DNA from: a virus
Direction: 5' to 3' (one strand)
Length of the DNA stretch: 47,257 nt
Virus genome (UHGV): UHGV-1363571
The translations under genes were made by a program, and so were the position numbers. The notes under the pieces are model-generated. The model was not told the DNA's origin. It did not search any database and saw only the letters and a list, made by a program, of their open reading frames with translations. Positions 1 to 47,257 of this stretch are shown piece after piece (the stretch's first letter is position 1; every line of letters starts with the position of its first letter).

Positions 1-40
1 ATCAATTCTTTTCCGATTGCATTTTATAGACGAAAAAGCC

Positions 41-80
41 CGTGGTTGACACGTTTTTTGAAGTCTTTGTGTCAACCACG
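41..80. repeat. Perfect 12-bp inverted repeat (cgtggttgacac ... gtgtcaaccacg) with a 16-nt loop in the left host flank; possibly a host terminator or operator
   Basis: Read directly: 41-52 is the reverse complement of 69-80. An A-run precedes it and a T-rich stretch follows. Confidence 0.35.
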
Positions 81-153
81 GAAATATTTTAAAATCAATA
101 AATCTTAAGAATACTTAAATATTATTGACGGTTTTACAGGCTTTGTCGGCATT

Positions 154-175
154 TTTGTTGTAAGTGTGTTGTAAA
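154..175. repeat. attL core: 22-bp direct repeat tttgttgtaagtgtgttgtaaa
   Basis: Identical 22-mer at 154-175 and 47214-47235. Flanks diverge immediately on both sides. The lysis module lies inside at the left and the integrase inside at the right. Confidence 0.8.
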
Positions 176-213
176 TAGAATGTTTTTATTCAATAAGATT
201 GATACAATATTCA

Positions 214-245
214 CCCCTCAGAGAACGATCTCCGAGGGGATTTTT
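214..245 (+). terminator. GC-rich hairpin (cccctc...gagggg) plus T-tract just distal to the endolysin stop
   Basis: Inverted repeat followed by atttttatt on the plus strand, with an A-run on the other side. It may act bidirectionally to end the late operon. Confidence 0.5.
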
Positions 246-246
246 A

Positions 247-1221
247 TTAGAATAACTGGAACCGATCAATTGCCTGTCCGAACGCTCCAGCATATCCGTC
301 CTGCCCGTTTCCGGTCTCATTATCATACTGCCAATCCCAGTAAGCTCCATTTACAGGGCTGACACGGTACTGGGCTTTCTGGTAGCCGTATTTTGCGGCA
401 TAATCCGCTGGAGTATTGTAGTACACCTCGATTGCGTCAATCGGCTGTCCTGTACCTGCATAACCATTGTTGTGATCATTCCAGTTGCATCCGGTAACAT
501 AAGGCAGCCACCCTCTTCCTATCACATGAACTCTGTATTTTACGGATCCCTTGTCTACCTTAATAGCTACATCCGTGATGCGCTTACCCTGTATCCCGGC
601 AAAGTCTGTAAGATTCCGCACGCACGGCAAGATGCGTCCGTCCTCCAGTTTGACAGCATAAGTAAATACTACTTCTGGCTGTTTCTGTGCAGCTTGAGCC
701 TGCGCCTGTCCTCCAGATACATAAGTTGGCGGCGTGACATTACCACCCATGTACTCCTTAATCCGTTTAATAAAGTAGGATTTTGTAGCTTCTCTGCCAC
801 CGTGAATCTCCACAGATCTGTGAGGGCAAGATGTAGCATACACTTCCTGATGTAGCCTTATCGTGCTTGTACTTGGTGTGATTCCATATTGCTTGCACTT
901 CTGCGCTGCCAACTGCAATGCTTTTTCCTCATTTGCTTTAAATACATCCAGATCGCCCATGCTCTGACACGTTTCGATGCCAAGATAATTTAAGTTCCCG
1001 TTTGCGTCTCCGCAGTGCCAAGCGCAATTCCAGTCATCCTCTGCCTGTAAGATGCCATCCTGTGCTACATAATAGTGCGCAAATCCATTTTCAAGCGGAT
1101 GTGTCTGCAGCCAATTTCTGTAAAATGCTGCATTGGCGTTCTTGCTTCCAGCGTCATTGTGAAAAAAGATACCTACCGGATTTCTCCCTCTGTTTCCTGC
1201 TACTCCACGACAAATACTCAT
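247..1221 (-). CDS. Endolysin: N-acetylmuramoyl-L-alanine amidase (amidase_2/PGRP-like) with two C-terminal SH3-like cell-wall-binding repeats
   Basis: Start refined to MSICRGVAG with RBS GGAAAGGAG. Amidase_2-like N-terminus. Duplicated GYAG-containing C-terminal repeats. Last gene of the lysis cassette. Confidence 0.7.
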   Translation of the reverse strand: MSICRGVAGNRGRNPVGIFFHNDAGSKNANAAFYRNWLQTHPLENGFAHYYVAQDGILQAEDDWNCAWHCGDANGNLNYLGIETCQSMGDLDVFKANEEKALQLAAQKCKQYGITPSTSTIRLHQEVYATSCPHRSVEIHGGREATKSYFIKRIKEYMGGNVTPPTYVSGGQAQAQAAQKQPEVVFTYAVKLEDGRILPCVRNLTDFAGIQGKRITDVAIKVDKGSVKYRVHVIGRGWLPYVTGCNWNDHNNGYAGTGQPIDAIEVYYNTPADYAAKYGYQKAQYRVSPVNGAYWDWQYDNETGNGQDGYAGAFGQAIDRFQLF

Positions 1222-1284
1222 ATTTTCTCCTTTCCGTGCGATGTCGCACAATAAAAGAGAGCCTGTTTCCAAGCTCCCATGAAT

Positions 1285-1533
1285 CTATTTATATGTAAGT
1301 GCCCTCTCTGAATCTCCTGTTCCCGGCGTTGTTGGGTCTACCACTACACCAAGGATCGCCAGCACTGCAAAGAGCGCATTGATTACGGTTAACAGCTTAT
1401 CCCCAAGGTCTCCAAGGTCGATGGTAAGCCCAAACACTGCCGCGATAGCCTGTACCAACAGCAAGAGTGCCGGGATCAGTGCTACCCAGAAAGCCTTGTT
1501 TTTAATTCTTACAATCCAGTTAATCTTCTTCAT
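1285..1533 (-). CDS. Holin, phi LC3 family-like
   Basis: N-terminus MKKINW.VRIKNKAFWVAL followed by two TM helices. Sits directly upstream of the endolysin. Confidence 0.65.
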   Translation of the reverse strand: MKKINWIVRIKNKAFWVALIPALLLLVQAIAAVFGLTIDLGDLGDKLLTVINALFAVLAILGVVVDPTTPGTGDSERALTYK

Positions 1534-1548
1534 TTTTCATTCTCCTTT

Positions 1549-1830
1549 TTACAAATACATTGCTACTACAGCCCCGATCACGGCTCCGATCAGTGCTGTC
1601 ACGACCCCATCCCACCGTTTGGCTGGTGTCTGCTCCAGATGTGTCACTTTTGCGGTCAACTGCACAAGGGTCTGGTTCATAAAGCCAACTTCTTTTGTCA
1701 GACCTACCATTTCTTGCGCCAGTTGATGTACCACATTCACAACGTCCTCCGCTTCTTTCATTCGGTGTTTTAGAGAGCCGATTTCTTTTCCGTGCTCTGC
1801 AAGTTTCACTTCTACTTCATTTTCTGTCAT
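1549..1830 (-). CDS. xhlA: XhlA-like lysis-associated membrane protein (coiled coil plus C-terminal TM)
   Basis: About 90 aa, coiled-coil N-terminus, hydrophobic C-terminus GVVTALIGAVIGAVVAMYL. Position between XkdX and the holin matches the PBSX xhlA-xhlB-xlyA order. Confidence 0.5.
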   Translation of the reverse strand: MTENEVEVKLAEHGKEIGSLKHRMKEAEDVVNVVHQLAQEMVGLTKEVGFMNQTLVQLTAKVTHLEQTPAKRWDGVVTALIGAVIGAVVAMYL

Positions 1831-1912
1831 GTCTTTCCTCCAGTTTTAAAGTATAAAAATAAGACCATCACGGTCTTGCTCTGATCTCCATATTCGCCAC
1901 CTATAAAAATGT

Positions 1913-2095
1913 CTAAACAGTCGGTACTTCTGCGTAAGTTGTCTCCGCCAGAAGTGTCAGAGTTGCGTATTCTTCCTCGCTGATGCGGTTCATAGCGAAA
2001 TAGACATCCAGTTTTGCAACTGCTTCATCCTTTGTGTTGTAAAACTTCTTTTCAATTAGATTTGTCATTAATTTTACGATTACTGTGTTATTCAT
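1913..2095 (-). CDS. xkdX: XkdX family small phage protein
   Basis: 60 aa with an ISEEEYATLT motif typical of XkdX. Located between the tail fibre and the lysis cassette. Confidence 0.5.
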   Translation of the reverse strand: MNNTVIVKLMTNLIEKKFYNTKDEAVAKLDVYFAMNRISEEEYATLTLLAETTYAEVPTV

Positions 2096-4508
2096 GTTTC
2101 ATTTCCTCCGCGTTTTCTAAAATGTTATTTGTGTCGTTTTCTATCATCGCTGCCTGTGTCTCCATAGGCATTAAAGATAGCAGATTTGCCGTATTTAATC
2201 GATATTGTCTTATAATGCTCGCCACTTTAGCAGATACTTTGTTATCGATGTAGTTCTTGGTGTCCGCCGTATATGTTACTTTAATGTCTGGGTCAAGCTC
2301 CCCTCCGTCCGCTGTGATGACTGTGGTTGGGTAGTAGGTTTTTAATGCTCGGATAGCGTTCTGCTCGGATTGTGGGAGGGGGATGAATTCGGTGGTTTCA
2401 GTTTTATATGCAAGATGTAATGGATGCGATTTTAAATATTCCTTAATTGCGCTTGTCGTACTGCCATATATTGCTTGTGTATTTAGAGTATATGCATAAG
2501 TGTTTGGTGACATATTAAAATTAATGCATGGTTTTTCTTCTCTACTAACATATTGTTTTAATTCCTCACAGTATCCTTCTCCTGATTTCAGTTTCTTATT
2601 ATTCAACAAGAAGCAGAAACCATTTTTATAGATTGCAACAGATGCATCACCTCTATACTCATTAATTGCACTCTGATACAACCATCCAATCTGTCCACCA
2701 TGCTCCACCAGTCTGTCCCACTTTGTGAGAGGGCGGTCGGATGTGAGAGTGAGTGTTTGTAGTTTTCGGTATGGTTCGTATGTGGTTGATACAGACCCAA
2801 GTTCGACCTGTATGTTATTCAAATCTTTTGTCTCCCCATTTAACCGGAAATATGAGATTCCTTCTTCTATTGTCAATTGGCCTGATGTTGCTTGAATATT
2901 TTTAACAAACAGTTTATCTTTGTTATATAACTTGCATCCGACTCCTGTGCTTTTTCCACTTATATACACTTTGCCTTCGGCAACAGATATGAAATCGGAT
3001 ACAAACCAGCCTTCTCTCGGACTCTCCATATCAGACGCGACACTGCTGAATTCATATCCTTTTTTCACACTGTCTTTATTAAAAAGATTCTTCCCTGTCA
3101 CTTTCACATTCACTTCATACTTCTGTGTTTCCTCATTCCACTTCCCAACATTTTTGATTTCCTGCTGATATTCTGGGGATGGGGAGGGTTCTTGTGCCTG
3201 CTCCGTCTTCCCACCAAGCTCCAACCTCTTATTCACTCTTTCTGCACTATCAGGTATCACAAGAGGGCTTTCTCCACTCATGGTATTTATGATTGCAATT
3301 CCGTCTCCACCGCCACTCTGCACCTCTCCGGGTGCAACATTGCCGTCTTCGCCGATCACAAGAACTTTACCCTTGTTCTCGATTCCCTGCTGTTTATTCA
3401 GCTTAGTTTCCATTTGTGTCTGGAAATCTTCTGGTATGGACTGCAATACCTCTGCGCCTTTGTCCTGTACGGCTTTGACCTGTTTTGTTCCCTCTGCGGT
3501 AACATTTCCGGTCTGAGTGTTTCCCTCTGTCTGTACGGATTGTACCGCTTCGGTTTTCGCTGTTTCCACGGCTTCTATGGCTGATGCCTTAACGTTCTCC
3601 ACGTTCTCAACCGCTTGCGTCCCTGCGCCCTCTACGGCTGTTTTCTGGGCTGTTCCAGTCTGTGTAACCTCTTGTACCGCACTCTGTTTAGCGGAGTTAA
3701 TCTCCTGTACGCCAGTCTGTACTACTTGCGTGATTCCGCTTGCCGTCTGCTCCACACTGTTCTTCATTTCTTCCACAGCAGTTCTGTGCCCTTCCGCCGC
3801 CTGCTCAGATTCCTTTGCTTTTCGGACAGATTCTTCCACCGTCTTGACCTGTTCAGACACATCCTTGACGGTTTCCAACATCTTGCCAACTTCTACACGG
3901 TCTTCTGCTGTCTGCTGTGCGTCTGCTTCTGTTTTCGTTGCCGCCGCCTGTGCTTTGTTACTCAAGTCCTCGACTTTTTTAACCTGCTCTGAAATATCAG
4001 TAACAGTTTCTACCATCTTAGCCACTTCTACTCTGTCCCGCGCTGTCTGTTCTGCGTCCTGTCCGGTTTTGTTGGCGGCTTCCTGTGCGGTATGCCCTGC
4101 CTTTTCTGCCCTGTCTGCGGCTGCGTTGACAGCTTCAATTGCCTGCCCGAACAACTCCTTATCCTCAGGTGTATCGTAGGCTTCCGGCTTTGCCCGCTTG
4201 GTGACGAGCATGTCAATCTGGTACTCCGTGTTGCCGGATGCTGAATCTCTGAGATAGATATAGGCTACAAGGTTTTTCCCGGTCTCGATTAGTGAGTCTG
4301 GTATAACAACATCCGTCACGCCGTCCTTTGTTGTTCCAATTCTCGCAATGGATTCACTCGCTCCTGCAACCGCAAAATCCACCTCCACTGCAGTTGGTAA
4401 ATCAAGTCCTTGAATTCTCAATATCTGTCCGTAATCATATTGCCAAACGTCACTTACTTTGGTGTGGGTGGAATCTTTAAAAATTGCTGTTACTATTTTA
4501 TTTTCCAA
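2088..4508 (-). CDS. Tail fibre / receptor-binding protein with a long alpha-helical repeat region
   Basis: 806 aa. Internal tandem repeat of about 48 aa (AQEAANKTGQDAEQTARDRVEVAKMVETVTDISEQVKKVE versus AQAAATKTEADAQQTAEDRVEVGKMLETVKDVSEQVKTVE). Last structural gene before lysis. Confidence 0.55.
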   Translation of the reverse strand: MENKIVTAIFKDSTHTKVSDVWQYDYGQILRIQGLDLPTAVEVDFAVAGASESIARIGTTKDGVTDVVIPDSLIETGKNLVAYIYLRDSASGNTEYQIDMLVTKRAKPEAYDTPEDKELFGQAIEAVNAAADRAEKAGHTAQEAANKTGQDAEQTARDRVEVAKMVETVTDISEQVKKVEDLSNKAQAAATKTEADAQQTAEDRVEVGKMLETVKDVSEQVKTVEESVRKAKESEQAAEGHRTAVEEMKNSVEQTASGITQVVQTGVQEINSAKQSAVQEVTQTGTAQKTAVEGAGTQAVENVENVKASAIEAVETAKTEAVQSVQTEGNTQTGNVTAEGTKQVKAVQDKGAEVLQSIPEDFQTQMETKLNKQQGIENKGKVLVIGEDGNVAPGEVQSGGGDGIAIINTMSGESPLVIPDSAERVNKRLELGGKTEQAQEPSPSPEYQQEIKNVGKWNEETQKYEVNVKVTGKNLFNKDSVKKGYEFSSVASDMESPREGWFVSDFISVAEGKVYISGKSTGVGCKLYNKDKLFVKNIQATSGQLTIEEGISYFRLNGETKDLNNIQVELGSVSTTYEPYRKLQTLTLTSDRPLTKWDRLVEHGGQIGWLYQSAINEYRGDASVAIYKNGFCFLLNNKKLKSGEGYCEELKQYVSREEKPCINFNMSPNTYAYTLNTQAIYGSTTSAIKEYLKSHPLHLAYKTETTEFIPLPQSEQNAIRALKTYYPTTVITADGGELDPDIKVTYTADTKNYIDNKVSAKVASIIRQYRLNTANLLSLMPMETQAAMIENDTNNILENAEEMKHE

Positions 4509-4534
4509 TGTATGCCTCCTTTGCTCAATTCAGC

Positions 4535-7468
4535 TTAGTTTTCCGTTATCCAAGTTGTTGTTAGCATCCTTTCTAGGTACGACTCATTCTCCACATCTAT
4601 AGCTATTGCGCCGTTTTCTTTTATTATGTACCTGCCTGTTCCGAATATTTGTCCGTTGGAAACCTCGCTGATTGGTGCCAACACTTCTATTGCCGGTCTG
4701 TATCCGTCAGGGATTCTTACCTCTTGTATTTCTTCAATTCTTCCTTTCCACGGGAACTGTGCTTTCATAATGATCGTGCACGTTACAACAAAAGCAGTTC
4801 TTATAAGCTTTATTCTGATGGAATTTGATGGATTTATTTCCGGGAATGGTCCCTGCTTTGTGCCAGAATCATATTTGCTGTACGAAGACAAACCAATTAA
4901 TGGGTTGTTTCCGTTTTGTGCATATATATCTCCGTCTGATAACACAAGCTTCGAACGTCCTCCGGTATTTTGGTTTATATATGCTAGACCTTGCATGGAA
5001 AAAGTCATATTTGCAGGATTGCCTCCCGAGTCCTTACCGGAAAATGCAAGGGAAGCGGAATTAAGTTCCATCGTGCTGTCGACAACTCCATTATCAATCA
5101 ATTTGCTTACGATTTTCCCTGCGTCAATATCTATGAGCATGATCCCGTTTTTGCTTTTTATCTTACCTGCTGTTAATTCGCCGGCATTCACTGCGATCGC
5201 ACTTAATGTTTGCACGTCCAGATTCTCGACCGATACGTAATGCAGCACCCAACGACTTCCATCCCATCTTTTAATTGGTTCTCCACTTGCTGTCTGCCAG
5301 AGCTGTCCTACTTTTGGATTTTCCGGGGGTGCGGGAGACACGATGATGCCGGATGTTCCGTCCTCTCCATTCTGGCCATGCACTCCGATGATGACAGGCG
5401 TTGTCTTGGTAGAGGTTCCATTTGTGTAAACGATTATCTCGTAGCTCCATAAGTATTTTTTTGCTTCCGTCATGGTCTGCATTGTCGTAGTCCATCCAGG
5501 CGTATTTACCGTAATCCCAGAGTTTTTTTCGCTTGCCAGATAATACTTTGTGACATTCTTAATCCCTACACCGTCTGCGCCGTCCTGTCCGTCTTCACCT
5601 TTAATCTTAGTCCAAGCATACTTTTTGTAGTCTGTGCTGTCTGCCTGTGTAAAATCGGTATACTGTCCGATGTACTGCTTATTTGTGCTATCTGATACCG
5701 AAAAATCTTTTGAACCATCTGCACTGTTGGAATAAGCAACGTGGAAATAAGGTGTTCGGCCGTCTGTTCCCGGCTTCCCGGGCACTCCGTCCGCTCCATC
5801 CGCTCCCTTAATCTTACTCCATGCGTACTTCGATGGATCTGTGCTATCCAATAGTTCAAAATCCACATACATTCCGATATATTCCCGGTTGCTGTCGGAC
5901 ACGGAAAAGTCCTTCGTTCCATCCGCACTGTTTGCGTAAGCGATATGGGTGTACTGCGTTCTTCCGTCTGTCCCTGGCTTTCCGGGAATCCCTTGTTCTC
6001 CAGGTGGCCCTTGTGGTCCCACAGGTCCCTGTTCTCCATCATCGACTTTAGTAATCGTAACCTCGTAATACCCGCGTTTTATCCCATTTTCCAAAGCCTC
6101 AAACGAGTACACCGCCTTTGTATCCACGTCCGTAGCATTTACCGTAACGCTCTTACCAACATAAAACTCGTGTCCATCCTTGCTCCATCGGAATTGTAGC
6201 TTGTCTGCCACATCCACGCCGTTATCGTAAGCGTAAGCTGTCAGAGTAGTGCTACCGATGCCATTTTTAAAGATAATGCCGTTGTTAGTGGAGATGGAAC
6301 AGGTGTAAACTTTATTTTTGGAAATCAAGTCCTCCATCCTCTTAATGAGATCGCCGGATATTTCGGACATCAGCTCTTTGTAGTTTGTAAATACCGTCTT
6401 TGCTGTTTTTGGATTGGTAAGACTGCGCACCTGTTCGGACACTCTCGCCTGTAGATAAAGCACTGGTGTCCACTCCTGATCCTGCATCCTCACGATGTCC
6501 CCGATGTTGGTATCGAAGTACCCGTCCACCTCGTAAGTCACTACTGGTTCGGATGCTGTTTTAAGATCAGACAGAGCCATGCTATAGAGCTTGTCCTTGC
6601 TGTCTGTATCGTACTCTTTCCGCAGCATGATATAAGCATCGTCCTTGTTTACGATGTTGGACGGGAATCGATCTCTTGCCTGCGGTGCCCGGATGAGTGC
6701 CACGTCTGTAAAGTACTCGATATTCCCATTCTCATCATACTCTTTTTTATCCAGTCCATTGATCGTCAGCCCGTCTTTCCCGGTCGGCTGGATACAGGTG
6801 TAAAGCTTCTCGGCATCTGTGGTTTTACGGATTCCGGTAATTCCTTTCCCGTACCGCAGTACAATGTCATTCCGGTATTCTCCGACTCCGCTGTCTGTAT
6901 CTGAGTGTTTCCGATATACATTTAGGACAATCTCTTTTAAAGAGTAGTCTCTGTTCAATACCGTCTCAAATTCGATCTCCGCAGAAAATACATTGGCCAG
7001 AGAGAATAATCTCTTTAATACAGACGTTGTGCCTGTCCACTCATTAGTGATCCGCTTATCTGATACCTCGTTAAGCCCTAATTTCAGCGTTCTCTCCGCA
7101 TCAAATACGGCAAGGTACTCTTCAAAGCTCATTGCTTTTCCAGCTTTGTATTCGCCGGCATCCTCGTTTATAAGCTCAAATGACAGAGACCATGCCGTAG
7201 CGGTAATTATCTTCTCCGTCTGATCGGTATTTACAATATTTAAGTAGTAAGATTTACCCTTGTATGTAAAGGCTACCTTGTTTCCGACTGTAACATGTTC
7301 TGCGTCTGGATGTTTTGCGTTTACCGTAAAAGTGTACGTATTTGCCGTACCTTGTAAGTATTCGTGCAGCTCGTCTCCCCAGTAGTGCATGGATTTTTTA
7401 TGTGCATTATCCATAAATGCTACTTGTGTGTTATTTGCGCTTAAAATCGCAATTCTAATGCTGCCCAT
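4535..7468 (-). CDS. Tail-associated endopeptidase / Tal (prophage tail family) with collagen-like Gly-X-Y segments
   Basis: 977 aa. Prophage_tail-like N-terminal domain. GEQGPVGPQGPPGEQGIPGKPGTDGRT and GADGADGVPGKPGTDGRT collagen-like repeats. Follows Dit. Confidence 0.65.
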   Translation of the reverse strand: MGSIRIAILSANNTQVAFMDNAHKKSMHYWGDELHEYLQGTANTYTFTVNAKHPDAEHVTVGNKVAFTYKGKSYYLNIVNTDQTEKIITATAWSLSFELINEDAGEYKAGKAMSFEEYLAVFDAERTLKLGLNEVSDKRITNEWTGTTSVLKRLFSLANVFSAEIEFETVLNRDYSLKEIVLNVYRKHSDTDSGVGEYRNDIVLRYGKGITGIRKTTDAEKLYTCIQPTGKDGLTINGLDKKEYDENGNIEYFTDVALIRAPQARDRFPSNIVNKDDAYIMLRKEYDTDSKDKLYSMALSDLKTASEPVVTYEVDGYFDTNIGDIVRMQDQEWTPVLYLQARVSEQVRSLTNPKTAKTVFTNYKELMSEISGDLIKRMEDLISKNKVYTCSISTNNGIIFKNGIGSTTLTAYAYDNGVDVADKLQFRWSKDGHEFYVGKSVTVNATDVDTKAVYSFEALENGIKRGYYEVTITKVDDGEQGPVGPQGPPGEQGIPGKPGTDGRTQYTHIAYANSADGTKDFSVSDSNREYIGMYVDFELLDSTDPSKYAWSKIKGADGADGVPGKPGTDGRTPYFHVAYSNSADGSKDFSVSDSTNKQYIGQYTDFTQADSTDYKKYAWTKIKGEDGQDGADGVGIKNVTKYYLASEKNSGITVNTPGWTTTMQTMTEAKKYLWSYEIIVYTNGTSTKTTPVIIGVHGQNGEDGTSGIIVSPAPPENPKVGQLWQTASGEPIKRWDGSRWVLHYVSVENLDVQTLSAIAVNAGELTAGKIKSKNGIMLIDIDAGKIVSKLIDNGVVDSTMELNSASLAFSGKDSGGNPANMTFSMQGLAYINQNTGGRSKLVLSDGDIYAQNGNNPLIGLSSYSKYDSGTKQGPFPEINPSNSIRIKLIRTAFVVTCTIIMKAQFPWKGRIEEIQEVRIPDGYRPAIEVLAPISEVSNGQIFGTGRYIIKENGAIAIDVENESYLERMLTTTWITEN

Positions 7469-8940
7469 TACAAGTATACCTCCCTTATTTTTGCTTTAAT
7501 CTGCGGCGGCGGAGATGAAAAGGAAGAATAACAGAACTGCACTTCTGTTGTTCCGGGTGGCACTTTAAAATAGTCCGTCCCCGTAATCTCATCTCCCTTA
7601 GCCACCATCCCATTAACGTAGACCTTAGTACTCTCCCCGTCTATAGACACCACGTCACCGGCACGATATCGGTTCGGCACATCCTGATACTTATCGACAT
7701 TGTCTTTCCGAAATCGGATGCTTTTTAAATAATTGTGCGTAACGTACTGGTTCGAAAGATTCCGATCTCCCCACTGTCCGATCCAGACCTGTATCTTCTC
7801 ACATTCCATGTCCTTGATCTCCGGTATATTTCGCTCCATGTAAGTCCCATACCAAAAAATCCGCAGCTTTTCTCCCTCTTTTAAAAAATCATTATGACCG
7901 CCACCCATCTTTAAATTAAACGGGTTTCCCTCATAAGCTGTCGGCTGGAATTCCTCTCGTCTGATTAAGGTGTTCCCTGGGGCAAACCACTCGATACGCG
8001 CCGTATTACCAACCGTATCACTCTTGTTAATAGACATGGCGCATATCACCTTGTTATCTCCAGTCAGGAATGCAATGGTCTGCGCTCCTGTCTGTCCCAT
8101 CAAGCCGGTTTCGAACCAGTGCTGCGTGTAACAGTAAAAGTTCTTTGCCCCACGTCTGCCCTCGCTGTCCACTGGGATAGTAAGTGTTCTCATTCCACCG
8201 TTCCAGTATCCGGATGTTGCTTGTCCACCTTTTAATGCCATCACGTTGTATCCGGCAACATTCCTTACTTCAAGCGTTCCCTGTGTGGTATTCTCTGGAT
8301 TTTGGCAAGACGTTCCATGATCGTCTTGAAACAGGTTGTATCCATCAAACAGGTTTTCAGACGCTTTGTAATTCTCTCCGTCTGCTTCTTCCTCTTTCCC
8401 TAGCTGGATCACTCCGTACTGGCTCACAAGTCCGATAAATCCGTTTTCATGATTGTGCGTGATCTTATAGTCCACGTCTGCCCATTCGGTACCGTTGTTT
8501 TGAATGGTAATGGTCTGGTAGCCGTTCTGTTGGACGCCAGTGAATTGTTTTTCTGCGGTAGAGTATGCTACTCCGTCCGGGATTAACCATGTAATTGTTC
8601 CCTCTCCCAGAAATTCTGTTTCTTCACTGAATTCTAAAGTACCACACGGAATCGCATAAAAGCATTTGTTCGGAACATTTCCAAACACTAACTTTTTTGG
8701 TTCATCTACTTTTAATGCTTTCTGTAAAGCATCGTAATTCTCTTCCAGATTACCCTCAATTGTAAACGGCATCACAATTTGTTTGTTCTCGTATGACGTG
8801 TAAGCAAAATCACTTCCATTCTGTTTTTCCGCCTTCACAAACGATGGATTCCAGTCAGCACCGACAAACGGTGTAAATCCCTGTAGTACTTTGATATACT
8901 TTCCTAATTCGATGTCATTGAACTTCACAGAAAGTGTCAT
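7468..8940 (-). CDS. Distal tail protein (Dit)
   Basis: 490 aa, immediately downstream of the tape measure and upstream of Tal. Start and stop overlap the neighbours. Confidence 0.55.
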   Translation of the reverse strand: MTLSVKFNDIELGKYIKVLQGFTPFVGADWNPSFVKAEKQNGSDFAYTSYENKQIVMPFTIEGNLEENYDALQKALKVDEPKKLVFGNVPNKCFYAIPCGTLEFSEETEFLGEGTITWLIPDGVAYSTAEKQFTGVQQNGYQTITIQNNGTEWADVDYKITHNHENGFIGLVSQYGVIQLGKEEEADGENYKASENLFDGYNLFQDDHGTSCQNPENTTQGTLEVRNVAGYNVMALKGGQATSGYWNGGMRTLTIPVDSEGRRGAKNFYCYTQHWFETGLMGQTGAQTIAFLTGDNKVICAMSINKSDTVGNTARIEWFAPGNTLIRREEFQPTAYEGNPFNLKMGGGHNDFLKEGEKLRIFWYGTYMERNIPEIKDMECEKIQVWIGQWGDRNLSNQYVTHNYLKSIRFRKDNVDKYQDVPNRYRAGDVVSIDGESTKVYVNGMVAKGDEITGTDYFKVPPGTTEVQFCYSSFSSPPPQIKAKIREVYL

Positions 8941-11900
8941 GTACGTTCTCCTTTCAGTAATTTCTTAAAATCTGTAATTCTTTGCTGTTCTGTCAGCATT
9001 GGAGCTGCTGTTTCTTTAATCAATTCTCTTCCATTCAGTGTTGTGCTTACTTCAATCGGACGTTTTGCCAGATCAGAAAGTCCTGCCACCGCACTCATGA
9101 TCGCCTGATTCTGTTGCTGAAGATTTCTGATTTCTGCGTTATCCATCTTGTACTGCATAACAGATGTTGCTGGACGATTCGCTACTCTGGATGCATTAAA
9201 AGCCATGACCTCTCGCATCCGTGCTGAAACAGCGGACAGATCGATAGATTCCAGTGCTGCGTTTGAAATATTTCGGGAAGATTTTACAACTGACTTTTCT
9301 TCATCCTTAATACCCAACGCCAGACCTTTACTGAAGAATTGACCAAATTCTCTGGTCTTTTTGGATGGGGAGCGCTCATCAAGTTCCCTTTTAGCTGCCG
9401 CCAGCGCAGAAGAAGCAACTGCGATAGCTGCGGAAATAGCTGCGGAACTTCCAGCGGAAATACCATTGGCAAGACCGTAGGAAAAGTTCAAGCCCTGATC
9501 GTACGCTTTGCTTCTTATTCCAACGCTACTTAAACCGGATACAGCTCCGTCTCCAAGACTTTTGGCAGATGACTCCGCATTTTTCTTGCCAGAATCAATC
9601 CCGCTCTTTAAACCATCACCAAGTTTCTTTCCTTCTTGTTTTCCTTTTTCGGAAAGCTTGACATTCGATAATGCTACTGCTGCATTTCCACCTAATGTAG
9701 ATGCGGCCGCATTTACTGATCCAGAACCACCAACAATTCCATTTGCAAGTGCGTTTGCAATCTGGCTTCCCATTGCCTGCGCTTGTCCCGAAACATTTGC
9801 AGATGAAAGCCCTGATAAAGCCGCATTTTCTAAGCCTGATGCAGCCGCCTGCACAACTGGGGCTTGACCACTCAAAGAGGATGACAGTCCAAAACCTACG
9901 TTGTTTCCAAATCCTGCCGTAGCTGACAACATATCCATGCCATTCAGTCCTTGTGGAATCTGACCACCTAAGGAAGCCGCTGCCATCAATACGGCATTGG
10001 AATTCGCATACAACGCATCAATCAGTGACTGTGTTGCTTCACTTCCTTTCCCTGAAGGAATTGTGGTCGTATCTGTACTGCTTGCACCTGTGTTGATTTC
10101 ATTTACAGCACTTTTTGTAGCCTCATTAATCGCAGTTTTCCCACTGTTTACAGAATTCGCAGTACTATCTGCCGCCTCTTTCCCTTTTTGAGCAGGAACT
10201 GTAGAAGTATCTGCCTCTGCTGCCCCTTCGCTGACGCCACCTTCGATCGTATCTTTCGCCGCTTGCTTCACTGGTTCTTTTCCCTCTTGTAAAGCGTTTG
10301 TTGCAGCTTCTGTGGTTTCTTTCGCTTCTTGGGCTGCTGCTTCTGGGTTTCCTGAACTTCCAAGCAATTGGTTTATTTCGTTCTGCCATTGCTCAATCAA
10401 CGCAGTGTTGTTCGCAGTCCCCTTTTCATACTCGATTTGAGCCATAATCCACATGGCTTGAGCCTGAGCTACCATTTCATTTGTTACGCCAGATCCTTTT
10501 TCTGATGCTGCGGCTTTCATCTCATCATAACTTTTTCGAAAGCTATCAACCTGTTTTTGTAATGTAGATTCACTTGCATCTCCTGCTCGTTGTAAATCAT
10601 TCGACAATGCAAGAACCGCTGCTGCTGCATTTGCGCTTCCAGCCTCCACTGTCCCCATCGCAGTTTCATAATTAGAGATAGTTGTAGAGTATTCATTAGA
10701 AGCTGTCTTTGCATCATTAAACGCTTTCTTAGCTTTATCCAATTCCGTGTTTGCTTCCATCTGAGCCTGTTGGAGACGCATAATCTCAAAAGAGCCTGCT
10801 GCTTGTTCAGCAGTCATAGAAGATTCAGCTTCTTTTAACTCGTCAGTTACCTTCTTGGCTCTCTTTTTAGCTGCGGAATAATCATCAAAAGTGCGCGCAA
10901 CTTCTTGTGCTGCTTGTGCTTGATTTTTGATTGCAGCTGTGTAATCATCTTCATATGCGGATAGCAGTACCTCTGCTTTTTTCTTTTGAATAACTTGATC
11001 TATGGATTGTCTTAACTCACCATACTTCTGTATTACTCCATCTGTAGTTTCAATTTCTATACCAAGTGCCTCAGATAATGTAGAAGTAATAAAGGCTGCA
11101 CGTTCCTCATATCCTTCCTTTATCTTCCCATTTTGATCAACAATTCCCTGTAACTCATCCCATAGTTGCTGATAATGACCGAATTGCGTCTGGATTCCGG
11201 CAACTTCATCTTGTCTTGCAGCCTGAGTTTCTCGGATTGCTTCTGCCTGTTCTGCCAGTTTTTTATTGGCTTTATCTGTAGCAGACTCCGCTTCTTTCTG
11301 CGTCAAAGCATAAACACCAAGACCTGCTGCCAGAGCTGCTACCGCAGAAATCACAAGACCAATCGGATTCGCTTTCATAGCAACGTTCCAAAGAGTTTGT
11401 GCTTTTGTGGCTAAATTCACCTTTCCTGTAAACATGCCAACAACTGCTTGCCCCGCTGTAAGTGTAGCGTTTGTTGCAACACCACTTTCCATAGCCAGAA
11501 GCTGTGCAGCATAGTAAGCATCCACTGCTGCAGAAGCGGTCTTCCATGTTTTCACACCTTTTTTCAATATAGATGTTGTTTCATTGACAACTTTATATCC
11601 CTTAAAAGCGGTAAAAGCTGCCGTTGCTGATGCTGCGATCAAGTCCAGATTCTCTCCTGCAAAGTCCAGTGCCTTTGTCAGTGGCGGGAGCGCTTTATCA
11701 GCCAGATTTCCAACAGCATCTACTACATTACTTAAAGTATCAACCGCTGTTTCTCCAGCTTCTCTCAAGCCACCGTCACTCAATGACTCTGCCACTGCAT
11801 CAATCGCATCCTCAACCGGCTCTTGCAGTTTGGATGGTAACAGCTCTGCCAAACCGGATGCCATAGATTCCGCCATCTCTCCGGCCGCACCGAGAATTCT

Positions 11901-13154
11901 TCCTTTGTTCGAAGCAATTCCAGAAGCAAATGCTTCTATAAAATCAACTGCTGTGTCTACCATTTCTGGGGCATGGGATGCTGCTTCTACTGCAAGATTT
12001 GCAAATTCATCACCTGCTGTCTGGATTGCTTCATTCAGACCACCGTTGTTGAAAGAATCTGTAATATTGTTGATGCTTTCTGTTGCCGTATTTGCTGCAT
12101 TTTTCAGATTGTCTGCTACGCTGTTGTAAAACGCCAGACCCAATGTTTCTGCTGATCCACTAAGCTGCTCCAACGCACCGGATAGATTGTCCTGCATTGT
12201 TTCCGCTGCCTCTTGGGCTGCGCCATCACAGTTTTTATAGGCATTTGTCAGTTCTCCTAGAGAACCTTCTCCCTCGTTAATCAATGCAAGCATACCGGAC
12301 AATGCTTCTTGTCCATACAGGGTGACCAGATAATTATTTTTCTGCTCATCCGTCATTCCCTCTGTTGCCTGTCTGAGCATTCCAACCTGTTCCGTCAGGG
12401 ATTTCATTTTCCCGTTGGAATCGTAGAAGGAAATTCCAAGTTCATCCATAGCTGCAGTCATGTCATCTGTTGGCTTTGAAAGCCTTGATAACGCACCTCT
12501 TAAAGAAGTACCAGCCTGGCTACCCTGTATTCCGGCATTTGCCATGATTCCGATTGCCGCCGCTGTCTCTTCCAAACTAAGACCTGCTGCCCTCGCAAGA
12601 GGTGCTACGTACTTCATTGCCTCTCCGGTATCTGCTACAGAGGAATTTGTACGATTCGCATTCGCCGCCAGAACATCGGCAACATGCGCTGCATCGGATG
12701 CCGCCAGTCCAAATCCTCTCAAGGTTGATGCCGCAATATCCGAACTGCTCGCCAGATCTTCACCGGATGCTGCTGCCAGATTCAAAAGTCCCGGCATTGC
12801 ACTCATAATCTCGGATGTAGTAAAACCAGCTGCTGCCAGATTCTCCATTCCCTCCGCTGCCTGACTGGCAGAAAATGAGGTATCAGCACCTAACTGCATT
12901 GCCTGTTCTTTTAATTGCTCAAATTCTTCTCCTGTTGCTCCGGAGATAGCCTTAACTCTAGACATCTGAGATTCAAAATCAGAACCCACCTTGATTGCCG
13001 CTGCTGCAACTCCACCAAGTGCTGCTGCAGTTCCCGTGATCGCTACCGTTGCCGCTTTCATCCCTTTTGCTGTTATACTCCCAAGCTTTGAAAGTCCTTT
13101 TTCTATCCCGGAAGAATCCAGATCTGTTTCAATTACAACTTTTCCATCTGCCAT
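8937..13154 (-). CDS. Tail tape measure protein
   Basis: 1405 aa, Ala/Gly/Ser-rich helical protein with a TMP core-like region. RBS GAGGTGGTGAG upstream. Confidence 0.8.
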   Translation of the reverse strand: MADGKVVIETDLDSSGIEKGLSKLGSITAKGMKAATVAITGTAAALGGVAAAAIKVGSDFESQMSRVKAISGATGEEFEQLKEQAMQLGADTSFSASQAAEGMENLAAAGFTTSEIMSAMPGLLNLAAASGEDLASSSDIAASTLRGFGLAASDAAHVADVLAANANRTNSSVADTGEAMKYVAPLARAAGLSLEETAAAIGIMANAGIQGSQAGTSLRGALSRLSKPTDDMTAAMDELGISFYDSNGKMKSLTEQVGMLRQATEGMTDEQKNNYLVTLYGQEALSGMLALINEGEGSLGELTNAYKNCDGAAQEAAETMQDNLSGALEQLSGSAETLGLAFYNSVADNLKNAANTATESINNITDSFNNGGLNEAIQTAGDEFANLAVEAASHAPEMVDTAVDFIEAFASGIASNKGRILGAAGEMAESMASGLAELLPSKLQEPVEDAIDAVAESLSDGGLREAGETAVDTLSNVVDAVGNLADKALPPLTKALDFAGENLDLIAASATAAFTAFKGYKVVNETTSILKKGVKTWKTASAAVDAYYAAQLLAMESGVATNATLTAGQAVVGMFTGKVNLATKAQTLWNVAMKANPIGLVISAVAALAAGLGVYALTQKEAESATDKANKKLAEQAEAIRETQAARQDEVAGIQTQFGHYQQLWDELQGIVDQNGKIKEGYEERAAFITSTLSEALGIEIETTDGVIQKYGELRQSIDQVIQKKKAEVLLSAYEDDYTAAIKNQAQAAQEVARTFDDYSAAKKRAKKVTDELKEAESSMTAEQAAGSFEIMRLQQAQMEANTELDKAKKAFNDAKTASNEYSTTISNYETAMGTVEAGSANAAAAVLALSNDLQRAGDASESTLQKQVDSFRKSYDEMKAAASEKGSGVTNEMVAQAQAMWIMAQIEYEKGTANNTALIEQWQNEINQLLGSSGNPEAAAQEAKETTEAATNALQEGKEPVKQAAKDTIEGGVSEGAAEADTSTVPAQKGKEAADSTANSVNSGKTAINEATKSAVNEINTGASSTDTTTIPSGKGSEATQSLIDALYANSNAVLMAAASLGGQIPQGLNGMDMLSATAGFGNNVGFGLSSSLSGQAPVVQAAASGLENAALSGLSSANVSGQAQAMGSQIANALANGIVGGSGSVNAAASTLGGNAAVALSNVKLSEKGKQEGKKLGDGLKSGIDSGKKNAESSAKSLGDGAVSGLSSVGIRSKAYDQGLNFSYGLANGISAGSSAAISAAIAVASSALAAAKRELDERSPSKKTREFGQFFSKGLALGIKDEEKSVVKSSRNISNAALESIDLSAVSARMREVMAFNASRVANRPATSVMQYKMDNAEIRNLQQQNQAIMSAVAGLSDLAKRPIEVSTTLNGRELIKETAAPMLTEQQRITDFKKLLKGERT

Positions 13155-13182
13155 TTACTCACCACCTCGTGTTAAAAATTTG

Positions 13183-13216
13183 TATAAAAAGAGCACCTAC
13201 CATTTCTGATAGATGC
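13183..13216 (-). terminator. Intrinsic terminator, copy 1 of a related family (stem GCATCTA/TAGGTGC plus TCTTTTTATAC)
   Basis: On the minus strand: GCATCTA-tcagaaatgg-TAGGTGC-TCTTTTTATAC. Nearly identical to the element at 23729-23762. Confidence 0.55.
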
Positions 13217-13377
13217 CCTGATTACTGTATTTAGTTATTTGACCGGATTTCCAGTACAGCCTTGCATAAAGGCATATACGCGATTTATATGACATTCGTC
13301 CATTTCTTTCAGCTTGCTGATAATGAAGTTCTTCTTATATTTAGCCGCTGTGCTTAATTTCTCTCTATTCTCTTTCA

Positions 13378-13800
13378 TTACGCCACCTCACTACTTGCCA
13401 ATTTCTTAGCAAACCGTTCTACAAGTTCCAAATGCTCTTCGTTTTCCATATTCCCTACAATCTTCACAATGGATTTCTTGCGATCACACTGCTCTGTATC
13501 TGGAATTCTGTCACGTTTATCCAAATACCTGTATAAGATTGCTGTGATCTGACGTTTTATGGCATAATCACTAGAATCCAACTGCGATAATAATTGAAGT
13601 AACTGATCGTTTCGTAATTCCTTATCCCTGCTTACTTTTAATGCTCTCTGTCCTTGTATGTATCCAAACTTGAACGCCGAACAAATCTTATCATACTTAT
13701 CCGGTACATTATTCTGCAAATCAAATAACTGCATTACTGTCAAATCGAATGACTGTGGAATTGATAAGTTTTCTCTCTTAATTTTTTCATATAAATTCAT
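13378..13800 (-). CDS. Hypothetical protein (moron island)
   Basis: Start refined to MNLYEKIKREN with RBS GGAGGTGG. No recognisable motif. Confidence 0.5.
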   Translation of the reverse strand: MNLYEKIKRENLSIPQSFDLTVMQLFDLQNNVPDKYDKICSAFKFGYIQGQRALKVSRDKELRNDQLLQLLSQLDSSDYAIKRQITAILYRYLDKRDRIPDTEQCDRKKSIVKIVGNMENEEHLELVERFAKKLASSEVA

Positions 13801-13801
13801 C

Positions 13802-14617
13802 TTACGCCACCTCCTGATATACAACTTTGCATTTATTTGTATTACCATTTGATAACCGATGCTCAATGAGTGTGGGATACCCATTTTCCTCCAGCCATTC
13901 TTTTACCTTCTGGAAAACAGAATCTTTATATTGAACAGTAACGCCGTCATGTCCATTCCTGCTATAAGCTGTCTTTACAATTTCGTCCTCTGAAACATCC
14001 AACTTCTGAATGATAGCACTTACTGCCTTATCGTGTGGTCTGCCACTTTCCGATAAAATACCAAACTCTTTCGCCATCGTGGTGCAATCCCACAAGACCG
14101 GAACTTCTGAAATCAGCGGCACTTTCACTGGATACCCGTTGTCTGAATAAATACGGATAATTTCAGCAGCTATGTACTTAGAGTCTACTCCTGCATCATT
14201 GAGAGCACCTTTGATGTTCTTCACCATCTGGTTGACGGATGGGAGTTTTTCTTTGTGGGTAGGTTTCTTCTTTGGCATTTCATAAGAGCCCGTCTTTCTG
14301 ATAGACGGAATAACATCCATCGCAAGCCAGTTTTGAAATTTCTCAGCTACTGGGTTGCTTGCCTTCATTCCAAGACGATAAAACAGTGATTCTGGAATGT
14401 AATCATCTTTCCCCACTTGTGGGGAAAATCCCATTTCTCTACAAAATGAGTTTAGCCTTTCCCATTTCACATAGATTTTCCCATTCTTCTCTTGCGTCCA
14501 TCCAAATCCAATCGCAGTATCTTCCGCACTAATGGAAATACTTCCATCTGGATTCGGCAACGTTCTTACTTGTAATTCCAATTCCTTATTATTAAATACT
14601 TGTACTTTATTTTCCAT
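13802..14617 (-). CDS. Bro-N domain protein (antirepressor-like) with unknown C-terminal domain
   Basis: N-terminus VQVFNNKELELQVRTLPNPDGSISISAEDTAIGFGW matches the Bro-N/KilA-N pattern. Confidence 0.55.
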   Translation of the reverse strand: MENKVQVFNNKELELQVRTLPNPDGSISISAEDTAIGFGWTQEKNGKIYVKWERLNSFCREMGFSPQVGKDDYIPESLFYRLGMKASNPVAEKFQNWLAMDVIPSIRKTGSYEMPKKKPTHKEKLPSVNQMVKNIKGALNDAGVDSKYIAAEIIRIYSDNGYPVKVPLISEVPVLWDCTTMAKEFGILSESGRPHDKAVSAIIQKLDVSEDEIVKTAYSRNGHDGVTVQYKDSVFQKVKEWLEENGYPTLIEHRLSNGNTNKCKVVYQEVA

Positions 14618-14629
14618 GATCGATTCCTC

Positions 14630-15301
14630 CTACTTATTTGAAACTACACTAAACAATTTTCTCAATCTTCTTTTCGGTTTCTGAACTTTATGCCTCTCCC
14701 CTGTTTTGCTATTCACCAGATAATTCCCTTCCTTATGATAAGTAGGGAAGGAAAGGCCTTGTTCTTCCATGAATTCTACAAAAATATCACGTCCACCATT
14801 TAGACGGTGCATCTTATTGATGATTTCCATCCAATGAACGGCATATATCTCAATATGAGGATTCCAGTACTCCAGTAAAAACTCGCTGGCTTTTTCCTCT
14901 CCGATAGGTGCATCATATCCCAAACGTGCCATATAATCTTTGGTATAGAAATAATCTTTACACCCATATTTTTCACCATCATAGTCCTTGGCAATAGGAA
15001 ATATCTCCATGAACTGTCGCGGTGTGATTTTTGCAATCATCTGATTGATAAATTCTACAATGAAGAACCACGATTGTGTTTCCTCTTGAGAGCAGTCAGA
15101 ATTATTGTCAAAAACATGTTCAATAAATTTAATGGACAGGTATAATATTTGTTTGAATTGATCCGGTCTTTCCTGCCAGAGTCTTTCTAAATCATAACTG
15201 CCATTTGCATCTGTAATTCGCTCCAATGCTCTTGCGTAGTGTTCTCTTTTCGGCTTGTAATCGATCAGTTTCTTTCCATCTAATACATAGAAATTGTACA
15301 T
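14630..15301 (-). CDS. Hypothetical protein, 223 aa (orphan cargo gene downstream of an RHH gene)
   Basis: ORF with no recognisable motif. Basic C-terminal tail KVQKPKRRLRK. Confidence 0.45.
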   Translation of the reverse strand: MYNFYVLDGKKLIDYKPKREHYARALERITDANGSYDLERLWQERPDQFKQILYLSIKFIEHVFDNNSDCSQEETQSWFFIVEFINQMIAKITPRQFMEIFPIAKDYDGEKYGCKDYFYTKDYMARLGYDAPIGEEKASEFLLEYWNPHIEIYAVHWMEIINKMHRLNGGRDIFVEFMEEQGLSFPTYHKEGNYLVNSKTGERHKVQKPKRRLRKLFSVVSNK

Positions 15302-15382
15302 AAAAGTCTCCTTTTCATTGATTTCACGAAAAGGATGTGTTATATTATAAATAGCACAACCTTTTCGTTGTGTTTTTCATTA

Positions 15383-15424
15383 GAGATTCGTTAAACTTGG
15401 TAGGTGGGCGAATCTCTTTTTGTT
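15383..15424 (+). terminator. Plus-oriented intrinsic terminator (gagattcg...cgaatctc plus TTTTTGTTGTT) containing GGTAGGTG
   Basis: 8-bp perfect stem, 18-nt loop and T-tract, read directly. Confidence 0.5.
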
Positions 15425-15425
15425 G

Positions 15426-15614
15426 TTATTTGAATTTGCCGAGTACGATTTCATCATAAATTTTCTTAATACCTCTTCTTATGATGTCCGCCTTTGTTAA
15501 TCCAGTTTTGCTGCTACAAAACTCCAGCATATTCGCTTCTTGCTCTGATAGTCTTATCCTTGTGTCGATATTTTTCGGATTCTTTGATGGTGGTCTCCCT
15601 TTTGCTGGTGACAT
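15426..15614 (-). CDS. Ribbon-helix-helix (CopG/antitoxin-like) DNA-binding protein
   Basis: 62 aa. GRPPSKNPK...TRIRLSEQEANMLEF...GLTKADIIRRGIKKI matches the RHH pattern. Confidence 0.5.
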   Translation of the reverse strand: MSPAKGRPPSKNPKNIDTRIRLSEQEANMLEFCSSKTGLTKADIIRRGIKKIYDEIVLGKFK

Positions 15615-15847
15615 TTTCTTCTCCTTTCCGGTTACACATTTATTTAATTATCGGTTACACATTTAATATATCAATCACACAACAAGATGTCAAGAAGTTT
15701 TTCAAATTTTTCCGCCCTACCTGTGGAATTAAAATAAGACACAGCATTTCGCCATGTCTTTCTGTGCTTTCCGGGGAGATCAGGAGCATACCCTGAAAGG
15801 ACTCCTCCCCGATATTCAATTAACTTCATTTATATTCTCCTTAAAAT

Positions 15848-15885
15848 TGGGTATAAGAAAACCACCTACCGAAGTAAGCGGTTTC
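15848..15885 (-). terminator. Intrinsic terminator, copy 3 of the GGTAGGTG family
   Basis: Minus strand: AACCGC-ttacttcggtag-GTGGTT-TTCTTATAC. Confidence 0.45.
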
Positions 15886-15889
15886 TATC

Positions 15890-17308
15890 TTACTGCACAA
15901 CGATCTGTGATCTGCTCAATTTTAAATACTGTCCATCTTGTACTGTCAAATACACTTCTCCATCGAAGTTGTCATTTGAAATTATAGTTCCTAAATCTCC
16001 TGTTGAGTTGGCTGTAACCTCATAATATCCACCATTCGTAGCAGATACTTTATACTCTCCTGCCGGAATATCCTTTCCTACAAGATACATTCCATCTGGA
16101 TATGTACCATTAACCGGAGTGAATGCAGCCGCCTCACTGACGGGAACTGCCGTTCCATCAAACTGGAAATACTGTCCATCTTGAACTGTAACATAGGCTC
16201 TATTCCTATAATTGTCATTGCTGATGATTGATTCCAAACTTCCGCTGGAATCGGCTGTCACTGCATAATAGCCGCCAGAAGATGTGATAAGATATTCTCC
16301 CGCTGGCATGTCTGTACCTATTTTGTACATTCCGGTTTGATATCCTGTCTGAATAGCTGATGGATTTTCCAACTCTTCTGTTAAATCTTCATAATCACTT
16401 TTTGCTTTGCTTCGGATCTCTCCATTCAAGATATCTGCAAATTCTTGTATTTCCTCTTCTGAATATTTGTCATTCAAACGAAGTACAACATTTTCAGATA
16501 CAATCCGGTATGCGAAACTATCAAGAGAAAGAGCGTCCAATGATTCTAAATAATAAACTCTTGCCACGGCAGCATCACTACTATCGAAAATTTCTATTGT
16601 TCCGCTTAATGGTTCTTCTTTTGAGTATTCCTCTTCTATTCTTGAATCAGCAAAATTTCCTTTTTCTATATATTCGTGATTTGAATCATTCGGATCGGTT
16701 TCATCCGTATAAATAATATCATATTCTATCGGTATTCCTGCATCCTTCAATTCTTCTAATATACTCTTTACGTTAACAATTTGCGCTGATTGCAAAATTA
16801 GTTCCATGTCACGTTCGTAGTTTTTTTCGCTTTTTTCATCAATTCCAAATATGAAATCGCCAAGTTCTAATGTAAATACATGTCCAACATAATGGCGCTC
16901 ATTTTCATAAAAAGAAATATCCGCAACTTTAGCTTTTATATCACCATAACTTTCATCATATATGCGCTTTATCGCAAACGGATAGAGTGAACCAGTTATT
17001 TCTGTTATATGACTCTTGTATGCATCATCATCCAATTTATCTATATCATTTTTGTTATATAATACTTTTAAATAGACATCGTCCGACTTAAAACATCGAA
17101 CCTGTTCCTCTTCCCCAAAACTTTCTATTGTAGACTCATTCCAATTTGATGGAACTTGAAACTTCATATCTTTAATTTGTACAGAAATATTTGAAGATTC
17201 ATCAAAATCAACGCTCTCCACCTCACCGGCATCCTTCTTCTCCCCGCATCCTGTCAGCACCCCCACACAAAGCACTGCTGCCAGCAAGACACTTAGTACT
17301 CTCTTCAT
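15890..17308 (-). CDS. Lipoprotein with a tandemly duplicated C-terminal domain
   Basis: Signal peptide with lipobox LTGC. Two roughly 75-aa repeats (G.Y..G.D.PAGEY...GYY.VTA.S.G.L..IISNDN....Y.TVQDGQY). Lower GC than the neighbouring tail genes. Confidence 0.6.
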   Translation of the reverse strand: MKRVLSVLLAAVLCVGVLTGCGEKKDAGEVESVDFDESSNISVQIKDMKFQVPSNWNESTIESFGEEEQVRCFKSDDVYLKVLYNKNDIDKLDDDAYKSHITEITGSLYPFAIKRIYDESYGDIKAKVADISFYENERHYVGHVFTLELGDFIFGIDEKSEKNYERDMELILQSAQIVNVKSILEELKDAGIPIEYDIIYTDETDPNDSNHEYIEKGNFADSRIEEEYSKEEPLSGTIEIFDSSDAAVARVYYLESLDALSLDSFAYRIVSENVVLRLNDKYSEEEIQEFADILNGEIRSKAKSDYEDLTEELENPSAIQTGYQTGMYKIGTDMPAGEYLITSSGGYYAVTADSSGSLESIISNDNYRNRAYVTVQDGQYFQFDGTAVPVSEAAAFTPVNGTYPDGMYLVGKDIPAGEYKVSATNGGYYEVTANSTGDLGTIISNDNFDGEVYLTVQDGQYLKLSRSQIVVQ

Positions 17309-17394
17309 AACCTTCCTCCTACCCTATACGCTTTACCACATACTCATTATACCGTGAGGATTGTGGAATCGCAAGGATGGAATGGAGCGAGAAA

Positions 17395-17680
17395 TCGCCC
17401 GGCTCAATTTTGAGCTCGGCTAATTCTTTCCACACAACTGTGGAAAGCGCATTCTTGCTCCGTCATGTGATGACGAATTTCGTCGGTACAAATATACGGT
17501 TCGTCATAAAAGACGATCCGAATCCCAAATAGACAAGTTCTATTTTCTTCGCCCACTTGTGGGCGAAACAGGAGAGTCCAAGATTGGACGCACCAACTTC
17601 AATTACAGGGGGTCTCAGTCTGTGACCACCATTTTAACGGATGCTCAGTTTGAACCCCCGCTCAATTTGAGAGGGGGAGT
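17395..17680. ncRNA. Hairpin-dense noncoding element of unknown class
   Basis: Seven or more short perfect stem-loops within about 300 bp. Two carry a GCTCAATTT(T)GAG palindrome (17397-17422 and 17656-17680). Confidence 0.3.
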
Positions 17681-18369
17681 TACGCTGCAATCTGCATTGT
17701 ATTATTTTTCTGTATAAACTCCTTGATTTGATCGTATCCCCATCCACAGTCTACAAGTCCACTTACCAGGCATTCCATTGACTGAATTGCTTTTAAATCT
17801 TCTGCCGAAAGATAGTCTCTCAAATTGTCCTTCTTTCCAATTCCAAGATTCTCACGAAGTTGCTTTGCATTTACTCCGAACAATACTTTATAAATACAGT
17901 TGGTGTAAGTAGAGTAAGCATGTCCGTGCATCCGCTCATTCTCTGTGGACTGTTGCAGTGCTTTTGTAAGTGATTGCCTGACAGCAATTCCTTTTTCTCG
18001 TTCAACAAGTTTGCCTTGTAGGATTTTTTCCATAGCATTGAATTGCTTGATGTAGGCAAGTTTGAACTTCATAGCTTTCGCCCCCGTGTAACCCATTGCC
18101 AAAAGAGTAAAGCCGTCTCTTGTCATAAGATACATGGGATTCATTTTTCCATTGGATGCCTTGTAAGAATCCAAATAAAATAGAGCGGAAAATTCCGCTG
18201 TACTTATAGTAGACTCTATATTCCTTATAGACTCCATTACATCTCGATGATTCTTGTCAAATGTATCTGATACATCCAAACTTGATACAACTGTCATTTC
18301 CATTTTATTCACTCTTTTTACTTCTACTAACATATTTTCAATCCTTTCGCTGAATCTCGTCAGTGTCAA
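17680..18369 (-). CDS. Rha family phage regulatory protein with a KilA-C/ORF6C-like C-terminal domain
   Basis: KNHRDVMESIRNIE...MTRDGFTLLAMGYTGAKAMKFKLAYIKQFNAMEK matches the Phage_pRha pattern. Unusual position inside the tail module. Confidence 0.65.
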   Translation of the reverse strand: MTLTRFSERIENMLVEVKRVNKMEMTVVSSLDVSDTFDKNHRDVMESIRNIESTISTAEFSALFYLDSYKASNGKMNPMYLMTRDGFTLLAMGYTGAKAMKFKLAYIKQFNAMEKILQGKLVEREKGIAVRQSLTKALQQSTENERMHGHAYSTYTNCIYKVLFGVNAKQLRENLGIGKKDNLRDYLSAEDLKAIQSMECLVSGLVDCGWGYDQIKEFIQKNNTMQIAA

Positions 18370-18438
18370 TTTGACACTATCTGTTTTTTAAGTATTAAAA
18401 TAAGGTGCAGCACTTCGCCACACCTTTACACACACTCT

Positions 18439-19065
18439 CTACGTTCGTACGTTTTTCGTACGAAGCAATTCACTCACATCACCGCCGTTGAGAAGCGCAT
18501 CTTCAATCTGCCTTGTCCGGTCATCCATAGCCGGTGCCTGATCAAGACCGTAATACTTCTGCATTGCCCGGTAAAACTCTCTTTCCTCTTTTGAGAGGTT
18601 CTTATTCGACACGTCCATTGTACGGTACTCAATAACCTTTGACAGCCTTGTATCTTCTCCCAGATTCTCTAGAAGCAGCATAAACTTCCACCAGTGCATC
18701 TCTTCTGCCTGCAAGTCAATTCCGTACTGCTGGATGAAACCGGCATAGATCAGTCCTGCATCCTCTTGAAAGTCAAACGGTTGCTTATCATTGACCCCTG
18801 CGATCTTCCGCGGGAATTTCTTCTTTGACTGCTCCTTGCCACAGGAAAAGAACCAAAACATCTGATCCACGTGTTCTTCTGTGAAATAATCACAATCTCT
18901 GTAGAACAGCAGCAACACTTTCAGCAAGGAATCTCCCGTCAATTCTTCTGCACTTTCTATGATTTCATTGCATTTTAAAACAGTGCGGAAATCCCATTTT
19001 ACAGGACACTCCACACCATTCACGATCAAAAACTCTGGAAATTTTTCTATTAAGAGATTCATCAT
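18439..19065 (-). CDS. Tail assembly chaperone-like protein (second, gpT-position)
   Basis: Position after the major tail protein. 4-nt overlap with the upstream gene. Confidence 0.35.
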   Translation of the reverse strand: MMNLLIEKFPEFLIVNGVECPVKWDFRTVLKCNEIIESAEELTGDSLLKVLLLFYRDCDYFTEEHVDQMFWFFSCGKEQSKKKFPRKIAGVNDKQPFDFQEDAGLIYAGFIQQYGIDLQAEEMHWWKFMLLLENLGEDTRLSKVIEYRTMDVSNKNLSKEEREFYRAMQKYYGLDQAPAMDDRTRQIEDALLNGGDVSELLRTKNVRT

Positions 19066-19415
19066 TTTTCTACAAGAGCATTTCCCTTTGATAGCATTTC
19101 CAATCTCCCCATAATCTCATTGTACTGATTGTCCTGTCTGATCTGCTCTGTGACCAACTGCTCATAAACTGTCATACAAGCAAGCAAATCATTTCCTTTT
19201 CCACACACACGATTACCTGTACCCTCTCCGAATACAGAATCAAACATCTGCTTCACTCTGCCGCACAGAAATCTATTCTGTTCCAGCTCTGTTCCTTCTG
19301 GCAGCTCTTCTGCAACGTGTTTCATCTTCTCCAATTCAGCTCCATATCGCTCTTTCAGCTCTGGATTCTCCAGATCATACAGGTTGAATTCCAATTCTAC
19401 TCCATTGATAATCAT
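19062..19415 (-). CDS. Tail assembly chaperone (gpG-position)
   Basis: 117 aa, acidic, immediately downstream of the major tail protein. Confidence 0.4.
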   Translation of the reverse strand: MIINGVELEFNLYDLENPELKERYGAELEKMKHVAEELPEGTELEQNRFLCGRVKQMFDSVFGEGTGNRVCGKGNDLLACMTVYEQLVTEQIRQDNQYNEIMGRLEMLSKGNALVEK

Positions 19416-19491
19416 GTTCTTGCGCTCCTTCCTTTTCCAATTCTCGCCTTACCTACTACTCCCACGCCAACCAAGGCATTATCGGCGGGGA

Positions 19492-20019
19492 TTATACTCC
19501 CCCCACCGTAAATTTCTTTGTAGATGTATCAAACTGTCCATCTTCCCAATCCGATACACCAAGTAAATTTCCAGATCCCTGAATCTCACCATCGTTGTCC
19601 GGGAAATCTGACACCTCGATGGCTACTTTTCTTCTCTTTGCATAAAACTTATTCTCCTGTTCTTCCACAGGCTTTTCCATGAACACCTTCACATAATAAG
19701 TTTCTGCATCTGACCCGGTCTTTTCATTTTCTCCGATATCCGCAATAAATTCGATCGCTTTTTCGGAGCGGATCAGGTCGAACTCCAATGGTGCCGTCCA
19801 TTCATAAGAGCCGATTCTCTGTGTTGCTGATTTCTGATTAACATATCTTTTGGAAGATGTCTGTGCAGATGGAGAATCGTCCAACTGAGTCACTCCAAAT
19901 CCAAGAAGCTCATAAGTTTCACTCAGATCTTTTGAAACATCCAGATATCCCGGATGCTGCCATCTACCTACAACACCAGTCTCGCCTGCTGCTGCAAAAA
20001 ACTGAATATTCATTTTCAT
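19492..20019 (-). CDS. Major tail protein
   Basis: Start refined to MKMNIQFFAAAGETG with RBS GGAGGT. Sits between the tail-completion gene and the chaperones. Confidence 0.55.
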   Translation of the reverse strand: MKMNIQFFAAAGETGVVGRWQHPGYLDVSKDLSETYELLGFGVTQLDDSPSAQTSSKRYVNQKSATQRIGSYEWTAPLEFDLIRSEKAIEFIADIGENEKTGSDAETYYVKVFMEKPVEEQENKFYAKRRKVAIEVSDFPDNDGEIQGSGNLLGVSDWEDGQFDTSTKKFTVGGV

Positions 20020-20026
20020 ACCTTTG

Positions 20027-20455
20027 TTACCTCCGTTTATAATAAATAAATTGACATTGTATCCTGTACTGGCACTTTGTTTCCTGTGCATCGTACAGAT
20101 ATCCGTCTGTTGTTGCTCGAATAGATTTACTCTGCAGTTTTCCTGTCAATTCCGGCAAGTTTTCTACTTTTGTACACTCATCCAGCCAGTCTGCAAATTT
20201 TTCATAGAATTCCGAAGTGTCCCTGTTTTCTTCGTCTCCGTAAAGCACTCTGGAACATAACGAAAATACATACTGTCTGACAGTATCGCCGTTTGCGTAC
20301 CGCTTTAAAATTGGTTCTGCTGGCGTACTTTCAATACTGTATGCAGTCACATCTTCCTCCAACATATCTACATTCACAACAGGGAACATCTCCTGAAACT
20401 CCTGCAGAAACGGGCACCCGGCAATAAACTCCGCCACTTGGTTTGTTATGCTCAT
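20027..20455 (-). CDS. Tail completion / head-tail joining protein
   Basis: Position only. Confidence 0.35.
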   Translation of the reverse strand: MSITNQVAEFIAGCPFLQEFQEMFPVVNVDMLEEDVTAYSIESTPAEPILKRYANGDTVRQYVFSLCSRVLYGDEENRDTSEFYEKFADWLDECTKVENLPELTGKLQSKSIRATTDGYLYDAQETKCQYRIQCQFIYYKRR

Positions 20456-20799
20456 TTCGCCTTACCTCCACAATATTTCGCAACAGACTGTACAATTTCT
20501 TTCCCGCGATCCGCCCACATACGCTCTGTCCAGTGGCTACCGGCACGAGCATGTACGGATCTGTTCTTTCCTTTATTCTCGTAGTACTGCCGCCTTGCAT
20601 AAGGAGTGTCATAGATAATAGAGGATGCTGTTTCTGTCACACTGTCCATTGACAGGTTTCCGCTTAATCTCGGCACATAAGGTGTGGACAGCTGTCTTAC
20701 TTCATGGGTGAAGAACTTCTGCCCTGCTCCGTTCTTATTGAGACTTCTCTTCAATAAAATTTTATCTACCGGATCTATATCAAGCCTGATCTTTGCCAT
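20452..20799 (-). CDS. HK97 gp10-like head-tail protein
   Basis: 115 aa, position and family resemblance. Confidence 0.4.
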   Translation of the reverse strand: MAKIRLDIDPVDKILLKRSLNKNGAGQKFFTHEVRQLSTPYVPRLSGNLSMDSVTETASSIIYDTPYARRQYYENKGKNRSVHARAGSHWTERMWADRGKEIVQSVAKYCGGKAK

Positions 20800-21212
20800 T
20801 AAGAACCACCACCTATCCTGATATGCTTAGAAGAACCAAAAAAGTTCTCGGAATGACTAAGTACTTTCCCAATCGTTCCAGAGAACCTTTTCATGATATC
20901 TTCTATCCCTGTGACATTTTCTCCATCCCATTCTCCAAGGATAAAGAAATCACCATTCCGCACAGTCCATTTTCCATACACTTCTGTTAACCGGTTGAAC
21001 TCATCCGGTGAAATCCAGTCAGCACATTCTGAATATGGAATCCGGATCTGGTATTCATCTGCGCTTCTTAATCCATTTTCTCCTACGGTGCTTTTCTGGT
21101 TCGTGTGAAACCAGACCTTATGGATGACATGAGGAATAAACACCATCTTCCTGTTCTCCTGATCTGGCCACTGATTAAAAATCGTAATCTTAGCATTCGT
21201 AAGCATTGACAT
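20799..21212 (-). CDS. Head closure / head-tail adaptor protein
   Basis: Position only. Confidence 0.35.
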   Translation of the reverse strand: MSMLTNAKITIFNQWPDQENRKMVFIPHVIHKVWFHTNQKSTVGENGLRSADEYQIRIPYSECADWISPDEFNRLTEVYGKWTVRNGDFFILGEWDGENVTGIEDIMKRFSGTIGKVLSHSENFFGSSKHIRIGGGS

Positions 21213-21588
21213 TCACCCCCAGATAAAGCAGTCCTGTATGCGCTAGATAACGGCGGATGACCGCGTAGATTTTCGTTTGCAGAGCGTCTACTGCAATCTT
21301 CCCCGCCTCCGCTTCAGTCGCGTAATTCACGGAATATCCATCTGTGTTTTCCGACTGCACTTCCCTTCCTCCATGTTCCATTCGGTTCATATCATCCTGA
21401 TAGATCATGTCAGCAAGTTCACACAGGCAAAGCTTCACTAACTCCATATCGTTCTCACTCGGCTGTAAATGCATCACTTGATTCAGATAGGTGTTAGCTT
21501 TCAAGATCGGCTGTTTCAATGACCGTTCGTCCTCGATTATAATTCCATTGTATTCTTCTACGTAAAACTGAAAATCTACACGTATCAA
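21190..21588 (-). CDS. Head-tail connector (gp6-like)
   Basis: Position after the capsid gene. Confidence 0.35.
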   Translation of the reverse strand: MIRVDFQFYVEEYNGIIIEDERSLKQPILKANTYLNQVMHLQPSENDMELVKLCLCELADMIYQDDMNRMEHGGREVQSENTDGYSVNYATEAEAGKIAVDALQTKIYAVIRRYLAHTGLLYLGVNVNAYEC

Positions 21589-21601
21589 CGCCTATTCCTC
21601 C

Positions 21602-21985
21602 TTACGAATTCGCCATAATCCCCTGTTTTTTCATCTCCGCAAGAATTGCATTGATTTTATTTTTCAGGTCAGTTGCGGTTTCTGTGGACAAATCTGCAAT
21701 CAAAGCCATCTGTTTTACGCCACCAAGCGTTGTCTTGTTTGCTGCTGGAAGAGTGTAACTTGGTCCCGCAGGTCCCTGTGCGCCCAGATCTCCCTTGTCT
21801 CCTTTCGGTCCTGCTACTCCTGGATCACCTTTTTCGCCTTTTGCCCCTGCTGGTCCTGCCGGTCCTGCTGGTCCTGCCGGTCCTGCCGGTCCAACCTGCT
21901 CATTCTTCACGCCCTGCTCTAACTTATTCAGTTTCTCTGCTGTAATAACGTCATCATTATTCCATGTCGTTGGTGTATATGCCAT
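21602..21985 (-). CDS. Collagen-like repeat protein (14 Gly-X-Y triplets); possible capsid decoration or fibre
   Basis: [44 protein letters not shown] is encoded by near-perfect 9-bp tandem DNA repeats. C-terminal [14 protein letters not shown] motif. Confidence 0.6.
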
Positions 21986-22068
21986 TATTATTACCTCCGT
22001 CTCTTATTTTGTTTTACCTACTTTTGCCTTTCCGACTTTCGCAGTTCCTACTTGTGCCAAATCGTCAT

Positions 22069-22935
22069 CTAGGCCTTTTTTTTTACAACTGCGTAGTTCT
22101 TGTCTCCGAGACGGTATCCGGTACAGATTTCCACCTGTGCAAGAGTTCCGTTGAAGTTCTCAGAGTCTTTCAGTCTTGCCATAGATAACAGGTCAATGAT
22201 ATGCAGTCCTCTCCAGTCATACATGATATACTCTACTTTTGACAGATCTTCTGTCTGTAGACTTCCTGCATAATCGTAGTATTTTGCAGCTGCTGTCAAG
22301 TCGAGCATATTACACTCTACCCACAACATTCCAAGGTAATATCCCATCTGTCCGGTGCGGATGATCTCATCATTCTTAACAGGAATGAATTTATCTCCTG
22401 CAACTTCCAGCATCGTACTGTAGGTCTCAACAGATGCCATAACCACATTCGCAGACGCTTTCTGCTTACGGATTGTTTTTCTTCCTGCAATCACCTTATT
22501 GATGATATTGGAAGCGGTAATTGCTTCTGTATCTTCCATTGCCGTTCCTTCGTGTGCAAGACATGCAAGACCGGACTGCTGCCATCCCTCTTTGCAAACC
22601 TGTGTAGACTGGGAAAGATGCGCATCAGCCATGTCAAACGGCACAGCGCTTGCCTGTACGTTATAAATCTTCGTTGATTCCTGCTGCAGGTTATTCAGTA
22701 ACACTGGAATCAGATCATTGTCTGCTTTTCCGTGTTCGAAGTCGGATGCCGGCTGTTTTGGGTCTTTTGCCGCCTTGGCAGCTAAACGGAACACTTTTAC
22801 TGCTCCCGCTCCTTCAGCATCACCCTGATACTGATCATTAAATGTCATCCCCGGCTGAAAAATTGCATCAAAATAAAAATTTGGTGCAACGATTGAACTG
22901 TATTTTTCGCTTACGTTATATCCACCATATTCCAT
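22069..22935 (-). CDS. Major capsid protein
   Basis: 288 aa, immediately downstream of the scaffold gene. Confidence 0.55.
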
Positions 22936-22954
22936 ACTCTTTTATTCTCCTTTT

Positions 22955-23578
22955 CTATTTCGCGTATTTGTTGTTTCCGTATTTCCTTGTGAGATAAGCC
23001 TCTTCTTCGGATTTTGTCTCCGGTCTGTAGGTTCCATGAGTACCTCTTACCCATGTCTTTTTTCCACCGTCCGGTTCTTCCTGTTCGAACTCATCCGGAT
23101 ATTTCTCTTTGACGCCTTTCATGTACTCATCTGCACCAACAAAAGCACCGTCTTTAAACTCCATCTTCTGTTCCAGAAACTCATGTAAGATTGTCTTTCT
23201 GGATAAAGGAGATTTAATCTTCTGCGTGTCCAAAAACCTCTCTGCTGCAAACATCTTTCGGTCTGATTCAATCTGATCATTTAGTGCTTTTGTGTCTTCG
23301 TTGTACTTTTTCTCCCAGTCAGCAGCAGACTGCTTGATTCCGTCAATATCCATGTCCTTGTAAGACTTAATCGTAGTGTTTGCTTCGCCGAGCTGCGTCT
23401 CCAGTCCATTGGCTCTCGTCTCAAGGCTCTGGTACTTTTCCTTGCTGATATAGCCGCCATCTGATAAATCAACGAATCTGACATGCTTCAGCTTATCCTC
23501 GATTCCGTTGTTATGCTCCTGAATCTTTGCATCTACCTGTCCGAAAAGCTCTTCTCCTAATACGTCTCTTAACTGCAT
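22955..23578 (-). CDS. Scaffolding protein
   Basis: Start refined to MQLRDVLGEELF with RBS AAAGGA. Coiled coil. Sits between MuF and the capsid gene. Confidence 0.55.
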   Translation of the reverse strand: MQLRDVLGEELFGQVDAKIQEHNNGIEDKLKHVRFVDLSDGGYISKEKYQSLETRANGLETQLGEANTTIKSYKDMDIDGIKQSAADWEKKYNEDTKALNDQIESDRKMFAAERFLDTQKIKSPLSRKTILHEFLEQKMEFKDGAFVGADEYMKGVKEKYPDEFEQEEPDGGKKTWVRGTHGTYRPETKSEEEAYLTRKYGNNKYAK

Positions 23579-23728
23579 CTTTATTCCTTTCTTTGACCAC
23601 TGTTTATTATCGCGGTGTCTCCGCTGGCCGTGGCAGTTATTCTCCCATGCCACAGGGGATATTTTCCCGCAGTTTAAATGTCTTGAGGGTTGATCGGACA
23701 AATACTATCCCCAAAATTGAGGGCAGCG

Positions 23729-23762
23729 TATAAAAATAGCACCTACCACACTGGATAGATGC
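23729..23762 (-). terminator. Intrinsic terminator, copy 2 of the GGTAGGTG family
   Basis: Minus strand: GCATCTA-tccagtgtgg-TAGGTGC-TATTTTTATAC. Confidence 0.55.
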
Positions 23763-23831
23763 TAAATTTATTGTTTTTATTTTTTGAAATTGGCATAAAA
23801 ATACCACTCACTCAATTAAGAATGAATGGTA

Positions 23832-24023
23832 TCATCTCTTTTCCGCCGGTTCCATATGAATCTTAAAATTACAGGTTGTACAATTGAAATATGTACTTGT
23901 TTTTGGATTATAAGGTGTAATGATTTTACCTGTTTTACATTCCGGACAAATTACTTCTTTTCCATCCCGTAACGCCTTTATCATCATTCCAATTTCTTTT
24001 GGTGTCATTACTTTAGCCTCCAT
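23832..24023 (-). CDS. Small zinc-ribbon protein (CPEC...CTTC)
   Basis: 63 aa with two CxxC pairs. Overlaps the 3' end of the MuF gene. Confidence 0.5.
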   Translation of the reverse strand: MEAKVMTPKEIGMMIKALRDGKEVICPECKTGKIITPYNPKTSTYFNCTTCNFKIHMEPAEKR

Positions 24024-25645
24024 TCACGATCTGAATATCTTCCTTTTACTGATTTTATTATATTCCTAATGTCTTGTCCCGTCAATTTACCTTTCGTATG
24101 TAATTCAGCAAAATAGTCACAAACAGCTTCTGCGTGTTGATCTCCACCTATATCCAATCGGATATGCGTTGCTTCATGGATAATCGTTTCCGCCGTCTTC
24201 CGTATGCTTTGTGTTTCCACCCCATTGATATAGATATGATTTCCAATACATGATCCATACAGTCCTTCCAGTCCCGTTTCTGAAATTGTATTGCTGCTAT
24301 AATATACGTTAACGGAAATATGATTCGTTTTAATAAAATCAAGAACTGTCTTTCCAACATTTGACTTATTAAGATTTTTGTATAAGTTAGCTGCGAGTAC
24401 TGTATCCATTTCTTTTGTAATCTCTACATCGAATATTTTTTCTGCTGTCTTCTTTTTTATATTAGAAATTCTTGACTCAAATATTCTTCCCGGCAACACT
24501 CTTCCAAGCCCATCCATATACACTCTCTGCATCTGCTCTGGAAGCTCCATCTTTTTAGAAAACCCCTGGTATTCCCGGAGTGTGTTCAGATACTTTGCTT
24601 GGGCTGCCTGTATGTCCAACTGGCTGGCTTTTCCCTTTTTTAGAAGATCAATGTCACTTCTCTGCTTTCTCATTCTGGTTTCAAGTGCTCTCTGCCGCTG
24701 CTGAGCTTCATAGGCGTTATATGATTTTCCCTGATAAGACCTTGCGACCTGTTCATTTGCTTCCATTTCCCTCAATTGTTCCGGTGTGTACGTTCTGACA
24801 GACACACCGTCTACGAACGCGAAGTAACTATGCCTACAATTAGCTCCGCACAGACCATCTACCTCTCCCAAACGACAGATCGAGATCAGTTCCTGCTTTG
24901 TATACACATTCCCTCCCCACCAGTGAGAAGGTCTATGCCCGGCATGCCACGTTACTTCGTAGGTATCTGTCCCTAAATCCTTTGCCACCTGTTCATTGAT
25001 CTGCGCAGCCAGTTGATGCACACCTGTCATTACAGCACGTCTGACCGCCACAGGGACCCGATTTCCATATCCTGACGCATAATTTACTGTCCGTATCCCA
25101 CTGGCTGTCATTTCCTTTACTACACGCCTGAGAACGGTATTGTAATCGAACGCTCCGGTTACAATGTCCATACATGCGCGATCAAGATACTTCTGATAGT
25201 ACTCTGAAAATGGAGTGAATACTTTCTTTCCTCCGTAATCCAAAGCAAATCCCATTGATCGTGTGATATTCTGGATTTCATGTTTTGTCTGACTTAGAAT
25301 TGCTTTCGCCCATGTCTGCATCTGCTCATTATCTTCATAAGGTGTAAAATGGGCATTTACCTGTTCGTAGATTTCTTTTGTCCTGGTGTAATCCTTTTCG
25401 ATTACAGTATCATAAATCTCCCACAGTTCCGGATCAGTAAGCCCTGAAAGACGTTTGATTTCCGATTCAATGAACTCCGTAGAATTTCCAATGATCTGTA
25501 TTCTGTTCAACTGATAGTCCGCTGTAGATGTAATTCCACCTGTCTTTTTAATCCTCCTGACTACATCTCTCATAATGCGGTTCTGTAATTCAAGAAACAT
25601 CTTTTCAAGCTGCAGTGGCAGGTGCTCCATTTCCTTTGGCTGCAT
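24008..25645 (-). CDS. Head morphogenesis protein (SPP1 gp7/Mu F family) with a C-terminal HExxH metallopeptidase-like extension
   Basis: MuF-like core at roughly 150-330 aa. About 200-aa extension ending in TIIHEATHIRLDIGGDQHAEAVCDYFAELH. Position after the portal. Confidence 0.65.
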   Translation of the reverse strand: MQPKEMEHLPLQLEKMFLELQNRIMRDVVRRIKKTGGITSTADYQLNRIQIIGNSTEFIESEIKRLSGLTDPELWEIYDTVIEKDYTRTKEIYEQVNAHFTPYEDNEQMQTWAKAILSQTKHEIQNITRSMGFALDYGGKKVFTPFSEYYQKYLDRACMDIVTGAFDYNTVLRRVVKEMTASGIRTVNYASGYGNRVPVAVRRAVMTGVHQLAAQINEQVAKDLGTDTYEVTWHAGHRPSHWWGGNVYTKQELISICRLGEVDGLCGANCRHSYFAFVDGVSVRTYTPEQLREMEANEQVARSYQGKSYNAYEAQQRQRALETRMRKQRSDIDLLKKGKASQLDIQAAQAKYLNTLREYQGFSKKMELPEQMQRVYMDGLGRVLPGRIFESRISNIKKKTAEKIFDVEITKEMDTVLAANLYKNLNKSNVGKTVLDFIKTNHISVNVYYSSNTISETGLEGLYGSCIGNHIYINGVETQSIRKTAETIIHEATHIRLDIGGDQHAEAVCDYFAELHTKGKLTGQDIRNIIKSVKGRYSDREWRLK

Positions 25646-25656
25646 ATCCTCACACC

Positions 25657-27036
25657 CTATTCCATTGTATCTTCCTGGCTAAATTGTGATGCCTGTTTCA
25701 GCATCTTGATCGCCTGCTCTTCCGTTTCACCGAAACGCTTCATCCGGTACTCTACAGGACCAACAACTCCCATACTAAAATCAGCCCGAAGCTGTTCCGT
25801 CTCATATTTCTTGTCTGTTACAAGGGAGTCATCCCAACTGCAGGATACTTCTACCTTTCCGTCTGCAGAAGTGCCACCAAGCGACATCCACACTTCTATA
25901 GCTGCCACAAGATTCTCAAGTGCGTTCCCAAGGCTATTCTGAATAGATTTTACCGTTGCGTAAGAGCGTTGCTTACTGGCCTTAATTTCTTCTGCTGTCT
26001 TATCCACTACCTGTGGATCTGAAAGAGTTCCATAAGCAAGACCACAGTTAAACTCTACTTTCTGTATGATCCTGTTGTACCCGTTGAAGAAGCTCTCATC
26101 CCGGATTTCCGGTGAATACGCATTAAAAAAGGGATTTCCATCCCTACTCATCACATTCGGCCCCATTGCCCGGTAAAGCCGTTCTTTCCCTTTTGGCAGG
26201 ATAACTTCTCCCTGCCGGTTCTTCCGGAAAAATTCATCCGCTGCCTGAATTGCCGTTTCCTTTGATTTGTATTCCCACAGCACTGCTCCATACTGCTCAT
26301 CAGCATCCCGAATCTGATTCACGGCTCTTGCATAGATTGATACACCAAGAGGAGAATGGATGTCTGTATTGTTTGCCAATGGAATCTTGAAGTAAGAAAA
26401 CAGTATCCTGTCCGCATTCTGAAACTCGACATAAGGGGCAATATCTGACCATTCCGGTACTTCTTCCAGATTGATCTCCTGTCCGAGATTTACGATATCA
26501 TCCGTTTTTACCATTGCTTTCTTACTGATAAAAGCTTTGTTAACAATGCTGTATCTATCGCCCTGTAATGCGTGATATTCAAGTCTTGTATAAAGATTCT
26601 TTCCAACGCGCTTAAATTCTGGGAAGATAGCTGCTGTAATCTCTCCTGCGCTGTTAAACTCTACCGGGTAAAAGTCACCGGCTCTCACTACATCTATCTC
26701 AATCCCTTTCTGGGATAAATACGGTTTAAAGACCACACCGCCTGTACTGCAGGCAAACTCTGTGTAGTTTGAAATCTCATTTAGAAACGGCTGTATCCCC
26801 TCTTTAATCATTTCAGCTTTGCTTCCGCCCGTAATATTGATGCTGGATTCCATTGTCACCAGTCTTGCCATTTCGGAGCAGATTGCTGCCGGGAGGCTCA
26901 GTCCCTTTACATCATCATTCAACCAGGGGGATTCGTTGATATACATCTTTGACCACCGATAGATTCCCTGTGCCATTCTCTGGGATACCGCAACATCCAC
27001 TCCCATTGCCTGTTTTATAGTTTCATACTGTATCAA
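25657..27036 (-). CDS. Portal protein (SPP1 Gp6-like)
   Basis: 459 aa, downstream of terL. Confidence 0.65.
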   Translation of the reverse strand: MIQYETIKQAMGVDVAVSQRMAQGIYRWSKMYINESPWLNDDVKGLSLPAAICSEMARLVTMESSINITGGSKAEMIKEGIQPFLNEISNYTEFACSTGGVVFKPYLSQKGIEIDVVRAGDFYPVEFNSAGEITAAIFPEFKRVGKNLYTRLEYHALQGDRYSIVNKAFISKKAMVKTDDIVNLGQEINLEEVPEWSDIAPYVEFQNADRILFSYFKIPLANNTDIHSPLGVSIYARAVNQIRDADEQYGAVLWEYKSKETAIQAADEFFRKNRQGEVILPKGKERLYRAMGPNVMSRDGNPFFNAYSPEIRDESFFNGYNRIIQKVEFNCGLAYGTLSDPQVVDKTAEEIKASKQRSYATVKSIQNSLGNALENLVAAIEVWMSLGGTSADGKVEVSCSWDDSLVTDKKYETEQLRADFSMGVVGPVEYRMKRFGETEEQAIKMLKQASQFSQEDTME

Positions 27037-28391
27037 CGTTCCTCACCTCTTTCTGATATTGGCAACATAAATTTAATCCGGTTCCACATTCCAACGCATA
27101 AATAGCGTGTTCCATCAAGTGCATGATCGTTCTCTTTTACCGGTATCTCAACGCCTTTTTTAATTCCATCTGTATTGTATTGATAAAGCCCAAACTCCTT
27201 AATCAGCATCTTCTGTTTCTCGCTGACGATCATTCTTCCGAAAGACAACAACTTCTGCACACGGCTGATTCCTAATTTGACATCATTCTGCGCCGGTATA
27301 ACCGGTATATGGGGGATGACTCTCCGTATTTCCTCAATCAGACCTGCTGCCGATGGATCCACGAATATGTAGCTGACTACACGGTCATACTCCTTTTCTA
27401 TCTTGTCGCAGAATGTTTTCATATCCTGTGCATACTCCGAAGGAGATTTCTGTGTTCCACTTTCTCGCCCGGAATAGTAGTACTCATCGATTCCACGCAG
27501 GACTTGATTTTGATAGTCAATGCCGAAAGCTTCATAGACTGTTGCATTCTGTTGACCGTAGTCCACTCCGATTCCAATCTCCCCAATGCTTCGTTTCTCT
27601 TCCTCAATGTAATCTTCCGGCTGATAAATATGCTTCTCTGCTGAAAACATATAGTAGATCAGATCATCAACTCCCGTAGGCTCTCCTAACCATGTCCACC
27701 GGTACATCTTGATATCAGCTCGCATCATAGCTTCTGCAGAATCAATCAGATCCTGTCCCAACCAATCAACCGGAACATCTTTGTAGCTTGTGTGAATATG
27801 GATGCAGTCCTCGCGCTCTTCCATCTTCTTGCACCAGAGGTTGATCGTAGCATTCGGATTCTTCGGCGGATTGTAAAGATAGATCATCTGGAAACCAGCT
27901 TTGTTTCCACGGACGAACGTTGCTTCTATATTCGCCAGTTCATCTTCCCCTTCCCCATCATCGAAGAACTCTGTCAGCTCATCCAGTACTACAAGCTTTA
28001 TCGGCTTGTCCTCATCGATGATACCTTTTGTATCGTCAATTCCATCAGAACCGGAGAAATACATCGTTGTATTGTGCTTTTTATATGTAATCTCCATCGG
28101 GGATTTTCCGATCTTGAAATATGACTTGGGAATTTCTAGCCGGTTAATGCCCCGGAGCATTTCTTTGTATACTGTTTTCCGCAGTTTATTGTGATGTTTT
28201 CTCAGGACTACTGCTGAACCATTTGCATCATCCACCAACTGGAAAATACCTCTAACACCTGCATAACTGGATTTCGTGCCGGCACGGCCAGAAGTCAGGA
28301 TGATATGTTTATGCTGCTTATCGTTGAATAACGGCAGATATTTTGGAATGATCAAATCTGATATTCTAACTTGTTTTTTTGTCTGCGTCAT
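27033..28391 (-). CDS. terL: Terminase large subunit (PBSX-type)
   Basis: Walker A TSGRAGTKSS. RBS GGAAGGAG. 452 aa. Confidence 0.8.
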   Translation of the reverse strand: MTQTKKQVRISDLIIPKYLPLFNDKQHKHIILTSGRAGTKSSYAGVRGIFQLVDDANGSAVVLRKHHNKLRKTVYKEMLRGINRLEIPKSYFKIGKSPMEITYKKHNTTMYFSGSDGIDDTKGIIDEDKPIKLVVLDELTEFFDDGEGEDELANIEATFVRGNKAGFQMIYLYNPPKNPNATINLWCKKMEEREDCIHIHTSYKDVPVDWLGQDLIDSAEAMMRADIKMYRWTWLGEPTGVDDLIYYMFSAEKHIYQPEDYIEEEKRSIGEIGIGVDYGQQNATVYEAFGIDYQNQVLRGIDEYYYSGRESGTQKSPSEYAQDMKTFCDKIEKEYDRVVSYIFVDPSAAGLIEEIRRVIPHIPVIPAQNDVKLGISRVQKLLSFGRMIVSEKQKMLIKEFGLYQYNTDGIKKGVEIPVKENDHALDGTRYLCVGMWNRIKFMLPISERGEER

Positions 28392-28830
28392 TGATAATCT
28401 CTACTCCTTCCATTTCATCCTCATTGCTGCAATCTCGGTTCAACTTATCTGCATTTGCTAGCTTCAATTCTGTATCCGCCTCTCGGTTTCGTCTGTTCTC
28501 ATCCGGTTCTGGCGATTGCCCTGCATACTTCGCTACAAATGTAGCTGCCTGTGTGTTTCCGTTCATTGCTTCTTTGATTTGTGCCATCAAAAGAGCCGAT
28601 TCCAGAGTGCACTCAACACCAAGTGACTCCAGAACCGGCTTCCATTCAGGACTATCTATTTCAGCGGTAAGCAGCAGATTCAAAGTCTTTCTAAAATCAG
28701 CTTTTCTCCGTCTTGCTTCACCGCTTGCTTTTCCACCTTTAGAAGTAATTATTCGTAGTTCCTCCGTTGTTCGTTTATCAAATCCACGATCTTTTATGTT
28801 ATCATAACCTGCCACTTCACCACCTTCCAA
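28366..28830 (-). CDS. terS: Terminase small subunit (putative)
   Basis: 154 aa immediately upstream of and overlapping terL. KGGKASGEARRRK followed by helical segments. Confidence 0.45.
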   Translation of the reverse strand: MEGGEVAGYDNIKDRGFDKRTTEELRIITSKGGKASGEARRRKADFRKTLNLLLTAEIDSPEWKPVLESLGVECTLESALLMAQIKEAMNGNTQAATFVAKYAGQSPEPDENRRNREADTELKLANADKLNRDCSNEDEMEGVEIINDADKKTS

Positions 28831-28884
28831 TCTGTTAATTTAATGCATAGAAAAAGAGACACCGAAGTGCCCCCTTAATAATTA

Positions 28885-29352
28885 TTATCGTTTATACCGT
28901 TTACATAAATCATGTAAAATCTCCATTAGACAAATAATTGAATCTGGTCTTATTGGCTCCTTGTCTTTTTCAGAATTTCCTCTTTCGTACAAATATCTCC
29001 ACTCGGTATATACCATTTTTATATTTTCAAGTTCAACATCAAAATTCGTGTTTCCACTTATCTTTTCATCAAACTTTTCTTTGCACCATCTCTTATCGTC
29101 ATCACTTATTAATTTAAATAATTCATCTAAATCATGCTCTATTTTCAAGAAATTCTTGTTTTTATATACCAGTGCTTTCAAATATAGCTCACATGTTAAA
29201 GCCCCTATGTTTATTATCGGAATTATTAACTGCATATAATCACTTAGTGAATCAGTCGTTTCATTTCCTTCAATTTTTTCAAATAATACCCTCACTGCAT
29301 AATAATAGTTATTAGCAGTATCTACAATGTTAATATATTTTTCTTTATCCAT
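28885..29352 (-). CDS. AT-rich orphan hypothetical protein (moron) between the tRNA island and terS
   Basis: 155 aa. Markedly lower GC than its neighbours. No recognisable motif. Confidence 0.5.
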   Translation of the reverse strand: MDKEKYINIVDTANNYYYAVRVLFEKIEGNETTDSLSDYMQLIIPIINIGALTCELYLKALVYKNKNFLKIEHDLDELFKLISDDDKRWCKEKFDEKISGNTNFDVELENIKMVYTEWRYLYERGNSEKDKEPIRPDSIICLMEILHDLCKRYKR

Positions 29353-29558
29353 TCGCTCCTCCTTTTAATACAATCCTATTTTGCCAAACTTCTTTGCACC
29401 TTAATATAATAATCCAAATTCCAAGATATCGCTCAATAAGTCTGACTATATTTTTCAGAACCGTATTAAATTTTAAAGGTGCTTATACATCTGGCTGTTA
29501 CATCTATTCCAACAACAGCGCTATCGATACGTTTAGCATACCATATCATTTTAGCACT

Positions 29559-29595
29559 CGCAACAAAAGAGTGCTAATTTATACTTTTTTAATAT
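29559..29595 (+). terminator. Hairpin ttagcactc...gagtgctaa followed by a T-tract
   Basis: Read directly. Confidence 0.4.
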
Positions 29596-29703
29596 TTAGG
29601 ACTACTGCACAATGAAAAGAATTATAACAGCAACAAAATCAAATAACCAAATACACAATCGAAAATTATATAAGCAAAAAAGGAACCTTGCAGTAGTCCA
29701 CAA

Positions 29704-29776
29704 CGGGTATAACAGGACTCGAACCTGCGACACGTCGGTTAAAAGCCGATCACTCTCCCAACTGAGCTATACACCC
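29704..29776 (-). tRNA. tRNA-Lys (anticodon UUU)
   Basis: Cloverleaf folded manually. Acceptor GGGTGTA/TATACCC, D-arm GCTC-AGTTGGGA-GAGT, anticodon loop CTTTTAA, T-arm GCAGG-TTCGAGT-CCTGT. No encoded CCA. Confidence 0.7.
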
Positions 29777-29966
29777 GTAGGATGCCAGTTGACATCCTTT
29801 ACCCTATCCGCACTCGGGTACTGACACTAAATATAGATTGCTGAATCTATTTTTGTTTGTTTTGCAGATCTGCGGATATCTGCGTTTTGGTACCATTGCA
29901 ATGTAAGTCCGGTGTGCACTCCCAGAACAGATCTCAGCTGTGCAGCCTGTATACTCACATCACAAA

Positions 29967-30011
29967 GCCGTGTACAGGAGTCGAACCTGTCTGCCCTACA
30001 TTTGCCACGGC
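29967..30011 (-). other. tRNA-like 3' fragment (acceptor plus T-arm minihelix only)
   Basis: GCCGTGG...GACAGG-TTCGACT-CCTGT-ACACGGC. No D or anticodon arm can be placed. Confidence 0.3.
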
Positions 30012-30069
30012 ATAAGAAAAAGCACCACCACATAAGTGATAGTGCCTTTTTATCTTCTTTCACTCTTTC

Positions 30070-30120
30070 AGTATACCAGTCAAGCCACTATATGTCAATA
30101 GTTTTAGAACATTTAGAACA
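30070..30120 (-). promoter_or_regulatory. Consensus sigma-A-type promoter (TTGACA-17-TATACT) reading leftward into the tRNA island, preceded by tandem 9-bp repeat TTTAGAACA x2
   Basis: -35 at 30098..30093 and -10 at 30075..30070 on the minus strand. Tandem repeat at 30103-30120 overlaps the stop of the activator gene. Confidence 0.5.
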
Positions 30121-30508
30121 CATTATTCCAGTGTACTTTTAACATACTGTAGCACTGATTATACGGCACTCCAACTTCTGCGGAAATTTCATATTCATCC
30201 ATTCCGTTTATATATTTCAATTCCATTACCATGCGTAGAATATTGTCCGGCAACTGGTTTATGTATTTTCTTGCTTCCTTGATGAGTAACTCGTTTTCGA
30301 AGTATAGCGCTCGATATTCCGTTTCAATATCCACACTATCATCAATATCGCTCATACTGTCATCTATCCCGCCTTTTCCCGATGGCATACCGCTCATATT
30401 GATTTCGGATGACATTGCCGCATATTTATGTACTTTATACAATTCAGCTAGCCGTTCCATTCTGATGTTATTTTTATGTATTCGTTTTATGCGTGCTTCC
30501 GTCATCAC
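30113..30508 (-). CDS. ArpU/RinA-like late-gene transcriptional activator (sigma-70 region 4-like)
   Basis: 131 aa. C-terminal LPDNILRMVMELKYINGMDEYEISAEVGVPYNQCYSMLK HTH. Position just upstream of the packaging module. Confidence 0.55.
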   Translation of the reverse strand: MMTEARIKRIHKNNIRMERLAELYKVHKYAAMSSEINMSGMPSGKGGIDDSMSDIDDSVDIETEYRALYFENELLIKEARKYINQLPDNILRMVMELKYINGMDEYEISAEVGVPYNQCYSMLKVHWNNVF

Positions 30509-30749
30509 TCATCACACTCCCTTTCGCATCTATTCCGACCTTCTTCAAAAAGTCTTCCACCGTGTGCTTCTTGTACTCTGCAACGTCCTTATTCGTCCTC
30601 TCACGGCTTTTAAAATCACAGGCGAAGGCTTTATGCTCCTGTTGTTTTAAAGCTGTCTCACATGGCTTTCTCGTTGCCATATCATGTGCATCTATCTTTC
30701 GGATGACTCCTGCCGTCTCCTTTCTGCGTTTCATATTATCTCTTGTCAT
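30474..30749 (-). CDS. Hypothetical protein
   Basis: ORF only. Confidence 0.4.
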   Translation of the reverse strand: MTRDNMKRRKETAGVIRKIDAHDMATRKPCETALKQQEHKAFACDFKSRERTNKDVAEYKKHTVEDFLKKVGIDAKGSVMSDDGSTHKTNT

Positions 30750-31351
30750 TCCTGCATCACCTCAATTTCCCCTCCTGTCAGCTCTTCAAGCTTCTGTCGC
30801 ATTTCTTCCACTGTCATTTTCTTTGGTTCTTTGCGCTCCCAGATGAGTTCGAGGTTATCATCATCCATAATATGTTCGAAGTTTCTTTCATTTTTAATCT
30901 TATACACTCTGATGATGCTAAGTTGGCTTTCTGCATATCCTTGTGTTAAGTCATTCTCGTAGGCTTCGAGTCTATGGCTCCCGTCTTTTCCAATTAGCAT
31001 ATTTCCAACCACCATTCTCTTTCCATAGTCCTTGCATCTGTGTTCCACCACCATTCCGTCTTTTAGATCTGACTTTGTAAATTCTTTCCGCATGTAATCA
31101 CTCCATTCCAGTATTTTATAATTGTGATTTTCTGCAAAATCTAAAGATGAATATTTTCCATCACCGTAATAACATGTTCTTTCGTTGAACATATCGTAAA
31201 TTGTATTTTTCAAATAGCTTTTTCCGTTACTCCACTTCATCCCTTGTCCGTGCATCTGCCTGCAGAAATCTTTTGCTTCTTCTTCGGTCTTGCAATGCAC
31301 CGCAATCTTATTACCTGTATTTTTAAATTCATCCCAGTTAAATTTTTTCAT
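30746..31351 (-). CDS. Hypothetical protein, 201 aa
   Basis: ORF only. Confidence 0.45.
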   Translation of the reverse strand: MKKFNWDEFKNTGNKIAVHCKTEEEAKDFCRQMHGQGMKWSNGKSYLKNTIYDMFNERTCYYGDGKYSSLDFAENHNYKILEWSDYMRKEFTKSDLKDGMVVEHRCKDYGKRMVVGNMLIGKDGSHRLEAYENDLTQGYAESQLSIIRVYKIKNERNFEHIMDDDNLELIWERKEPKKMTVEEMRQKLEELTGGEIEVMQE

Positions 31352-31355
31352 CTTT

Positions 31356-31547
31356 CTACCTCACTATCTTTCGCGCAATCCAATCCAAAAACACCACAAA
31401 TAGCAGTATCGGGAATCCCGCAGCCATCAGGTAATCCGCGCCTTCAAGTTCTACATCCTCTTCGATTCCTGTCTTTAGGGAAATTACAGTTCCCAGCCCC
31501 AGGATGTAATACAGAGCCAGGAATGCGATTGTAATTAAAATGTCCAT
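31356..31547 (-). CDS. Small membrane protein
   Basis: Start refined to MDILITIAFLALYY. Two TM segments. Confidence 0.4.
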   Translation of the reverse strand: MDILITIAFLALYYILGLGTVISLKTGIEEDVELEGADYLMAAGFPILLFVVFLDWIARKIVR

Positions 31548-31548
31548 G

Positions 31549-31749
31549 TTATTCCTCCCGCCTATTATTCCATCCTTGTCTTGCTGCATCCTGCGCAATC
31601 ATCTTGTCATCCCGACACGCCTTAATTGCCACATAAGGCCCAGATGCTCCGCAAGCACCGCACACTACCCTATATCCTTTGCTTCCCATTCTCCGGATTC
31701 CGACTCTTCTGTCACGGCATCCGCAAAATGGACACGCTTTAATTTTCAT
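31549..31749 (-). CDS. Lar family restriction-alleviation-like protein (copy 1)
   Basis: CPFCG...CGACGA...WNNR pattern, 66 aa. Confidence 0.55.
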   Translation of the reverse strand: MKIKACPFCGCRDRRVGIRRMGSKGYRVVCGACGASGPYVAIKACRDDKMIAQDAARQGWNNRREE

Positions 31750-31934
31750 TCCACATTCTCCTTATCTGCATACTTCTCCACAATATCTACTGCGCAAGTC
31801 AGCCCATAAATATAGCTTTCCAGCTCTTCTGCTGTTTTGCTTGCTCCGTGTCTTTTTCTTTCTTCCTTTAAGGCTTCGTAGGCGTCATTTTTCATGTTTT
31901 CGATTTCTTCCACGATTTTCTCTAATGTGTTCAT
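31746..31934 (-). CDS. Hypothetical small protein
   Basis: ORF only. Confidence 0.35.
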   Translation of the reverse strand: MNTLEKIVEEIENMKNDAYEALKEERKRHGASKTAEELESYIYGLTCAVDIVEKYADKENVE

Positions 31935-31937
31935 ACT

Positions 31938-32129
31938 TTATCTCTCGCTTTCCAGCGCTTCTTTCAACACTCTTTCCACTTCTTCCGTTTCTTTTTCCCA
32001 TGATTCCGCACATCTTTTTACACCTTCCGCGTAAGCTGTAAGACCCATTACTAAGTGTTCTTCCGCACTTGCATTTGTCCAAGTTCTGCATTCTCCATTT
32101 TTGCGCAATATAGTTATCATTATTTTCAT
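31938..32129 (-). CDS. Hypothetical small protein
   Basis: ATG start at 32129, chosen over the overlapping alternative frame 31885..32091. Confidence 0.35.
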   Translation of the reverse strand: MKIMITILRKNGECRTWTNASAEEHLVMGLTAYAEGVKRCAESWEKETEEVERVLKEALESER

Positions 32130-32281
32130 CACTCCGCCTCCAACAATCCTGCTTTTATAAATACACCTTCCAATAACTCGCTCATTTTATTAGTATCAAT
32201 GGTAATCGGCTCACATGGAAACTCTTCTTGATTTCCACAGCACGCATACAATTTCGCAATTAAAATATCATACTTTTTCAT
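32129..32281 (-). CDS. Hypothetical 50-aa protein, translationally coupled
   Basis: Below the ORF-track cutoff. Start overlaps the YopX stop (ATGA) and stop overlaps the next start. Confidence 0.3.
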   Translation of the reverse strand: MKKYDILIAKLYACCGNQEEFPCEPITIDTNKMSELLEGVFIKAGLLEAE

Positions 32282-32754
32282 CACTCCACCTCCAACAACT
32301 CTGGATTATCAAATGCATTTTTAACCACCTCATATTCGCATCGCTTGATGTAAGAATCAGTTAACGGCATTGGTAGACAAAACGGTTCGCATTTGCTTAA
32401 TACATCCGTTTCAATTACTTTCGTGTGCCATCCGATAACACGATCTACTTTTTCGTGTGTCTCAACATCAATTACATTAAATTCCCCGAATACAACTTTT
32501 GCTAAGTCATCATCGTTTCCATGACCTCGTAAAATATCATTCTCCCAAATCTTCTTACCATCCTTGTCTGTTAGCCCTGTGTACTGGCAGAGGGTGTCAG
32601 GATCTATTTCCGCATATTCCCATACTGTATAGCTTTTTGACCAAAAAATAAGATGTTGTTCACTTCCGTCTAAATCAAATCGTTTTTGGTAATATCCTTC
32701 CACCCATTCACCGTTATCTTTTCTCTTTGCTTTAAAAAGGATTTCTCTACTCAT
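32281..32754 (-). CDS. YopX family protein
   Basis: N-terminus MSREILFKAKRKDNGEWVEGYY and motif DKDGKKIWENDIL. Confidence 0.6.
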   Translation of the reverse strand: MSREILFKAKRKDNGEWVEGYYQKRFDLDGSEQHLIFWSKSYTVWEYAEIDPDTLCQYTGLTDKDGKKIWENDILRGHGNDDDLAKVVFGEFNVIDVETHEKVDRVIGWHTKVIETDVLSKCEPFCLPMPLTDSYIKRCEYEVVKNAFDNPELLEVE

Positions 32755-32933
32755 AATTGCTCTTTCTCCCATGACCAATCAACCTGTTCCATAACCATAT
32801 CTCCAATAGCTTCTTCAATTTCCTCGTCTGTCACATCATCGTCAAATTCTTCTTCAAATGTCATATCTGTTCCAGCAAATCCATAATTTGCTTCTGCTTT
32901 TACTTTAATCATTCTTTCACTCTCCTGTTCCAT
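32751..32933 (-). CDS. Small acidic protein
   Basis: ORF only. Confidence 0.35.
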   Translation of the reverse strand: MEQESERMIKVKAEANYGFAGTDMTFEEEFDDDVTDEEIEEAIGDMVMEQVDWSWEKEQL

Positions 32934-33100
32934 GCTTTGATTGCCAGTTTTTCAGTGGTAAAATTACTCATCTCAATAGGTGCTATTGTCATCTTACAAT
33001 CATGTTGAACAAAATATCCTTCGTAATTATTATTCAAACAAATTGTTTTAATAAGAATTGCTTCTCCGCCACAAAACGGCCATTTCTTTAATTCTTCCAT
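32909..33100 (-). CDS. Lar family restriction-alleviation-like protein (copy 2)
   Basis: Start refined to MEELKKWPFCGGEA with RBS GGAGTGAG. C-terminal KLAIKAWNRR. Confidence 0.5.
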   Translation of the reverse strand: MEELKKWPFCGGEAILIKTICLNNNYEGYFVQHDCKMTIAPIEMSNFTTEKLAIKAWNRRVKE

Positions 33101-33101
33101 G

Positions 33102-33380
33102 TTACTCACTCCATTTAATTTTCTGACCGCAATTCGGGCAATAAAAATGTTCATATCCTTTTTCGCAAATATATTCACTTTTGCACGTAGGGCATTTAAA
33201 GTTAATGTCACCAAGTATGTAGTCCATTATGTCCGGTTTTTTCGGCAACTGCTTTTCCAGTGCTTCGATTGCTATGTCTCTTATTTCTCGCATCTCTTCC
33301 CAATCATAAAAGGGATGTACTCTTTTAAGATTAATAATCTTCAGAGCTTCTATCGCTTCTCTAACTTTCTTCTCATTCAT
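33102..33380 (-). CDS. Zinc-ribbon protein (CPTC...CPNC)
   Basis: C-terminal Cys pairs. Confidence 0.4.
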   Translation of the reverse strand: MNEKKVREAIEALKIINLKRVHPFYDWEEMREIRDIAIEALEKQLPKKPDIMDYILGDINFKCPTCKSEYICEKGYEHFYCPNCGQKIKWSE

Positions 33381-33555
33381 CTAATTTTCCTCCCGTTATT
33401 TCCAACCATAAACCACTCTCTCCATCTTTTTCATACAGGAAATCTGTCTCTATCCCGCAGACCGCCAACTCGGTCATTGTCCTCACGCAATCCTCTGCAT
33501 CAGCGCATTTGATCGTGTCGCCTTTTTGCAAGCGTGTTTCTTCTGTTTTTGGCAT
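33373..33555 (-). CDS. Hypothetical small protein
   Basis: ORF only. Confidence 0.3.
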   Translation of the reverse strand: MPKTEETRLQKGDTIKCADAEDCVRTMTELAVCGIETDFLYEKDGESGLWLEITGGKLDE

Positions 33556-33938
33556 TAGTCATTCCTCCGTATCGTCATCTCGATTCCAATCTCATCTTTT
33601 ATCATCCTCGTATATTCATCCCATGTTGCCATATCGTCCACCAGACACTCTGCTTTCAGGTTCATCCGGTCGATAAATCTCTTGCACCGTTTCCCGGCAA
33701 AGCCGAACTCATCATGCAGCGTTGCAACTGCGATCACCATCATTGTGTCCAGTGTCATGTTTTTAATCTTCTCACAGGCAATATTCAACTCTTTTCTAGT
33801 CAATGCTGTGTTGATTCCCGTGATATTTCTGAACTGGATTTCTTTTTCCAGTCCTTCAATGCCGTCTTTCTTTACAATCTCTCTTGCCAGAATCAAACCT
33901 TGTGATCTACCGGCTGTATAATCATCAACTTTTCCCAT
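33555..33938 (-). CDS. Hypothetical protein
   Basis: ORF only. Confidence 0.4.
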   Translation of the reverse strand: MGKVDDYTAGRSQGLILAREIVKKDGIEGLEKEIQFRNITGINTALTRKELNIACEKIKNMTLDTMMVIAVATLHDEFGFAGKRCKRFIDRMNLKAECLVDDMATWDEYTRMIKDEIGIEMTIRRND

Positions 33939-34218
33939 TTTTTCTCCTTAACTGCTTGCAAAGTCCTTCCCACTCAACCTCTTTGTTCCGCGTCCATCTT
34001 TTCGCTGCTCTTCTTTTCCGGATCCCGTTTTCATCCATGTACCGGATAAGATCATCTCTGGTAAATTCCATTTTCTGAATGTCATGCAAAACTTTATGAA
34101 TATGCTCATCCGTGCATCCGAGTTTCGCCATTTCTTCGATCTGGAACCGGTACGGATCCAGAAAGTGCGCCGGTCTACTCATTTTCTGCCCTTTCGATTG
34201 TACGAACCGGAATTCCAT
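33925..34218 (-). CDS. Small HTH-like protein
   Basis: ORF. Basic C-terminus. Confidence 0.35.
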   Translation of the reverse strand: MEFRFVQSKGQKMSRPAHFLDPYRFQIEEMAKLGCTDEHIHKVLHDIQKMEFTRDDLIRYMDENGIRKRRAAKRWTRNKEVEWEGLCKQLRRKNGKS

Positions 34219-35323
34219 TTACTTCCAAGCTGTCATCTACCGCTATTACTAAGCATTTCCTTCTATTCACAACCATTGTATCTACAAGATCTGTCCGCCC
34301 TGGATTCACTTTAATCACAATATCTGGTGTTTCAATCTGGAATTTTTTCGTCTCTGTAATGTTCTCTGCAAGCAGAGATGTCTTTTCTCCTGCAGTCTCT
34401 TTATAATTCTGGTCAAAACTCTCCATCTTCTCCGAAGAGACACCACTTTGTTCAAATACCTTGCGCACATCTGCCTTATCAAGCTGAAGTGGCTCTGGTT
34501 CTTCCTTGTGCTCCTCGATCATGTCATTCAACGTATCATGAATATTGCGGATCGTCTCATAATCTCCATCTTCCCCAAGCGTATCCTCAATCAGCATCTG
34601 GAATGTCTCTTTTTGCGTATTCGCCGACATTGGCATCCTTGCTCCCAGCAGCTGTTCGATTAGCTCCTGCTGTAAATCCTCTGACTTCTTTGTATAATAG
34701 AGAACCCCGTGGATATCTGTGCTCCTGTCATTAAATGCAGGGAACAAGAATCCTTTGTCAGGCATACCTACTACCCAGTCCCGGATACGATCCTGAATGC
34801 AATTACTCTCTGCATGGTAACTCAATCCAGCCTTTGACAAAGAAACCGGGCAGATGCTGCATAACAGATATTCATACACTTCTTCTGACGCATCGTACAT
34901 CTCCGTGCCATCAGAAGCTCTCCCCGGTATGTCATACATTGCATGAATGAGGACGATGTAATAATTTTCGCTGTAGTCATAAGATTCGATTATCCTATCG
35001 TAGAATTCTTCCAGAAGCTGGTCATCTTCCAACTTGCTTTTTCTGAGCTTCATCAAGAATTCCTGTGTTCCTCCCGGCATCTCCTGTTTTGTAGGAAATT
35101 CCAGATTTAACAAATTCTTGCCAACACTTCCGGACAGCGTTTTTCTGAAGATGTCAAAATACTTGAATGCATCCTCTTCCGGTAAGGACAGAAATGCGCT
35201 TTTCGACTCCATCTTTTTGTTTTTCTCATGATCCACATAGCAACCGGCAATTCTTGTAATTGCACAATTTGCTGGCGTAAACTGTTTGCGGATTTCCAAT
35301 ATTTCTTTTTTATTCATTTTCAA
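34175..35323 (-). CDS. DUF4317-like protein
   Basis: N-terminus MNKKEILEIRKQF, about 380 aa, resembling the Firmicutes DUF4317 family. Confidence 0.45.
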   Translation of the reverse strand: MKMNKKEILEIRKQFTPANCAITRIAGCYVDHEKNKKMESKSAFLSLPEEDAFKYFDIFRKTLSGSVGKNLLNLEFPTKQEMPGGTQEFLMKLRKSKLEDDQLLEEFYDRIIESYDYSENYYIVLIHAMYDIPGRASDGTEMYDASEEVYEYLLCSICPVSLSKAGLSYHAESNCIQDRIRDWVVGMPDKGFLFPAFNDRSTDIHGVLYYTKKSEDLQQELIEQLLGARMPMSANTQKETFQMLIEDTLGEDGDYETIRNIHDTLNDMIEEHKEEPEPLQLDKADVRKVFEQSGVSSEKMESFDQNYKETAGEKTSLLAENITETKKFQIETPDIVIKVNPGRTDLVDTMVVNRRKCLVIAVDDSLEVNGIPVRTIERAENE

Positions 35324-35501
35324 CCTCTCTTTCCAGCCACTCTTTTTGGCTCTTGTACAAATTCAGGTATTTATCACGGTTTTCTTCGTACAGATCGTCT
35401 TCCAAATCCTCATCTATTCTTGTAAGTATCATCTTCACTGCTGAGATTTCTGGTGTATCAATTTCTCCTGTTATGTTGTTCAAATGATCATTATTCGTCA
35501 T
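35310..35501 (-). CDS. Hypothetical small acidic protein
   Basis: ORF only. Confidence 0.3.
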   Translation of the reverse strand: MTNNDHLNNITGEIDTPEISAVKMILTRIDEDLEDDLYEENRDKYLNLYKSQKEWLEREVENE

Positions 35502-35607
35502 TTTCCTCTCACCCTTTTCTTTCTCTTGCGCTTGGAGCTAACTTTTGTGTAAAAATCCATGTTTCCGTGTCTTTTCTTGCAAATCTTAAACCCATATCTT
35601 TTCATGT

Positions 35608-36192
35608 TCATGCCTGTTCACCCTTTAAACTCCACCATGCTTTCACATTCTTTCCGTATCCTGCAGTCTGGATTCTCACGCCCAGTTCTGCCTTTGCTTT
35701 CATGATGTCTGATCTTTTAATTCCTGCGGCTTCTGACTCCATGAGCAGCTTCGCCCCGTCATAGCGTCCACCTTCCATCTTGTCTTGCAACCACTCTAAT
35801 GCTTTGTCGTAATCGGTCTTTGACATCGTATTGACCTTGTCCTTGATCTTTTCCAATTGGACGGTATTGGTGTTCAGCTTGTTCCAGATTTTCTCAAAAT
35901 TCTCCTGCATGATTCTGCGATTCTCTAAAATCTCATCCCGGATGACTGTAAGTGCCTGCGCTGCGGTCATACCTTTCTTTTCCGGCTCTTTTACCAGACT
36001 TCCCGGATCAAGTCCGAGAAGTAAACACATGGTCCTTTCAAAATCTTCTGTCTGTTCCGGGTTCTTCGCCATATTGTAGACAAAAGACTTGCTTCTCCCG
36101 AGTTCTGCCGAGAATTTTTCTTTCGTCTTGCCCTGTTTTTCTAGTTCCTTGCAGAGCAGAGCGTAATTTATCGTTACTTTCTTCGGTTCCAT
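35608..36192 (-). CDS. HTH DNA-binding protein (regulatory or replication-associated)
   Basis: N-terminal XRE-like HTH. Adjacent to the replisome organizer. Confidence 0.45.
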   Translation of the reverse strand: MEPKKVTINYALLCKELEKQGKTKEKFSAELGRSKSFVYNMAKNPEQTEDFERTMCLLLGLDPGSLVKEPEKKGMTAAQALTVIRDEILENRRIMQENFEKIWNKLNTNTVQLEKIKDKVNTMSKTDYDKALEWLQDKMEGGRYDGAKLLMESEAAGIKRSDIMKAKAELGVRIQTAGYGKNVKAWWSLKGEQA

Positions 36193-36201
36193 AGTTCCTC
36201 C

Positions 36202-37005
36202 TTAATTTGACTTCAATAACTGCTCTTCCAGAGAGTCCATGTCGTATCCTCTGCGTTCGAAGTTGTTTAGGTTTCTGCTTACTGGCGGTTTTGCCGTCCT
36301 CTCTGGTGGCTGATAATTTTTGTCGAGATAATCTTCATATCCGGTATTAAAAAAGGTGCTGCCGTATTGAGGTTTTCTCCATTCATTTTCTTTTAAATCT
36401 TCTTTATAGCGATTTATCGCTCTTTCGAATTGCTCGTAGCCAATATCGAGTAGCCTTTCCTTGCTCTTTTTACTTACCTGTCCTTTTCCTTTTTTCTCCG
36501 GATATTTTTTCCATAATCGCTCAAATAACTCTTCTATCTCTTTTTCTTTCTCTTTTCTCTTTACTCTATCTCTATTCTCTTTCTCTATCTCTTTCTCTTT
36601 CTCTGTGTTACACAATGTTACTGTATCGTTACAATGTAACGCTTTTCGCTCACGATGCGCTCTAACTCGTTGTGCTGAGTCACTTTCTGACCCTATTGAT
36701 TCTTGCGTTTCCGTCATTAAATACTCATTATCATCACATAAAATCATAAGTCCTTGCGCAATCAAAAATTGAATTGTAACGCCTACATTTTCCGGGTCTT
36801 CATCTATCTTCAATGCCATTTCCTCTACAAAATTCTCTTCGATGCCATCAAAATATAACTTTCCATCATCTTCCAGACTGTAAAGCTGCATTTTCAGATA
36901 TATGATCGTGTAAGTATCTCCACCGGCTATTTTCCTGAGTTTTTTTATTTTTGGCTGACTAAAAAAGTTGTTTTTCAGTTTTAGCCAGTAATACTTTTTA
37001 GCCAT
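36202..37005 (-). CDS. Phage replisome organizer / replication initiator (N-terminal domain family)
   Basis: MAKKYYWLKLKNNFF signature N-terminus. Internal KE-rich segment encoded by CT-rich iteron-like repeats. Confidence 0.65.
   Translation of the reverse strand: MAKKYYWLKLKNNFFSQPKIKKLRKIAGGDTYTIIYLKMQLYSLEDDGKLYFDGIEENFVEEMALKIDEDPENVGVTIQFLIAQGLMILCDDNEYLMTETQESIGSESDSAQRVRAHRERKALHCNDTVTLCNTEKEKEIEKENRDRVKRKEKEKEIEELFERLWKKYPEKKGKGQVSKKSKERLLDIGYEQFERAINRYKEDLKENEWRKPQYGSTFFNTGYEDYLDKNYQPPERTAKPPVSRNLNNFERRGYDMDSLEEQLLKSN
36525..36612. repeat. CT-rich short direct repeats (ctctttctct variants) inside the initiator gene; candidate origin iterons
   Basis: Read directly. Comparable to lambda, where the replication origin lies inside the O gene. 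Confidence 0.35.
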
Positions 37006-37115
37006 AGTCCCTAGAGTCTTTTACTCCTTTCCTCCCGGGATTTCTCCCGGGATATGTATTCAGTGTAGTGTGACGTACCTGAACATGAACGGGTTACAAT
37101 TTATAACAAGGCTCT

Positions 37116-37559
37116 CTACCTCGTTACCTCTTCAATTCGGACAATGATTGACGGGATTCCGCTTGTATACTCAAACTCATGCGTTGTATTCACGACATGA
37201 GTCGGATCATCATTAACAATCACATCGCATTTCTGCAATGCGTCTTCAATCACCTTGTCCGCAAAGCTGAAAACATTCATTCTGTCCCGTTTATTGCCCT
37301 TTTTAGGCTCTTTAAACGTATAGTGCAGAATGATAGGCTTATCTGTTTTAAAACGCTTTAAACCAAGCCTGACGGCGTTACAGGCTATCATCTGATACTG
37401 TTGCTTCATTCGATTTCCTGCTTTCGGGTTCTTCCCGATCTCATGTATGTAATCATTCAGACCCGGGAAACAATGTCCTTTGTAAAATTTCCCTCTGATT
37501 TCAAAAATATGATTGTCCATATCGTTCCCTAAATTCCTCTCGTGTATGGTTCTGCTCAT
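37116..37559 (-). CDS. rusA: RusA-like Holliday junction resolvase
   Basis: FADKVIEDALQKCDVIVNDDPTHVV motif and size. Confidence 0.5.
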   Translation of the reverse strand: MSRTIHERNLGNDMDNHIFEIRGKFYKGHCFPGLNDYIHEIGKNPKAGNRMKQQYQMIACNAVRLGLKRFKTDKPIILHYTFKEPKKGNKRDRMNVFSFADKVIEDALQKCDVIVNDDPTHVVNTTHEFEYTSGIPSIIVRIEEVTR

Positions 37560-37779
37560 AGATTGCCTGTCCTACCATCTTCGACAGTGCCATACTTACA
37601 CCATTTTCGTGTATTTTCCCATGACATTCACTGCACACAGGAAGAATCAACTTATCCTTTGTTCCGTTCTGTCTTTTCCCTCTTCCACAGATCAAATGAT
37701 GTCCATGGATGTTGTATGGTTTTCCACAGATCAAGCAGAACTCAACGTATTCTGTTACTATCGTGTCTGACTTTTTCAT
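37501..37779 (-). CDS. HNH endonuclease
   Basis: CxxC...HGHH...CxxCH motif. Confidence 0.55.
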   Translation of the reverse strand: MKKSDTIVTEYVEFCLICGKPYNIHGHHLICGRGKRQNGTKDKLILPVCSECHGKIHENGVSMALSKMVGQAIYEQNHTREEFRERYGQSYF

Positions 37780-38577
37780 CTACACTTCTCCTATCAAATT
37801 ATCTGGCCAGATCGGTGATTTTAATATTTTGGTATGCTTGCACCAGTCGCAAACTTCGCATCGTATCGGGTCAATCTCTCCGTTTTTCAGAGAGAGAATC
37901 TTTGATACATTCATCTCCATTCCAGACAGACAATCATTCATCCATTCCTGCGGGATCTGGATAATCTCAATATCCGGCTCTTTTTCTTTGCTGGCTGCAG
38001 CAATGTAAAACGGCAACCGCTCACCTGTATTGATTCTCACTACCTCCTGATATACGGCAGCCTGTATGTCATAGCCCCAAAACCTCACAAAGTCCATCAG
38101 TCCCATGTCTTTCGCATAATGCGCTTCTCTCAGGGATTTCATTACTTTCAAATCAACGATGCATTTACCGGGCAAATAGCTGTCAAGCTTCACTTTCCAT
38201 TTCGCTCCAAATAAATCAGCTGTAAAAATTTTCTGCTTCTTTCCACTCATAAACATCATGAATAAAGGGTCTCTTTCGATTCTATTTATGATCTCTTCTG
38301 CTTTTCGGTACTCTGCCTTTAACTCTCCTTTTTTTGTAAATATCTCAGGATTCTGAGCCTTAAACAAATCAAGTGTCCCCTCGAAATGAGAATCCACATA
38401 AGAGCCAACCAGAAGTGCTGTTGTTTTCTCCATCTCCCAGTAACCATTCAGCTTTGCAAGTGCCTGTTCCTCACACCCAACACGTCCGATTGTTCCGCAG
38501 AAATCCTTATACTGCGAGACACTGAGATACTCCTGATTTGCTTCTTTGCTGTAATAATTTTCCTGTGTTAAAATCAT
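37780..38577 (-). CDS. PD-(D/E)XK family exonuclease (YqaJ/RecE-like), recombination partner of RecT
   Basis: D...D.K core (IVDLKVM). C-terminal Cys cluster. Immediately downstream of RecT. Confidence 0.5.
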   Translation of the reverse strand: MILTQENYYSKEANQEYLSVSQYKDFCGTIGRVGCEEQALAKLNGYWEMEKTTALLVGSYVDSHFEGTLDLFKAQNPEIFTKKGELKAEYRKAEEIINRIERDPLFMMFMSGKKQKIFTADLFGAKWKVKLDSYLPGKCIVDLKVMKSLREAHYAKDMGLMDFVRFWGYDIQAAVYQEVVRINTGERLPFYIAAASKEKEPDIEIIQIPQEWMNDCLSGMEMNVSKILSLKNGEIDPIRCEVCDWCKHTKILKSPIWPDNLIGEV

Positions 38578-39209
38578 TCAAATACCTCCTCTGCTTCTTG
38601 CACCGCTGCCTCGAAATCAAACGGGTTTTCTGCTACTCTTGTATCACTTTTTGATATGTCCTCTGCTTCACCCTCGACATAAACCCCCATAAGAGAATTT
38701 GGGGTATATACCCGAGCAAAGAACGCAGCCGCACGATATGCAAGCATCTGCTCCGGCATGGTTTTCCATTTACTTCCTGTTTTTTCATACCATCCCTCTT
38801 TTTTAGCCATTTCGATCGTCACTGTAGTTCCTTTGATTTTCTCTCCACTATCTTTATATTCTGCTTCAATTCTGCATCCCCAATTATCTGTATGAGGTGT
38901 TCCATCGTACACCGGACGGACGTTTTTAAATTCTGTATTCGCCCGGATCATACTCATACAAGCCTGTCCACTCCATGTAGGCTTACCTTTTACAACATAC
39001 AGATTCTGCATGACCATCATAGGAGATACGCCCATTCGATTCGCCATATCTACTGCAATGGTGCAATCCATTGGCTTGCCCTGGTAATTCTGCGGTACCA
39101 GCTGCGATGTAGCAAACATTTTTCCGATATCAAAAATCTTTTGAAAACTCTGACTGTCCGCAAACGGACTTAATTCGTGTCTTTCTTCTTTTACAATCAT
39201 TTCTTCCAT
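38574..39209 (-). CDS. recT: RecT-family single-strand annealing protein
   Basis: W.KTMPEQMLAYRAAAFFARVYTP resembles the RecT W..H.EEMAKKTAIRRLFKYLP region. Confidence 0.55.
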   Translation of the reverse strand: MEEMIVKEERHELSPFADSQSFQKIFDIGKMFATSQLVPQNYQGKPMDCTIAVDMANRMGVSPMMVMQNLYVVKGKPTWSGQACMSMIRANTEFKNVRPVYDGTPHTDNWGCRIEAEYKDSGEKIKGTTVTIEMAKKEGWYEKTGSKWKTMPEQMLAYRAAAFFARVYTPNSLMGVYVEGEAEDISKSDTRVAENPFDFEAAVQEAEEVFE

Positions 39210-39220
39210 ATCGATTCTCC

Positions 39221-40651
39221 TTATAATTCAATCACTGTCAGATCTTCTTCATCTGTTGTTCTTGTTGCGATAAACTGTAATCCCTTATCTTTGCACTTCT
39301 GATACAGCTCTGTCCGCATTTTTGTAGACATTTTCTCTACTCCATCAATCAGGATGATCTGCAGTCCATTCGGTTTTTGAATCGCCACATCAATACAAAG
39401 ATCAAGTTTTTCTCCGTCTGATAGATTGCTGATTGGGAGTCCGTGAATCAGCGGAACACCGTTTACAACTGTAAGACCGGAAATCGGAATAGTTGCAGTT
39501 TCTAAGATTTCTCCCGGAAGAGACCGTGCCTTTTCGATTTTCTGCGTAAAATCTTCGGATTCTGCTTTTAATCGCTCCACTTCGTTCTGTAGATCAACCA
39601 TTCGACGATATTCATTCAAGTGGGATTTCATCTCTTCTGCATAAGATGCCTGATTCTGCAATTCCGAATAATCCTGCACTTCTTTTTCTGACAATTCTTT
39701 ATACTCTTCTACAGAGCTGTCATATTTCGCAACATTCGCTTCATATTCTTTTACGATCACTTCTGCTTTGTCCGCTTTTCTCTCTTCCATACCAGCAAGC
39801 ATTGTTTGATTTTCTCTCAACTGAGCCTGCAGCCTTTCATTTTCTTTCAAAAGACGTTCGCGCTCTGCAGTAAACGACCTTTCCAATGCGGATAATTTAA
39901 TCTCTTTATCCGCTTCAAATGATCGGACTTTGTTGTCCCTCTGTTCAATGAATCGCTTTGCTTTCTCAATCTGTTCATTTTCTTTTCTAATGCGCTCGAT
40001 TTCCTGATACAGCTGTCCAAGATTTTCATTTTCCCATTTTTCTGCATCGTATCCAGACGGGATAGCATCTGCGATGTCCTCAACAAATGATTTTTTATTC
40101 CGGATATCTCTATTCACATCCTGCCGATTCCTGTAATACATGCCGTTTTCCGACTGTATATCATTCAAAACTTGTAAAATATTCTGATCGTAAGATACCC
40201 AATCTGGAATTTCACCAAACCATTCACGGATTGTCTGCAATGACCAGTCATACTGGATCATATCAAGCAAAATTGCATTCTGCTCTTTTTCGGATTTCTC
40301 CATAAATTCAACCGGTGACAGCTGCAGTGGAGTAAAAATATCTTTCAAAAATGTTTCCGGACTCCCCACCTCATGACCGTTCTGCTTCACGCTCTTGTAA
40401 TCCGCTTGATTCGCTCTTGCCTTCCGATTGATTCTCAATCCGTTATCTGTTTCAATCAGAATTTCCCCCTCTGTTTCTCCATTTCTGACGACATATTTAC
40501 GGTTCGACTTATTTGTAAGTGCGTACCGAATCGCATCAATCACAGAAGATTTACCTGCTCCATTTGTTCCGGAAAGCTCTACACTCTTTCCGTCTCCTTC
40601 ATATTCCGTAATTCCATAAAGATTTTTGATCTTAATTTTCGTAATTTTCAT
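39221..40651 (-). CDS. SbcC/RecF-like AAA ATPase
   Basis: Walker A GTNGAGKSS. Long coiled coil. C-terminal QIILIDGVE Walker B. Confidence 0.6.
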   Translation of the reverse strand: MKITKIKIKNLYGITEYEGDGKSVELSGTNGAGKSSVIDAIRYALTNKSNRKYVVRNGETEGEILIETDNGLRINRKARANQADYKSVKQNGHEVGSPETFLKDIFTPLQLSPVEFMEKSEKEQNAILLDMIQYDWSLQTIREWFGEIPDWVSYDQNILQVLNDIQSENGMYYRNRQDVNRDIRNKKSFVEDIADAIPSGYDAEKWENENLGQLYQEIERIRKENEQIEKAKRFIEQRDNKVRSFEADKEIKLSALERSFTAERERLLKENERLQAQLRENQTMLAGMEERKADKAEVIVKEYEANVAKYDSSVEEYKELSEKEVQDYSELQNQASYAEEMKSHLNEYRRMVDLQNEVERLKAESEDFTQKIEKARSLPGEILETATIPISGLTVVNGVPLIHGLPISNLSDGEKLDLCIDVAIQKPNGLQIILIDGVEKMSTKMRTELYQKCKDKGLQFIATRTTDEEDLTVIEL

Positions 40652-40693
40652 TTACAAACCTCTCCTTTTCGTCTACAATTTAAATGATTTAAT

Positions 40694-40745
40694 TTCTTGA
40701 GTGCTTGAGGGTTGCCGCCCTGTGACAGCACTCTTTTTTAATACC
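40694..40745 (+). terminator. Hairpin gagtgct...agcactc plus TTTTTTAAT
   Basis: Read directly. Plus-oriented within the minus-strand operon. Confidence 0.35.
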
Positions 40746-40923
40746 CAACCACCAGATACCACGCCAGAATCACCAAGATAAACCCGATCACAGCTACTGC
40801 AACCTTATGCCAGTAGGGCTTGTCCTGCTCCGGTAACTCGACAGATACGGAACGGATATCCCAGCTATTTAATGTGTTGGTGTGTTGAGTAGTCTGGCAG
40901 TGATAAGTTCCTTTAATTTCCAT
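40738..40923 (-). CDS. Small membrane protein
   Basis: C-terminal TM. Confidence 0.3.
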   Translation of the reverse strand: MEIKGTYHCQTTQHTNTLNSWDIRSVSVELPEQDKPYWHKVAVAVIGFILVILAWYLVVGY

Positions 40924-41098
40924 GCTTGTCCTCCCTTATTTTTACGGATCTCTTTCCGCGCTCTTCCAATCTGACGCGATAGTTCGTTAGATACGAGATT
41001 GCGACTTGCTTCTGCTCCTCAGAATCACCGTCTATCTTTTCTACGGATTTCAGAGTCTGGATAAATTTCTCGATCTGATTTACTGTCAGTCTTTTCAC
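40913..41098 (-). CDS. Hypothetical small protein
   Basis: ORF only. Confidence 0.3.
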   Translation of the reverse strand: MKRLTVNQIEKFIQTLKSVEKIDGDSEEQKQVAISYLTNYRVRLEERGKRSVKIREDKHGN

Positions 41099-41102
41099 AT
41101 CG

Positions 41103-41342
41103 TCACTTCCTTTCCAATCTTTCTATCACTTCCTCCCGGCTCAGTCTGAAGAACTCAGCCACTTCGGAAATAGTAGCTTCATAGTGTTTCTTTACTGCCC
41201 CGGTCTTCCGCACGACTCCAAATGTCCAGATGTTGTGTCTCATGCGGTATCGTACTTCGTTCACGGAGCAACCGGTAATCTTTGCGATTTCCGCCGTTTT
41301 TAATGTTTCTTTTAATGCAATTGCGGTGTTCATTTTTATCAC
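41103..41342 (-). CDS. HTH DNA-binding protein
   Basis: AEIAKITGCSVNEVRYRM helix-turn-helix. Confidence 0.45.
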   Translation of the reverse strand: MIKMNTAIALKETLKTAEIAKITGCSVNEVRYRMRHNIWTFGVVRKTGAVKKHYEATISEVAEFFRLSREEVIERLERK

Positions 41343-41375
41343 CTCACTTATGTATGCAGGTTGGATTGTCGTAAT

Positions 41376-41561
41376 TTATTTCTGGTCTGCTCCAAATCTA
41401 TCAGCCATCATTTTCACAGCATCCTCGACAAGCTTAATACTCATGTTGAACATCCTATCTACCTCGTTTTGAGTAACGCTCATGTATTCCCTTGTAATAA
41501 TAATGCTTGTAACAACAGAAACCATGATCGAGCAGATAATGCTTGCTATTACAATCTCCAT
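41376..41561 (-). CDS. Small membrane protein
   Basis: N-terminal TM. Confidence 0.3.
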   Translation of the reverse strand: MEIVIASIICSIMVSVVTSIIITREYMSVTQNEVDRMFNMSIKLVEDAVKMMADRFGADQK

Positions 41562-41562
41562 G

Positions 41563-41970
41563 TCAGTCCTCCAATTCTATAACCAGCGTGCCAATAAGGG
41601 TTCTTATTGTTTTCACAGGTTTTTCCAAAAATTTTGGGTCTTCTCCGGAAATGCTTCCAGGTTCATATATATTTACTGCCGTACCCATTTCTTTTTGATA
41701 TACAACTTTCACAAGTACATCGTCGGCAATTAAATTTGCCAAGTCTGACAATCTCAATCCAGACAGTTTTTCAGCTTTAATACTGCCGGCTACAATACCT
41801 GGTGTCTTAATGATGCCGTCAAAAACCTGGACATCCATATTTACTGTAAGATCAGCGACGCAATCTTCCTCTTTCTGCTCTAATCTGTATGATTTCACGC
41901 AGTTGAGCTTCTTTCCGTCTAAAAATAATCCATTGTCGATTTTCACAGTGCTAAACATTGTGTTTTCCAT
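41563..41970 (-). CDS. Hypothetical protein
   Basis: ORF only. Confidence 0.4.
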   Translation of the reverse strand: MENTMFSTVKIDNGLFLDGKKLNCVKSYRLEQKEEDCVADLTVNMDVQVFDGIIKTPGIVAGSIKAEKLSGLRLSDLANLIADDVLVKVVYQKEMGTAVNIYEPGSISGEDPKFLEKPVKTIRTLIGTLVIELED

Positions 41971-41972
41971 CC

Positions 41973-42335
41973 TTATTTAAATTCTGACTGAAGTACTTCT
42001 ATCTTCGGAATCAGTTCTTCCAGAGATTGACTTATCTCCTGATCAGTACTCCGAGAATCCATGTAATAGTCATGAATAGTTGAGTACTGTCTTGATATAT
42101 TCACAACTGAAAATGAAGCAAAAATCACAAAGACAACAAATGTTACAAGCAGGCAGAGGGTCTTGCATTTTAAGCTCTCTACTTCTGTTTTAAGTTCTTC
42201 TACTTCTGTTTTTAACGAATTAAACTCAATTCGATCCATCCTCTGCGATTGAGCATTAAACATCTTTCCTGTACGTTTTTCTGCTTCTTGAACGGAATCC
42301 ACTCCCGGTGTCCCCGGACTGCCACTCCAACACAT
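41973..42335 (-). CDS. Coiled-coil membrane-anchored protein
   Basis: RBS AGGAGG. Coiled coil followed by TM LCLLVTFVVFVIFASFSVV. Confidence 0.45.
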   Translation of the reverse strand: MCWSGSPGTPGVDSVQEAEKRTGKMFNAQSQRMDRIEFNSLKTEVEELKTEVESLKCKTLCLLVTFVVFVIFASFSVVNISRQYSTIHDYYMDSRSTDQEISQSLEELIPKIEVLQSEFK

Positions 42336-42356
42336 TCTCTTCTTCCTCCTTTTTTT

Positions 42357-43118
42357 CTATGCAACTCCATACTTAATAGCCAGTTCTTTTACAATAGCCG
42401 TATATCCCTCAATCAGTTTCTTATCATCAGCAATCACATCAAGATAATTCAATTTGTCTCTTCTAGATTTGCAAACACCCTCATCTGCCATTCTCCTACG
42501 CTTGTTCGTGAGTCTCTGTTTTACATTCACTCCCATGCGTTTTTCCAACAGCTGATAGGATTCCGCTCTTACATCTTGATAAGACTTGCTGTCTCCGCAC
42601 TCCATACCGATTTTTCTCAAGATTCTTCCGGTATCTTCTCTCCATGATGTTGTATCGATTGCAACAACCTCACGGATGCTTTCGATCCGTTCTTCCACGT
42701 GCTCAAGCTTCTCTGCCTGACGCTTCTGCTCGATTTCCAAGTTGATCATGACCTGTAACTGCGGTGAGAGTTCTTGTGTGGCAAGAGATGCCGCTTTGTA
42801 TTTCTTTTCTACCCGGATGAAATATCTGCGTACTTGCTTTCCTTTTTCGTTCCGCTCAAGCATTGCCATTTCTTTGGCAGCATCCAGTTTGATGATATGG
42901 TCTTTTTTAGTCTGACCTGAAGGTGTAGGAATTTCTACGCCTTGAAGATCTTCATTTTCAATAGCATCAATATCTGATAATCTGCGTTTCACCCATTCGC
43001 GGTAAACACTTGGTGCACCAAGAACCTCATGCAGTTCTGATCCGTATACTACTTTTTCCCCTGTGCTTGTCTCGTATACTGGGACAAGTTCGTTTTCAAT
43101 TACTTTTAATGCTTTCAT
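42357..43118 (-). CDS. Antirepressor, ORF6N domain with ORF6C-like C-terminus
   Basis: Start refined to MKALKV with RBS AAAAGGAG. ELVPVYETSTGEKVVYGSELHEVLG...YREWVKRR matches the ORF6N pattern. Confidence 0.6.
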   Translation of the reverse strand: MKALKVIENELVPVYETSTGEKVVYGSELHEVLGAPSVYREWVKRRLSDIDAIENEDLQGVEIPTPSGQTKKDHIIKLDAAKEMAMLERNEKGKQVRRYFIRVEKKYKAASLATQELSPQLQVMINLEIEQKRQAEKLEHVEERIESIREVVAIDTTSWREDTGRILRKIGMECGDSKSYQDVRAESYQLLEKRMGVNVKQRLTNKRRRMADEGVCKSRRDKLNYLDVIADDKKLIEGYTAIVKELAIKYGVA

Positions 43119-43260
43119 TTGATCTCCTTTTGTACATTTCATTTAGTTCATTTTCAATTTTCATAAGACGCACTACGTTTACAACTTGCAGTATCGATGT
43201 TGCGATAACAATGATGCATCCAATTAATTCTAAATCGATCATAGCGTACTGCTCCTTTCA

Positions 43261-43434
43261 TCATCCTGCTTTCTTTGTTTCTTTTAAAAATGCAGATGCA
43301 GCCATCGAAATAATCCCATCGATCTTTCCTTGTGCTCTTTCTGGAAGTTTGTCCCAGTTCTCTGCAATCCTTTTAAAATCCTCCAATCTTTTCTCTTCCT
43401 GATTTCTTGTGATGTTTTCTAATGTTTCACTCAT
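43261..43434 (-). CDS. First early leftward ORF, 57 aa
   Basis: RBS GAGGTGAGAAC-ATG. Below the ORF-track cutoff. Confidence 0.35.
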   Translation of the reverse strand: MSETLENITRNQEEKRLEDFKRIAENWDKLPERAQGKIDGIISMAASAFLKETKKAG

Positions 43435-43436
43435 GT

Positions 43437-43542
43437 TCTCACCTCTTTCTTTTTGAATCTTTATTGTTATTTGTTTCTTTATCTCCTATAATTTGCTTAC
43501 AGGCATCTGCCAATGCCAAGTAAACAGGAAAGGAGAATAGAT
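43437..43542. promoter_or_regulatory. Divergent promoter region: rightward TTGTTA-17-TATAAT, leftward early promoter candidate, 5-bp stem ggcat/atgcc
   Basis: Read directly. Confidence 0.35.
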
Positions 43543-43839
43543 ATGAAGCTTAATAGTCTCAAAAGCGAATTTTTGAAATACATGGTAAAGTCTTACGCAA
43601 AAGATCATAAGCGTATATTTGCATTTGAATCTTTCAAGTCTCTTTATCCAGAACTTGATGACGATTTTATTTCTGATGCTTTGTTTGCACTGGATGAAGA
43701 TGGGTTTGTCCATGTGTATAAAGCTGATGATATTGCTTACGAAACCACTTTACTTCCAAATGCCATCTGTTCTGTTGAAGAAGATACGCTTTTAAGAAAA
43801 GGCTACTCTTTTATCAAAGAGATACGATCATGGCTTTAA
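43543..43839 (+). CDS. Hypothetical protein, 98 aa
   Basis: Start refined to MKLNSLKSEF with RBS AAAGGAG. Confidence 0.45.
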   Translation: MKLNSLKSEFLKYMVKSYAKDHKRIFAFESFKSLYPELDDDFISDALFALDEDGFVHVYKADDIAYETTLLPNAICSVEEDTLLRKGYSFIKEIRSWL

Positions 43840-44042
43840 TCAACTATTAACCAGTCATCTCTCATCAATTCATCTGCTGATGGTTGCCATCCAGATTTTG
43901 ATGGATTGCTTCCATCAGCATTCATTACAATACAATTCCCGCACCCATTCGTTGGCTTGATTTTCGCTCCACCTTTAAATTCTGGCAATGTTATGTATTT
44001 GGATTTTTCCATTGATTTCTTTACCGCTTCTTGTATATTCAT
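43836..44042 (-). CDS. DUF2829-like (Tad2-like) small protein
   Basis: MNIQEAVKK...SGWQPSADELMRDDWLIVD fits the DUF2829 N- and C-terminal signature. ATG start with RBS GAGGTG. The track start is a GTG. Confidence 0.45.
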   Translation of the reverse strand: MNIQEAVKKSMEKSKYITLPEFKGGAKIKPTNGCGNCIVMNADGSNPSKSGWQPSADELMRDDWLIVD

Positions 44043-44077
44043 CTTTTTCACCTCGCTTTCGTGTTGTTTGTGAGATT

Positions 44078-44179
44078 ATTATATATCTCGTAAACAATAT
44101 TGTCAATACATTTTTTGTTGTTTTTGTGATATTTTGTTGCTTATGAGATATTGACAACAGAATTGTTCCCATGTATAAT
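44078..44179. promoter_or_regulatory. Genetic switch: two divergent perfect consensus promoters (TTGACA-17-TATAAT on each strand) with inverted TATTGACAA half-sites
   Basis: Leftward -35 at 44106..44101 and -10 at 44083..44078. Rightward -35 at 44151-44156 and -10 at 44174-44179. Confidence 0.65.
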
Positions 44180-44203
44180 AAGGGAAAAGAAAGAGGTGAA
44201 TAT

Positions 44204-44578
44204 ATGAAGGAACGTCTTAAGAAACTGCGTAAAAGTTTAGATATGACGCAACAGGCATTTGCTGATAAAATAGGAATGAAGCAAAATACAATTGCTCAAT
44301 ATGAAATGGGAAGAACTACTCCGAGTGATGCTATTGTCTTTTCTATATGTAGAGAGTTTGGAGTGAACGAAAATTGGCTTCGCACTGGAGACGGCGAAAT
44401 GTTCTTGCAAACTACTCCATGTGAGAAGGCTTACAACAGATTTGGTTACATAATGGAGAACTCTTCTCCATCAAAAAAAGCAGCTCTTTCCGTATTATTA
44501 GAACTGCTTTACAGTGTTCCGGATGATCAATGGGATATGATCATGGAACAATATGATGAAATTAAAAAGGAAAGCTAA
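44204..44578 (+). CDS. XRE-family HTH repressor (CI-like, no peptidase domain)
   Basis: Start refined to MKERLKKLRKSLDMTQQAFADKIG with RBS AGAGGTG. HTH_XRE. Confidence 0.6.
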   Translation: MKERLKKLRKSLDMTQQAFADKIGMKQNTIAQYEMGRTTPSDAIVFSICREFGVNENWLRTGDGEMFLQTTPCEKAYNRFGYIMENSSPSKKAALSVLLELLYSVPDDQWDMIMEQYDEIKKES

Positions 44579-44688
44579 ATCGCTTTCCCGAAAATCCCTC
44601 GAACTAATTGATAGAGTCTGGATAATTGCTTATCATCCATTCTCTCAATTAGTTCGTGCAAGATTTTTTTAATTTGTTTTGTGTCCAT
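44575..44688 (-). CDS. 37-aa ORF with a strong RBS
   Basis: GGGAGGGG-9nt-ATG. Contains the 12-bp inverted repeat cgaactaattga/tcaattagttcg. Confidence 0.3.
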   Translation of the reverse strand: MDTKQIKKILHELIERMDDKQLSRLYQLVRGIFGKAI

Positions 44689-44867
44689 AGTATGTACCCC
44701 TCCCGTGTTCGTATTAGAACGCACGTTCGAAATTCCTTGATTAAATATTACTACATTATGTAATTTGATTCAATACCTTTTTCGAACATTTGTTCTGTTA
44801 TTTTATGGCAATATTTTGCCCTCTATTAAGTAAACAGTTAAAATTCGGGAAACTAACGCAAAAACGG

Positions 44868-44885
44868 ACAATCGTCCCAGATCTG
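44868..44885 (-). terminator. Perfect 16-bp palindrome GTCCCAGATCTGGGAC just downstream of the XRE gene stop; T-tract on the minus strand
   Basis: Read directly. Followed on the minus strand by gattgtccgttttt. Confidence 0.4.
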
Positions 44886-44891
44886 GGACAC

Positions 44892-45089
44892 TTATTGATA
44901 TGGAGAGTCGATAAGGTCAGAGATTCTGACTTTCAAGCCTTTGGCAAGCAATTCAAGTGTGTCGGCTGTCGGCGATATTTCACCGTTTGCAATGCGACTG
45001 ACGGTTGATTTTGACACGCCAGTAAGAATGGATACTTGCCGGACTGATAGATTTTTCTTAAGCATGATCTTATCGAGTAGTATTTTCAT
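44892..45089 (-). CDS. XRE-family HTH regulator (Cro-like)
   Basis: LSVRQVSILTGVSKSTVSRIANGE helix-turn-helix. Confidence 0.6.
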   Translation of the reverse strand: MKILLDKIMLKKNLSVRQVSILTGVSKSTVSRIANGEISPTADTLELLAKGLKVRISDLIDSPYQ

Positions 45090-45214
45090 AGTGGTTTTAT
45101 TGTAGTATATTCCAGAGCTGGAAACTACAGGTAAATAATGGTAATAATACGATATAACCGCTTCGGCGTTTATATAGAGTAAAGTGGTGTTAAAGGTACG
45201 AAAAGGAGGATAAA

Positions 45215-45730
45215 ATGGATCTATTTAAAAAAGAGGAAAAAGGAAAAGAAATATTGAATGGTGGAAAAACAGTAAAGCTCCGATTGAAGTCAAACGGAAA
45301 GTATACTGTTGAAGTAGACGATATCGCCGTAAAAGTTACGCAACGTGGTTTTATGAATGCAGTAAATAGAGGTTTTTCTGGTACAAAAACTTTTCCTTTC
45401 AGCAACATTACCGCAATCCAATTCAAAGAGCCAGGATTTACAACCGGATATTTGCAATTTATATTATCTGGAAGTTTAGAGACTAAACGTGGCGTTTCCG
45501 GCGCAGTACGTGATGAAAATTCGATTTTATTTACAAAAAAAGAGTTGGCTTTAATGTCGGAGCTGAAAGAATATGTAGAATGGAAAATTTTAAATAAACA
45601 TCAGGCAAATACAGTTAATAGTAACAATTCTGAAGCAGATGAAATTTTGAAATTCAAGTCACTTCTTGATCAGGGAATAATTACAGAAGATGAGTTTGCG
45701 ATTAAGAAAAAGCAAATACTTGGCTTATAA
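45215..45730 (+). CDS. PH-like (DUF4429-type) plus SHOCT-domain protein
   Basis: GYLQF motif. C-terminal SLLDQGIITEDEFAIKKKQILGL SHOCT. RBS AAAGGAGG. Confidence 0.5.
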   Translation: MDLFKKEEKGKEILNGGKTVKLRLKSNGKYTVEVDDIAVKVTQRGFMNAVNRGFSGTKTFPFSNITAIQFKEPGFTTGYLQFILSGSLETKRGVSGAVRDENSILFTKKELALMSELKEYVEWKILNKHQANTVNSNNSEADEILKFKSLLDQGIITEDEFAIKKKQILGL

Positions 45731-45745
45731 ATAAATGATTTTTTA

Positions 45746-45870
45746 TTGACACGAGTAGTACGCTCACTATATAATAACTTAGCAATGGAAACCTTGAATC
45801 ACGCCTATAGGGCATTATTATAAGTTCTAAGTTATTATGTGAAGACCTCGTAGCAATACGGGGTCTTTTA
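45746..45870 (+). ncRNA. Promoter-hairpin-terminator unit; candidate small RNA or int leader attenuator
   Basis: TTGACA-17/18-TATAAT at 45746-45775. 10-bp inverted repeat aataacttag/ctaagttatt at 45773-45782 and 45827-45836. Terminator agacctcg-tagcaata-cggggtct-TTTT at 45843-45870. Confidence 0.35.
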
Positions 45871-46068
45871 CGTTATTAGCAATTTTTATTTATTATAACA
45901 AACTGCAACAAAAAGCCGTCCCTGCGCCAACAGGAACGGTCTACATATCCGAAGATATGCTATTGAAATCCACGAATATTGTATCATCTTCGGAGCAGTC
46001 ATGCAAGTGGAACATCAGTTCGCACGTTGGCTGCTATTTTTATACTTAATTTTAAAGGAGATGATTAT

Positions 46069-47223
46069 ATGGCCAAAAGAAAAAAGCATCCTCGTTTGCC
46101 CAATGGTTACGGTCAGATACGCTTTCTCGGCAAAGGGCGCCGCAATCCTTACGGCGTTTACCCGCCAGCTAAAGAAGAATACGAAAACGGGCAAATGAAG
46201 CCACAGAAAGCAATATGCTATGTTTCTGACTGGATGATCGGATTTGCAGTACTGACAGCATACAAAGCCGGCACCTATACTCCAGGCATGGAAAATGATA
46301 TCCAGGTGGATGACAAAAAGAATGCGGAGGATTTTATCCAGTCTCTGCTTGCAAATTATAATCAGGTGCAAGGAATTAAAGCAAAGGAAGAGCCACAATT
46401 AACATTTGCGGAAGTATACCGGAAATTCAATGTTAAAAAGTTTGGGCATGAATACGATGCGAAAAAAGTAAAACGTACCAGCTTAGAATATACGCTACGC
46501 GCAGGATTCAAGAACTCTGCTGCCCTACACAACAGAATTTTCGCAGAGCTTGTTACAGACGATCTGCAGGAAGTAATGGACGCTTGTCCACTCAGACACG
46601 CCAGCATAGAACACATCCAAAATCTGTACTATCACATGTACAAGTATGCTATGGCAAACAATTTATGTACTAAAGATTATTCGTCCTATGTCGAAATCAC
46701 ACAGGATGACGACGATGAACATGGAATTCCATTTACCGATGAAGATTTGAAGAAATTATGGGAAACAAAAGAAAATGAAGTGTCTGAGATGATCCTGATC
46801 ATGTGCTACTCCGGCTTTCGAATCTCTGAATATAAGGTTTTAGAAGTCCATTTGAAAGAACGTTATTTTTTTGGCGGTGTCAAGACGGATGCCGGGAAAA
46901 ACAGAACCGTTCCTATTTATTCCGGTATTTTAAATCTTGTAAAACACCGGGTAAAAGTACATGGTGTGCTCCTGCCTGACAAAATCGATATATTCCGGGA
47001 TAAGATGTATGCGCAACTGGCCGCACTTGGAATTGAAAAACATACTCCGCATGATTGCCGGCACACATTTTCAAGGCTGTGTGAAAAATATAAAGTCATG
47101 GAGAATGATCGGAAAAGAATGCTTGGTCATAAAATAGGTGATATTACAAATGACACATATGGTCATCGGACATTGGAAGACTTAAGAAATGAGATTGAAA
47201 AGATAGAAATCAATTTGTTGTAA
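46069..47223 (+). CDS. int: Tyrosine integrase
   Basis: Start refined to MAKRKKHPRL with RBS AAGGAG. C-terminal HDCRHTF and TYGH catalytic motifs. Stop codon lies inside the attR core. Confidence 0.8.
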   Translation: MAKRKKHPRLPNGYGQIRFLGKGRRNPYGVYPPAKEEYENGQMKPQKAICYVSDWMIGFAVLTAYKAGTYTPGMENDIQVDDKKNAEDFIQSLLANYNQVQGIKAKEEPQLTFAEVYRKFNVKKFGHEYDAKKVKRTSLEYTLRAGFKNSAALHNRIFAELVTDDLQEVMDACPLRHASIEHIQNLYYHMYKYAMANNLCTKDYSSYVEITQDDDDEHGIPFTDEDLKKLWETKENEVSEMILIMCYSGFRISEYKVLEVHLKERYFFGGVKTDAGKNRTVPIYSGILNLVKHRVKVHGVLLPDKIDIFRDKMYAQLAALGIEKHTPHDCRHTFSRLCEKYKVMENDRKRMLGHKIGDITNDTYGHRTLEDLRNEIEKIEINLL

Positions 47224-47235
47224 GTGTGTTGTAAA
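47214..47235. repeat. attR core, identical to attL
   Basis: Direct comparison of the two 22-mers. Confidence 0.8.
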
Positions 47236-47257
47236 CGGTTAGCTTGTTCTACTTGAA

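Follow-up and report, generated by a model that had tools for sequence, protein, structure and literature searches.

The genome of a gut phage, UHGV-1363571, carries between its Rha gene and a lipoprotein gene a noncoding stretch packed with short hairpins, and the question arises what kind of element this is and why it is so rich in structure. The window, meaning the whole 47,257-nucleotide stretch of DNA analyzed, represents a temperate siphovirus-type prophage. Besides its head and tail genes and a tRNA-Lys, it encodes an integrase, an HTH repressor, a RecT protein (38574-39209), an exonuclease (37780-38577) and a replisome organiser. Except at the integrase/repressor end, its large open reading frames lie on the minus strand. 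The prophage integrase (45979-47223) was the only recombinase found and is located 28 kb from the element.

The element, which extends from 17309 to 17680 according to the map of open reading frames, is part of an accessory island flanked by a Gp15-like tail gene (the tail-chaperone gene, 18439-19065) and the tape-measure gene (8937-13154), the latter named via the Pfam annotation of a homologue. The island contains the Rha gene (17680-18369, minus strand; 217-aa protein, Pfam Phage_pRha 3.9e-28), the element, the lipoprotein gene (15890-17308, minus strand; ATG at 17308-17306, signal peptide ending with LTGCG), genes for a 62-aa and a 223-aa protein, the Bro-N antirepressor gene (13802-14617) and a gene for a 168-aa protein. 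The 62-aa protein, which is ribbon-helix-helix-like, matches the phage transcriptional-repressor family phrog_876. The lipoprotein stop codon is followed by a hairpin with a U tract (around 15841-15880), and true terminators with a U tract are present near the element at 18402-18426 and 15736-15760. The prophage is common, since 306 blocks of a public assembly collection index an identical Rha protein; the isolates behind GCA_003467625.1 and GCA_051064175.1 are examples of lysogens with it. A Lachnospiraceae-type gut bacterium is pointed to as the host, because a 27-nt Bro-N-type segment of the element was also found in genomes labelled Faecalimonas sp., uncultured Clostridium sp. and uncultured Lachnospiraceae.

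Hairpins, promoter and gene fragments of the element

The original prediction had placed the density of stem-loops far above background, and this was confirmed. A perfect-stem scan of 17309-17680 found eight perfect hairpins of at least 5 bp (17402-17415, 17426-17447, 17461-17475, 17472-17484, 17501-17516, 17527-17545, 17548-17567 and 17576-17589), compared to 1.98 in dinucleotide shuffles (P=0.003), and six hairpins of at least 6 bp compared to 0.43 expected (P<0.001). Such counts were matched by only 2-4 of 505 other 372-nt windows. The minimum free energy of the whole element was -137.9 kcal/mol for the minus strand (z=-6.2) and -137.2 kcal/mol for the plus strand (z=-7.6), and in a 200-nt sliding scan the element ranked fifth to sixth of 471 windows by z-score and, among the 20 top-ranked windows listed, had the two lowest energies in absolute terms. 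Its G+C content is higher than that of the flanking genes. Five hairpins are strong (-11 to -15 kcal/mol): CGG-UCGUC...GACGA-CCG and four that are described below, hairpin 1, H_a, H_b and the promoter-proximal one.

The palindromic core predicted to be shared by the first and the last of the listed hairpins is real: two CCC(G/C)GCTCAATTT cores are present, 258 bp apart. The description as short perfect stem-loops holds for the eight stems of the scan but not for the first and last listed hairpins themselves, which carry a bulge or a mismatch. The hairpin ggtctcagtctgtgacc, also listed as perfect, has an internal mismatch and is no better than shuffles (z=-0.31); the corresponding hairpin of the minus strand, GGUCACAGACUGAGACC (17611..17627), shows this as an A.A mismatch, which is U.U in the relative L003. 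Two further listed hairpins, cgtcatgtgatgacg and gacgaatttcgtc, share one arm and therefore cannot form simultaneously.

The sense strand of the element is the minus strand of the window, and the features described here lie on it unless stated otherwise. Comparison with relatives divides the element into three modules. Module A (17549-17680), proximal to Rha, follows the Rha gene in every relative with an identical Rha. Directly 3′ of the Rha stop codon lies hairpin 1 (17655..17677; CCCCC-U-CUCAA-A-UUGAG-C-GGGGG, -14.6 kcal/mol). This hairpin has decayed in L003 and L111, and its homologue in L086 is the left arm of a long palindromic junction. The 27-nt Bro-N-type segment (17634..17660, plus strand) codes elsewhere for LTGAQFEPPL, in another Bro-N subfamily in which it sits at the equivalent protein position; in the element it is antisense and noncoding. 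It shows 96% identity over 27-30 nt to the Bro-N genes of L081, L086, L089 and L090 and likewise 96% identity in the Faecalimonas/Lachnospiraceae genomes L097, L101 and L102. The hairpin GUCCAAUCUUGGAC followed by UCUCCUGUUU (17566..17589; hairpin z=-4.2) was recognized in a terminator scan as a weak terminator-like site and is retained in L003 with one U.G change. This site could end the Rha transcript. At the boundary to the next module lies H_a (17544..17571; UUUCGCCCAC-AA-GUGGGCGAA, 9 bp, -13.2 kcal/mol), with 40.4 bits in the covariance model introduced below.

Module B (approximately 17466..17545) is an orphan noncoding filler with four small hairpins, two of which are mutually exclusive, and was found only beside H_a. 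Module C (17309 to about 17466) is promoter proximal and precedes every lipoprotein allele. H_b (17423..17450; CUUUCCACA-GUUG-UGUGGAAAG, 9 bp, -12.8 kcal/mol, 30.3 bits) is followed by the promoter-proximal hairpin (17397..17420; core CAAAAUUG, -13.4 kcal/mol). The element also includes the promoter and the ribosome-binding site of the lipoprotein gene, which the original prediction had missed. The predicted sigma-70-type promoter (17346..17374) consists of TTGCGA, a 17-nt spacer and TATAAT and agrees with the consensus at 10 of 12 positions; both hexamers are unchanged in all 10 aligned relatives, and a few spacer positions vary. The putative ribosome-binding site GGAGGA (17314..17319), read from the sequence 5 nt upstream of the lipoprotein ATG, is unchanged in 9 of the 10 aligned relatives and reads GTAGGA in L104.

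The small open reading frames of the element matched no protein family. All four had no Pfam match and a single chance-level match in PHROGs (E=0.22), and a candidate leader peptide, MRFPQLCGKN, behind GGAG was rejected as its reading frame is lost in L108 and L004. A comparison of the element with Bro-N/Ant proteins, as a possible decayed Bro-N gene, returned short patches only (23 aa at 48% identity on the plus strand, 9 aa on the minus strand), so that fragments are present and a recognisable gene is not, and a stitched plus-strand translation had no tblastn match in 50,697 phage records.

A modular element rearranged at H hairpins

The DNA 3′ of an identical Rha gene was found in at least six arrangements. 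From the 306 index blocks, 24 contigs were read and nine places displayed. That of L106 is identical to the window, and L112, L002, L004 and L006 carry about 50 extra nucleotides. In L105 and L108, the stretch between the middle filler and H_b is replaced and further hairpins are added, with a net gain of about 66 nt. In L104, L109, L110, L001 and L005, modules A and C are separated by a gene for a PBECR2 nuclease, a pair of skipping-rope RNAs (59 and 55 bits) and a terminator. L111 has kept module B and carries the PBECR2 cassette, here including a third skipping-rope copy, with a copy of H_a on either side. L107 contains module A only, without the middle or the promoter part. In L092-L095, a different Bro-N gene replaces Rha and module A, and module C is kept. 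Module B is identical or differs by one loop base in L002-L004, L006, L106 and L112, is 92-93% identical in L105, L108 and L111, and is absent from the PBECR2-type, L107-type and L094-type relatives. The lipoprotein alleles that follow module C have 121, 188, 270, 368 or 472 aa, and the signal peptide starts with MKRVLSVLLAAVLCVG in every allele displayed, position 17 being M or V. These comparisons show, at the level of sequence, that the element is modular, with a Rha-proximal part, an orphan middle and a conserved promoter part.

Remnants of genes accompany these rearrangements. L094 contains a 55-nt intergenic remnant of the Rha gene, and the Bro-N gene of L086 is truncated by a long inverted-duplication junction that the 27-nt segment forms. 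Together with the fragment in module A, these relics indicate that repeated breakage and joining has been part of the history of the region. Occurrence of the element and of its modules is confined to this locus in one phage lineage. BLAST of the element DNA against 50,697 phage records gave no match, nhmmer profiles of the element detected no further homologues in 91 loci (80 Rha-relative and 11 pattern loci) or elsewhere in the window, and a scan of genome contigs contained no copy of module B. A second contig scan returned only the 27-nt Bro-N segment (Faecalimonas, Lachnospiraceae) and apparent chance matches.

H_a and H_b belong to a family of hairpins, H, of the form TTTC-CCCAC-AAGT-GGGG-AAAG, with the consensus UUUC(N)CCCAC-AAGU-GGG(N)GAAA. 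Members were defined by a stem of 9-10 bp, an apical CC(A/C)(A/C)...(G/U)(G/U)GG, a U-rich 5′ base, an A-rich 3′ base and their score with the covariance model R1, which was built from 24 distinct hairpin copies. R1 found exactly three copies in the window, all on the minus strand: H_a, H_b and H_d (14404..14431, 38.2 bits), the latter located inside the Bro-N gene at codons 64-70 (FSPQVGK). The best match in the window that overlapped none of them reached 12.4 bits; on their antisense strands, the three copies scored 25.9, 22.4 and 15.3 bits. H_a and H_b are 121 nt apart and about 74% alike; all three copies differ in their arms, and each is self-complementary. Among 93 related loci, R1 copies were present only in this phage lineage, and a model search did not find the hairpin 3′ of Rha in 73 more distant Rha relatives. 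The H hairpin is thus not a general companion of Rha genes.

Two relatives place breakpoints inside H hairpins. The sequence of L107 aligns to 18334-17548 of the window (99.7%) and then to 14427-11587 (92%), and the 21-nt overlap of the two alignments is the hairpin. The 5′ arm of this hybrid hairpin is derived from H_a and its 3′ arm is of the Bro-N type, the partner being H_d; Bro-N codons follow directly, from residue 64 on, and 3.1 kb are missing relative to the window. Since the right flank is only 92% identical, this junction was formed between related phages and not by deletion from this exact genome. In comparison to L108, L111 carries an insert of 1145 nt at H_a, where the alignments overlap by 14 nt. 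As judged from these alignments, the H hairpins are sites at which genomes of this phage lineage have been cut and rejoined and at which cassettes were gained, lost or swapped.

Among the options offered by the original prediction, a mobile remnant thus comes closest, in the sense of a mosaic of exchangeable modules with breakpoints at hairpins. The features of a transposable element did not accompany it: a MITE or an IS200-IS605-derived element was rejected, as terminal inverted repeats are absent, the element occupies one locus, and no transposase was present among the proteins screened.

Structure of the H hairpin and its place in antirepressor genes

The location of H_d raised the question of how the hairpin is distributed in antirepressor genes at large. 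When homologues of the Bro-N protein of the window were fetched by protein similarity alone, the hairpin was found at the same codons in all 11 distinct IMG/VR Bro-N variants and in 10 of 11 named phages (phiETA2, 187, LL-H, Ldl1, 63301, LLC-1, NF5, D-1873, LIBA6276 and pCD1602_4), which belong to the groups Staphylococcus, Lactococcus, Lactobacillus, Leuconostoc/Lactococcus, Brochothrix, Clostridium and Clostridioides. It is retained in intact antirepressor genes across 42-90% protein identity. The encoded peptides differ (SPQVGK, AHKWAK, SQLVGK, DHLWSK, SQEVGK, ATSGKK), and the core CCCACAAGTGGG is read in two frames. Amino acid changes in one arm are matched in the other, as in Staphylococcus (TCC...GGG, coding for S...G) and Brochothrix (TCG...GCG, coding for S...A). 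The hairpin was more stable than synonymous recodings of the same codons (P 0.000-0.065; for the ten named phages with the hairpin, P 0.002-0.17). A covariance model made from the lineage only detected the named-phage copies at 15.8-33.8 bits. In a metagenome scan, both free flanking positions were complementary in 55 of 121 core matches, compared to 7.6 expected, and 26 were inside Bro-N homologues. These results show that, as far as can be read from the genes, Bro-N/Ant genes from many Firmicutes phages have the same hairpin embedded at a single, fixed position. No description of it was found in the searchable literature.

The original prediction had proposed a comparison among related prophages for compensatory changes, and such changes were found in several hairpins. 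In the alignment of the 24 copies, 95.4% of the cells pair, which is above the 84.8% in shuffles and the maximum of 62.5% obtained with slid partners, and the covariation score is 0.401 compared to 0.206 in shuffles; none of 500 shuffles reached either value, a control that overstates the significance because the aligned copies were chosen by us from the fetched loci and are related sequences. Four stem pairs change on both sides, in 24 cells. On the sense strand, the inner nine pairs include 11 G-U cells and no A-C cell. The H_a copy of L003 differs from that of the window by five substitutions, each of which leaves a G-U pair on the sense strand; H_b orthologues show double changes from A-U to C-G and from C-G to A-U. 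In the promoter-proximal hairpin, GAGCUCAAAAUUGAGC is changed to AAAGCAAAAUUGCUUU in L108/L111, with three pairs altered on both sides, and pairing is kept in L004 through a U.G pair. The GUCCG...CGGAC hairpin has U.G or G.U variants among relatives. For hairpins other than the H family and the promoter-proximal hairpin, comparative support is little or absent, and module B is nearly invariant where present.

Part of the apparent compensation between intergenic orthologues could come from recombinational swapping of whole hairpin alleles; for instance, the Bro-N hairpin of L186 and the 22-nt H_b core of L108 (TTTCCCAACTTGTTGGGAAAGA) have the same sequence. Template-switch 'correction' of quasi-palindromes could also produce apparent compensation without selection, and the G-U asymmetry would fit single-stranded DNA of the sense strand as well as RNA. 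Taken together, the pairing statistics and the coding copies show selection on the H hairpins as nucleic acid structures, to the extent that sequence comparison can reveal it.

Explanations for the element

We favor, with moderate confidence, a composite junction spacer as the explanation of the element: it would lie in a cassette (moron) hot spot of a Lachnospiraceae prophage and would combine hairpins that are functional on the sense strand with a moron promoter. Its parts would be the flank downstream of the Rha gene including a Bro-N gene relic, two copies of the H hairpin that enclose the orphan filler, and a segment with promoter, ribosome-binding site and the start of the signal peptide, which would drive a variable lipoprotein cargo. 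The H hairpins would form on the gene-sense strand and most likely at the level of the transcript. Regarding their biochemical role, we infer that they act as cis elements for the antirepressor genes, and that the intergenic hairpins may form 3′ structures with an insulating or stabilising role between the Rha transcript and the promoter of the moron. The shared palindromic core of 12-20 nt would provide a crossover point for short-homology recombination, possibly by the RecT/exonuclease of the phage.

The phage morons of lambdoid and HK97-type phages are self-contained promoter-gene-terminator units between late genes, and short conserved sequences occur at module joints. The present locus resembles them in its whole-module differences between genomes and short conserved joints; here, however, the joints are a covarying hairpin that is also present in antirepressor genes, and we know of no classical boundary sequence described as a structure-conserved hairpin. 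Moron features are displayed by module C together with the lipoprotein gene rather than by the whole element: a promoter, a gene, a downstream hairpin with a U tract and flanking structural genes. REP elements and the extended start-associated sequences of Cluster K mycobacteriophages are short hairpin repeats of the transcribed strand for which a role in mRNA stability or expression has been proposed. The element shares with them intergenic hairpin repeats on the transcribed strand, but the H hairpin differs in that it occurs in three copies per genome, in one region, with coding copies at a fixed codon.

Could the element instead be a neutral recombination scrapyard of decayed antirepressor fragments and cassette scars, in which hairpins persist by inheritance, allele swapping and template-switch correction and nothing except the promoter is functional? 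We regard this as unlikely, though it would account for the antisense Bro-N fragment of 27 nt in module A and the 55-nt Rha fragment in L094, for the inverted-duplication junction of L086 at the same Bro-N segment, for the decay of hairpin 1 in L003 and L111, and for identical hairpin alleles in coding and intergenic contexts. Against it stand the retention of the hairpin in intact antirepressor genes, in two frames and against synonymous expectation, the preservation of structure by all five substitutions in H_a of L003, and the strand bias of 11 G-U to 0 A-C, which neither neutral decay nor template switching predicts. A single structured noncoding RNA, either an sRNA or a cis-regulatory leader acting as a unit, appears improbable. 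The very low folding energy on both strands, a G+C content above that of the flanking genes and the maintenance of several hairpins by G-U or compensatory changes on one strand would suit such an RNA, but the helices are simple and independent, without conserved junctions or unpaired motifs, the modules separate in relatives, and module B is dispensable. No promoter was predicted for such an RNA, the only good one pointing outward into the lipoprotein gene, and no strong intrinsic terminator lies inside, the weak 5-bp site at 17566-17589 being the one candidate. With Rfam 15 at gathering threshold, the whole window yielded the tRNA-Lys only; at E<=10, four matches in 17100-17900 were at chance level, far below threshold, and no family matched the element. 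No ribozyme family, including the hammerheads whose core motifs the original prediction could not place confidently, reached E<=10. The proposal of a structured RNA accordingly stands for individual hairpins, several of which retain their pairing on the sense strand through compensatory or G-U changes, and not for one multi-helix RNA, since there is no Rfam match, the modules are independent and the middle is lost or replaced. A multi-helix RNA occupies this slot in sister phages: the skipping-rope RNA, Rfam RF02924 (Weinberg et al. 2017, PMC5737381), lies there between H_a and the lipoprotein promoter, beside the PBECR2 nuclease gene, with a terminator after it, unlike the simple hairpins of the element, and is absent from the window according to the Rfam scan.

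Equally improbable in our estimate is an array of double-stranded DNA operators, in which the palindromes would bind a dimeric regulator (Rha, the Bro-N protein or the 62-aa protein) that controls the lipoprotein promoter. Two-fold symmetry, conserved centres (CCCAC-AA-GTGGG; CAAAATTG) 20-200 bp upstream of the promoter and DNA-binding regulators encoded nearby are what such an array would have. However, the three H copies of one genome differ in their arms and yet stay self-complementary, the G-T positions break the symmetry of the DNA and are strand biased, the hairpin lies in the middle of a gene in phages from many genera with different arm sequences, and no H copy is present in the lysogeny switch region. 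The protein-binding array of the original prediction was consequently not supported, because the stems covary with only the apical bases fixed and the wobble pairs are strand specific. Still more doubtful is the idea that the hairpins are structure-specific recombination sites of a true cassette array, folded as single strands and read by a dedicated enzyme in an integron-attC-like or IS200/IS605-like manner. Cassettes bounded by hairpins, a copy on each side of the insert in L111, conservation of structure over sequence, the strand-specific bias and crossovers inside the hairpin agree with it, and integron attC sites likewise are imperfect palindromes, one per cassette, that bound cassettes and are strand specific and conserved in structure more than in sequence. 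But attC sites have 57-141 nt with extrahelical bases and R and L boxes, which the perfect H hairpins of 20-22 nt lack, and several cassettes in this phage region carry their own promoters, unlike those of an integron. An integron integrase of the IntI type or a Y1/HUH transposase was not among the proteins screened, the prophage integrase being the only recombinase, so that attC was rejected as a class; moreover, a junction identity of 12-20 nt is sufficient for annealing by a RecT/exonuclease pair.

Other known classes were also rejected. Only 17589-17576, with a 5-bp stem, was listed as an intrinsic terminator, and a U tract is missing after H_a, H_b, hairpin 1 and the promoter-proximal hairpin. 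A type III toxin-antitoxin RNA, a CRISPR or a solitary-repeat array was discarded as there is no tandem repeat inside the element; Rfam CRISPR models had no match there, and we know of no match to CRISPR repeats or to Cas12a/Cas13 handles. The original prediction considered a retron unlikely, and screening of proteins with Pfam or PHROGs likewise gave no reverse transcriptase domain.

In the composite junction spacer that we favor, the element would not be a new ribozyme or sRNA and would rather illustrate clearly how the accessory cargo of a widespread gut prophage is exchanged at defined short hairpins. A more far-reaching interpretation, to which we assign a rather low probability, is that the H hairpin is a dedicated, previously undescribed cis element of Firmicutes phage antirepressor genes, acting as an RNA operator or as a structure-specific recombination signal, and that the element is a small array of free-standing H copies organising integron-like exchange of cargo (nuclease and skipping-rope RNA, lipoproteins) in the late operon. 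A hairpin that occupies one codon position, is read in differing frames and is kept against synonymous drift points to an unrecognised nucleic acid signal, and this candidate signal lies in genes that control prophage induction. The antirepressor hairpin, present also in Brochothrix and Lachnospiraceae phages, is a by-product of this analysis that may matter more than the element itself.

Terminators and candidate control sites at cassette starts

On the minus strand, a terminator hairpin followed by a U tract was located ahead of the Rha gene (18402-18426; AAGGUGUGGCGAAGUGCUGCACCUU-AUUUUAAU), and another lies ahead of the gene for the 62-aa regulator, an accessory-island protein (15736-15760; AAGACAUGGCGAAAUGCUGUGUCUU-AUUUUAAU). 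The two terminators are almost identical, differing by three compensatory pairs. Because the same motif also precedes Bro-N genes in the related loci L081, L086, and L090, it appears to be a portable cassette-start terminator. A separate pair of similar terminator sequences (80% identity over 30 nt) is placed after the lipoprotein gene (15841-15870) and before the tape-measure gene (13172-13201).

Immediately upstream of the Rha start, a TTGACA hexamer is overlapped by a perfect 17-bp palindrome, AGTGTCAAATTGACACT (18362-18378), which looks like a candidate operator. The stretch between a TTGACA-17-TATATT promoter and the 62-aa regulator gene carries a 20-nt direct repeat in two copies (15642-15681) that include AAATGTGTAACCG; these copies are probably binding sites.

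A terminator-like hairpin with a U tract, AGCGGAAUUUUCCGCU, was also noted within the Rha coding sequence (18184-18199, minus strand). A 55-nt piece of this segment of Rha persists with 84% identity as intergenic DNA at L094 4366-4421. The phages carrying this intergenic piece are those of the L093/L094 type and their duplicates, in which a Bro-N gene replaces Rha.

A conserved hairpin in antirepressor genes

Bro-N/KilAC antirepressor genes across Firmicutes phages (named phages L320-L330 and loci L116-L199) contain a conserved hairpin of 7-10 bp at one codon position. Among the named phages compared, it was present in phiETA2, 187, LL-H, Ldl1, 63301, LLC-1, NF5, D-1873, LIBA6276, and pCD1602_4 and absent from Lactococcus phage 50902. 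In L086, a Bro-N gene is cut short by a long inverted duplication (10760-10810), TTAACGGGTGCTCAATTTGAAC-GAGG-GTTCAAACTGAGCACCCGTTAA, and the truncation point is the position equivalent to the conserved junction hairpin (H hairpin). This inverted duplication is a signature of hairpin-mediated rearrangement.

Other structured features, lipoprotein cargo and the module B slot

Four further regions, scanned in 200-nt windows (44409-44708, 9-208, 19509-19708, and 20809-21008), fold beyond shuffles as far as the hairpin-rich intergenic element; their minus-strand z-scores range from -5 to -6.5. The region at 44409-44708 is located directly downstream of the HTH repressor gene (44171-44578), whose end it overlaps. 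A phage-borne tRNA-Lys with a UUU anticodon is encoded at 29703-29777 (minus strand).

The lipoprotein cargo, encoded at 15890-17308 and by alleles in L001, L005, L094, and L105-L112, follows a conserved promoter and signal peptide. It is highly variable, with lengths of 121 to 472 aa, and a C-terminal repeat domain (phrog_23726) is common to some of the alleles.

In place of module B, the orphan filler of the element, sister prophages carry a PBECR2 nuclease gene and, after it, two or three skipping-rope RNAs (Rfam RF02924) with terminators, as in L111 (4268-4351, 4379-4458, and 4655-4751) and also L104, L109, L110, and L001. The RNAs beside the PBECR2 gene score 59, 55, and 35 bits. The text of the skipping-rope RNA paper (PMC5737381) records an association with a neighbouring protein that it does not name. 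The nuclease and the RNA may possibly form an arrangement of a toxin and its RNA partner.
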